Of a stretch of DNA of 64,000 bases, positions 1 to 64,000 are shown piece by piece. Location: the NCBI GenBank assembly GCA_964016885.1, contig OZ024756.1, positions 14,012,001-14,076,000 on the forward strand, read 5' to 3'. The position numbers and the translations under genes are program-made. Each line of letters begins with the position of its first letter. Positions within the stretch are counted from its first letter, which is position 1. The DNA comes from Eledone cirrhosa. Its lineage: Eukaryota. The notes beneath the pieces were generated by a model. That model searched no databases and had not been told where the DNA came from. It saw nothing but the letters and a program-made list of their open reading frames with translations.

Positions 1-13800: not shown

Positions 13801-14250
13801 ATTACACCTGTCCTACCTTCCACAGTTGTTATATACTGTCATCATTACAATGTCACAATAACCACATTACACCTGTCCTATCTTCCACAGTTGTTATATA
13901 CTGTCATCATTACAATGTCACAATAACCACATTACACCTGTCCTACCTTCCACAGTTGTTATATACTGTCATCATTACAATGTCACAATAACCACATTAC
14001 ACCTGTCCTATCTTCCACAGTTGTTATATACTGTCATCATTACAATGTCACAATAACCACATTACACCTGTCCTACCTTCCACAGTTGTTATATACTGTC
14101 ATCATTACAATGTCACAATAACCACATTACACCTGTCCTATCTTCCACAGTTGCTATATACTGTCATCATTACAATTACACCTGTCCTATCTTCCACGGT
14201 TGTTATATACTGTCATCATTACAATTACACCTGTCCTATCTTCCACAGTT
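10865..14250. repeat. 65-bp minisatellite (~52 copies; four 49-bp variants)
   Basis: unit cagttgttatatactgtcatcattacaatgtcacaataaccacattacacctgtcctatcttcca. Confidence 0.97.
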
Positions 14251-14369
14251 ACTGGATGCAATGAATCATGACAGTGGAATTCCACTAAAGTCCCTACAAG
14301 TAGATGGCGGTATGTCTGTCAATTCTTTACTTATGCAGTTACAGGCTGATCTCTTGGGAATCAGTGTTG
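14249..14369 (+). CDS. GK: glycerol kinase exon ([40 protein letters not shown])
   Basis: acceptor ccacag supplied by the last minisatellite unit; donor gtaagt; VDGG motif. Confidence 0.95.
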
Positions 14370-14499
14370 GTAAGTTTTCTTCAAAGGAAATATCCACAAC
14401 ATATATATTACTTCTTCAAAATGGCTAATTAAATACAGACATGCTCTCTTCCTCTTCTTACCCTCATCTATCTTTCTGTTTCTTCAATCTCTCTCTTTA

Positions 14500-14535
14500 T
14501 CTTCTGATGAAGGATTAACATCCGAAATATTAAGA
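14500..14535 (+). ncRNA. minimal hammerhead-like motif (PLE type)
   Basis: TCTT-CTGATGA-A-GGAT taac ATCC-GAAA-TATT-AAGA; same element family as 4008-4043 (shared downstream flank). Confidence 0.6.
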
Positions 14536-14648
14536 CTCTTTTCTTACTACAACAAGCATTAAACTAATATATATCATCATTGTACTATTTCATTCTCTTA
14601 TGTTGTTTTTCTTCAATCACTATATATATATATATATATGTATATGTA

Positions 14649-14679
<31 letters not shown>

Positions 14680-14789
14680 GTTATGTGTATATATATGTGT
14701 GTATATATTTGTATATGTATGTGTGTATATATATATATATATGTATATATATGTGTGTATATATATATATATATGTGTCAGGTCACCAG

Positions 14790-15330
14790 TATTATGGTCA
14801 GGTCACCAGTTGGTGCTACTGGTAACATGTATTCCAGTACAACCTGTCCCATGGTCGGGTCGTTGGCGACTAAACTGGCAACCCCACTAAGGTTTCTTGG
14901 TGAGGAGGGTGACTTTGGACATCCTGCAGGACTAAAAACAAAACCTGTCAAAGGGCAAAGGAGCTCTTAAGAGTCAATGGCCATCCAAAATTACCGGGAG
15001 AGATGACCCCTTAGCCTTTGTCAAGGCAGAATTCTAGGAGAAGGAAAACTCTGATATAACACCTGGAACCCTGATGGTATCCAATGATGTTGACTTGTTC
15101 TTCTTTTTGGTAAATATCATCTTGGTTAAGAGAGTGGGACTGGCTTTGTGCAGTGCCTTTGCTCACTATAAAAGCTTCACGGCACAGGCATTGCTTTATA
15201 TCTGGAGATCTCTCTGCACTTGTCGTCACAGGGTACAATGGGCCTAGCACTATGGGTCAATAATTGTCACAAGTGTAGTGTTTGTACCAGAGTTTTCAAG
15301 TCGCTGGCTGGACTAAAGTCACATTCGTTC
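14790..15330 (+). mobile_element. short non-autonomous RTE-derived element (5' UTR-like head + C2H2 3' end), 3'-truncated copy
   Basis: near-identical to 16262-16790; encodes [19 protein letters not shown] remnant. Confidence 0.7.
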
Positions 15331-15525
15331 AGTGTGTATATATATATGTGTGTGTATATATATATGTGTGTGTGTATATATATATGTGTGTGTGTGTGTA
15401 TATATATATATGTGTGTATATATATATATGTGTGTATATATATATATATATATGTGTGTGTATATATATGTGTATATATATATATGTGTATATATATATG
15501 TATGTATATATATATTTGTGTGTAT

Positions 15526-15871
15526 ATTATTAGAAATGTAAGCTATCGCCGTATTTTGACTAAAGAAATTAAAGAAATTATTTAGCCTGATAGTGGGGTT
15601 AAGAACCCTCGGAGAAATGGAAAAAGATGAGTATTGACGTACATGGGAGTTGAACACACATCTTTGGTTATCCGGACCACTGTGGTACCATTTACACCAA
15701 TGTAAATGCTAGCACAGTGGTCCGGATAACCAAAGATGTGGGTTCAACTCCCATGTACGTCAATACTCATCTTTTTCCATTTCTCCGAGGGTTCTTAACC
15801 CCACTATCAGGCTAAATAATTTCTTTAATTTCTTTAGTCAAAATACGGCAATAGCTTACATTTCTAATAAT
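15526..15871. repeat. 346-bp near-perfect palindrome (171-bp arms, 4-nt loop) with tRNA-like A/B boxes
   Basis: arms match with about 4 mismatches around loop CCAA 15697-15700; TAGCACAGTGG...GGTTCAACTCC in the right arm; embedded in TA/TG microsatellite. Confidence 0.9.
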
Positions 15872-16261
15872 TTCAACCCACTCACTGTTTCGAAAATATT
15901 CTTACTTCATATGTGTATATATATGTGTGTGTATATATATGTGTGTATATATATATATTTTTAAGGAACGATCGACTTTCATCAAATCGGACCGAGGGAA
16001 CAATGTTTCTGTTGGTCTTTCCAATTGCTAATACTATCTATCGGTCGCAACTCCAGGTAGAAGGAGCAACGTGAAATAAAGTGTCTTGCTCAAGGACATA
16101 ACGCATCGCCTGGTCCAGGAATCGAACTCACAACCTTACGATTGCGAATCCAATTCTCTAACCACTCAGCCACATGCCTTCACATATATATGTATATATA
16201 TGTGTGTATATATATATGTATATATATTTATGTGTGTATATATATATTTATATATATTTAT

Positions 16262-16863
16262 GTCAGGTCACCAGTTGGTGCTACTGGTATCCCAGTACAA
16301 CCTGTCTCATGGTCGGGTCGTTGGCGACTCAACTGGCAACCCCACCAAGGTGTCTTGGTGAGGAGGGTGACTTTGGACATCCTAAAGGACTAAAAACAAA
16401 ACCTCTCAAAGGGCAAAGGAGCTCTTAAGAGTCAATGGCCATCCAAAATCACCGGTAGAGATGACCCCTTAGCCTTTGTCAAGGCAGAATTCTAGGAGAA
16501 GGAAAACTCTGATATAACACCTGGAACCCTGATGGTATCCAATGATGTTGACTTGTTCTTCTTTTTGGTAAATATCATCTTGGTTAAGATAGTGGGACTG
16601 GCTTTGTGCAGTGCCTTTGCTCACTATAAAAGCTTCACGGCACAAGCATTGCTTTGAATCTGGAGATCTCTCTGCACTTGTCGTCACGTGGTACCATGGG
16701 CTCAGCACTATGTGTCAATAATTGTCACAAGTGTAGTGTTTGTACCAGAGTTTTCAAGTCGTTGGCTGGACTAAAAAGTCACACTTGTTCAACGCATCGG
16801 TAGGGGTTCTCCTACATGGATATAAAGTAGTGGCCGTACTCGAAAACGAGTTGGCAGCCACCA
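16262..16863 (+). mobile_element. short non-autonomous RTE-derived element, complete copy (~600 bp)
   Basis: head also at ~35510-35645; tail (ctcgaaaacgag hairpin, ccaccatatat) also at 26866-27030. Confidence 0.7.
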
Positions 16864-16919
16864 TATATATGTGTATATATATGTGTGTGTATATATATAT
16901 CTATATGTATATATATATA

Positions 16920-16966
<47 letters not shown>

Positions 16967-17073
16967 ATATATACATATATATATATATATTTTGTTTGTT
17001 TGTTGTTGATTTTTCATGTGTAAGACAATAGCCTCTCTCGTTAATATTAATTAGTTTGTGTTAATTACAACAG

Positions 17074-17217
17074 TAAGACCATCCATGCCAGAAACTACAG
17101 CTCTAGGAGCAGCTATGGCAGCGGGGTGTGCTGAAGAAATCAATGTTTGGAATATGGATCCTACCAAATATCCCAAGACTATTACAGACACCTTCTTACC
17201 ATCAATTTCAGCAACTG
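17074..17217 (+). CDS. GK: glycerol kinase exon (VRPSMPETTALGAAMAAGCAEEINVWNMDPTKYPKTITDTFLPSISAT)
   Basis: caacag / gtaaat; ETTALGAA motif. Confidence 0.95.
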
Positions 17218-17239
17218 GTAAATAATTCTCTCTCTCTCT

Positions 17240-17875
17240 CCACAATAGCCACAACAACAATCATCACCACTGCAATAGCCACCACAACAACACCTACCAC
17301 CACCATCACCACTACAATAACACCACTACCACCAACACCACCACCACTACCACCACCACTACCACCACCACCACAATAACACAACAAAAACCACCACAAC
17401 TACCACCAACACCCCCACAACTACAACCACCACCAACACCACTAAAATAATACAACAACAACTACCACCACCATCACCACTACAATAACATAACTACCAC
17501 CACCAACACCACAACAACTACCACCACCACCACTACAATAACACAAGAACAACTACCACCACCATCACCACTACAATAACACAACAACAACTACCGCCAC
17601 CATCACCACTACAATAACACAACAACAACTACCGCCACCATCACCACTACAATAACACAACTACCACCACCACAACCACAAGTACAACTACCACCATCAC
17701 CACTAAAATAACACAACAACTACCACCACCATCACCACTACAATAACACAACTACCACCAACACCACAACAACTACCACCACCACTACCACAACACAACA
17801 AAAACCACCACAACTACCATCAACACCACCACAACAACAACTACCACCAGCACCACAACAATAACAACATCAATA
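17240..17875. repeat. (ACC/ACA)n degenerate microsatellite
   Basis: direct reading. Confidence 0.9.
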
Positions 17876-17897
17876 ATTTACCATTTCTACATTTCAG

Positions 17898-17978
17898 AAC
17901 GTGATAAAAGGTTCCAGTGGTGGAAGCTGGCAGTTAGCCGTTCTCTCAACTGGAAACTGGATTCTCCAGATTTCAGTG
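17898..17978 (+). CDS. GK: glycerol kinase exon (ERDKRFQWWKLAVSRSLNWKLDSPDFS)
   Basis: tttcag / gtatgt; WKxAVxRSxxW C-terminal helix. Confidence 0.92.
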
Positions 17979-17985
17979 GTATGTT

Positions 17986-18181
17986 TCTGCATTACGACAT
18001 TATGACGCTGTATGTTTGTGTGTGTGTGTATATATGTATATATAGCGTGTGTATATATATATAGTGTGTGTAACGTTTTTCGAAATATTTACTTCTGCGT
18101 TCACAAATTGATTTTTTTTAGTTTCAGAAGATCCCGTTAAGGGTGAAAGCAGCGATTCTTTGCATAAACTTTAAACTGTTA

Positions 18182-18241
<60 letters not shown>

Positions 18242-18387
18242 TATATTCGTGTACAGATATTTTTGCATACACAATAACAAAATATAAACAAACGTATTTA
18301 TTTCATGAGGATCGATAAGGATAAATATATATCAAATATATAAGAACCCTAGAGCAAATCCCGAGCAATGCCGGGCCATTCTGCTAG
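17986..18387 (+). mobile_element. Helitron-like element, second copy
   Basis: 3' hairpin cccgagcaatgccggg then ccattctgCTAG-T. Confidence 0.7.
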
Positions 18388-18638
18388 TATAATATAAAAG
18401 AGAGATCTTTATTGGTTGGTTGGTTGCACGAAAACTACAATCACACACACACAAACACACATACATATACACACATCTAAAGAGAGAGAGAGAGAGAGAG
18501 AGAGAGACCCAGAGTGAGAGGAAGAGAGAGAGAGAGAGACCCAGACCCAGAGTGAGAGGCAGAGAGAGAGAAAGATAGGCTGTTATACAGAGAGATTTAC
18601 AATTAAAGTGTTAGATATTCAGAGAAAGAGAGAGAGAG

Positions 18639-18691
<53 letters not shown>

Positions 18692-18939
18692 CGCCCACAA
18701 AAATCTTTGATTTTACAGAACAAAGAAAAAATTGATACTATTTGAAATTAATCTACTGTGTAGATTAAGTTAGTTTTTGTCTGCCAGTTGGTTGAAATGA
18801 AAGAGAAATTCACAAACAATATAAAAAAAGACTTGGGAATAAAGGTTCAAGTAAACATTGTGACATTCAGCAGAATATGAGATGGGAAACAGAAATGTTA
18901 AGACAACATGAAAGACGATCACAAAATATTGTCTATATG

Positions 18940-20090
18940 CTTCAGCTTCGGCTTGTTCCTGTGAGGGGTTGGGTCTTCTGTATTACTGCGTGACGCCAGA
19001 GGTCACGGTCGTGTGTCATTTCCCTTGAGAGGTGCAATTGGGTAAGGTCGGCCTTTATCACCTCATCCCAGGTCTTCTTTGGTTTCCCCACTCCGCGGCT
19101 TCCATCGACTTCTAGTACTCTGCCCCTTTATATGCAGCTGTCATCCTTCATACGCATCACATGTCCATACCAACGCAATCTCCTCACCTGCACACAGCAT
19201 TTGATTCCTTTTATGCTCAGTCTCTCTCTCAATTCGTTTATACTTTGCCGTTTGCGTTTATTACTATTACACATCCATCGGAGCATGCAAGGTTCGTTTC
19301 TTTCTAATCTGCGCAAGTTTTTGACAGACAGCGCCCAGGTTTCACTACCATGTAACAATGCTGTTCTGCCTTTCATTTTGAGAGAAAAGCTTTTGCAGCT
19401 AGCAGTGGCAGTAGCGCCCTGAACTTCTTCCATCCCGTTCTTACCCTAGTTCTTGTACTTTCCGAACACCCACCTCCGCTGCTAATTCGGTCACCTAGGT
19501 AGCAGAAGCTGTCTACTGTTTCTACAGAGTCCTCCCAGAGTTTGGTGGTACTTGTTTCCTGTGGCTGTTTGGTGCTTGCTGTCCCAGCACAGCTGCTACA
19601 TGTGAAGCCTACATTCTTAGTTAAGCTTCCTGAGATCCCACTACATCTCTTGTGTACCCATTGTTTGCATTTGGGGCAGAGGATGGAGTTCCTACCTACA
19701 CGTTTCCTACATACTGAGCAAGGCCATTTCCCTGAGGGGATCTGGGTTCTGTTTTCTCGTCTACTTAAAAGAACCTTAGTCTTTGTCAGGTTGACTTTGA
19801 GACCCTTTCTTTCTAGTCCCTGCTTCCATGTTTGGAATTTCTTCTCTAGTTCCACCATAGATTCAACTATAAGTGCGAGATCATCCACATATAGGAGTTC
19901 CCATGGGCATCCGGTCTTAAACTCCTCCGTTATTGCCTGCAAAACTATAATGAACAGGAAAGGCCTAAGAACTGAGCCCTGGTGGACACCGACCTGTATA
20001 CTAAATTCCTCGCTATAGTCATTGCTGACTGTTCCTCTATACATGGCTTGTACAGCTTTCACAAGCCATTCATCTACTCCTAATTTTCTA
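18940..20090 (-). mobile_element. RTE-clade LINE fragment (RT + C-terminal region), frameshifted
   Basis: GVHQGSVL..FLF, PWELLYVDDLAL, GLKVN..KTK, PHD-like Cxx[31 protein letters not shown]. Confidence 0.93.
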
Positions 20091-20408
20091 GAAATGTGTA
20101 TGTTTATATATATAGTGTGTGTATATATGTATGTTTATATATATAGTATGTGTATGTTTATATATATAGTGTGTGTATATGTGTATGCTTGTCAGTATGA
20201 ATGTCATATCAACACTGTTGAAGGCCTGTGGTGACAGTTGTTTATGTTCCCCATAATATAAAACAAATAAAAACAGAAATAAAAACAGAAAAAGGTGTGG
20301 ATTGACATCAGGCCAGAATATATAAAAAATAATATGTCAGAAACACTTATGAGGATGATGATGATTGTGTTTAATGTTGTACTTGTTGTTGCTGTGATGT
20401 TAATAGTA

Positions 20409-20446
<38 letters not shown>

Positions 20447-20857
20447 TTCAGCTTGATCAGTGTTGTTTGAACAGATTTTGTATTACAGGCAGTATTTTTG
20501 TCTGTGTTTTTTTTTCCATGCTTGTATAGGTTGGACATGTCTTTACCAGCATAGCATGTGTTGGATGTGTCTTTTCCATGCTTGTATGGGTTGGACATGT
20601 CTTTTCCAGCATAGCACCAATTGTCACATTCTGTTGCCATCCCCTTTGTTAGGCTCAGCCTACAGTGAGCAGTTTTAGTCACCATCCCATGTCTTCATCC
20701 TTGGTCTTCCTCTTCTGCAAGTTCTATCCTATTGGAACTCCTCTCACTTCTTTACCCAACAGGCATTATCCATTTTCATTACATATGCATACCAGCGCAG
20801 TCTTCTCCCATGCACACAACATCTAATAGCCAGTTGTACACCCAGTTTTTCTCTCTA

Positions 20858-20914
<57 letters not shown>

Positions 20915-21160
20915 AAGAATTCATATCTAGTAACATATATATACATACAGATGCATATCAATGCTAGCAAATATATAGGTTTTGTCTTAAATAACAGTGT
21001 GGTTCAATGCATGGGGTTGCAGAACAATAATATAAGAGACGTAAAATAAGAAAATTATAAAATTAACTTACTTACTAAAATATCACTTCCAACTAATTAG
21101 TTTCTGGAATAAATGGAGTAAATATATTTTCCGAAGAATAATATAGAGAATCATTCCGTC

Positions 21161-21195
<35 letters not shown>

Positions 21196-22220
21196 CATAT
21201 ATGTGTGTTTAAACAATAAAAGTGTTTCTGAGAAAGACTGCCGATTGAACTGGATCTTCAAGACTAGAAATGGGGAGTAACTTAACCACTATTGTTTCAA
21301 CTCTGATTCAATCAAAGTTGTTTCAAATTTGATTGACAGGTGGAGAATGAAAAGAACCAAATAGTGGACAACCATGAGTGGCTAGAAATATCGATGACGT
21401 GTACAATTCTTGACCACTCATGGAATGAGAACAACAACAGGATCTAAGCCAACAGGTGAAGGATAGTGATGTAAAAGGACATTAGGAAAATCTGCTTCGT
21501 AGAATCAAGACGTATCTGAGGACCTTGCGATTTTCAAAGTCAGGTTCGATCATCACATTGATCGTGCCTCAAGCTGGTCGCCAGAGAAACGATTGTAATA
21601 TGTCCAATAAACTCCATTCATCGCAACACTAATTCTCTTTTTTTCTGTGATATCATACTCTGCTCTGTGAGAGCATCGAGTGCTCAAACAGCCTACCGCA
21701 TACGGACGCTTTAAGCAACCAACACCAATTATATATATATATATATATATATATAATTGACTGGGGTACTAGTGAGGTTTCACACCCCTCCATCACCACC
21801 AACACGTCATCGATTTATTATCCAAGGGAGATAATTAAGATTCAGCTGTTATATTTCATTACTAAAGGCCTTTAGTAATGAAACTTGGCAGATTAAATAT
21901 ACGACTAACCGTTACTGGCATAACATCTAGCAAGGTTATCTCCCTTCTTCACTCTCCTCTCTACAAAAGGTCTCACACAGAACTCTTCAGGTTCACAATT
22001 ATCTTCTATTCTCCAGGTAACAAAGAGGATCACAAAGAGAGGTAACTTCTTCAGATTTTAGCTGTTTATGTTTGTGTGTGTCTGTGTATATATGTGTGTA
22101 TGTGTATATATCTATATATTTATATATATATAAGCAGGATATCCATAGATAATAGGGAAGGGAAACAATGCTCAATCTATTGCAAGAGAGCTTATTTAGT
22201 ATAACCAAAATTTCATACAC

Positions 22221-22336
22221 TTAACCTTCTGGGTGCTCTAGGCGCCTTATGTCGCCAGTAGAGAAATCTCCCCTTAATACATAATGCAGTGTCAGGGGAA
22301 GCAATTCATAAAAAGATTCAATGTGCTAAAGGTTAA
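22221..22336 (+). mobile_element. small (~115 bp) TTAA MITE
   Basis: TTAACCTT...AAGGTTAA; inverted copy 30651-30777; interrupted copy 8063-8465. Confidence 0.75.
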
Positions 22337-22524
22337 CATGTATGCACAACCTTAGGTTTCAAGGTCCTGTTATGGTCAACACTGTATGGTGGAGGAGCTC
22401 TAATCGAGTGCCAGGACAAAATTACCCTGGCACCCAATGAGAGGCCAGTTTTGAAATGACACCTCCACTATACAGTGGTGGCCATAACTGGACTTTAAAA
22501 CCTATGGTTAAGCATACATGTTAA
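22333..22524. mobile_element. diverged fold-back element with degenerate hammerhead
   Basis: ttaacatgtatgc...gtggagg is inverted to cctccac...gcatacatgttaa; related copy at ~48587-48698. Confidence 0.55.
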
Positions 22525-22544
22525 GTGTATGAAATTTAAAATAT

Positions 22545-22623
<79 letters not shown>

Positions 22624-22672
22624 ATATATATATGTGTATATATATATATATATGTATATATGTGTGTGTATA

Positions 22673-22723
<51 letters not shown>

Positions 22724-22780
22724 GTGTGTGTATATATATATGTGTATATATATATATATATGTATATATGTGTGTGTATA

Positions 22781-22835
<55 letters not shown>

Positions 22836-23279
22836 GTGTGTGTATATATATGTGTGTATATATATATATATGTATATATATGTGTATATGTATATATATG
22901 CATATATATATGTGTATATATGCATATATATATGTATATATATGCATATATATATGTATATATATGCATATATATATGTATATATATGCATATATATATG
23001 TATATATATGCATATATATATATGGTATATATATGCATATATATATATGGTATATATATGCATATATATATATGGTATATATATATGGTATATATATGCA
23101 TATATATATGTATATATATATATATATTGTTATGCTTTGGGAGGGTCATGTTGCTAATAAGAAACACACGCACCAGTTGCTTTCACTCCAATTTATTATA
23201 AATTAAATTTATAAATTTAAGAATTTATAAATTTCCGGTTGGTTGGATGGTTCCACAACCGGACGGTTGTTCATATATT

Positions 23280-23322
23280 GTCAAAGTTCTTTCGTCACAC
23301 ATTCTGTGACCTCTTCAGTGAC
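23280..23322 (-). ncRNA. type I hammerhead-like motif
   Basis: rc: GTCA-CTGAAGA-G-GTCAC agaatgt GTGAC-GAAA-GAACTT-TGAC. Confidence 0.6.
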
Positions 23323-23778
23323 TGGGGATTCTTTTCTTTGTTTTTGTACCTCTCCTTTGTTCTGTCCTACACCATCTTGTTTTTGTGCCTAGAGCACCCG
23401 ATGTAAAAACTGATGACAGGGTGATGATTGAGATCATTCTCGATACAAATAGGCTGGGTCCCTAGCGGATGAAATTAGTCTGGGTTTTTGTACTTACATA
23501 ATAAGTATTTGGCTGCGTAAGAACAACGATTATAGAAATCAGACCTTGAATTTAGACAGGTGGTGCAGGATATTTATTTCATTCTTCAATGCACAACCCG
23601 CAAGACAAATTCCCATTTCCGTATGACCTAGATTTAGTCAGAACTTTCATTGAATGGAGTAATCCGCGCCTGCCTCCTTCAGTGACCATATGTGGCTTGC
23701 GAGCTTTGTGGCTAATCATTTATCCGGGTGTCCAAACGCTCTCTGATGATTAAGGAAGTATATGTGTGTCTATATATC

Positions 23779-23810
<32 letters not shown>

Positions 23811-24091
23811 GGGAGAGAGATGGTTTTATGTATATACCCTCTGTTTATTATATAATCCTGTTATGCACACTTTAAAGACATCACAGTGATTGTATAATAA
23901 TCCTTTGATGTGTTGTCATCAGACAGGTATTAAGATGCAATATTATTTTGTTTTTTGACATGGGATGCATATGAAGGATGACAGCTGCATACAATCATTG
24001 TGTAGTGCTTATGTCTGAATACACTAGTCGTTCGATTAACTGATCAACCAACGTTTCTTTACTTGAATATATATCTATATATCTATATAAG

Positions 24092-24128
<37 letters not shown>

Positions 24129-24569
24129 CTATTTTGTATCTGTAGTGAGTGAATATCACTACTGAGATAGCTGTGACATGATCAAAGCTTTTTAACCTTT
24201 AGAACACTGAATTTTGTTAATGAATTCCTTCCCTTCATAGCACGACTCTTTTATGTATATTATACATTAACGTATCATATACACCCCTATGACGAACAAC
24301 TTTATGTTAGTGCCACTTTTATATATATATATATATATATAAAGTTTTATCTCAAATTAAATTCAGTTAAGACAGTTTCATATTTAATTGTTCTTTTGTT
24401 GATTAAATATATATATAAATATATACATACATATGGGTGCCAGTATATATGTGTGTGTGTATGTGTGTACGTATTCTTGGGTTCGGTTCTTTTGTTGTTC
24501 TGCATCCCTAAACAGTCACTATGGAAACAATCCTACTGACTTGTTGACTAATTCCACTTTCTGTTAGCT

Positions 24570-26050
24570 TTAACCCTTTAGCATTTAAACCGACCATATC
24601 CGGCCAGAATTCTCTCACTCTGTCTGTTCAAACTGGCTGTAACCAACCACTCATACTGATGTTAAGGTATTCTTCTAAAAAAGAATACCATCAAAATCTC
24701 ATAGATTTGATATTATGTGAGGTAAAGCCTTTACTGTGAAAATACAGTAGTAAATATTGAGTAATGTAAATGTTATGTGAGATATTATGTGAGGTAAAGC
24801 CTTTACTGTGAAAATACAGTAGTAAATATTGAGTAATGTAAATGTTATGTGAGATATTATGTGAGGTAAAGCGTTTACTGTGAAAATACAGTAGTAAATA
24901 TTGAGTAATGTAAATGCTATGTGAGATATTATGTGAGGTAAAGCCTTTACTGTGAAAATACAATAGTATATATAGAGTAATGTAAATGTTATGTGAGATA
25001 TTATGTGAGGTAAAGCCTTTACTGTGAAAATACAGTAGTAAATATAGAGTAATGTAAATGTTATGTGAGATATTATATGAGGTAAAGCCTTTACTGTGAA
25101 AATACAGTAGTAAATATTGAGTAATGTAAATGTTATGTGAGATATTATGTGAGGTAAAGCCTTTACTGTGAAAATACAGTAGTAAATATAGAGTAATGTA
25201 AATGTTATGTGAGATATTATATGAGGTAAAGCCTTTACTGTGAAAATACAGTAGTAAATATTGAGTAATGTAAATGCTATGTGAGATATTATGTGAGGTA
25301 AAGCCTTTACTGTGAAAATACAATAGTAAATATTGAGTAATGTAAATGTTATGTGAGATATTATGTGAGGTAAAGCCTTTACTGTGAAAATACAGTAGTA
25401 TATATTGAGTAATGTAAATGTTATGTGAGATATTATGTGAGGTAAAGCCTTTACTGTGAAAATACAATAGTATATATTGAGTAATGTAAATGTTATGTGA
25501 GATATTATGTGAGGTAAAGCCTTTACTGTGAAAATACAGTAGTATATATAGAGTAATGTAAATGTTATGTGAGGTATTATGTGAGGTAAAGCCTTTACTG
25601 TGAAAATACAATAGTATATATTGAGTAATGTAAATGTTGTGAGATATTATGTGAGGTAAAGCCTTTACTGTGAAAATACAGTAGTAAATATTGAGTAATG
25701 TAAATGTTATGTGAGATATTATGTGAGGTAAAGCCTTTACTGTGAAAATACAGTAGTAAATATTGAGTGAGGTAAAGCCTTTACTGTGAAAATACAATAG
25801 TAAATATTGAGTAATGTAAATGTTATGTGAGATATTATGTGAGGTAAAGCCTTTACTGTGAAAATACAATAGTAAATATTGAGTAATGTAAATGTTATGT
25901 GAGATATTATGTGAGGTAAAGCCTTTACTGTGAAAATACAATAGTAAATATTGAGTAATGTAAATGTTATGTGAGATATTATGTGAGGTAAAGCCTTTAC
26001 TGTGAAAATACAATGGTAAATATAGAGTAATGTAAATGCTAAAGGGTTAA
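24570..26050 (+). mobile_element. piggyBac-type (TTAA) MITE with internal 72-bp array (~18 units)
   Basis: TTAA-CCCTTTAGCATTTA...TAAATGCTAAAGGG-TTAA. Confidence 0.9.
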
Positions 26051-26499
26051 AACATCTCACCTCTCATCATTTGTTGACATTCACTAATTCTCTCCTTTTC
26101 ATCTCTCCTAATAACAAATCTACAATCTTCCTGATCCTTCATCTTCTGCTTCTTCCCCTTCTGCTACTTCTCCTTTCCCTTCTTCAAGCTTTCTTCTTTA
26201 GTCCGCTACCTCCACTATCAGTTCAGTTCTAACCAATTTATTATTTGCAGTGGAATGATAGGGACCCCAGTCATATCATCTCACTTCTACAGCTGAGTAA
26301 ACTGGAGCAATGTGAAATAAAGTGTCTTGTTCAAGGAAACAACACATCACCCGGTCTGAGTGATGTGTGTATATATATATATACATATGTATATATATAT
26401 ATATATTTATACATATGTATATATATGTATATATATATATCTATATATATATACATATGTATATATATGTATATACATATGTATATATATATATGTATG

Positions 26500-26584
<85 letters not shown>

Positions 26585-26707
26585 GTATATATATGTATAT
26601 GTATATATATATATGTATATGTATATATATGTATATGTATATATATATATTTATATATATGTATATTTATATATATGTATATGTATATATATATATTTAT
26701 ATATATG

Positions 26708-26743
<36 letters not shown>

Positions 26744-26751
26744 GATATATG

Positions 26752-26786
<35 letters not shown>

Positions 26787-27552
26787 GTATATATATATAT
26801 AAATATAAGAATCAAAGAACTGTTCAAAACATTATTGTGCTTACAGCTGTTTCCTCCAAACCGAGGGCCCAGCACTATGTGTCAGTGATTGTCACAAGTG
26901 TAGTGTTTGTACCAGAGTTTTCAAGTCGCTGGCTGGACTAAAAAGTCACACTCGTTCAGCGCATCGGTAGGGGTTCTCCTACATGGATATAAAGTAGTGG
27001 CCGTACTCGAAATCGAGTTGGCAGCCACCATGTATATATATATGTATATATATGTATGTATATATATATATATGTATGTCTATATATATGTATATATATG
27101 TATGTATATATATATGTATATGTATGTATATATATATGTATATATATGTATGTATATATGTATATATATGTATGTATATATATATGTATATATATGTATG
27201 TATATATATATGTATATATATGTATGTATATATATATGTATATGTATGTATATATATATGTATATATATGTATATATGTATATGTATGTATATATATATA
27301 TGTATGTATATATATGTATATATATATATGTATGTATATATATGTATATATATATATGTAACTTTGAATAACTTTGAAATGTTTTGGCCAGTATTGGCCC
27401 AGGCCATGTCTAACTTAATAGCACCACCTGGCGAAGTCTTTCAATTCAGGATTTGGGCACCATGGCCCATTCGAGAAGAGAATTACTGTTTGCGGAGACA
27501 TATCCGGGTGTGGGTGGTTTGTCCGGGATTACTTGGAGGAATTTGTCAATGT

Positions 27553-27593
<41 letters not shown>

Positions 27594-27619
27594 TATGTAT
27601 ATATATGTATATATGTATG

Positions 27620-27722
<103 letters not shown>

Positions 27723-27735
27723 GTATATATATATG

Positions 27736-27780
<45 letters not shown>

Positions 27781-27789
27781 GTATATATA

Positions 27790-28758
27790 TGCTTCCGTTA
27801 CCTGGGCGATAAAATCAGCAGTGGGGGAGGGTGCTCTGAAAGTACTGTAGCTAGAGTCAGAACTGGTTGGAAAAAGTTCAGAGAGCTTATACCACTATTA
27901 GCTGCTAAAGGGTTCTCACTAAAAATGAAAGGCAGGTTGTACGATGCCTGCATACGAACAGCAATGCTGCATGGCAGTGAGACCTGGGCATTGTGTGCAG
28001 AGGATATACGCAGACTAGAGAGGAACGAAGCTTGCATGCTCCGCTGGATGTGTAACAGTAATATACGTGAACGGCAAAGCATAAACGAACTAAGGAAAAA
28101 ATTAGAGATAAGAGGGATCAGATGTTGTTTACTCGAGAGAAGGCTACGTTGGTATGGACACGTGATGCGCATGAAAGTCGATAGCTGTATAACAAAGTGC
28201 AGGGCAATAAAGATAGACGGTAGTCACGGAATAGGCAGACCTAGAAAAACCTGGGACGAGCTGATAAACTCCGACATCACACACTTACACCTCTCCAAGA
28301 CAATGTCACTGGACCGAGACCTTTGGCGGTACTCAGTAACAGAGAAGACCCGCCTTACCTAAATATATAGTAAAACCTACTCCAGCCAGTAGGCATCTCT
28401 AACAAAATACACCCCGTCCCACCACCCCCACCCCACCCGATCCACACCACCCCGTTCTATGTAAAGTTATGTTGGTGCCGCGCCATCGAGGCCGAAACAA
28501 ATGAGATCGTGTAGGTGTCACGACAAAAAAACACACAGTCCACGCTGTAATGTGGCCGTGTAGGCAACACGGTAAAAACCTCCCAGACCCACACTGTAAA
28601 TGTGGTTGGTGTTAGGAAGGGCATCCAACTGTAGAAAACCTGCCAGACAGTCCTATGCGAGCAAGACAATCACTCTTGCCTCGAGTGGGACTACCCCCGT
28701 CCAAACCCATGCAAGCGTGGAACACGGACGTTAAACGTTGATGATGATGATGATGATG

Positions 28759-28759
<1 letters not shown>
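27790..28759 (+). mobile_element. 5'-truncated RTE LINE with 3' UTR and (GAT)n tail
   Basis: FRYLGDKIS...MLHGSETW...[11 protein letters not shown]...GRPRKTW to stop 28362; 3' UTR ends acgttgatgatgat. Confidence 0.93.
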
Positions 28760-28790
<31 letters not shown>

Positions 28791-28791
28791 G

Positions 28792-28822
<31 letters not shown>

Positions 28823-28855
28823 ATATATATATGTATGTATATATATATATGTATG

Positions 28856-28911
<56 letters not shown>

Positions 28912-28917
28912 TGTATG

Positions 28918-29006
<89 letters not shown>

Positions 29007-29145
29007 GTATGTATATATGTATGTATATATATAGATGTATGTATATATATAGATGTATGTATATACATATGTATATATATATATACATATACATACAGAT
29101 ATATACACATACATACATATATACATACATATAATATATACATAG

Positions 29146-29176
<31 letters not shown>

Positions 29177-29310
29177 CATATATATATACATATACATATA
29201 TACATAGATATATATATATACATAGATATATATATATGTATATATATATATATATGTATATATATACATACATATATATATATATCTATGTGTATATGTA
29301 TATATATATG

Positions 29311-29361
<51 letters not shown>

Positions 29362-29362
29362 G

Positions 29363-29399
<37 letters not shown>

Positions 29400-29426
29400 A
29401 TATATGTATATGTATATATGTATGTG

Positions 29427-29459
<33 letters not shown>

Positions 29460-29557
29460 CTATGTATATATGTATATGTATGTATGTATATATGTATGTA
29501 TATATATATGTATGTATATGTGTATGTATATATATATGTATGTATATATATATATGT

Positions 29558-29590
<33 letters not shown>

Positions 29591-29924
29591 TATATATATG
29601 TATATATATATATATGTATATGTATATATATATATATCTGTATATGTATATATATATATATCTGTATATGTATATATATATATGTCTGTATATGTATATA
29701 TATATATGTCTGTATATGTATATATATATATGTCTGTATATGTATATATATATGTATATATATATATGTATATATATATGTATATGTATATATATGTATA
29801 TATATGTATATATATGTATATATATGTATATATATATATGTATATATGTATATATATATGTATATTTGTATATGTATATGTATGTATATATATGTATATA
29901 TATATGTATATGTATATATATATG

Positions 29925-29986
<62 letters not shown>
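28760..29986. repeat. long (TA)n/(TG)n microsatellite (others at 22555-23127, 26365-26800, 27030-27360, 27550-27790)
   Basis: direct reading. Confidence 0.95.
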
Positions 29987-29988
<2 letters not shown>

Positions 29989-30168
29989 TAAAGATCCGAA
30001 GGCATGGTATAAATTTCCAATCAATTTAATCACGACACATGTTTCAATAAGAGATAGATCAATCGTGTAGCCATGATCGATTAATCGATCATGGCTACAC
30101 AATCTCTTATTGAAACATGTGTCGTGATTAAATTGATTGGAAATTTATACCATGCCTTCGGATCTTTA
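29989..30168. repeat. fold-back palindrome carrying only the 3' half of a hammerhead
   Basis: arms taaagatccgaagg.../...ccttcggatcttta centred on TTAA 30081-30084; GAAAC-ATGT-GTC in each arm. Confidence 0.85.
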
Positions 30169-30302
30169 TTTTGATGCAAATACTCCGTTTTACATCATCT
30201 AGCTGTTCCCATAAATGGAATTGGAGATATACAAAAGCGTGGAGTACTTAATATTGCTTACAAAAATTTATTGGATCGTTTGACACAACCAATAATACAC
30301 CT

Positions 30303-30346
<44 letters not shown>

Positions 30347-30405
30347 CAAGGCTCTGATACCATCAACACTATACACACAGAGCTGGCATATCTAAGAACT
30401 GACTA

Positions 30406-30461
30406 ACTGCCTGATGAGGTCATAGCCATTCAATGGCTATCATCGAAATATATATAGCAGT
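30406..30461 (+). ncRNA. type I hammerhead ribozyme (minimal, PLE-like)
   Basis: ACTGC-CTGATGA-GGT c ATAGCCATT c AATGGCTAT c ATC-GAAA-TATATA-TA|GCAGT; helix I ACTGC/GCAGT; predicted cleavage after 30456. Confidence 0.88.
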
Positions 30462-30951
30462 AAATAAAGGATTATGAGTTCATGCAATTGACTTATGTTT
30501 CGTCACTATATATATATATATATAATCATCTTTTAAAGCAGCCATTAAATGATGATGATGATATATATAAACAGTTGTGTCCTGCATGGATGTAAAGCAT
30601 GTAATGCATCTCTAACATGTATATATATGAATGCAAATAACAAACCATGTTTAACCTTTAGCACGCTAATAATTTTCATGAGTTGTTTGCCTTGCCACTG
30701 CATTATCTCTTTAAGGGGAGATTATTCTTACGGTGCCCTGTGTCGCCTTCAGGGCATTTAAGGTTAATATACATCTCCCAATTGTTTATGAGAGACATCC
30801 GGAAAGAGAGTTAAATATACATTATATTTTAAGATGGAGGGTTAAATATATATGTACCTCATTTTAAGACAGAGGGTTAACTCTACTTCAATTGTACGGT
30901 TTTAATTGTTAAACTTGCACGCTCTGGCTTAAGTATCGGGAATCATGCCTC

Positions 30952-30988
<37 letters not shown>

Positions 30989-31122
30989 TAGAAGGGGTAT
31001 TTAATTTGTTGGAAGTCCGACAAATATAAATGTTTATAACTGATTTAGAGCACTCAACTGGTTACTGGAGTAAATATTCAATGATATTAAATAAATGGAA
31101 ACTATATTTATAAAACCATATT

Positions 31123-31185
31123 TATTTTATTATATATATTTCAAGGGTACCAAAACACATTGGTACGCTTTCTTCAGATAAAATA
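31123..31185 (-). ncRNA. type I hammerhead ribozyme, left arm of palindrome
   Basis: rc: TATTTTAT-CTGAAGA-AAG c GTACCAA..TTGGTAC c CTT-GAAA-TATATA-TA|ATAAAATA. Confidence 0.85.
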
Positions 31186-31297
31186 CAAAGTTTGTTTTAT
31201 AAATAGAGACATATCGGTTGGATATTCTCTGGATAGAATATCCAACTGATAAGGTATGATTTTCATGGGTATGTCTCTATTTATAAAACAAACTTTG

Positions 31298-31360
31298 TAT
31301 TTTATCTGAGGAAAGCGTACCAATGTGTTTTGGTACCCTTGAAATATATATAATAAAATA
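31298..31360 (+). ncRNA. type I hammerhead ribozyme, right arm of palindrome
   Basis: TATTTTAT-CTGAGGA-AAG c GTACCAA..TTGGTAC c CTT-GAAA-TATATA-TA|ATAAAATA; predicted cleavage after 31352. Confidence 0.85.
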
Positions 31361-31425
31361 AATATGGTTCTATAAATATAGTTTCCATTTATTTAATATC
31401 ATTATATATATATATATATATATAT

Positions 31426-31962
31426 ATCATCATCATCATCGTTTAACGTCTATCTTTCACACTAGCATGGGTTTAGACGGGAATTGTCCCACTTGAGGCA
31501 AGATTGGTCATCTCGCTCGTAAAGGACTGTCTGGCGGGTTTTCTACAGCTGGATGCCCCTTCCTAACTCCAACCACGTTTACAGTGTGGACTGGGAGGTT
31601 TTTACCGTGTTACCTACATGGCCACATTACAGCGTGGACCGTATGTTTTTTTGTCGTGACACCTACACGACCTCATTTATTTAGGACTGGATGTTGTGGT
31701 ACCAACATAACTTTACAGAGAGAGGGGTGGTGTTGATGGTGGGGGTGGGAGTAGGGGTAGTGGGATGGGGGTGTATATTTGGTTAAGAGGTGCCTACTGA
31801 CTGTAGGTTTTGCTTTGTACATAGGCAAGGCGGGTTTTCTGTATTACTGCATAGCGCCAAAGATCTCGGTCCAGTGACATTGTCTTGGAGAGGTGTAAGT
31901 GTGTAAGGTCGGTATTTATCAAATCATCCCAGGTTTTTCTGGGTCTACCTACTCCGTAAACT
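31426..31962 (-). mobile_element. RTE LINE 3' end
   Basis: [35 protein letters not shown] plus the same 3' UTR and (GAT)n tail as 28362-28759. Confidence 0.9.
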
Positions 31963-31982
31963 CTATATATATATATACACAT

Positions 31983-32091
<109 letters not shown>

Positions 32092-32190
32092 CCCCCCATA
32101 CACACACACATATGTATATATACATACAGGTATGTGCAGCCATTCACACATATGCACCCCCACACACGCATATATATATATATATATATA

Positions 32191-32490
32191 CTAGTGTAGT
32201 ACCTGTCAAAAATGATAGGTTATATAATAAAATATATTTAATTTAATAATTCCTTGAATACAACATTCTGTGAAAAGATACTTTAATCCTCAATTCATTT
32301 ACAATAATTTTCTTCCATATTTTCTTTAATCTGCCATATATGCCCTAAATTCCTATCACTTTGTTTTACCTACTTATTTACCTTACCTATTTATTACTAT
32401 CTCTCTGTTTTCTGACTGCTAATAGAATTTGTGCTTTGTTTGTTATGCTGTTATTATATTATCCAAAGATATATACAACGGTACATATCT
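32191..32490 (-). mobile_element. Helitron-like 3' end
   Basis: rc hairpin acctatcatttttgacaggt followed by actacaCTAG-T; 5' boundary uncertain. Confidence 0.55.
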
Positions 32491-32496
32491 ATAGCT

Positions 32497-32682
32497 ATGG
32501 ATTGGCAGTATCGGTAGAGGGTTGGGCGCCATGCTTTCCAGCATAGTTACGTCCCTTTACGATCTGAGTTCAAATCCCGCCGAGGTTAACTTTGCCTTTC
32601 ATCCTTACGGGGTCGATAAAATAAAGTACCAGTAACGCACTGGGTAATTGCTGGCCATGTGCCTAAAGTAGAAACAATTATA
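32497..32682 (+). mobile_element. SINE family B copy
   Basis: same sequence; further copies 49586-49725(-), 52740-53160(+, interrupted), 53160-53345(+), 59320-59516(-). Confidence 0.88.
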
Positions 32683-33077
32683 TAGTAAGCGAGATAAGAT
32701 ACTTTTACCTGTTGCATGACCCCATGTACACCTGAAATAAAACCAGCATGGCACCCAATAATGTATACATTCGCAGAATTAAAAACAAGCTAAAAATTTG
32801 TGCAGTACAGACAAGCTGACGAGAACATCTTTTTACTAGAAATAGCAGTCAATTTAAACACGTCTATCAACTTGACATTTAAGGAGCAGCAATTCATTGC
32901 TTAGAACATAATTCTGAGAAGCTTCGTCATCATCATCACTGTTTAACGTCCATTTTTCCATGCTAGTATGGGTTAGACAGGTTGTCTTATGAGAAATGCC
33001 AGGTCAGGTGATCATAACTTGCTCATATAGAATTGCTTTTGGCTTGGTTGCTACAGCCCTTTCTAGTGCCAACCTCA

Positions 33078-34395
33078 TTTACAGTGTGGGCTGGGTGCTT
33101 TTTGTCATGACACCTACATAACTACTTTACAGTGTGTACTAGGTGCTTTTTGTCATGACACCTACATAACTACTTTACAGTGTGTACTGGGTGCTTTTTG
33201 TCATGACACCTACATAACTACTTTACAGTGTGTACTGGGTGCTTTTTGTCATGACACCTACATAATTACTTTACAGTGTGTACTGGGTGCTTTTTGTCAT
33301 GACACCTACATAACTACTTTACAGTGTGTACTGGGTGCTTTTTGTCATGACACCTACATAACTACTTTACAGTGTGTACTGGGTACTTTTTGTCATGACA
33401 CCTACATAACTACTTTACAGTGTGTACTGGGTGCTTTTTGTCATGACACCTACATAATTACTTTACAGTGTGGGCTGGGTGCTTTTTGTCATGACACCTA
33501 CATAACTACTTTACAGTGTGGCCTGGGTGCTTTTTGTCATGACACCTACATAAGTACTTTATAGTGTGTACTGGGTACTTTTTGTCATGACACCTACATA
33601 ACTACTTTACAGTGTGTACTGGGTGCTTTTTGTCATGACACCTACATAACTACTTTATAGTGTGTACTGGGTGCTTTTTGTCATGACTCCTACATAATTA
33701 CTTTACAGTGTGGGCTGGGTGCTTTTTGTCATGACACCTACATAATTACTTTACAGTGTGGCCTGGGTGCTTTTTGTCATGACACCTACATAAGTACTTT
33801 ATAGTGTGTACTGGGTGCTTTTTGTCATGACACCTACATAACTACTTTACAGTGTGTACTGGGTGCTTTTTGTCATGACACCTACATAACTACTTTACAG
33901 TGTGGCCTGGGTGCTTTTTGTCATGACACCTACATAACTACTTTACAGTGTGTACTGGGTGCTTTTTGTCATGACACCTACATAACTACTTTACAGTGTG
34001 GGCTGGGTGCTTTTTGTCATGACACCTACATAACTACTTTACAGTGTGTACTGGGTGCTTTTTGTCATGACACCTACATAACTACTTTACAGTGTGGGCT
34101 GGGTGCTTTTTGTCATGACACCTACATAACTACTTTACAGTGTGTACTGGGTGCTTTTTGTCATGACACCTACATAACTACTTTACAGTGTGTACTGGGT
34201 GCTTTTTGTCATGACACCTACATAACTACTTTACAGTGTGTACTGGGTACTTTTTGTCATGACACCTACATAACTACTTTACAGTGTGTACTGGGTGCTT
34301 TTTGTCATGACACCTACATAACTACTTTACAGTGTGTACTGGGTGCTTTTTGTGATGACACCTACATAACTACTTTACAGTGTGTACTGGGTGCA
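33078..34395. repeat. 48-bp minisatellite (~27 copies)
   Basis: tttacagtgtgtactgggtgctttttgtcatgacacctacataactac; same origin as 625-975. Confidence 0.95.
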
Positions 34396-34409
34396 ATGAC
34401 ATGTATGCC

Positions 34410-35340
34410 ACCCTCTTTCTATGAGCGGTCAGGCTGCTGAAAAGAAGAGGCCTCGGGCGTATCCAGGGTACCATGGATGAACCTGATGAGTGTCACAGTT
34501 GCACTATATGGGGGATAGCAACACATTGAGGTGGCCATGTCGGAGACCACCTTTGTTAGTGGGGTGGAGAATGCTGTCCTCCACCCCATCTTTTCTGGTG
34601 GGGTGGAGGATGCTGTCCGCCATGGTGACCACTTTAACATCACCCTCGATTAGGTTGGCGTTTATACAATCATGTAAACACTTTGTGCCTGAGGATAGAG
34701 GGCACCTCAGAGCAGAGGGTGTGGCGTCCTTGGGCACACTTGGGATGGGTGCTTGCCCAAAGGACAAAACATTGGCCTTGACAAAAGCTGCTGTCAACAG
34801 TCTGCCTCGGTCAGTGCCAGTGTTGGGGAGGCCAAGGGCATGTGGGGCGAAATGGAAGAGGTGCTCCCAATCACTGGCTTGATTAGTGTCCAGAGCCCTC
34901 TCAATTGAGGATGCAAGGGCATTGGCTATTGGCACCCAGGCAGCTTTCGGGATCTTGAGCGGAATCTTCTGGAACCGCCTGAGCCAAGTGATGTCGACCA
35001 GTAAGGCTTGAGCATCAGACAAGCTCGCTGTCTCATCTAATGGTGTAGAGGACAGCTGCGGTTGTGTAGACGAGGGGAAGAGACAGTTGGTGCATCTCCA
35101 CGCTGCGACGGCACTGGAGGCTCAACGCATCAAGCCAGCAAGCCTGTTTGTGGTAGTGCATGTACTGCAGGTGTCACCTGGTGGGGTAGAGCATGCAGCT
35201 GGGGACTGGAGCAGTATGCAGCAACATGGGTGTGTGGCTGGTTGTCTTCGGCCAGGGCGCTTAACTCAACAGTGGGTGGGTTGAGGGTAGAAACTGGAAT
35301 CACGAGGAAGTAGGCAGGGTGACGATATGAAGGAGGCATC
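34410..35340 (-). mobile_element. probable CRE-clade (RLE) non-LTR retrotransposon fragment, pre-RT region
   Basis: KIPKAAWVPIANAL...NQASDWEHLFHFAPHALGLP...LIEGDVK resembles, from recall, the region preceding the RT in metazoan CRE elements; GC-rich island. Confidence 0.55.
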
Positions 35341-35724
35341 ATATCTCACCTAAACCAGATCTGAAGGCAACAGAGGACACCCCCCAACCTCCACCCCACC
35401 CCGCAAAGGGGGGGGGGGGGGGGTTGGAGGCATGGAAGGGGACCTAAAAAAAAAACGGGTGTTCAAGTGGAAAATCTTAGAGATCTATATGTAAGGTTGC
35501 TCTTGAGTGCTAATGGCAGCATGTAACCCAGTACACCTTGTCACATGGTCGAGTCATCAGCAACTAAACCGGCAACCCTACCAAGCTTGCTTGGCGAGGA
35601 GGGTGACACCCTGCAGGACGATAAACAAAACCTGACAATGGGCAGAACATCTATATGTATATATGTATCTACACATACATATATATATATACATGCACTC
35701 ACCAACACACACCCATTGTTTTGT

Positions 35725-35757
<33 letters not shown>

Positions 35758-35793
35758 GCTTGTTTATAATCAATTTTTCTTTATTTCTTGTAG

Positions 35794-35894
35794 AATATGA
35801 TAAGCGTACATTATGGACGACATTACCCGGCGGTCTCTACATCTTCCTCACCTTTGGTATCTTACTAATGGCTGAACTACTTCATAAAAGATGA
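35794..35894 (+). CDS. GK: glycerol kinase terminal exon, hydrophobic tail anchor (EYDKRTLWTTLPGGLYIFLTFGILLMAELLHKR*)
   Basis: strong pyrimidine tract + cttgtag; phase matches the previous exon; resembles the hydrophobic C-terminus of vertebrate GK; TGA at 35892-35894. Confidence 0.8.
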
Positions 35895-36349
35895 CAATAG
35901 CTGCTCTTTAGTTCATCACAATTTGGGGTTTTTCAATTGTTTGGGGTTGGGAATTCATTATTGTTGTTAATTAAAAACTGAACAGCTTTTTTTTTTTTTT
36001 GTCTGAACTGTTGTAGTTGTTGTTTATTTGTTTCCTTCTTCACAATGTTGTTGTTGTTGTTGTCTTAATGTTGTTGCTGTTCTTGTTATTGTCATCATGA
36101 TGATGTGTATTTATCTTCATGAGGTTGTTGTTGTTGTTTATTTGTTTCCTTCTTCACAATGTTGTTGTTGTTGTTGTCTTAATGTTGTTGCTGTTCTTGT
36201 TATTGTCATCATGATGATGTGTATTTATCTTCATGAGGTTGTTGTTGTTGTTTTTGTTGTTGTTTAGTCACTGGCCAGCCCTGATTGAGCAGATCTATGA
36301 TAGAAGGTCCAACTGGTGACCAGTCAGATCTTTTGTTTATCTGGGAGTA

Positions 36350-36380
<31 letters not shown>

Positions 36381-36717
36381 CAATCTATCCTTCCTTTTGT
36401 TAAGTCAGTAGGCTCTAGTTTGAAGCAATTTAACTGCTATATCTAGCAACCAAAGAAGGGAGCCGCTGCAACCCATGATCGTTCAACCTGCTAGAAACTG
36501 TAGTTAAACCTCCCTCAAACCACACCCGATTACATCAGGTCAGATTTAATTGAGCAAACCTATGATGAAAATGGTTTTGTAACTATCGCAACATGTCCGG
36601 GCATTATATTCGGTATAAGATAAATTAAATGTATTGTACAAGAGAAATGGTTGCACTGGTATGGTCATGTGATGTGTAAGGAAATTTGGGGTTTCTGTTT
36701 GAAGTGAATGGTGCCTA

Positions 36718-39700
36718 TAGAAGAGGGAAAACTGAGATGACATAGAAGGAATAAAGAATTACTGGTACCTGTAGAAGAGGGAGAACTAAGACATAGAAGG
36801 AATAAAGAATTACTGGTACCTGTAGAAGAGGGACAACTAAGACATAGAAGGAATGGAGAATTACTGGTACCTGTAGAAGAGGGAGAACTAAGACATAGAA
36901 GGAATGGAGAATTACTGGTACCTGTAGAAGAGGGACAACTAAGACATAGAAGGAATAAAGAATTACTGGTACCTGTAGAAGAGGGAGAACTAAGACATAG
37001 AAGGAATAAAGAATTACTGGTACCTGTAGAAGAGGGACAACTAAGACATAGAAGGAATAAAGAATTACTGGTACCTGTAGAAGAGGGACAACTAAGACAT
37101 AGAAGGAATGGAGAATTACTGGTACCTGTAGAAGAGGGAGAACTAAGACATAGAAGGAATAAAGAATTACTGATACCTGTAGAAGAGGGACAACTAAGAC
37201 ATAGAAGGAATAAAGAATTACTGGTACCTGTAGAAGAGGGACAACTAAGACATAGAAGGAATGGAGAATTACTGGTACCTGTAGAAGAGGGAGAACTAAG
37301 ACATAGAAGGAATGGAGAATTACTGGTACCTGTAGAAGAGGGACAACTAAGACATAGAAGGAATGGAGAATTACTGGTACCTGTAGAAGAGGGACAACTA
37401 AGACATAGAAGGAATGGAGAATTACTGGTACCTGTAGAAGAGGGACAACTAAGACATAGAAGGAATGGAGAATTACTGGTACCTGTAGAAGAGGGACAAC
37501 TAAGACATAGAAGGAATGGAGAATTACTGGTACCTGTAGAAGAGGGACAACTAAGACATAGAAGGAATGGAGAATTACTGGTACCTGTAGAAGAGGGAGA
37601 ACTAAGACATAGAAGGAATGGAGAATTACTGGTACCTGTAGAAGGGGGAGAACTAAGACATAGAAGGAATGGAGAATTACTGGTACCTGTAGAAGGGGGA
37701 GAACTAAGACATAGAAGGAATGGAGAATTACTGGTACCTGTAGAAGGGGGAGAACTAAGACATAGAAGGAATGGAGAATTACTGGTACCTGTAGAAGGGG
37801 GAGAACTAAGACATAGAAGGAATGGAGAATTACTGGTACCTGTAGAAGGGGGAGAACTAAGACATAGAAGGAATGGAGAATTACTGGTACCTGTAGAAGG
37901 GGGAGAACTAAGACATAGAAGGAATGGAGAATTACTGGTACCTGTAGAAGGGGGAGAACTAAGACATAGAAGGGGGAGAACTAAGACATAGAAGGAATGG
38001 AGAATTACTGGTACCTGTAGAAGGGGGAGAACTAAGACATAGAAGGAATGGAGAATTACTGGTACCTGTAGAAGGGGGAGAACTAAGACATAGAAGGAAT
38101 GGAGAATTACTGGTACCTGTAGAAGGGGGAGAACTAAGACATAGAAGGAATGGAGAATTACTGGTACCTGTAGAAGGGGGAGAACTAAGACATAGAAGGA
38201 ATGGAGAATTACTGGTACCTGTAGAAGGGGGAGAACTAAGACATAGAAGGAATGGAGAATTACTGGTACCTGTAGAAGGGGGAGAACTAAGACATAGAAG
38301 GAATGGAGAATTACTGGTACCTGTAGAAGGGGGAGAACTAAGACATAGAAGGAATGGAGAATTACTGGTACCTGTAGAAGGGGGAGAACTAAGACATAGA
38401 AGGAATAAAGAATTACTGGTACCTGTAGAAGAGGGAGAACTAAGACATAGAAGGAATGGAGAATTACTGGTACCTGTAGAAGAGGGACAACTAAGACATA
38501 GAAGGAATAAAGAATTACTGGTACCTGTAGAAGAGGGACAACTAAGACATAGAAGGAATAAAGAATTACTGGTACCTGTAGAAGGGGGAGAACTAAGACA
38601 TAGAAGGAATAAAGAATTACTGGTACCTGTAGAAGAGGGACAACTAAGACATAGAAGGAATAAAGAATTACTGGTACCTGTAGAAGAGGGAGAACTAAGA
38701 CATAGAAGGAATAAAGAATTACTGGTACCTGTAGAAGAGGGAGAACTAAGACATAGAAGGAATAAAGAATTACTGGTACCTGTAGAAGAGGGAGAACTAA
38801 GACATAGAAGGAATGGAGAATTACTGGTACCTGTAGAAGAGGGACAACTAAGACATAGAAGGAATAAAGAATTACTGGTACCTGTAGAAGAGGGACAACT
38901 AAGACATAGAAGGAATAAAGAATTACTGGTACCTGTAGAAGAGGGACAACTAAGACATAGAAGGAATAAAGAATTACTGGTACCTGTAGAAGGGGGAGAA
39001 CTAAGACATAGAAGGAATAAAGAATTACTGGTACCTGTAGAAGGGGGAGAACTAAGACATAGAAGGAATAAAGAATTACTGGTACCTGTAGAAGGGGGAG
39101 AACTAAGACATAGAAGGAATAAAGAATTACTGGTACCTGTAGAAGAGGGACAACTAAGACATAGAAGGAATAAAGAATTACTGGTACCTGTAGAAGGGGG
39201 AGAACTAAGACATAGAAGGAATAAAGAATTACTGGTACCTGTAGAAGGGGGAGAACTAAGACATAGAAGGAATAAAGAATTACTGGTACCTGTAGAAGAG
39301 GGACAACTAAGACATAGAAGGAATAAAGAATTACTGGTACCTGTAGAAGGGGGACAACTAAGACATAGAAGGAATGGAGAATTACTGGTACCTGTAGAAG
39401 AGGGAGAACTAAGACATAGAAGGAATGGAGAATTACTGGTACCTGTAAAAGAGGGACAACTGAGATGACATAGAAGGAATGGAGAATTACTGGTACCTGT
39501 AGAAGGGGGAGAACTAAGACATAGAAGGAATGGAGAATTACTGGTACCTGTAGAAGGGGGAGAACTAAGACATAGAAGGAATGGAGAATTACTGGTACCT
39601 GTAGAAGAGGGACAACTAAGACATAGAAGGAATGGAGAATTACTGGTACCTGTAGAAGAGGGAGAACTAAGACATAGAAGGAATGGAGAATTACTGGTAC

Positions 39701-42700
39701 CTGTAGAAGAGGGAGAACTAAGCCATAGAAGGAATGGAGAATTACTGGTACCTGTAGAAGGGGGAGAACTAAGACATAGAAGGAATAAAGAATTGCTGGT
39801 ACCTGTAGAAGGGGGAGAACTAAGACATAGAAGGAATGGAGAATTACTGGTACCTGTAGAAGGGGGAGAACTAAGACATAGAAGGAATGGAGAATTACTG
39901 GTACCTGTAGAAGGGGGAGAACTAAGACATAGAAGGAATGGAGAATTACTGGTACCTGTAGAAGAGGGACAACTAAGACATAGAAGGAATGGAGAATTAC
40001 TGGTACCTGTAGAAGAGGGACAACTAAGACATAGAAGGAATGGAGAATTACTGGTACCTGTAGAAGGGGGAGAACTAAGACATAGAAGGAATGGAGAATT
40101 ACTGGTACCTGTAGAAGAGGGAGAACTAAGTCATAGAAGGAATGGAGAATTACTGGTACCTGTAGAAGAGGGAGAACTAAGACATAGAAGGAATGGAGAA
40201 TTACTGGTACTTGTAGAAGGGGGAGAACTTAGACATAGAAGGAATGGAGAATTACTGGTACCTGTAGAAGGGGGAGAACTTAGACATAGAAGGAATGGAG
40301 AATTACTGGTACCTGTAGAAGAGGGACAACTAAGACATAGAAGGAATGGAGAATTACTGGTACCTGTAGAAGGGGGACAACTAAGACATAGAAGGAATGG
40401 AGAATTACTGGTACCTGTAGAAGAGGGAGAACTAAGACATAGAAGGAATGGAGAATTACTGGTACCTGTAGAAGAGGGACAACTAAGACAGAAGGAATGG
40501 AGAATTACTGGTACCTGTAGAAGGGGGAGAACTTAGACATAGAAGGAATGGAGAATTACTGGTACCTGTAGAAGGGGGAGAACTTAGACATAGAAGGAAT
40601 GGAGAATTACTGGTACCTGTAGAAGAGGGAGAACTAAGACATAGAAGGAATGGAGAATTACTGGTACCTGTAGAAGAGGGACAACTAAGACATAGAAGGA
40701 ATGGAGAATTACTGGTACCTGTAGAAGAGGGAGAACTAAGACATAGAAGGAATGGAGAATTACTGGTACCTGTAGAAGGGGGAGAACTTAGACATAGAAG
40801 GAATGGAGAATTACTGGTACCTGTAGAAGAGGGAGAACTAAGACATAGAAGGAATGGAGAATTACTGGTACCTGTAGAAGAGGGAGAACTAAGACATAGA
40901 AGGAATGGAGAATTACTGGTACCTGTAGAAGGGGGAGAACTAAGACATAGAAGGAATGGAGAATTACTGGTACCTGTAGAAGAGGGACAACTAAGACAGA
41001 AGGAATGGAGAATTACTGGTACCTGTAGAAGAGGGACAACTAAGACAGAAGGAATGGAGAATTACTGGTACCTGTAGAAGGGGGACAACTAAGACATAGA
41101 AGGAATGGAGAATTACTGGTACCTGTAGAAGGGGGACAACTAAGACATAGAAGGAATGGAGAATTACTGGTACCTGTAGAAGAGGGACAACTAAAACATA
41201 GAGGGAATGGAGAATTACTGGTACCTGTAGAAGGGGGAGAAGTAAGTCATAGAAGGAATGGAGAATTACTGGTACCTGTAGAAGAGGGACAACTAAGACA
41301 TACAAGGAATGGAGAATTACTGGTACCTGTAGAAGAGGGACAACTAAGACATAGAAGGAATGGAGAATTACTGGTACCTGTAGAAGAGGGACAACTAAGA
41401 CATAGAAGGAATGGAGAATTACTGGTACCTGTAGAAGAGGGAGAACTAAGACATAGAAGGAATGGAGAATTACTGGTACCTGTAGAAGGGGGACAACTAA
41501 GACATAGAAGGAATGGAGAATTACTGGTACCTGTAGAAGAGGGAAAACTAAGACATAGAAGGAATGGAGAATTACTGGTACCCGTAGAAGGGGGAGAACT
41601 AAGACATAGAAGGAATGGAGAATTACTGGTACCTGTAGAAGAGGGACAACTAAGACATAGAAGGAATGGAGAATTACTGGTACCTGTAGAAGAGGGAGAA
41701 CTAAGACATAGAAGGAATAAAGAATTACTGGTACCTGTAGAAGAGGGACAACTAAGACATAGAAGGAATAAAGAATTACTGGTACCTGTAGAAGAGGGAC
41801 AACTAAGACATAGAAGGAATAAAGAATTACTGGTACCTGTAGAAGGGGGAGAACTAAGACATAGAAGGAATAAAGAATTACTGGTACCTGTAGAAGGGGG
41901 AGAACTAAGACATAGAAGGAATAAAGAATTACTGGTACCTGTAGAAGAGGGACAACTAAGACATAGAAGGAATAAAGAATTACTGGTACCTGTAGAAGGG
42001 GGAGAACTAAGACATAGAAGGAATAAAGAATTACTGGTACCTGTAGAAGGGGGAGAACTAAGACATAGAAGGAATAAAGAATTACTGGTACCTGTAGAAG
42101 GGGGAGAACTAAGACATAGAAGGAATAAAGAATTACTGGTACCTGTAGAAGAGGGACAACTAAGACATAGAAGGAATAAAGAATTACTGGTACCTGTAGA
42201 AGAGGGACAACTAAGACATAGAAGGAATAAAGAATTACTGGTACCTGTAGAAGGGGGAGAACTAAGACATAGAAGGAATAAAGAATTACTGGTACCTGTA
42301 GAAGGGGGAGAACTAAGACATAGAAGGAATAAAGAATTACTGGTACCTGTAGAAGGGGGACAACTAAGACATAGAAGGAATAAAGAATTACTGGTACCTG
42401 TAGAAGGGGGACAACTAAGACATAGAAGGAATGGAGAATTACTGGTACCTGTAGAAGAGGGAGAACTAAGACATAGAAGGAATGGAGAATTACTGGTACC
42501 TGTAAAAGAGGGACAACTGAGATGACATAGAAGGAATGGAGAATTACTGGTACCTGTAGAAGGGGGAGAACTAAGACATAGAAGGAATGGAGAATTACTG
42601 GTACCTGTAGAAGGGGGAGAACTAAGACATAGAAGGAATGGAGAATTACTGGTACCTGTAGAAGAGGGACAACTAAGACATAGAAGGAATGGAGAATTAC

Positions 42701-44867
42701 TGGTACCTGTAGAAGAGGGAGAACTAAGACATAGAAGGAATGGAGAATTACTGGTACCTGTAGAAGGGGGAGAACTAAGACATAGAAGGAATAAAGAATT
42801 GCTGGTACCTGTAGAAGGGGGAGAACTAAGACATAGAAGGAATGGAGAATTACTGGTACCTGTAGAAGGGGGAGAACTAAGACATAGAAGGAATGGAGAA
42901 TTACTGGTACCTGTAGAAGGGGGAGAACTAAGACATAGAAGGAATGGAGAATTACTGGTACCTGTAGAAGAGGGACAACTAAGACATAGAAGGAATGGAG
43001 AATTACTGGTACCTGTAGAAGAGGGACAACTAAGACATAGAAGGAATGGAGAATTACTGGTACCTGTAGAAGGGGGAGAACTAAGACATAGAAGGAATGG
43101 AGAATTACTGGTACCTGTAGAAGAGGGAGAACTAAGTCATAGAAGGAATGGAGAATTACTGGTACCTGTAGAAGAGGGAGAACTAAGACATAGAAGGAAT
43201 GGAGAATTACTGGTACTTGTAGAAGGGGGAGAACTTAGACATAGAAGGAATGGAGAATTACTGGTACCTGTAGAAGGGGGAGAACTTAGACATAGAAGGA
43301 ATGGAGAATTACTGGTACCTGTAGAAGAGGGACAACTAAGACATAGAAGGAATGGAGAATTACTGGTACCTGTAGAAGGGGGACAACTAAGACATAGAAG
43401 GAATGGAGAATTACTGGTACCTGTAGAAGAGGGAGAACTAAGACATAGAAGGAATGGAGAATTACTGGTACCTGTAGAAGAGGGACAACTAAGACAGAAG
43501 GAATGGAGAATTACTGGTACCTGTAGAAGGGGGAGAACTTAGACATAGAAGGAATGGAGAATTACTGGTACCTGTAGAAGGGGGAGAACTTAGACATAGA
43601 AGGAATGGAGAATTACTGGTACCTGTAGAAGAGGGAGAACTAAGACATAGAAGGAATGGAGAATTACTGGTACCTGTAGAAGAGGGACAACTAAGACATA
43701 GAAGGAATGGAGAATTACTGGTACCTGTAGAAGAGGGAGAACTAAGACATAGAAGGAATGGAGAATTACTTGTACCTGTAGAAGGGGGAGAACTTAGACA
43801 TAGAAGGAATGGAGAATTACTGGTACCTGTAGAAGAGGGAGAACTAAGACATAGAAGGAATGGAGAATTACTGGTACCTGTAGAAGAGGGAGAACTAAGA
43901 CATAGAAGGAATGGAGAATTACTGGTACCTGTAGAAGGGGGAGAACTAAGACATAGAAGGAATGGAGAATTACTGGTACCTGTAGAAGAGGGACAACTAA
44001 GACAGAAGGAATGGAGAATTACTGGTACCTGTAGAAGAGGGACAACTAAGACAGAAGGAATGGAGAATTACTGGTACCTGTAGAAGGGGGACAACTAAGA
44101 CATAGAAGGAATGGAGAATTACTGGTACCTGTAGAAGGGGGACAACTAAGACATAGAAGGAATGGAGAATTACTGGTACCTGTAGAAGAGGGACAACTAA
44201 AACATAGAAGGAATGGAGAATTACTGGTACCTGTAGAAGGGGGAGAAGTAAGTCATAGAAGGAATGGAGAATTACTGGTACCTGTAGAAGAGGGACAACT
44301 AAGACATACAAGGAATGGAGAATTACTGGTACCTGTAGAAGAGGGACAACTAAGACATAGAAGGAATGGAGAATTACTGGTACCTGTAGAAGAGGGACAA
44401 CTAAGACATAGAAGGAATGGAGAATTACTGGTACCTGTAGAAGAGGGACAACTAAGACATAGAAGGAATGGAGAATTACTGGTACCTGTAAAAGAGGGAG
44501 AACTAAGACATAGAAGGAATGGAGAATTACTGGTACCTGTAGAAGGGGGACAACTAAGACATAGAAGGAATGGAGAATTACTGGTACCTGTAGAAGAGGG
44601 ACAACTAAGACATAGAAGGAATGGAGAATTACTGGTACCCGTAGAAGGGGGAGAACTAAGACATAGAAGGAATGGAGAATTACTGGTACCTGTAGAAGAG
44701 GGACAACTAAGACATAGAAGGAATGGAGAATTACTGGTACCTGTAGAAGAGGGAGAACTAAGACATAGAAGGAATGGAGAATTACTGGTACCTGTAGAAG
44801 AGGGAGAACTAAGACATAGAAGGAATGGAGAATTACTGGTACCTGTAGAAGAGGGACAACTAAGACA
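36718..44867. repeat. 51-bp satellite (~160 copies) with ~3-kb higher-order duplication
   Basis: unit acatagaaggaatggagaattactggtacctgtagaagagggagaactaag. Confidence 0.97.
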
Positions 44868-45348
44868 TCTAAACTATAATAAAGAAAGGAGTGCGATTGC
44901 GTACGGTTTATAATTTTTTATCCCATTAGTAAAATAAGTTGGATTACTTTGAATAAATAATGAATGAATATTACATAATTTATCTACTAAATTTCGTGGC
45001 TTTTGATTAAATATATTTTATTGTTTATTTAAAGATTCACTTCTTTAAAATTTTCAAATGTCAACATTTCCGGTTAGCGATCGCTTAAATAAATATTCAT
45101 ATATTTCTGTCACTAATTTTCTCCTAATGCAGTTTATATATACTATCGTTTTTTTTTTATGTATCATGGATTACGTTACTGATTACATAAGACAGTGTAA
45201 CGCAGTCTTCGTTCAATTTCTGTGTATATTGTCAATTACGATTTTATTTGATGTATCATATCTACATGTATATATATTTGTGTATAATATCAATATACAC
45301 ACCACACATGCTAGCAGAAAACCATCCGAAGGGTGGTTTTTCTGCTAG
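44868..45348 (+). mobile_element. non-autonomous Helitron
   Basis: 5' TC, 3' CTAG preceded by a hairpin; inserted between A and T of the satellite unit aagacA|Tagaagg with no TSD. Confidence 0.9.
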
Positions 45349-46084
45349 TAGAAGGAATGAAGAATTACTGGTACCTGGAGAAGAGAACTAAGAAGACCTG
45401 GTAGGAAGTTGTGAAGAATTTCCTAAAAAAACCTGCCCTCATGAAAGAGATGATGCAGGACTGAGGTGACTGGCAATACCATAATACAAAATACCTACTC
45501 TCTTGTACAAACACTGTGACACTAAAAGTATATGTAGTGAGTGACTGGAGGCTAGAGTGCTGGCGATTGAATGAAGAAAATATAGTGTTTGGAGGATCCA
45601 TCAGAACATGTAACCACCTCTCTAAGGCTGGTACCATGATAAAATGCACTCAATACACCCTGTAAAGTGGTAATGGTTCCATGATAAAATGCACTCAATT
45701 ACACCATGTAAAGTGGTAGTGGTAATGCCATAAAAAAACGCTCTCAATACACCCTGAAAGGTAGTTGGCATTGAAAAGGCATCCAGTCGTAGAAACCATG
45801 CCAAATATGGATCTATAAGTAACATGGGTCAGTCAGACCTCTGCCTCCCCCCACCCCCAAGAAACTGCTGGTCATTTGCCAGTATTAGAAACAGTTATTA
45901 ACCAAACATCATCGTCATTTAACATCCATTTTCCACGATTGCATAGGTTAATATCTAATTATAAATAATTATGTCTTGAAGGAAAATAAAACAATTAATT
46001 AAAGACAAATATGTTAATTAATGCAGATGCAATTAATAATTATGTTAACAACAATGGTGGTGGATCGGCAGAACTAGTAAAGCA

Positions 46085-46345
46085 TTGGTACAGTCTGCAA
46101 CTAACCCAGGCTCTGCTGCACTTCAGGCCGAGGAGAGTAAACTCTCCAAATATCAGTCGCTCTCTGGCAGGTTTGCATTCAAGTCCATCATAGTGAAGAC
46201 TTCTGATGTCCTTGGCTCTTGGGCCATCTAGAGTTGGCTATCCGCTGGTGTGAGCCTCAACAGCTGGAATGTTTCTTCAAGCATGTCTCCCTCACCATCC
46301 CTTGGGGGAAATGCTTTCTGTATTCTGTCTGCCGGGGCCACGGGG
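46085..46345 (+). mobile_element. probable CRE-type restriction-like endonuclease C-terminal remnant
   Basis: AEESKLSKYQSLSGRFAFKSIIVKTSDVLG ... FFKHVSLTIPWG resembles AExxKxxKY..F.P.avET.G...QRlS.aiqrGN. Confidence 0.55.
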
Positions 46346-46458
46346 CAGCCAGCGCGTAGGGCCCCCATTTGCTCGCTATAGTGAGAGATGGAGGCAGTGA
46401 TAGTGGGAGTGTGGTTCTTTTGTGTTCAGACCTGATGTATATATGTGTACATAATGGA

Positions 46459-46787
46459 GTCACATGGCTTAGTGGTTAGAGCATTGGGCTTGCAATCAAA
46501 AGGTTGTGAGTTCAATACTCGGACCGAGTGATGTGTTGTTTCCTTGAGCAAGACACTTTATTTCACATTGCTCCAGTTTACTCAGCTGTAGAAATGAGAT
46601 GATAGGACTTGGGTCCCTATCATTCCACTGTAAAATGGATGTGTAGGCGCCACGGAAGAAAGGCACCCAGCACTCACTGTAAATGAGGTTGGTGTTAGCA
46701 AGGGCATCCAGCTGTAGAAATCAAGCCAGAATCAGTTCCCATCCCACCCTTGCAAGCAGGGAAAAGCAGACGTAAAATGATGATGAT
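46459..46787 (+). mobile_element. SINE family A copy
   Basis: full head, core and tail as in 8938-9266. Confidence 0.88.
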
Positions 46788-47498
46788 AAGAGTGTGTAGC
46801 ACCTTGACTTACTCCCTTTGTTGATGTTAGATTTCCGCAATTTTTAGTCTATAGGGGGACACATATCCACACACACACTGCTTTGATAAAATGATTCACC
46901 AATTCAAATACCGTTATGGTATATATATTCTGAGTTCAAATCCAGCAACAACCATCTTTCTCTGTCATCCTTCCGGGGTTGATAAAATAAAATACCAGTT
47001 AAATAAAGTCTGTCTTCAGCCAGTGCTTATCCCACTACAAGTTTCTCCCCTGAATAGGGCGCCAGTCCATCGCATGGTACCTTTGCTGGTACTCATTTTT
47101 AGCCAAGTATACTGGAACAACGTGAAGGAAGTGTTTTGCTCTAGAACACAACATGCAACTCAGCCCAGGAATCGAACTAACGACATTATGATGGTAAGTG
47201 CAACATCCTTACCACTAGGCTACGCGCCTCCACACCCGTCAAATACTGGGGTTAATTAAATTAACTTTGTCTTTACTTCAGACTTGCTAGCTTTATGTCT
47301 TAAATTATCATAGGAATCAGTAAATTGAGCACGAGGGACAATTGAATTGTCTCCCCTTTATCGTGTGACTATCGCAAGAACCATTATGATATCAGGGAAC
47401 TGACGTTCACCAAACACCGCTTCACACACATATGCTTCAGGCTGTTTTCTACCTTCGTACGCTGGAGTACAATACTCCAGAGGTTGTATAAAGTAAAG

Positions 47499-47582
47499 AT
47501 GAGTACTGCGGTGGTTTTAGGCGGAGGCATTAGTGGTTTGTCCGCTGCCTATTATTTACGAAAAATACCTAAATTTTCCAAA
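47499..47582 (+). CDS. PPOX: PPOX coding exon 1 (MSTAVVLGGGISGLSAAYYLRKIPKFSK)
   Basis: ATG at 47499, GGGISG dinucleotide-binding motif, donor gtaagt. Confidence 0.93.
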
Positions 47583-48190
47583 GTAAGTGTTACTGTTCCT
47601 ATATTTGTTTTAACATTCCTGCTGGTGTAATATCGATACATATAGCCTTTTGGATACACCCTGAACCATATTTGTCATAGTTCTATATGTGTGTACATAT
47701 AGTATGTGTCTGTCGTGGGTTGTTTAGTGGCTAAAGTTTAGCCCCAAGTCATTCATAGTCGACTAGAATTCATTATCAACAAAGACGTGGTTAATTCAGA
47801 GGAAAGTCGGATTGTATTGAAGCCGGGACCTGGTACATCTAGAGAGGGATGGTCTCGCCAGGTTTAAAATGCCCAAGAAACGCCATATGTCAATACGGCG
47901 ACCCTATGACTATCGAGTTAGGGGACTATACTATACCTCTTGGGACATAGATAAACTAAGCTTCTAACACACCAAACTGTGAACAAATATAAACGTATTG
48001 AATATTGTATAACCTGGTTCTGGACCCGCTTGAAGGAGTGCTTGAGGACTGCCCCCACGGCCCTCTCAGGAATAAGTGGGCGAAGAAGGTTAACATGGCG
48101 GAGTCTGTGTGTATGTACAAAAAATGATAAGGGTAACTATGAAAAAAGAAACGTGCGTGTATATATCGAGGAACGACACCTTAGTTTAGA

Positions 48191-48587
48191 ATAATTGTTT
48201 CTACTTTTGGCACAAGGCCAGCAATTACCCAGTGCAATTACTGGTACTTTATTTTATCGACCCCGTAAGGATGAAAGGCAAAGTTAACCTCGGCGGGATT
48301 TGAACTCAGAATGGCAAGGGCCGTAACTCTATACCTCAAAGCAGGGCGTCCGACCCTCTACCAATACTGACAATTCACCGCCCTTAGTTTAGAATAATTG
48401 TTTATATTTTGGGCACAAGGCCAGCAATTATATCAGTACATTACTGGTACTTTATTTTATCGACCCTGTAAGGATGAAAGGCAAAGTTAACCGCAGCGGG
48501 ATTTGAACTCAGATCATAAAGGGCCGTTACTCTATGCCGCAACACATGGTGTCCGCCGCTCTACCGATTTTGCCAATCCACGGCCCT
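48191..48587 (-). mobile_element. two tandem SINE family B copies
   Basis: first copy flanked by direct repeat ccttagtttagaataat (TSD); second copy inserted at the duplicated site. Confidence 0.88.
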
Positions 48588-49556
48588 TATATTTTGTCCT
48601 GGCGTCCGATGAGAGGCCAGCATTGAAACGGCTCCTCCACTATACAGTGGTAACCACAATTGGATCCCGAAACCGAAGTGTCTAGCATACATGTTAAGTG
48701 TAAATTTATAAGACTCGATTACAGCGGGGAAAAGTTTTATCCTTGGTTTTTTCGTGTGCCATCAACTAATCTAACCTCCAAGATTCTGGCTATCGACTTT
48801 TATCCACACCTCGGAGTTTTCTCTACGGATTTTTTTTTTCGTGTTATCAACGAACATGACCACCAAAGCAGTTAGAATTGTACATAAATGGAGAGGGGGT
48901 GAAAGGGGGACGAAAAGACCATCGGAGTTTCGCGGATCTACACACCTCGCGTTTGGTGGGTATTTTTCCTTTTTTTTTTTTTTCTGGCTTGCATTTTGAT
49001 AAAGAGAGCAATAATAAAAGCAGCAATTTATTAAAGTAGATGAATATTGAATATTTAAACAAATCTTTTAAAATTAAAGTCCCATATTCAATTTGTCTAT
49101 TATATAAGTTAAATAAGTTAATTATTTCTTTGCGGACCGGTAGCAAATGATCTGTGACTCGATGGTTGGGGACCTCTGATGTAGATGGCTTTTCTAAAGA
49201 TGTGTTTGATATCTCTAGGAATGAAAACAAACACTTGTTAACAGGAGCTCTCCTCCACTTATTGAACTTGTCGCACTATAATATAAGTTGTTATTTGAAT
49301 TAATTTAGCAGCCTTCTTTTAAAGCCATTATACTCATCACCACCACACCTAATACTACTATTTCTGACAACACCACCGTCCCTACCATCAGCACCACCAC
49401 CATCCCCACCACCACTATCCCTACCATCAGCACCACCACCATTAGTTTCTGTCTAAGATGTCCTCCATCTAGTAGGAATATTTCTACCTTCCTTCCAACT
49501 CTTAACACTTTTCTATATCGAATCTTCTCCTCATTCACACACACACACACACACAC

Positions 49557-49590
<34 letters not shown>

Positions 49591-49739
49591 GTTTCTACTT
49601 TTAGCACAAGGCCAGCAATTCACCAGTGTATTACTGGTACTTTATTTTATCGATCCCGTAAGGATGAAAGGCAAAGTTAACCTCGGCGGGATTTGAACTC
49701 AGATTGGAAAGGGCCGTAACTCTATGTGTCAAACCAAAT

Positions 49740-50112
49740 AATGATATTAAATAAATGGAAACTATATTTATAAAACCATATTTATTCTATTATATATATT
49801 TCAAGGGTACCAAAACTTTTGGTACGCTATCATCAGATAAAATACAAAATGTTTTATAAATATACCTTAACGGTTCAAGTTATCCCTTGGTCATGTCAAA
49901 TATTTATAAAACATTTTGTATTTTATCTGATAATAGCGTACCAAAATTTTTGGTATCCTTGAAATATATATAATAGAATAAATATTGTTTTATAAATATA
50001 GTTTCCATTTATTTAATATCATTGAATACTTACTCCAGAAAACTGTCGAGTGCTCTGAATCAGTTATAAACATCTATATTTTTTGGATTTCCAACAAATT
50101 AAATATCTCTTC
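49740..50112. mobile_element. second copy of the fold-back hammerhead element (more degenerate)
   Basis: arms nearly identical to 31081-31403; one core CTGATGA (minus strand, 49830-49836), the other mutated to CTGATAA. Confidence 0.75.
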
Positions 50113-50286
50113 ATAACACACACATATATATATATATATACACTCACACACACACATATATATATATATATACATTCACATACACTCATTCACCTAAATA
50201 GATTTTCTCGCATTCTTCATCATAGTTTGATTTTCCTTGCTTGCTTGGGTTAGACAGTGGCTTGTCCATACGTTCCATTTCTAATT

Positions 50287-50890
50287 TGGTTTCTACAGCT
50301 AGATGTCTTTCCTAACACCAACCACTTTACAGAGTGTACTGGGAGCATGGTTTCTATGGCTGGATGTCTTTCTAAACACAAACCACTTTACAGAGTGTAT
50401 TGGGAGTATGGTTTCTATGGCTGGATGTCTTTCTTAACACCAACCACTTTACAGAGTGTATTGGGAGCATGGTTTCTATGGCTGGATGTCTTTCTTAACA
50501 CTAACCACTTTACAGAGTGTACTGGGAGCATGGTTTCTACAACTAGATGTCCTTCCAAACACCAACGTCTTTACAGAGTGTACTGGGAGCAAGGTTTCTA
50601 TGGCTAGATGTCTTTCCTAACACCAACCACTTTACAGAGTGTACTGGGAGCATGGTTTCTATGGCTGGATAACCTTCCTAACACCAACCACTTTACAGAA
50701 TGTACTGGGAGCATGGTTTCTATGGCTGGATGACCTTCCTAACACCAACCACTTTACAGAATGTACTGGGAGCATGGTTTCTATGGCTGAATGTCCTTCC
50801 TAACACCAACTACTTTACAGAGTGTACTGGGAGCATGGTTTCTATGGCTGAATGTCCTAATGCCAACCAGATTTCAGTGTGTACTGGGAA
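50287..50890. repeat. 61-bp minisatellite from SINE/RTE tail sequence
   Basis: tggtttctatggctggatgtctttcctaacaccaaccactttacagagtgtactgggagca, about 10 copies. Confidence 0.88.
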
Positions 50891-51425
50891 CATTTAATCA
50901 TGACACCAGGACTGTCACCTTTCAATGTGGACTGGGTGCTTTTTTCATGACACCAATGCAACCAACCACTTTACAGAGTGATCTGGGTGCATATTTATCA
51001 GGACATCATCACTGAGGCAGCATTGATAGGGTGTCCTGCCACTGGGGAAGAGGAAGTATTGGGCCATAAGGGTGGTTTTAATGAGGGCAGTGTTTAGTGG
51101 TGTATTGTGAGGCTTTCTGTATTCACAGGTGTTGGACAAGTAAGTGAATCAGGTATGTGGGTGGGAGTTGGAGGTACATCTTTCTTTGATGGTGACATTG
51201 GTTGTGTTGGGGACATGAATTGGGAATTTGGGACGGTAGGAGGGGAAACAATCTGGTGAGAGGGGGCACTTCTGTTATGGATAGTCTGGAGAACTAACTA
51301 ATGTGACAACCTGTCTACTCCGTTCAAGATGTTAAATGTTGGTGGTGGTGGTGGTGATGATGATGATTGTTATATTGGTGGGCAGGTGGTGATGATGATG
51401 ATGATAAAGATTATTTACTATGCAG

Positions 51426-51560
51426 GTGCTGCTTTTGGAAGGGAGCCACCATCTTGGTGGTTGGTTAGACACCACACGTCATTCTGACGGAGCTGTATAT
51501 GACCACGGTCCTCAGAGTATTCGAGCCACAGGGAAAACTGCTCACAACACACTTTCACTG
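51426..51560 (+). CDS. PPOX: PPOX exon 2 (VLLLEGSHHLGGWLDTTRHSDGAVYDHGPQSIRATGKTAHNTLSL)
   Basis: atgcag / gtcagt. Confidence 0.94.
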
Positions 51561-51613
51561 GTCAGTATTTTCTCACATTTTTTTTTACCATATGATATAT
51601 ATATATATGTATA

Positions 51614-51714
51614 CAGGGTGCCACAAAAAAATGTATACACAAAGGCTATGCATTCTAATAAATATTGCCTCTATAGGTGTAATCAAAGTGTGTATACATT
51701 TTTTGGACACCCTG
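51614..51714. mobile_element. Tc1/mariner-type MITE
   Basis: TA-CAGGGTG...aaaaaatgtatacac / gtgtatacatttttt...CACCCTG-TA. Confidence 0.85.
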
Positions 51715-51899
51715 TATATATACATAATAAATAACTAAGTTTCAAAAAGCCAATACTATGCAATCAAAATATATAAAGGGTGACAAATAAAACAAAACAA
51801 AGTAATGTTGTACCCCCTATATTTCAGCCAAAAATGGCTACTATAACATCTTTATGCAATGCATATTTCAAAAACATAGACCAGTTACCTGTACAAGCA

Positions 51900-52305
51900 G
51901 GTACGTAGAATCACAGAGACAGTAAAGGCGTCCAAAGTTAAGACATGGGAGGATTTGGGGTTTAAACTGGAATTTGACTTCAGATCAGCAAATAAAGTGT
52001 TGTGGCAGACCATCTGCCGACTTCATAATAAGAAGCCCTCTTCCACACCATTGTCCAGAATGTGTCTGGGGTTCTCCTCTCTTCAGAGAGGTGCATTTTT
52101 GCGAGGTGGAGAGAATACTTTCCTGATCTCGTAAACCTGATCACAGCAGCATCTTCTGATGTACATGAGATGTATCTGGGAGCGGGTCTAATCTCTCAGA
52201 GACTGAGGTCACAAGAGCTCAAATGTGGTAAGGCTACTGTGGAAGATAAAATCCAGTTTGAGATATTGAAAGCCTTAAATAGAGATTTTGGTTTTGCTTG
52301 ATTAA
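51900..52305 (+). mobile_element. degenerate RTE (Expander/Rex3-like) LINE fragment
   Basis: KTWEDLG..DFRSANKVLWQTI; RWREYF.DLVN linker region. Confidence 0.6.
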
Positions 52306-52531
52306 CAAGTCTGGTGAGCAGATTAGGTTGGAGTCTGGTTTACATAGATCCTGGGCCACCCATCAGTGAAATGGTCATAACTATGTATAATCAATAAAGA
52401 GCTTAATGTGAAACCTTGCTTTGTTTTTAATATATACACTCTACCTTAGCATATAGTGCTGATTTTGGTACCTGCCTCAGTAAACCAGGAATCTACTGAA
52501 CCACTTATATATATATTTATATTTATTACAG

Positions 52532-52640
52532 GTACACGACCTTGGTTTAGAGAGTGACATCATTCCAGTGAATGCTTCCCATCCAGGAGCTACAAACCGC
52601 TTCATTTACTACAACAACAAAATAAATGCCCTCCCAAACA
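52532..52640 (+). CDS. PPOX: PPOX exon 3 (VHDLGLESDIIPVNASHPGATNRFIYYNNKINALPN)
   Basis: ttacag / gtaagt. Confidence 0.93.
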
Positions 52641-53660
52641 GTAAGTTGCTATATCTCGCTTCAGTGACCCCCACCATGGGCCAGATAGAGGTTCTGCCTG
52701 TTCTAGATGTTCAGAGTTAGAGCATCAGACAACATGAATTGTGGCATATAGTTACGGCCCTTTACGTTCTGAGTTCAAACCCCACCGAGGTTAGCTTTGC
52801 CTTTCATCCTTATGGGATCAATAAAATAAAGTACCAGTAATGTACTGTGCGTGACAGCTCACACCTATGCAGGTTTAGCTGGCCTCCTCCAAGGTATATC
52901 TCGTTGGAGGAGTCTTGGGTGATTTAATGATAGGGACCCCAGTCCCTATCATCTCATTCCTACAGCTGAATAAACTGGAGCAACGTGAAATAAAGTGTCT
53001 TGCTCAAGGAAACAACACATCACCTGGTCTGAGAATTGAACTCACAACTTTTCGATTGCAAGCCCAATGCTCTAACCACTAAGCCATGCACCTTCACTAG
53101 TAATGTACTGGGGTTGATTTAATCAACTTTCCCCTCTTCAAATTGCTGGCCTTGTGCCTGGTTTGGCAGAATCCGTAGAGCGTCAAGATACCATGCTTTG
53201 CAGCATAGAGTTGTGGTCCTTTACGTTCTGAGTTCAAATCCCACCAAGGTTAACTTTGCCTTTCATCCTTACTGGGTCGATAAAATAAAGTACCAGTAAT
53301 TTACTGGGGTAATTGCTGGCCTTGTGCCAAAAGTAGAAACAATTATTATTCCCCAGTGAATTGGAAGGAAGTGGTAAGTTTTAATCAGATCTGTATTTTA
53401 GGGGCTATTATAAGTAAGAAATATATTTACTAACCTCTAGGGCAGAGGTTCCTAATCTAGCATAAGGTTTACTTACTTGGGGAGTAAATTTGTTGATCAT
53501 TAAGTTACATCGTTACTGGTTTCAGTCATCTGACTGTGGCCATGCTGGGGCACTGCCTTCATAGGATTTAGTCAATCATATCAACCTTAGTACTCCTTTT
53601 TTTTTTTTTTTCAAGCTCCTAATTTACAAGACAGAACCAGTAATTATTGACAGAGACAGA

Positions 53661-53693
<33 letters not shown>

Positions 53694-53868
53694 ATATATA
53701 CTTATACATGACAAATGATGATGATGATGATGTATTTATATATATATGTAGGTGAGTTTTATTGTAGCTCAATAAAGCAATGCAAATATCGGATAAGTAG
53801 CACTCTACAGTTTGTAGGACTGGAGTATAAATAATATAAGATCAAAAGATGGTTAAAAGAGTTCCAAG

Positions 53869-53939
53869 TATTTTATTATGCGCATTTCAAAAACAAATAT
53901 CATCATGAGATGATATCTGCGTTTTCATCAGATAAAATA
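53869..53939 (-). ncRNA. type I hammerhead ribozyme, left arm of palindrome
   Basis: exact reverse complement of 54058-54128. Confidence 0.88.
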
Positions 53940-54057
53940 GGGATACATGATATAAAGGTTAAAAAATACTTGTGAATAGTGAAGTTTTAAATCAACATAT
54001 GCTGATTTTAAACTTCACTATTCACAAGTGTTTTTTAACCTTCATATCATGTATCCC

Positions 54058-54128
54058 TATTTTATCTGATGAAAACGCAGATATCATCTCATGATGATAT
54101 TTGTTTTTGAAATGCGCATAATAAAATA
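54058..54128 (+). ncRNA. type I hammerhead ribozyme, right arm of palindrome
   Basis: TATTTTAT-CTGATGA-AAA c GCAGATATCATC tcat GATGATATTTGT t TTT-GAAA-TGCGCA-TA|ATAAAATA; palindromic helix III ATGCGCAT; predicted cleavage after 54120. Confidence 0.9.
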
Positions 54129-54194
54129 CTTGGAACTCTTTTAACCATCTTTTGATCTTATATTATATATATATATATATATATATATTTGCAG

Positions 54195-54337
54195 GTTTAT
54201 TAGGAATTTTTAAAAAGCCGCCCTTTCTGTCGAGGCCCCTAATTTGGAGTATTCTACAGGATCTGACCACCAAACGGTCACCCCCGGAACAGGATGAGAC
54301 GATATATGAGTTTATTAAGAGAAGATTTGGAAGTGAG
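54195..54337 (+). CDS. PPOX: PPOX exon 4 (LLGIFKKPPFLSRPLIWSILQDLTTKRSPPEQDETIYEFIKRRFGSE)
   Basis: ttgcag / gtttgt; DETxxxFxxRRFGxE motif. Confidence 0.93.
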
Positions 54338-54394
54338 GTTTGTTACATTCATAGATCTGTGTTTTGGGAGGTGTTTGTCTATGTGATGACGTGT

Positions 54395-55630
54395 GTATGT
54401 CTGTATGGAGATGTGTGTGTATGTGTGTCTGTATGGAGATATGTGTGTGTGTCTATATGGAGATGTGTGTGTGTGTGTGTCTGTATGGAGATATGTGTGT
54501 GTGTCTGTCTGTATGGAGATGTGTGTGTGTGTGTGTCTGTATGGAGATGTGTGTGTGTCTGTATGGAGATATGTGTGTGTGTGTCTGTCTGTATGGAGAT
54601 ATGTGTGTGTGTCTGTATGGAGATATGTGTGTGTGTGTGTCTGTCTGTATGGAGATATGTGTGTGTGTGTGGGTCTGTATGGAGATATGTGTGTGTGTCT
54701 GTCTGTATGGAGATATGTGTGTGTGTCTGTATGGAGATGTGTGTGTGTGTGTGTCTGTATGGAGATATGTGTGTGTGTCTGTATGGAGATATGTGTGTGT
54801 GTGTCTGTCTGTAGGGAGGTATGTGTGTGTGCCTGTATGGAGATATGTGTGTGTGTCTGTATGGAGATATGTGTGTGTCTGTATGGAGATATGTGTGTGT
54901 GTGTCTGTCTGTATGGAGATATGTGTGTGTGTGTGGGTCTGTATGGAGATATGTATGTGTGTCTGTCTGTATGGAGGTGTGTGTGTGTGTGTCTGAATGG
55001 AGATATGTGTGTGTGTCTGTCTGTATGGAGATGTGTGTGTGTCTGTATGGAGATATGTGTGTGTGTGTGTCTGTATGGAGATGTGTGTGTGTCTGTCTGT
55101 ATGGAGATGTGTGTGTGTGTCTGTCTGTATGGAGATATGTGTGTGTCTGTATGGAGATATGTGTGTGTGTGTGTTTGTATGGAGATATGTGTGTGTGTCT
55201 GTATGGAGATGTGTGTGTCTGAATGGAGATATGTGTGTGTGTCTGTCTGTATGGAGATATGTGTGTGTGTGTGTTTGTATGGAGATATGTGTGTGTGTCT
55301 GTCTGTATGGAGATATGTGAGTATGTCTGTATGGAGATATGTGAGTGTGTGTCTGTATGGAGATATGTGTGTGTGTGTCTGTATGGAGATATGTGAGTGT
55401 GTGTCTGTATGGAGATATGTGTGTGTGTCTGTATGGAGATATGTGAGTGTGTGTGTCTGTATGGAGATATGTGTGTGTGTATGTCTGTATGGAGATATGT
55501 GAGTGTGAGGTATGTCTGTATGGAGATATGTGTGTGTGTGTGTATGTATGGAAATGTGTGTGTCTGTCTGTATGGAGATGTGTGAGTGTCTGCGTGTGGA
55601 ATTGTGTGTGTGTGTCTGTAAGGAGATACG
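54395..55630. repeat. variable ~25-bp repeat (tctgtatggagatat(gt)n)
   Basis: direct reading. Confidence 0.9.
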
Positions 55631-55709
55631 TGAGTGTCTTTTGGGGCTATGTGTGTGTAGCTTGTTCATTACAACAACAACACTAACTTATACATAATTA
55701 TATGTGTAT

Positions 55710-56105
55710 GGAGGCACATGGCTTAGTGGTTAGAGCATTGGGCTTGCAATCGAAAGGTTCGGAGTTCAATTCTCGAACCGGGTGATGTGTTGTTTCCTTG
55801 AGCAAGACACTTTATTTCACATTGCTCCAGTTTACTCAGCTGTAGAAATGAGATGATAGGGACTGGGGTCCCTATCATTCCACTGCAAAGTGGTCGTGGA
55901 GGCGCCACGGCAAAAAAGCACCCAGCACTCACTGTAAATGAGGTTGGTGTTAGGAAGGGCATCCAGCTGTAGAAATCAAGCCAGAATCAGTTCCTGTATG
56001 AGCAAGACAAGGTCAGCCGACCGGACACTGCCCACAACAGGACAACCCGTCTAACCCATGCTAGCGTGGAAGAACAGACATAAAACGGTGATGATGATGA
56101 TGATG
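55710..56105 (+). mobile_element. SINE family A copy (long tail variant)
   Basis: full head, core and tail ending (GAT)n. Confidence 0.88.
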
Positions 56106-56323
56106 TATCTACGTGGAGGTGTGTTTGTATGGAGATGTAAGTGTAGGTTATATATAAGTATTAAAGGTGCCATAGGATTGCATTCACAAGTCGTTTGCCA
56201 AGATGTGCAATCGATGCTATTGGGGGAGTATCGATAATAATAAATAGGAAACAAAGAATCAGTGTTACATCATATACATATCTAATTACATATGTTTCAC
56301 TGCTGTGAGTCCTCATGTGTAAA

Positions 56324-56416
56324 CACATATCTGAGGAGCTTTTGATTCCAGTGTCAGGAACGAACATAATCGATCATTCCTCGAGCCGATCGGCAGTGAA
56401 ACATATGTAATGTGTG
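56324..56416 (+). ncRNA. type I hammerhead ribozyme with large loop II
   Basis: CACATAT-CTGAGGA-GCT...AGT-GAAAC-ATAT-GTA|ATGTGTG; inverted partial copy of the 3' half at ~56284-56305. Confidence 0.65.
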
Positions 56417-56491
56417 ATTAAATATGTATTATATATGATGCAATACTGATTCTAGAAATAGGTTTTACTCATTTACCAGGTGTATGTTAGC

Positions 56492-56925
56492 TCATCATCA
56501 TCATCACCATTTTACGTCCGTTCTTCCACACTAGCATGGGTTAGACGGGTTGTCCTGTTGTGAGTAGTGTCCGGTCGGCTGACCATGTCTTGCTCATACG
56601 GGAACTGATTCTGGCTTTATTTCTACAGCTGGATGCCCTTCCTAACACCAACCTCATTTACAGTGTGTGTCGGGTGCTTTTTTTTTTTTCAGTGGCGCCT
56701 ACACGTCCACTTTACAGTGTGGGCTGGGTACATTTTTGCCGTGGCACCTCCACGACCACTTTGCAGTGGAATGATAGGGACCCCAGTCCCTATCGTCTCA
56801 TTTCTACAGCTGAGTAAACTGGAGCAATGTGAAATAAAGTGTCTTGCTCAAGGAAACAACAACGTCACCCGGTCCGGTCCGAGAATTGAACTCACAACCT
56901 TTCGATTGCAAGCCCAATGCTATGA
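56492..56925 (-). mobile_element. SINE family A copy (long tail variant), inverted relative to 55710-56105
   Basis: reverse complement of 55710-56105 over most of its length. Confidence 0.88.
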
Positions 56926-57007
56926 TAATTGAATGAAGCAGAGCCAATGTATTCATAACAATAACAACACTAATTTATACATAACAAACTGTTTTGTGTT
57001 TTGTTAG

Positions 57008-57146
57008 GTTGCCGATGTGTTGATAGACTCAATGTGTCGAGGTATATTTGCTGGAGACATTCGTTATTTAAGTCTTAGAGCCAGTCTTCCTTATCTTCAT
57101 ACCTTGGAACAACAATACAAATCTGTGGTGTTTGGCAGTTTTAGAG
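57008..57146 (+). CDS. PPOX: PPOX exon 5 (VADVLIDSMCRGIFAGDIRYLSLRASLPYLHTLEQQYKSVVFGSFR)
   Basis: tgttag / gtaaca; CRGIFAGD motif. Confidence 0.94.
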
Positions 57147-57187
57147 GTAACATTGCTTTCTAGTTTGTCTTTTATCAGTTGTTAGAT

Positions 57188-57980
57188 GCTGGCCATGCTG
57201 GGGCAACACCTTGAAGAGATTTAGTTGATCATATCGACCCCAGTACTTATCTTACTGGTATAAATCATTAGACAGTGGCCATGCTGGGGCACTGCTTTAA
57301 AGGGATTTAGTTGATCATATCAGCCCCAGTACTCTTACTGGTATCAACGATTAGACAGTGGCCATGCCGGGGCACTGCTTTAAAGGGATTTAGTTGATCA
57401 TATCAGCCCCAGTACTCTTACTGGTATCAACGATTAGACAGTGGCCATGCCGGGGCACTGCTTTAAAGGGATTTAGTTGATCATATCAGCCCCAGTACTC
57501 TTACTGGTATCAGCCATTAAACTGTGGCCATTCTGGGGCACTGCTTTAAAGAGATTTAGTTGATCATATCAGCCCCAGTACTCTTACTGGTATCAGCCAT
57601 TAAACTGTGGCCATTCTGGGGCACTGCTTTAAAGGGATTTAGTTGATCATATCAGCCCCAGTACTCTTACTGGTATCAACGATTAGACAGTGGCCATGCC
57701 GGGGCACTGCTTTAAAGGGATTTAGTTGATCATATCAGCCCCAGTACTCTTACTGGTATCAGCCATTAAACTGTGGCCATTCTGGGGCACTGCTTTAAAG
57801 AGATTTAGTTGATCATATCAGCCCCAGTACTCTTACTGGTATCAGCCATTAAACTGTGGCCATTCTGGGGCACTGCTTTAAAGAGATTTAGTTGATCATA
57901 TCAGCCCCAGTACTCTTACTGGTATCAACCATTAGACAGTGGCCATTCTGGGGCACTGTCTTGATCATATCGATCCCAAT
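57188..57980. repeat. 83-bp minisatellite derived from a dispersed repeat
   Basis: gtggccatgctggggcactgctttaaagggatttagttgatcatatcagccccagtactcttactggtatc.., about 9 copies; single-copy relatives at ~4985-5090 and ~53520-53595. Confidence 0.9.
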
Positions 57981-58148
57981 ACTTTGATTTTCAAGCCTAG
58001 TATTTATTTTATCAAACTCTTTTTATCGAACTGCTAAGTTACAAGACCTAAACAATGAACAGTTGTGTTAAGTGTTCAACATACAACAATATCTGTTTTG
58101 TTCTGAAAGTGTTGATTCTAACCGTTTCTTTGTTCTCTTGTTAATTAG

Positions 58149-58342
58149 TGAAAGAAGAAGTTGATGACAGCTGCCCATTAATTAGGAAAGCTCAAGCTGA
58201 AAATTGGCGGCTGTATTCTCTGAGGAATGGTCTCCATCAGTTAGCGGAATCTCTGGCCAATGCTGTGGTCAGTGACCCTATGTGTGAGGTGAGGCTAAAC
58301 ACACCTTGCACAAGGATAGATTTGGTGCCAGGAAAAACAACG
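58149..58342 (+). CDS. PPOX: PPOX exon 6 (KEEVDDSCPLIRKAQAENWRLYSLRNGLHQLAESLANAVV...PGKTT)
   Basis: aattag / gtgagt. Confidence 0.92.
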
Positions 58343-59552
58343 GTGAGTTATATCTACACAACAAAATTTTATTTGGTATAATTGATTCTGAAATATTCTC
58401 AGTGGGCAGGGTGGTGGTTAGGAAAGTAAAATAAGTAGAGCATGACACAGACTGTCTTGTGGTATTTAGTTACATCCCTTTACACAGATTTTTTTTTTTA
58501 TCTTGCCGAAGTCAACTTTGCCTTTACATTGAGATTTTTTGGGTGCGAGATCAGTTCTGCTGTCAATATAATTAACTCTACCTTATCTTCCCCCTCCCCC
58601 ACTCAAATTTAGGCCTTTTATCTTTGTAAGAAATCATTATTACGATTACTATTAAATCCCACAAGTCCCCAGTCCACACTGTAAAGTGATCATGTAGGTG
58701 TCATGATAAAAAGCACTCGTTCCACTCTGTAAATGTGGTTGATGTTAGGAAGGGCATCCAGTAGTAGAAACCAAGCCCAAATCAGTTCTGCATGAGCAAG
58801 ACATTGTCATCTGATCTGGCATGTCTCTCAATGGGACATCTTATCTAGCCCATGCTAGCGTGGAAAAATGGACACTAAGCAGTGATCATGATGTTTGGTA
58901 TTTAGATTTAAATCTGCCCTTCTTATGTTATTCAATCTGTTTACCAACAACCATCATATAGCTGCTGTACATCTCTCTTTCTTTCTCTCGCTTTCTCCTC
59001 GCACTCTCCTCTCCTTCTCCCCCACTCTCTCTCTCTCTAATGTGTGGCCATGTGTCATTGTTCTTAAATCAATAATTATGACAGGATGGTGGCGTGTCAG
59101 ATAAAATGTCACCATTGTGTTATTTGTTCTGGTTCTTTACGTTGTGAGTTCAAATCCCACAGAGGTCAACTTTGCCGTTCATCCTTCGTTCCTTCTATTC
59201 CAAAGTACCAGTCAAGTGCTGGGATTGATTTAATCAACTTTGCCCTTCTCCAGAAAATGTGCTTAAAATTAGAGATCAGTATTTAATAGTTATGACCATG
59301 AAAGAATGGTTTCTGGTTTAGGCACAAGGCCAACAATTTTGGGGGAAAAGCGAAAGTTGACCCAGTGCATTACTGGTACATTATTTTATCAGCCCCATAA
59401 GGATGAAAGACAAAGCTAACCTCAATGAGATTTGAACTCATAACGTAAAGGGCCATAACTCTAGACTGCTAAGCATGTTGTCCAACACTCTACTGATTCT
59501 GCTAATCCACCGCCCTGAAACCATGAAATAATGTGATTTTTTAAAACTCTAG

Positions 59553-59613
59553 GTTCACACGAAGGATGAATCCTTTAAAGCTGATCATGTATTTTCTGCC
59601 CTGTTTGCAGGAG
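59553..59613 (+). CDS. PPOX: PPOX exon 7 (VHTKDESFKADHVFSALFAG)
   Basis: ctctag / gtatgt; ADHVxSAL motif. Confidence 0.92.
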
Positions 59614-59875
59614 GTATGTATCTATAAAAGTTACTTCTGTCTTTCATATGTCTCTACATCTTCATCTGTTTCCATAGCAACAAGAGCTCCCATCCTCTCA
59701 CTCTGCATCTTCTTCTTCTGTTTCCATTAGCAACAAGTTAGTCGTAGAGCGACAAAAACTCCCAACACTGTTGCACCTTAATTCCCACCCGGTCTGACCT
59801 AGGGCTAAACAACAACAGAACAGTTGCAACTGGAATATCTTTGATCAGGTCTGACCTAGGGCTAAACAACAACAG

Positions 59876-61030
59876 TGGTGGGACGGGAGTGTATTTTGGT
59901 TAAGAGGTGCCTACTGACTGTAGGTTTCGCTTTGCACTTAGGCAAGGCGGGTCTTCTGTATTACTGTGTAGCGCCAAAGATCTCGGTCCAGTGACATTGT
60001 CTTGGAGAGGTGTAAGTGTGTGAGGTCGGAATTTATGAAGTCGTCCCAGGTTTTTCTGGGTCTGCCTACTCCGTGGCTACCGTCTATTTTGATCGCCCTG
60101 CACTTTTTTATACAGCTGTCGTCTTTCATGCGCGTCTTTCATGACCATACCAACGTAATCTTCTCTCAAGTAAACAGCTTCTGATCCCTCTTATTCCTAA
60201 TTTCTCACTTAGTTCATTTATGCTTTGCCGTTCACGTATATTACTATTACACATCCAACGGAGCATGCAAGCTTCGTTCCTCTCTAGTCTGCGTATATCC
60301 TCTGCACACAATCCCCAGGTCTCACTGCCATGTAACATTGCTGTTCGTATGCAGGCATCATACAGCTTGCCTTTCATTTTTAGAGAGAAACATTTAGCGG
60401 CCAATAGTGGTATAAGCTCTCTGAACTTTTTCCATCCCGTTCTGACTCTAGCTACTGTACTTTCAGAGCACCCTCCACCACTGCTGATTTTGTCACCCAG
60501 GTAACGGAAGGTGTCCACTATTTCTATAGAACCATCTGTGCAATGGAATGAGCTAGTATTCTGTGGGCACTTGCTGCTACTTATTGCACCTGAGCACCGG
60601 CCACATATAAAATCTATATTCTTAGTTAGCTTACCTGTGATCCCACTACATCTTTTATGCACCCATACTTTGCATTTGGGACATAAAATGGAGTTTCTGC
60701 CTACTCCTTTCCTACACTGAGCATGGCCATTTCCCAGATTGGACCAGTGCCCTATTTTCCTTCCTATATACTAGAACTTTAGTCTTAGATAGGTTAATTT
60801 TAAGGCCTTTTGATTCTAGGCCATGCTTCCATGTTTGGAATTTCTTCTCTAGTTCAGCCATTGATTCAGCTATGAGCGTTAGATCATCAGCGTATAGGAG
60901 TTCCCATGGGCCGCCGGTCTTGAACTCCTCTGTTATAGCCTGAAGGGCAATAATAAATAGGAAGGGGCTAAGGACGGAGCCCTGATGAACACCAACTTTT
61001 ACGCTAAACTCTTCACTATATTCGATCAAT
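59876..61030 (-). mobile_element. RTE LINE fragment in PPOX intron 7
   Basis: GVHQGSVLSPFLF, ELLYADDL, FRYLG, WYGH, GRPRKTW; frameshifted. Confidence 0.93.
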
Positions 61031-61099
61031 AAGTTTATTTGATCAGTCTGACCTAGGGCTAAACAACAACAGCCAGTTTACTTTTTGTTTTTTATTCAG

Positions 61100-61218
61100 A
61101 TTTAAAACATTTGCTCTGTGAAGAAAAAACCCCTCTTAGCTCCAACCTGGGCCTCATCCCTGCTGTTGATGTCGCCGTGGTTAACATTGAGTTCCATGGC
61201 AAACTTTCTACATTACAG
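61100..61218 (+). CDS. PPOX: PPOX exon 8 (LKHLLCEEKTPLSSNLGLIPAVDVAVVNIEFHGKLSTLQ)
   Basis: attcag / gttcgt; VAVVN motif. Confidence 0.92.
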
Positions 61219-61313
61219 GTTCGTAAAGCAATTCACTTCTAATTCTGTTATAAACTGTTCATCATCATCATCATCGTATTTTATTATTGGATTTATTGTT
61301 TTGTTTTTTTGTT

Positions 61314-63341
61314 TTGACCCTTTAATGTTCAAACCGGCCAAAACCGGTCAGAATTCTCTACCTCTTCCTGTTGAAACTGGCTGTAACTGGTCACTCAAAC
61401 TGATGTTAAGGTATTGTTCTCAAAATAAATACTTTCAAAATCTCATAGATTCGAAATTATGTGAGATAATTATGTGAGGTAAAGCCTTTTCCATGAAAAT
61501 ATAATTGTTTCTACTTTAGGCACAAGGCCAGCAATTACCCAGTGCATTACTGGTACTTTATTTTATCGACCCCGTAAGGATGAAAGGTAAAGTCAACCTC
61601 GGCGGGATTTGAACTCAGATCATAAAGGGACGTAACTATGCTGGAAAGCATGGCGTCAAACCCTCTACCGATACTGCCAATCCACCTTACCATGAAAATA
61701 TAATAGTATATATAGAGTAATGTGAATGTTATGTGAGATATTATGTGAGGTAAAGTCTTTACTGTGAAAATACAATAGTATATATAGAGTAATGTAAATG
61801 TTATGTGAGATATTATGTGAGGTAAAGTCTTTACTGTGAAAATACAATAGTATATATAGAGTAATGTAAATGTTATGTGAGATAATTATGTGAGGTAAAG
61901 CCTTTTCCATGAAAATACAATAGTATATATAGAGTAATGTAAATGTTATGTGAGATAATTATGTGAGGTAAAGCCTTTACCATGAAAATACAATAGTATA
62001 TATAGAGTAATGTAAATGTTATGTGAGATAATTATGTGAGGTAAAGCTTTTACCATGAAAATACAATAGTATATATAGAGTAATGTAAATGTTATGTGAG
62101 ATAATTATGTGAGGTAAAGCCTTTACCATGAAAATACAATAGTATATATAGAGTAATGTAAATGTTATGTGAGATAATTATGTGAGGTAAAGCCTTTTCC
62201 ATGAAAATACAATAGTATATATAGAGTAATGTAAATGTTATGTGAGATAATTATGTGAGGTAAAGCCTTTACCATGAAAATACAATAGTATATATAGAGT
62301 AATGTAAATGTTATGTGAGATAATTATGTGAGGTAAAGCCTTTACCATGAAAATACAATAGTATATATAGAGTAATGTAAATGTTATGTGAGATAATTAT
62401 GTGAGGTAAAGCCTTTACCATGAAAATACAATAGTATATATAGAGTAATGTAAATGTTATGTGAGATAATTATGTGAGGTAAAGCCTTTTCCATGAAAAT
62501 ACAATAGTATATATAGAGTAATGTAAATGTTATGTGAGATAATTATGTGAGGTAAAGCCTTTACCATGAAAATACAATAGTATATATAGAGTAATGTAAA
62601 TGTTATGTGAGATAATTATGTGAGGTAAAGCCTTTACCATGAAAATACAATAGTATATATAGAGTAATGTAAATGTTATGTGAGATAATTATGTGAGGTA
62701 AAGCCTTTACCATGAAAATATAATAGTATATATAGAGTAATGTGAATATTATGTGATATATTATGTGAGGTAAAGCCTTTACCATGAAAATATAATAGTA
62801 TATATAGAGTAATGTAAATGTTATGTGAGATAATTATGTGAGGTAAAGCCTTTACCATGAAAATACAATAGTATATATAGAGTAATGTAAATGTTATGTG
62901 AGATAATTATGTGAGGTAAAGCCTTTACCATGAAAATACAATAGTATATATAGAGTAATGTAAATGTTATGTGAGATAATTATGTGAGGTAAAGCCTTTA
63001 CCATGAAAATATAATAGTATATATAGAGTAATGTGAATATTATGTGATATATTATGTGAGGTAAAGCCTTTACCATGAAAATATAATAGTATATATAGAG
63101 TAATGTAAATGTTATGTGAGATAATTATGTGAGGTAAAGCCTTTACCATGAAAATACAATAGTATATATAGAGTAATGTAAATGTTATGTGAGATAATTA
63201 TGTGAGGTAAAGCCTTTACCATGAAAATATAATAGTATATATAGAGTAATGTGAATATTATGTGATATATTATGTGAGGTAAAGCCTTTACCATGAAAAT
63301 ATAATTGTATATATAGAGTAATGTGAATGCTAAAGGGTTAA
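61314..63341 (+). mobile_element. piggyBac-type MITE with 72/73-bp array (~23 units) and a SINE insertion
   Basis: same head as 7283; right end AATGCTAAAGGG-TTAA. Confidence 0.88.
61501..61686 (-). mobile_element. SINE family B inserted into a TTAA MITE
   Basis: flanked by TSD ccatgaaaatataat. Confidence 0.88.
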
Positions 63342-63419
63342 TACCACATAAAAGCTTCTGGTGCTTTTATGATTCTGGGCTGGACAAGGGGCCGAGATGA
63401 CCAGTTTGGGGGTCAGTTA

Positions 63420-64000
63420 CTCTTCTTTTCTTCTCCCACTTATTCCTGAGAGGGTCATAGGGACATAGTCCTCAAACATTCCTTTCAGCGAGTCCCGTCA
63501 GAAACAACTGTCTCCAACTGATCCAGCTAGATCCCCAAGTGAGACCAGCCAAGCTCATGGGATGTTATCCAACCATCTTGCTCGGAGTCTACACTTGGGT
63601 CACCTGCCAGTTGGTTTTGCCAGTAAAATCTGTCCAACGATTCTTTCCTGAGACATTCTAACCACATGCCCATAGTATCAGAGCTGTGACCTCTCAATTC
63701 GGAGAAGTAGTAACTCTCTGATCTCCGAGCAACACACCCTATCGAGTACCGTTACTCCAAAGACCCTTCGGAGGAACCCCATTTTGGCCGCTTGTATTCA
63801 TTATTATATTCTTTCGATCATTACCCAAGATTTATGACCATAGGTAAGAGTTGGTACGCATACCGGATTAAAGATAGCGAGTTTGTCTTTTACACCTACC
63901 TCCCTTCTTCTGATTACCGAATTCTGAAGCTGGAGCATTACTGCACCAGCTCCTGCAAGTCTTGCACTTAATTCAGGGTCAGTTTAAAAGTAATATTTTT
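63420..64000 (-). mobile_element. degenerate RTE (Expander/Rex3-like) LINE 3' fragment
   Basis: RIERSQL*YYGHVVRMSQERIVGQILLAKPTGR..RARWLDNI with stop codons. Confidence 0.75.

Follow-up and report, generated by a model that had tools for sequence, protein, structure and literature searches.

A hammerhead-bearing 165-bp unit in a probable glycerol kinase gene (last intron) of Eledone cirrhosa, read as the 3' end of a Hydra-like Penelope-like element

We analysed a 64-kb stretch of the Eledone cirrhosa genome (assembly GCA_964016885.1, contig OZ024756.1, positions 14,012,001 to 14,076,000, forward strand; hereafter the window), in which a hammerhead-bearing unit at 30343-30507 lies within the 17.8-kb last intron (17979-35793, + strand, GT..AG) of an FGGY-family kinase gene. 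The spliced frame across this intron is open to the stop codon, and the exon at 14249-14365 (+) matches Pfam FGGY_C (E 2.8e-8). Motifs that we take to be glycerol-kinase-like are found on the + strand, starting about 32 kb upstream of the window. Because the evidence consists of the FGGY_C exon match and these motifs, the host gene is only likely to be a glycerol kinase. The preliminary description had placed the hammerhead sense to this gene and in its last intron, and both points were confirmed. The AATAAA at 30463-30468 (+), which belongs to the family sequence, was considered as an intronic poly(A) signal and is given no special weight, because the sense strand of the intron holds 16 such hexamers, nine of them ahead of the unit. 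Other features of the gene and window include a weak minimal hammerhead-like motif in sense orientation in an upstream intron (14500-14536; relaxed scan without shuffle control), a U6 snRNA gene, or a copy of one, that lies antisense within the kinase gene (8311-8416, -), and two tRNA-like SINE heads (53025-53092, -, and 55719-55776, +).

The unit is bordered by a 37-nt upstream (TA)n run (30306-30342, +), the target site, and an 18-nt downstream run (30507-30524, +), with which it shares a 3' junction found family-wide. A descriptor scan and folding identified a type I hammerhead motif at 30406-30461 (+), consisting of the helix I 5' arm ACTGC (30406-30410), the core CTGATGA (30411-30417, C3 at 30411), helix II (30418-30444; three base pairs including G10.1-C11.1, one mismatch, eight base pairs and a 3-nt loop), GAA (30445-30447), the 8-nt palindrome ATATATAT as helix III (30448-30455), a predicted cleavage site after A30456, and the helix I 3' arm GCAGT (30457-30461). 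Six motifs of this kind were found by the descriptor scan in the window, against zero in every one of 100 dinucleotide shuffles made block by block; an Rfam scan at gathering threshold did not report a hammerhead at 30406-30461, and the folding z-score of the 165-bp unit was unremarkable (-1.1). An intact hammerhead within a unit of about 165 bp, with TA runs on either side, had been described earlier and was recovered here. The absence of a masking inverted partner also held, since neither an inverted partner nor a second copy of the unit is present in the 64-kb window; the 150 kb upstream likewise holds no second family copy, and these two regions contain the other exons of the gene. Upstream of the unit, at 29986-30305, a 186-bp near-perfect inverted repeat precedes a repeated segment whose end is the upstream (TA)n run, so that several TA-targeted insertions are nested at this site.

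Searched against its own genome (3.0 Gb), the unit gave 731 candidates, and all 40 that were scored, which represent the top of the ranking and no random sample, were 100% identical over 165 bp; six of the first 30 loci run on upstream into common sequence. A 21-nt hammerhead core had 3,020 exact genome matches (1,507 + 1,513), with 0 for the reversed control. The first 30 core matches were taken from the largest contig, two of the rows being the two arms of a single inverted insertion. Of these 30, 26 share one 3' end; measured from it, the 30 matches extend for 151 nt to 1,300 nt or more, so the 5' ends are variable. Copies of the unit lie mostly in (TA)n. Two of 30 sampled copies (L135 and L150) have their 3' end inside the TA run of helix III, close to where cleavage is predicted. 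Two position-ordered samples gave 39 copies, 16 short and 23 long, with three haplotypes common to both groups and 2.75 (short) versus 3.04 (long) substitutions per 165 nt (p=0.83). At this divergence, about 6% of family copies are expected to be unmutated (Poisson estimate), so the perfect identity of the window copy is no proof of a very recent insertion. Across 12 hammerhead core sites in 38 copies we counted five substitutions, or 0.011 per site against a background of 0.015, and since the core mutates at about the background rate in this small sample, there is no sign of selection on it. An empty-site joint was not seen in assembled contigs, which break at TA runs. Contigs from two runs labelled as two other organisms (X23 and X24) carry 148 and 92 nt of window positions 30351-30498 with one or two differences, and may reflect related species, mixed samples or transfer.

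Walking upstream from long copies led to an element of about 4.0 kb, of which the window unit is the 3'-terminal 165 bp in a 5'-truncated copy, aligning to parent positions 3882-4050 with 99.4% identity. Eight of 10 long loci end in the unit, and four carry a whole second unit about 4.0 kb upstream, where it ends a 5' pLTR of about 280-850 bp; this second (5') unit is partial in one locus and absent in two. At locus L095, 4,048 bp separate the two units. The hammerhead sits within the pLTR, as the same unit ends both terminal repeats of long copies elsewhere in the genome, which bears out the earlier suggestion of a solo pLTR. The same description had called the unit stand-alone, which is correct locally but fails genome-wide, where the unit is the fixed 3' end of the element.

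By its motifs, the parent encodes RT together with a C-terminal GIY-YIG-type endonuclease in a single ORF. This ORF is intact in none of the 10 long loci, with longest stop-free frames of 269-541 aa of roughly 880, and its motifs were read in broken copies: RRMRWRAY, HADKT, LDINNYY, GLYRDDAL, CNCRDPSLC (CxCX5C) and CNLC..E..N..CRH. Over residues 1-751, the parent is collinear with P0001, a homologue of full length. Searching longer proteins recovered 51 homologues (672-806 aa), the best named one being from Argonauta hians (45% identity over RT); DKT, DKS or DKG was found in 50 of the 51, CxCX5C in 39 and the C-terminal pattern in 44. The N-terminal motif reads RWR in the copies and RWK in the Argonauta homologue P0003. 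Because Pfam returned no match for the parent ORF pieces and four homologues, the domain names rest on these motifs. Traits of Penelope-like elements (PLEs) are present as partial tandems forming pLTRs, 5' truncation and head-to-head inverted pairs, and Hydra-clade traits as the DKG to DKT change, the CxCX5C linker, CxxC and CxH around E and N, the C-terminal endonuclease and the (TA)n preference. The Hydra size, generally below 3 kb and typical rather than diagnostic, differs from the 4,048 bp of L095. We thus regard the parent as a PLE with Hydra-clade features, its putative membership of that clade resting on motifs, given the empty Pfam scan and a length beyond the typical. The family would be one more Hydra-type PLE, present in high copy number.

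Eighteen RNA or guessed-RNA rows contained 4-6% of words; assembled contigs of two of these rows (X7 and X9) gave no alignment to the parent, which does not imply absence. In runs X19 and X22, contig depth on the parent grows towards the 3' end, an observation that we set aside because such depth is no copy number. Two further elements were observed beside family copies. A PLE-like element near one copy (L061:1351-2296 and about 1-1435, on C3) has an RT plus C-terminal GIY-YIG-type ORF with an asparagine-rich insert, and a second Hydra-like ORF (L094, oriented 7996-9606; 37% to P0001) lies directly downstream of a full-length copy.

Taken together, we consider it probable, at roughly 85%, that the unit represents the final 165 bp of a Hydra-motif PLE of about 4.0 kb, likely left by reverse transcription at (TA)n that stopped early, with a hammerhead predicted to be largely inactive in the intron. 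In this scenario, the endonuclease would nick a (TA)n target, and the nicked end would prime on a tandem or circular RNA, at the UAU(U)AUA coming after the unit. Target-primed reverse transcription would then halt early, yielding a 5'-truncated copy, and the cDNA would be joined at its 5' end through ATAT microhomology at -169 to -165; this ATAT, present in the parent as well as in the (TA)n target, lies at 30339-30342 (+), and the parent alignment reaches 30339. Two identical hammerheads in the parent transcript could fold as a double hammerhead, whereas the lone copy, being without a partner hammerhead, would be a passenger in the pre-mRNA. Both solo pLTRs and microhomology joining are mentioned in the accessible part of PMC3846280, while hammerheads go unmentioned in that of PMC13282606. 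Recombination between pLTRs may alternatively have produced the window copy.

The distribution of 5' ends is a point against early-stopped reverse transcription. Exact matches to the 5' end of the unit number 2,082, of which 717 run into the parent and 694 are fused to (TA)n, the remaining 671 being unclassified. Fusions to (TA)n at other TA-like sites are far fewer, with seven at the same ATAT 45 nt further 3', two at about -355 and at most 44 starts in the 9-nt TA run of helix III, so that the accumulation of ends at 165 nt calls for more than microhomology. Likewise, 11 of 30 sampled copies measure 166-170 nt and none 101-150 nt. Starts in helix III were examined as a sign of cleavage and set aside, given their low number and the finding that six of 12 inspected retain upstream unit sequence, as expansions or deletions within longer copies. 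Among upstream segments, the one at -173..-161 pairs best with the 3' tail (-12.5 kcal/mol; 3.4% of shuffles, judged post hoc), and it coincides with the hotspot. The cause may be this long-range helix, but equally a start site or a cDNA of minimal length.

These observations also speak for a different origin, in which no chance truncation but a short RNA of defined extent, or a minimal cassette, with its own start site or structural boundary, would account for the 165-bp form, mobilised in trans by the enzymes of the parent as a non-autonomous mini-PLE. We regard this origin as unlikely, since the short copies carry all three long-copy haplotypes at the same divergence, and the mean probability of the long-range helix is just 0.28 across the 21 of 30 copies that were folded. 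One candidate short-only variant, seen in three of 16 short copies, proved to be present genome-wide in seven short and 10 long copies. The related notion that the roughly 100-fold pile-up at -165 marks a built-in boundary, by which the PLE sheds a fixed-size ribozyme cassette as its commonest product, is equally unlikely; such a boundary may be a start site or the long-range helix closing the hammerhead domain. If true, a dispersed mini-PLE would be a step before the retrozyme, and the pile-up would offer a countable readout of how PLE reverse transcription ends. We found no description of such a 5'-end hotspot in the searched literature, which was mostly open-access and whose supplements may bear on it. 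The sharp preference for a single length is the sole point of wider use here: with bearing on the PLE transposition cycle and the role of the hammerhead in it, thousands of young junctions could test how cDNA synthesis begins and ends.

All folding energies and probabilities given here are equilibrium predictions. For the monomer, the active fold (-10.9 kcal/mol) lies above a core-burying misfold (-14.7 kcal/mol), and in 1.1 kb of context helix III is predicted to pair with the flanking (UA)n (p about 0.39); helix III of this type I motif is predicted to be stable only as a dimer. Slight cutting of the host pre-mRNA by a homodimer formed in trans, with a second nascent transcript of the host gene or another RNA bearing a family copy, could alter inclusion of the last exon. 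The core is intact, the predicted homodimer of 30406-30461 forms every pair of helices I and III at -34.4 kcal/mol, and thousands of family copies are potential partners. Nevertheless, we consider such cutting very unlikely, given that the misfolded dimer is lower still (-37.2 kcal/mol), that helix III competes with (UA)n in context, that even engineered dimers had low activity in the accessible part of PMC4209133, and that the core substitution rate is near background.

The preliminary description further proposed a heterodimeric hammerhead on the same pre-mRNA with a sense ribozyme at 31298-31360. The basis of that proposal was sound, as helix III is self-complementary and identical in both motifs (ATATATAT), which lie 0.9 kb apart in the same orientation. 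Each core of a double hammerhead receives the strand to be cleaved from its partner, and hence also helix I's 3' arm. Identical helix III sequences are therefore insufficient, because helix I must be swapped too, and here the swapped arms pair at only 2/5 and 3/5 positions, each with a mismatch at or beside the core. The heterodimer is extremely unlikely on these predictions, with -14.4 kcal/mol against -34.4 and -28.2 kcal/mol for the two homodimers, and with the partner paired to its own upstream antisense arm, transcribed before it, at p=0.999; helix III cross-pairing is predicted at about 1e-45. The hammerhead at 30406-30461 is thus predicted neither to cut itself alone nor to pair with the neighbouring ribozyme.

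That ribozyme and its antisense copy form an inverted repeat at 31071-31412 and belong to a different, dispersed hammerhead family with helix I arms TATTTTAT/ATAAAATA, a variable helix II and a palindromic helix III. This second family was seen as inverted pairs at 31071-31412 and 53877-54120, and it also occurs upstream of the window (L198 and L203); its copies are probably termini of other TA-targeting PLEs. An additional hammerhead-like motif at 56324-56416 has a 60-nt helix II region and the palindrome ACATATGT.

A retrozyme-like monomer had also been suggested for the unit, which our results do not support. Retrozymes are defined as tandems (PMC7229834; bioRxiv 10.64898/2026.07.22.740005, each as far as the accessible text goes), and no direct (head-to-tail) tandem was found in 120 loci from four partly overlapping sets, nor do the short copies form a lineage of their own. 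One suspected direct tandem on C1 proved to be a head-to-head pair. Like the unit, non-LTR retrozymes, in the sources available to us, are short, carry a type I hammerhead and are related to a PLE terminal repeat; unlike them, this family showed no tandems and many of its copies are contiguous with a PLE body. According to the accessible part of the bioRxiv preprint, one terminal repeat remains in most (truncated) PLE insertions, and solo PLE termini are proposed as possible seeds of retrozymes.

The closest match for the hammerhead is the minimal PLE hammerhead of Cervera and de la Pena 2014 (PMC4209133), described in its accessible part as mostly single dispersed motifs of truncated PLEs that need a dimer, a single such motif of S. 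mansoni having shown no detectable cleavage. Shared with these are the type I topology, a long helix II, a helix I of 5 bp, a palindromic helix III, a predicted need for a dimer and mostly single dispersed copies. The unit differs in that it has an 8-nt palindrome instead of none, longer than in the minimal motif tested there, that its predicted fold is without the unpaired base after position 9, and that its copies are highly uniform, at about 1.7% divergence. The locus itself is of little importance, being one among thousands of passenger fragments.

For the parent, the nearest system is the Hydra PLEs, defined in the accessible part of Craig et al. 2021 (PMC8557442) by DKT, the CxCX5C linker, CxxC..E..N..CxH, a C-terminal endonuclease and (TA)n targeting, the last given for nearly all families in the supplement. 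The parent shares all of these, as well as 5' truncation, partial tandems, copies arranged head to head and, close to its 3' end, a type I hammerhead. Hydra PLEs are generally below 3 kb there, and Hydra-1_Obim of Octopus bimaculoides measures 2,507 bp; in contrast, the parent is about 4.0 kb long, with a stretch of about 1.1 kb between the ORF and the unit, and has pLTRs, none being noted for Hydra-1_Obim in the same part. It also reads RWR instead of the Hydra RWK, and its hammerhead sequence differs from all in supplementary file S2, including that of Hydra-1_Obim. The proposed regulatory pairing is unsupported, and the element, of a known kind, is a new family member.

Follow-up and report, generated by a model that had tools for sequence, protein, structure and literature searches.

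Head-to-head hammerhead palindromes in Eledone cirrhosa as probable short insertions of a high-copy unit, likely a PLE pLTR

Two palindromes in the DNA analysed here, a window of 64,000 nt from Eledone cirrhosa, share one build: in element A (30988-31403) and element B (49740-50112) two arms stand head to head, each arm carries a type I hammerhead motif, and an extension is present on one side only. We consider it probable that A and B arose as short insertions, head to head, of an abundant hammerhead unit, likely the terminal repeat (pLTR) of a Penelope-like element (PLE), with palindromes that were likely built separately at each insertion, by twin priming. Membership among the PLE derivatives, summed over twin priming, snap-back with later deletion and random stubs, is very likely. 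This is a new family of a described class, its layout being already in print and its parent unseen; it stands out by its long tail, by a 5' boundary confined to a few nucleotides and by a hammerhead variant that is invisible to Rfam. The features are collected in Table 1.

Table 1. Features of elements A and B, of the related elements C and D, and of neighbouring coding remnants in the window
Feature	Position	Strand	Basis
Retroelement remnants, reverse transcriptase then PHD finger	19376-20134, 60129-61077	-	Pfam; no link to palindromes
D, lone 165-nt hammerhead unit between (TA)n tracts	30343..30507	+	descriptor, sequence
(TA)n tract, probable target, adjoining A's tail end	30957..30987	.	sequence; other copies likewise run from tail into a TA tract (reads)
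A tail, one-sided extension, 92 nt	30988..31079	-	likeness to B and C tails
A tailed (left) arm, without 20 nt present in right arm	31080..31236	-	alignment
A minus-strand hammerhead motif of type I with core CUGAAGA, cut predicted after 31131	31123..31185	-	descriptor
A small central hairpin, loop 31229-31234 the true symmetry centre, at the family's 5' boundary	31213..31250	.	fold
A untailed (right) arm, 169 nt, complete from 5' boundary	31235..31403	+	alignment, reads
A plus-strand hammerhead motif of type I with core CUGAGGA, cut predicted after 31352	31298..31360	+	descriptor
(TA)n tract adjoining A untailed arm	31404..31427	.	sequence
Flavin oxidoreductase exons	47499-47582, 51426-51560, about 58145-58378	+	Pfam Amino_oxidase, NAD_binding_8
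B untailed arm, core CUGAUGA (C3 at 49836), U.U at helix II base	49740..49862	-	alignment
B centre	49863..49900	.	sequence comparison
B tailed arm, core CUGAUAA (G8A; C3 at 49927)	49901..50023	+	alignment
B tail, then (CA)n(TA)n	50024..50112	+	alignment, sequence
C, sister-family element of the same layout, tail 53749-53831	53749..54165	.	descriptor, alignment

An earlier note on this DNA had reported the palindrome of A with the cores CUGAAGA (minus strand) and CUGAGGA (plus strand); both are borne out, the start lying at 31080 and not at 31081. Its statement that the cores differ only at N7 also holds: over 126 aligned positions the two arms of A show two differences, one at N7 and the other outside the ribozyme. 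B was correctly described as inverted relative to A, with another centre and with G8A, which appears as CUGAUAA in the right arm. Inside one element the arms mismatch at 4/123 positions in B and 3/162 in C, while the arms of A compared with those of B show 6–10 differences and 3 gap columns, with the same diagnostic positions in both arms of each element. The one-sided extensions resemble that of C, as the note had noticed: tail likeness amounts to 86% for A and B, 67% for A and C and 68% for B and C, and the local scores of the last two pairs were equalled by 1 and 0 of 2,000 letter shuffles, respectively. The B centre shows a weak likeness to a patchwork of the family's upstream segment, taken from both strands, with local scores equalled by 141 and 510 of 5,000 shuffles. 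Spliced introns as the source of the deletions in A and B were rejected, GT..AG borders being absent by eye.

Tracts of (TA)n flank A, C and D on both sides and B on one side. A flavin oxidoreductase gene, which we take to be protoporphyrinogen oxidase, holds B between its exons 47499-47582 and 51426-51560 and C in an intron farther along; its start codon lies 16 kb downstream of A. A fold-back moving as one unit, either as a MITE with terminal inverted repeats or as a hairpin RNA, would suit the long inverted arms, the high copy number and the TA-rich target, and yet it is largely refuted and in our view very improbable. The outer ends of A, B and C do not form inverted repeats, with matches at 5, 8 and 6 of their 20 terminal letters, and no discrete target duplication was found at these three elements, which have only the TA run in common, so that the TIR/TSD hallmarks named in the earlier note as speaking against its view are absent. 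In addition, the centre varies from copy to copy, the arm variants are element-specific, and a ribozyme fold kept across families would be out of place in a DNA element.

The hammerheads of A and B are assigned at the level of the motif, and their cleavage sites are predicted. In A, C3 lies at 31177 on the minus strand and at 31306 on the plus strand, and each core leads into helix II, then GAAA, a palindromic helix III of 6 nt and the cut triplet AUA. A type I hammerhead descriptor applied to the whole window returned five motifs, one in each arm of A (31306+, 31177-) and of C (54066+, 53931-) and one in D (30411+), and none in each of 15 approximately dinucleotide-preserving shuffles. The arms of B do not pass this descriptor; in both, helix II begins with a U.U mismatch and helix I contains a G.U, which had gone unremarked. 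Rfam hammerhead families gave no match up to E=1 in the window or up to E=10 in 30330-31420, and on these motifs Rfam reported hairpin-type microRNA models only. The lone unit D extends 68 nt ahead of C3 and 51 nt beyond the cut and has the canonical G10.1-C11.1. A distance of 51 nt also separates the predicted cut at 31352 from the end of A's right arm, and the units of A, C and D all measure 165–170 nt, with about 70 nt before C3 and the cut 45–51 nt from the arm end.

Between families, the fold is evidently kept at the level of sequence comparison. Helix I, 8 bp long, is identical in A and C, and helices II and III differ, just as the note had stated. The covariation check that it proposed was carried out as a hand count over the first nine helix II positions of A, C and D: eight positions pair in 24/24 cases, five of them with changes on both sides, and at the fourth position C faces C or U instead of pairing, in B as well as in A, C and D. 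The descriptor required helix II positions 1–5 only, and pairs 6–9 were thus unconstrained by the search; these pair in 12/12 cases in A, C and D, with a probability of about 1e-5 at window composition. Helix III is a 6-nt palindrome in all three, UAUAUA or UGCGCA.

Within the family, the evidence for conservation of the fold appears weaker. Of 91 variants, 40 are listed; these include 14 variable sites within the 63-nt motif, all of which spare the 11 invariant positions of the core (P = 0.047), a result that we do not take as proof. N7, which is mostly U in family reads (1,056/1,200 and 1,099/1,126), is the sole core site among these 40. A helix II variant at 31165, from the same 40 of 91, is present in about 28–42% of X9 reads and would break a pair unless a partner change exists outside the variants listed. 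B is decaying: G8 is gone from one of its arms, and neither arm retains the first pair of helix II. The idea that structure is better conserved than sequence, put forward earlier, therefore stands between families and fails within this one.

Considering that the hammerheads face away from each other, RNA read through an element from either side contains one sense motif behind its own complement. When such read-through RNA was folded, the hairpin was favoured over the ribozyme fold by 73–93 kcal/mol in each of the six strand cases, and the ribozyme helices had probabilities close to zero. In RNA of a single arm, the ribozyme fold lay 1.1–3.5 kcal/mol above the alternative. The two hammerheads are thus predicted not to form a working pair, the read-through RNA being one hairpin, and the function implied by the expression paired hammerhead is contradicted by these models, in which it describes a layout. 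RNA starting at the centre would avoid being trapped in the hairpin, and its helix III could then form with a second sense copy. For B and C, which lie in introns, the predicted hairpin would account for the tolerance of a ribozyme on the transcribed strand.

The abundance of the family was estimated from sequencing reads. Four of eleven listed runs (X9, X1, X5 and X7) were aligned to 30972-31300 at 80% likeness; at most 62% of sampled words were present in these runs, which may come from a related species, and no RNA run was listed among those containing the sequence. X9 had 28,531 of 12,467,656 reads on the family, the majority from the sister family; X1 had 8,295 contigs, X5 had 49, and X7 had one, less than 90% alike. 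The A/B family is a high-copy repeat family, with roughly 1,900–6,400 arms per 1.5–5 Gb genome if reads are presumed even, RAD reads being uneven in coverage. Depth in X9 was about 2,350 over the ribozyme core and about 970 over the tail, and this ratio of about 2.4 to 1 is close to the two arms per tail expected for the layout. At the loose end before 31090, 1,744 reads show (TA)n joined to the untailed arm end. The sister family, found in X9, X1 and X5 reads, has 31083-31143 in common with A, another helix II and a diverged tail; its loose ends lie at 31083, 31143 and 31152, with 13,176 X9 reads before 31083 and 5,456 behind 31143, and its helix II pairs by eye with the same mismatch at the fourth position.

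The junctions between arms bear on how the palindromes arose. The undeleted form of A's centre, a joint 31213/31269, occurs in 142 reads. At least nine further head-to-head junctions were detected, each resting on one contig or two reads and detectable only with a short piece between the arms; their cut sides lie at 31016, 31024, 31055, 31058, 31073, 31099, 31116, 31154 or 31191. Seven of the nine have intervening letters, and six of these seven start the other arm at 31225-31237, within 13 nt; under an even spread, the clustering of these 5' starts has a P of about 0.002–0.003, a value that does not include detection bias. The remaining two rejoin at 31235, with the intervening letters not given. 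In five junctions one side consists of tail sequence only. Together these data outline a narrow 5' boundary about 70–80 nt ahead of the ribozyme core and two 3' ends, one 51 nt beyond the predicted cut and another 92 nt farther out. No pile-up of ends was seen at the predicted cut 31131 among the five places listed.

The same PLE origin could also have given a perfect palindrome by self-priming (snap-back) at a fixed 5' end, with the differing centres produced later by asymmetric, palindrome-stabilising deletions. A small central hairpin forms the symmetry point of both A and C, a 20-nt deletion sits beside the centre in the left arm of A, self-priming has been proposed for such junctions in the accessible text of PMC3846280, and asymmetric deletions are described as frequent at inverted junctions in the corresponding part of PMC8701086. 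What makes this reading unlikely in our view is that in six of the seven mapped junctions the boundary is kept within 13 nt on one arm and the other arm lacks about 45–220 nt, which would require strictly one-sided loss; lone units such as D also do not fit. Moreover, a mirror copy cannot contain what its template lacks, so that tail-only junctions need two primings or a later one-sided loss. The earlier proposal of independent snap-back events is therefore upheld in one part and not in the other: separate formation is supported by the 2–4 arm differences within elements against 6–10 between them and by the nine further junctions, whereas plain snap-back is disfavoured by the five tail-only junctions and by the centre of A, a hairpin with a 20-nt deletion in one arm. 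Because palindromes acquire asymmetric deletions (PMC8701086, in part), differing centres alone are no proof of separate snap-backs.

The boundary could alternatively be an artefact of a short reference and RAD sampling, the copies then being random 5'-truncated stubs of a full-length autonomous PLE of Neptune or Poseidon type. PLE copies are usually strongly 5'-truncated, according to the available portions of PMC8557442 and PMC8969392, depth upstream of the arm is about 270–440 compared with about 2,350 at the core, and 159 alignments stop at 31204. As the junction starts are clustered and a 165–170-nt unit recurs in three families, we hold this reading to be more doubtful still than snap-back with later deletion. 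The boundary also coincides with 164 alignments that stop at 31237, beside a depth of 256; many of these copies may nevertheless continue past that point into a longer element.

A further alternative, dispersed monomers of a non-LTR retrozyme amplified through circular RNA cut by the hammerhead, would be consistent with the type I hammerhead, the palindromic loop 3 and the short AT-rich unit, and such monomers have been described, in the parts seen of bioRxiv 10.64898/2026.07.22.740005 and PMC7229834, as dispersed and traced to pLTRs. A head-to-tail array of the unit is, however, absent from the window and from the 15 of 21 joints listed, and the unit does not end at the cut site; we regard this as the least probable of the readings. 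According to the same partial texts, retrozymes are short non-coding type I hammerhead units like ours, traced to pLTRs, and differ in forming head-to-tail arrays that are cut into circles, whereas A and B are head to head with ends that ignore the cut site.

In the twin-priming account that we favour, a short uncut pLTR RNA would begin at the 5' boundary, and PLE protein supplied in trans would copy this RNA and nick both strands of a (TA)n tract. Reverse transcription would then start at two internal sites, the arm end and the tail end, and the two cDNAs would be joined at their far ends, one usually reaching the RNA 5' end and the other stopping anywhere. The hammerhead would be cargo inherited from the pLTR, with a second sense copy needed for helix III. 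The protein properties in this scheme are borrowed from the anole element, whose PLE protein, in purified form, was shown to cleave AT-rich DNA on both strands, to extend both, and to start at two internal RNA sites bounding the tail on an uncut RNA template (PMC11167929). The internal promoter is borrowed by analogy from Drosophila Penelope, whose pLTR contains one according to the accessible part of PMC2377424.

The layout agrees with published PLE insertions and thereby supports the earlier view of a mobile, hammerhead-bearing family of PLE type. As far as the available text goes, such insertions are described as an inverted 5'-truncated copy with a 30–40-bp tail and a bias towards microsatellites (PMC8557442, PMC8969392), their head-to-head junctions show 18–38-bp palindromes (PMC3846280), and the origin of PLE inverted repeats and tails is still called open (PMC8557442). 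EN+ PLE insertions (Craig et al. 2021, PMC8557442; Arkhipova et al. 2013, PMC3846280; both in part) resemble our elements in the head-to-head inverted copy, the one-sided tail, the small junction palindrome, the unit near 180–220 bp and the microsatellite target without clear duplication. They differ in tail length, 30–40 bp as published compared with 83–92 nt in A, B and C; here the 5' ends cluster at one boundary, and A and B have no reading frame between the arms.

PLE hammerheads, in the accessible text of Cervera and de la Pena 2014 (PMC4209133), include dual minimal hammerheads on opposite strands, 100–700 bp apart, with a palindromic loop 3. Like ours, they are of type I with a short palindromic helix III implying dimer cleavage, have an enlarged helix II and occur as opposed pairs at that distance; hammerhead dimer cleavage is reviewed in PMC6765202, also seen in part. 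In contrast to those of Cervera and de la Pena, our motifs have a longer helix I (8 bp), a longer helix II spacer (27–36 nt) and the C.C/C.U mismatch at the fourth pair, and they lack the additional base behind position 9; A and C have A10.1-U11.1 where G-C is usual, and Rfam gives no hammerhead hit on any of them. Since long-helix-II hammerheads fall outside the Rfam models and outside the 7–17-nt spacer of one published core search, such ribozymes may be undercounted.

PAc, a Poseidon element of the green anole studied in vitro (Frangieh et al. 2024, PMC11167929), is alike in its two 3' ends bounding the tail and its AT-rich target, and we count as a further likeness that its ribozyme is uncut in the copied RNA. 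The PAc frame begins in stem II and its tail is short, whereas the A/B family is known from DNA alone. An open frame of this kind, read from the AUG of the hammerhead core, was considered and rejected, as it stops after 14 codons.

A Naiad parent, which the earlier note had listed among its candidates, appears unlikely. Naiads share the (TA)n target, the inverted copy and the tail, but lack canonical hammerheads according to the parts seen of PMC8557442, and A carries the full motif. Three family motifs gave no match in the available supplement of PMC8557442, where a line end may hide one, and the 3' ends of four cephalopod Naiads found there are unlike A by eye. Neptune or Poseidon is the likelier parent clade, Neptune being suggested solely by the hammerhead and the microsatellite bias. 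In the window, Pfam on the 150 longest of 199 filtered frames found no GIY-YIG domain that would reveal a PLE parent; two RT fragments are present, each with a PHD finger attached and positioned away from the palindromes. Short stubs, for their part, are not required to contain a PLE frame. Metagenome pattern scans for relatives returned no loci and then five, which lack the helices and any likeness to A and were set aside as chance. A literature search that omitted most subscription journals and Repbase found no publication on the A/B family.

We tentatively raise the possibility that the unit is a SINE-like parasite of Penelope: a pLTR-only RNA of about 260 nt, its 5' end set by an internal promoter and its 3' ends by internal RT starts, present in thousands of copies, never with any reading frame, and inserted by twin priming on both strands, so that one genome would hold several such families with covarying hammerheads that Rfam misses. 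If this is true, the junctions would be a genome-scale record of a dimeric PLE enzyme using two templates. Thousands of short copies with mappable junctions would be a resource in which counting could separate snap-back from twin priming.

The surroundings of A hold related insertions and other repeats. Three (TA)n-flanked insertions lie within 1.4 kb, namely 29986-30308, D and A. The first of these is a palindrome with arms of about 90 nt, a 137-nt one-sided extension and (TA)n on both sides; its arms contain GAAA, six letters and UC, located 48 nt before the arm end, and are possibly the 3' half of a hammerhead truncated inside helix II. The window as a whole is AT-rich animal DNA with many microsatellites, tandem repeats and tRNA-like repeats. 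At 15526-15911, TA/TG repeats enclose a palindrome of 346 nt (96%) that is extended on one side by about 40 nt and has no hammerhead; a weak tRNA-like head opens each of its arms (18.1 and 17.4 bits with Rfam tRNA, below the cut-off of 29). Judged by its sequence, it looks like a tRNA-headed SINE inserted with a PLE signature, and no published example of this combination stood out in the literature search. Imperfect inverted repeats (64–81%) occur at 3535-3741, 22333-22524, 59126-59459 and 55734-56921, the last two of which look like SINE-like copies in opposite orientation. A full-length U6 snRNA match (108 bits, 8311-8416, minus strand) directly follows a SINE-like repeat, and an 8-kb array of a 51-nt unit with 96–97% matches, at 36709-44868, has long open frames on both strands.

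Follow-up and report, generated by a model that had tools for sequence, protein, structure and literature searches.

A hammerhead-bearing palindrome in a PPOX intron of Eledone cirrhosa and its probable origin from two joined ends of a Penelope-like retrotransposon

Penelope-like elements (PLEs) of the Hydra clade have one open reading frame (ORF) coding for RT and, C-terminally, for a GIY-YIG domain, carry a canonical hammerhead ribozyme near their 3' end and lie in (TA)n targets. They are recognized by RW-, DKT, CxCX5C linker, CxxC and CxH motifs, and one of the described members is from octopus (PMC8557442). Some PLEs form inverted-pLTR units, in which the pLTRs stand head to head, the junction is palindromic and a tail is found on a single arm (PMC3846280; PMC8557442). 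The minimal type I hammerheads of PLEs have a long helix II and a helix III that is palindromic and so fits dimer formation, and dual hammerheads approximately 100-700 bp apart on opposite strands have been tied to truncated PLEs (PMC4209133). With this architecture, PLE hammerheads show poor cleavage, as dimers (PMC4209133; PMC6765202), and PLE hammerhead cleavage has been reported only with protein (PMC11167929). For Poseidon PAc, in vitro work describes a PLE protein, predicted to be a dimer, that cuts and extends both strands of an AT-rich target, with unprocessed RNA and two RT start sites that bound the tail (PMC11167929). Transcription of Drosophila Penelope starts inside the pLTR (PMC2377424). 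The origin of inverted pLTRs and one-sided tails, and the role of the hammerhead, are stated as open (PMC8557442; PMC11167929).

We analyzed a 64,000-nucleotide stretch of Eledone cirrhosa DNA (the window), for which a preliminary description had reported a 336-bp near-perfect palindrome between (TA)n tracts, with one complete type I hammerhead per arm and one per strand, in an intron of the gene for protoporphyrinogen oxidase (PPOX). These features were all recovered. The palindrome (53831-54166) was found as an inverted repeat with arms of 173 nt each (53826-53998 and 53999-54171), 97% identity and a spacer of 0; the 336 bp are this repeat minus its TA-ambiguous ends. The arms differ at 4 of 167 positions (54002, 54009, 54030, and 54043), none of them in the hammerhead, and positions 53749-54166 fold as a single hairpin (-266.5 kcal/mol, z -35.7, with none of 100 shuffles as low). 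The left (TA)n target tract, at 53737-53747, was assigned from the sequence and from the ends of family copies, which also fall in (TA)n; the right tract (54167-54188) lies directly 5' of the acceptor TTTGCAG. The left arm (53747-54000, minus strand) is recognized by pLTR identity as the 5'-truncated 3' end of an element, with the long form of that end. It includes a one-sided tail of approximately 76-85 nt (53747-53830, minus strand, boundary blurred by TA) that spans the interval between the two 3' end sites of the family. The tail is element sequence and not flank: it is common to 41 of 100 mapped arms and in full-length copies continues towards the ORF start. The right arm (53997-54166, plus strand) is also 5'-truncated and has no tail; it ends at the short 3' site, as do 59 of the 100 arms. 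The two arms meet at a CATATG centre (53996-54001), which is the preferred 5' end of the family and whose ATAT is common to both.

The hammerhead sense to PPOX (54058-54128, plus strand) was read from the sequence as type I, and its fold and covariation agree. Helix I has 8 bp (54058-65/54121-28), the core consists of CUGAUGA (54066-72) and GAAA (54109-12), and helix II (54073-54108) comprises 3 bp, a C.U mismatch and then 12 bp. The palindromic helix III, AUGCGCAU, occupies 54112-19 and is followed, with overlap, by the AUA triplet (54118-20), so that the predicted cut falls at 54120/54121. The copy antisense to PPOX (53869-53939, minus strand, predicted cut 53877/53876) is identical in sequence and fold (z -3.37, 0 of 200 shuffles). 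The first helix II pair in the window is A-U, where G-C is usual. Long helix II and palindromic helix III are as in the minimal type I PLE hammerheads described in PMC4209133, whereas the 8-bp helix I, the A-U or G-U first helix II pair and a C.Y mismatch set the window family apart. A search with Rfam models, the check proposed earlier, gave no hammerhead family among its 18 matches at E<=10.

Conservation of the helices was assessed among genomic copies. In two subfamilies, 243 of 243 cells of the 27 pairs are paired, mostly through A-U/G-U and C-G/U-G exchange, and 60 of 500 shuffles do equally well. Among nine family variants, 99.4% of cells are paired and 6 of 18 pairs change on both sides, at the helix II base and in helix III, where GCGC becomes ATAT. 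None of 500 shuffles reaches the covariation score and 28 of 500 reach the number of both-side pairs, for rows that were hand-picked from a descriptor search requiring helices I and II and thus lean towards structure. Helix covariation across genomic copies, which the preliminary description had named together with cleavage as a test of its reading, is seen across related families. The C.Y mismatch after the third helix II pair (54076/54105) is kept in 9/9 variants while the adjoining pairs covary, and it may mark a tertiary or protein contact. Two copies are predicted to cofold as a double hammerhead whose helix III has 8 bp (-43.7 kcal/mol).

On sequence motifs, each arm is assigned to the 5'-truncated 3' end (pLTR) of a Hydra-clade Penelope-like retrotransposon, and the palindrome is almost certainly a head-to-head pLTR insertion of such an element. 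The earlier suggestion that the hammerhead is of the Penelope pLTR type was upheld, and the proposed genome-wide search with the arm led to a neighboring PLE ORF. The arm is a high-copy repeat, and in longer copies it lies approximately 1.1 kb downstream of an ORF for RT with GIY-YIG-like motifs, in the same sense, with the pLTR hammerhead sense to the ORF; the unit is approximately 3.85 kb, including a 1.1-kb 3' UTR. The left arm is 97-98% identical to the pLTRs of ORF-bearing copies (L031-L033, L056, and L057). Fifteen long loci were read for ORF and pLTR structure. In L056 and L057 a broken ORF is flanked by pLTRs with 96-98% identity to the window; L058 and L060 combine sister pLTRs (89-91% identical) with an 821-codon open frame. 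Within these 15 loci no intact ORF stands beside a 97-98% pLTR; the intact ORFs pair with the 89-91% sister pLTRs. The pLTRs are arranged directly in L056, L058, and L060 and inverted in L057, L061, and L062, with two 3' end sites, and 3' flanks of family copies show insertion in (TA)n.

The 800-aa protein encoded by the L058 ORF (sister subfamily), modelled with 15 homologues, reached a pLDDT of 77.9, and its top Foldseek match is telomerase RT (TERT; E 4.7e-8); a single-sequence model of the ORF (pLDDT 33.8) was discarded. When the ORF sequence or its alignment was searched against Pfam and PDB, no RT match for the query emerged, and one of 16 alignment members has a weak RVT_1 match. The ORF contains a YRDD motif and, by eye, GIY-YIG-like motifs at its end; direct profile and fold searches gave no match for the latter domain, and PF01541 is present in 31-50% of the members of Atlas neighbors at 0.96-0.97. 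The motifs of the Hydra clade read SDKTNNLY (DKT), CNCRIKNKC (CxCX5C linker), CNLC (CxxC), and CLH (CxH), and the RWK position reads RRLRWT or RRLRWI, with R-W kept and K changed. The Neptune clade, first suggested by the Zn linker, was rejected in favor of the Hydra clade as defined in PMC8557442. Between the RT thumb and the Zn linker of L058 (L058:3733-6132, residues approximately 580-656) lies an Asn-rich, low-confidence insert, similar to the N-rich inserts of rotifer Penelope (PMC3846280).

The family resembles the Hydra clade in its single ORF, the hammerhead near the 3' end, the (TA)n targets and the motif chain. It differs in its tail of approximately 80 nt (vs 30-40), in RWT/RWI at the RWK position, in the length of its unit and 3' UTR and the Asn-rich insert noted above, and in its tens of thousands of copies. 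Hydra-1_Obim has, by eye, the same motif chain, and differs in pLTR and in the sequence of its listed hammerhead; the search word of the window family is absent from the portion of the PMC8557442 supplement that was searched. We found no description of this PLE family in a literature search that left subscription papers largely outside, and supplements or repeat databases may include it; to all appearance it is a so far undescribed family of the Hydra clade and a very abundant one. Head-to-head pLTRs, the one-sided tail and opposite-strand dual hammerheads are already in print, and the element belongs to the EN+ PLEs and works as they do. The palindrome shares with the inverted-pLTR units its head-to-head pLTRs, junction palindrome and single-arm tail, and differs from those of PMC3846280 in that the whole insert in the window is only two pLTR ends.

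Genome-wide, the arm behaves as a young repeat (857 candidates, of which the best 40 were scored, with top matches of 98-99%). Two subfamily words have 1,212 and 2,101 exact matches, the hammerhead core shared by the window and the sister subfamily has 18,636, and perfect 28-nt palindrome centres number 747, all exact; reversed control patterns for the word counts gave 0 matches. A piece of the ORF gave 34,286 genome candidates, of which the best 150 were scored. The first 100 matches to the core on contig C1 include 33 close neighbors: 29 head to head (17 short pairs, 99-203 nt apart, and 12 longer), two tail to tail and two direct (approximately 3-4 kb apart). The spacing is 132-158 nt in 13 of the 17 short pairs, and by arithmetic 147 in the window palindrome. 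Extrapolation from this one contig end and its 17 pairs gives approximately 1,800 palindromes in the genome by length scaling and 3,200 by match-count scaling. Metazoan non-LTR retrozymes are similarly short and non-coding with a type I hammerhead, but they form direct tandem arrays, whereas the window family forms inverted pairs with no sign of unit copying; the class was rejected on the orientation of the close neighbors.

Three such palindromes occur in the 64-kb window, two of them belonging to related families (31071-31412 and 49740-50023). One of these lies in PPOX intron 1 (49731-50045; 124-nt arms, 97%, 36-nt spacer, right tail). Its PPOX-sense core is changed to CTGATAA and its antisense copy retains CTGATGA, a single case that matches the trace expected of selection against sense cleavage. 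The other (30985-31412; 143-nt arms, 97%, 56-nt spacer, left tail) has (TA)n on both sides and both cores intact. Hammerhead cores of other families lie at 4003-4039 (-), 14504-14541 (+), 23276-23318 (-), and 30411-30462 (+); a loose hammerhead pattern matched 17 times vs 3.6 expected, and the fetched loci hold at least five unrelated hammerhead families. An abundant SINE-like repeat with a tRNA-derived head (Rfam tRNA, 31.3 bits) is found at 53025-53092 (-) and also at 46457, 55727, and 56800-56920.

The ends of the copies were mapped for the first 100 position-ordered arms on C1, in an arm coordinate u in which u1 is window position 54000 and the predicted cut follows u121. The 3' ends fall at only two sites, the short one (u161-173) and the long one at the tail end. 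Among the 32 adjacent inverted pairs in which both 3' ends could be placed, 29 combine a long with a short end, two are short+short and one is long+long, an excess over independent choice with P 5e-7 (28 of 30 when counted by hand). In eight of the 32 pairs the long arm consists of the tail only and the remaining sequence is in the other arm, which in five of these eight has the precise 5' end. The 5' ends are also clustered: 26 of 100 lie in a 6-nt window at u-4..+1, vs 34 across u2-127 (P 1e-22 against the local rate), and 22 of the 32 pairs have at least one arm, and 5 both arms, at this hot spot. Apparent 5' ends at u-267, u-461, -111, and -95 proved to be alignment breaks at subfamily indels. 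A second sample (40 stretches taken in order from core matches, mostly sister subfamily, skipping earlier matches) gave 20 of 64 arms starting at u-3..0 and, by hand count, 25 of 26 long+short pairs.

Few 5' ends are at the cut site. Only 2 of 100 lie at u121-123 (P 0.19), and 8 of 100 lie at u119-127 (P 0.004, uncorrected), a site beside the search word and AT-rich. In one pair (L129, G000:C1:70047321) the first base of both arms is the one immediately following the predicted cut, and with the u119-127 ends this pair makes cleaved RNA a possible template on occasion. A cap signature, as would mark the hot spot as a transcription start, was not found: a cap-type G precedes ATATG in 11 of 51 cases (P 0.18), a count that still includes templated C's and a few native-context variants. 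Several junctions carry short self-copies past CATATG, and target-site duplications are unreadable within (TA)n. The two arms of a pair carry the same allele in 86 of 98 polymorphic cells, vs 55% for random arms, in the position-ordered sample; this recount is our main figure, as an earlier one of 160 of 174 includes best-hit loci and duplicates. Twelve of 20 informative pairs agree throughout and eight differ at one or more polymorphic sites. A single RNA template is thus not universal, and gene conversion, or a single source copy that dominates, could also account for the allele sharing.

We read the palindrome as two 5'-truncated pLTR ends joined head to head in (TA)n, likely in one event in which both target strands primed RT, and put the probability of this reading, and of the two-primer mechanism that we infer from it, at roughly 0.7. 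The RT-GIY-YIG protein would nick both strands of the (TA)n tract. One 3'-OH would start cDNA synthesis at the far site (window 53747) and so include the tail, and the other would start at the near site approximately 80 nt upstream (54166). Both cDNAs would copy RNA with an uncut hammerhead, usually from one source, and would stop at a fixed 5' end of the RNA (53997-54000) that is probably the pLTR transcription start, in keeping with the start inside the pLTR of Drosophila Penelope (PMC2377424); the two cDNA ends would then join through their self-complementary ATAT. The two 3' end sites, the long+short pairing, the tail-only arms, the 5' hot spot and the scarcity of 5' ends at the cut site fit priming of this kind on uncleaved RNA. 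The Poseidon PAc reaction is alike in its two RT start sites bounding the tail, its cutting and extension of both strands, its AT-rich target and its uncleaved RNA, but it belongs to another clade and, in the available part of PMC11167929, its two sites are not connected with the two ends of the target in a single insertion. Twin priming is a term from the L1 literature. Our literature search, with subscription papers largely outside it, found no paper describing twin priming in PLEs.

Several other routes could lead to a palindrome of this shape. A cDNA begun at the tailed end could run off at CATATG, snap back, copy itself and, at the short site rich in TA, be joined to the second end of the target; alternatively, the palindrome could arise by antisense self-priming (PMC3846280). 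The 747 perfect CATATG centres, the self-copies at junctions and the alleles common to paired arms are all as such a fold-back would leave them, and it accounts for a tail that is usually on one arm only. Where the long arm is tail only, however, neither arm copies the other, so these eight pairs cannot be explained by fold-back, and the published antisense self-priming does not fit them either; moreover, the arms are of unequal 5' extent in both directions, and some pairs (L022 and L071) carry two haplotypes at linked sites. We consider fold-back an unlikely general origin, and snap-back, which also happens, could have created some of the perfect palindromes. The end-site statistics bear equally on duplication and inversion of a solo pLTR at the DNA level after insertion, by repair or fork reversal at CATATG. 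This would leave unexplained both the second arm's own short 3' site in (TA)n and the long+short rule, and as a class it is largely refuted and has very little probability left, even with one pair that suits it, L070/L100, with 0 differences between arms and 20 shared private changes. At that locus (G000:C1:9943060-9943390) the 20 departures from the first subfamily are common to both arms, as expected of either the sister subfamily or DNA-level duplication.

The palindrome had been put forward as an ambisense, non-coding element with ribozymes, which we take here as a self-standing, non-autonomous retrozyme- or MITE-like unit, transcribed and copied whole with both ribozymes working. Its near-uniform size (the 13 of 17 short pairs above) and its two intact hammerheads would suit such a unit, and a preprint (bioRxiv 10.64898/2026.07.22.740005) argues that retrozymes derive from PLE pLTRs. 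This interpretation is not supported: the arms are truncated ends of a protein-coding PLE, and because the filler at the junction and the length of the arms vary among loci, palindromes are built per insertion and not copied as a unit. Both arms reach the 5' hot spot in few pairs, spacer lengths form a continuum up to full-length elements, tandem arrays of the retrozyme kind are absent, and fold-back is predicted to abolish the ribozyme. A unit-copied palindrome is accordingly highly improbable, and the ribozyme on the minus strand simply results from the geometry of the insertion.

PPOX is a heme-synthesis gene, and the identity of the host gene given in the preliminary description was upheld: exons 4 and 5 match solved protoporphyrinogen oxidase structures (E 1.2e-4 and 3.9e-7, respectively), and six exons join by GT-AG into 268 codons without a stop. 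Exon 4 (54195-54337, plus strand), identified by protein match and splicing, lies outside the element and starts 74 nt past the predicted sense cut, in line with the earlier figure of about 75 nt. Between the hairpin and the acceptor there is only (TA)n-TTTGCAG, the hairpin ending approximately 25 nt upstream of the acceptor. There is no protein-coding sequence in the insert, and in the intron it is likely to be inert. The 168-bp hairpin that it would form in PPOX pre-mRNA is predicted to prevent the sense ribozyme fold, as had been proposed, with a pair probability of 0.0 for helices I and II when both arms are present. Masking would not be special to the palindrome, since in a single arm starting at the 5' hot spot helix I already has a predicted probability of 0.025, rising to 0.86 only without the first 40 nt; rival predicted folds vary between copies. 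Because of this low value in a lone arm, and because such ribozymes need help from a dimer or protein, masking is unneeded for persistence in introns, which requires no selection for masking as an explanation. In RNA starting at the hot spot, the 5' part of the pLTR (54023-54035) is able to base-pair with helix I's 3' strand (54123-54134), which is predicted to act as a built-in switch that turns the ribozyme off.

As a single locus the insertion is ordinary, and its value lies in the family, whose approximately 18,600 exact hammerhead copies give statistics on mechanism and which seeds introns with long perfect hairpins. More broadly, we see an even chance that inverted pLTRs with a tail are the footprint of two-site twin priming, in which a dimeric RT-endonuclease uses one start site per cut strand on one uncleaved RNA and 'strong-stop'-like cDNAs pair through ATAT, so that double-hammerhead palindromes would be fossils of insertion intermediates and cleavage would not be a template step. 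The family statistics can discriminate between twin priming and self-priming, and two RT starts and one RNA 5' end are named for assay. If this holds true, thousands of double-hammerhead palindromes in this genome would record a PLE insertion intermediate.
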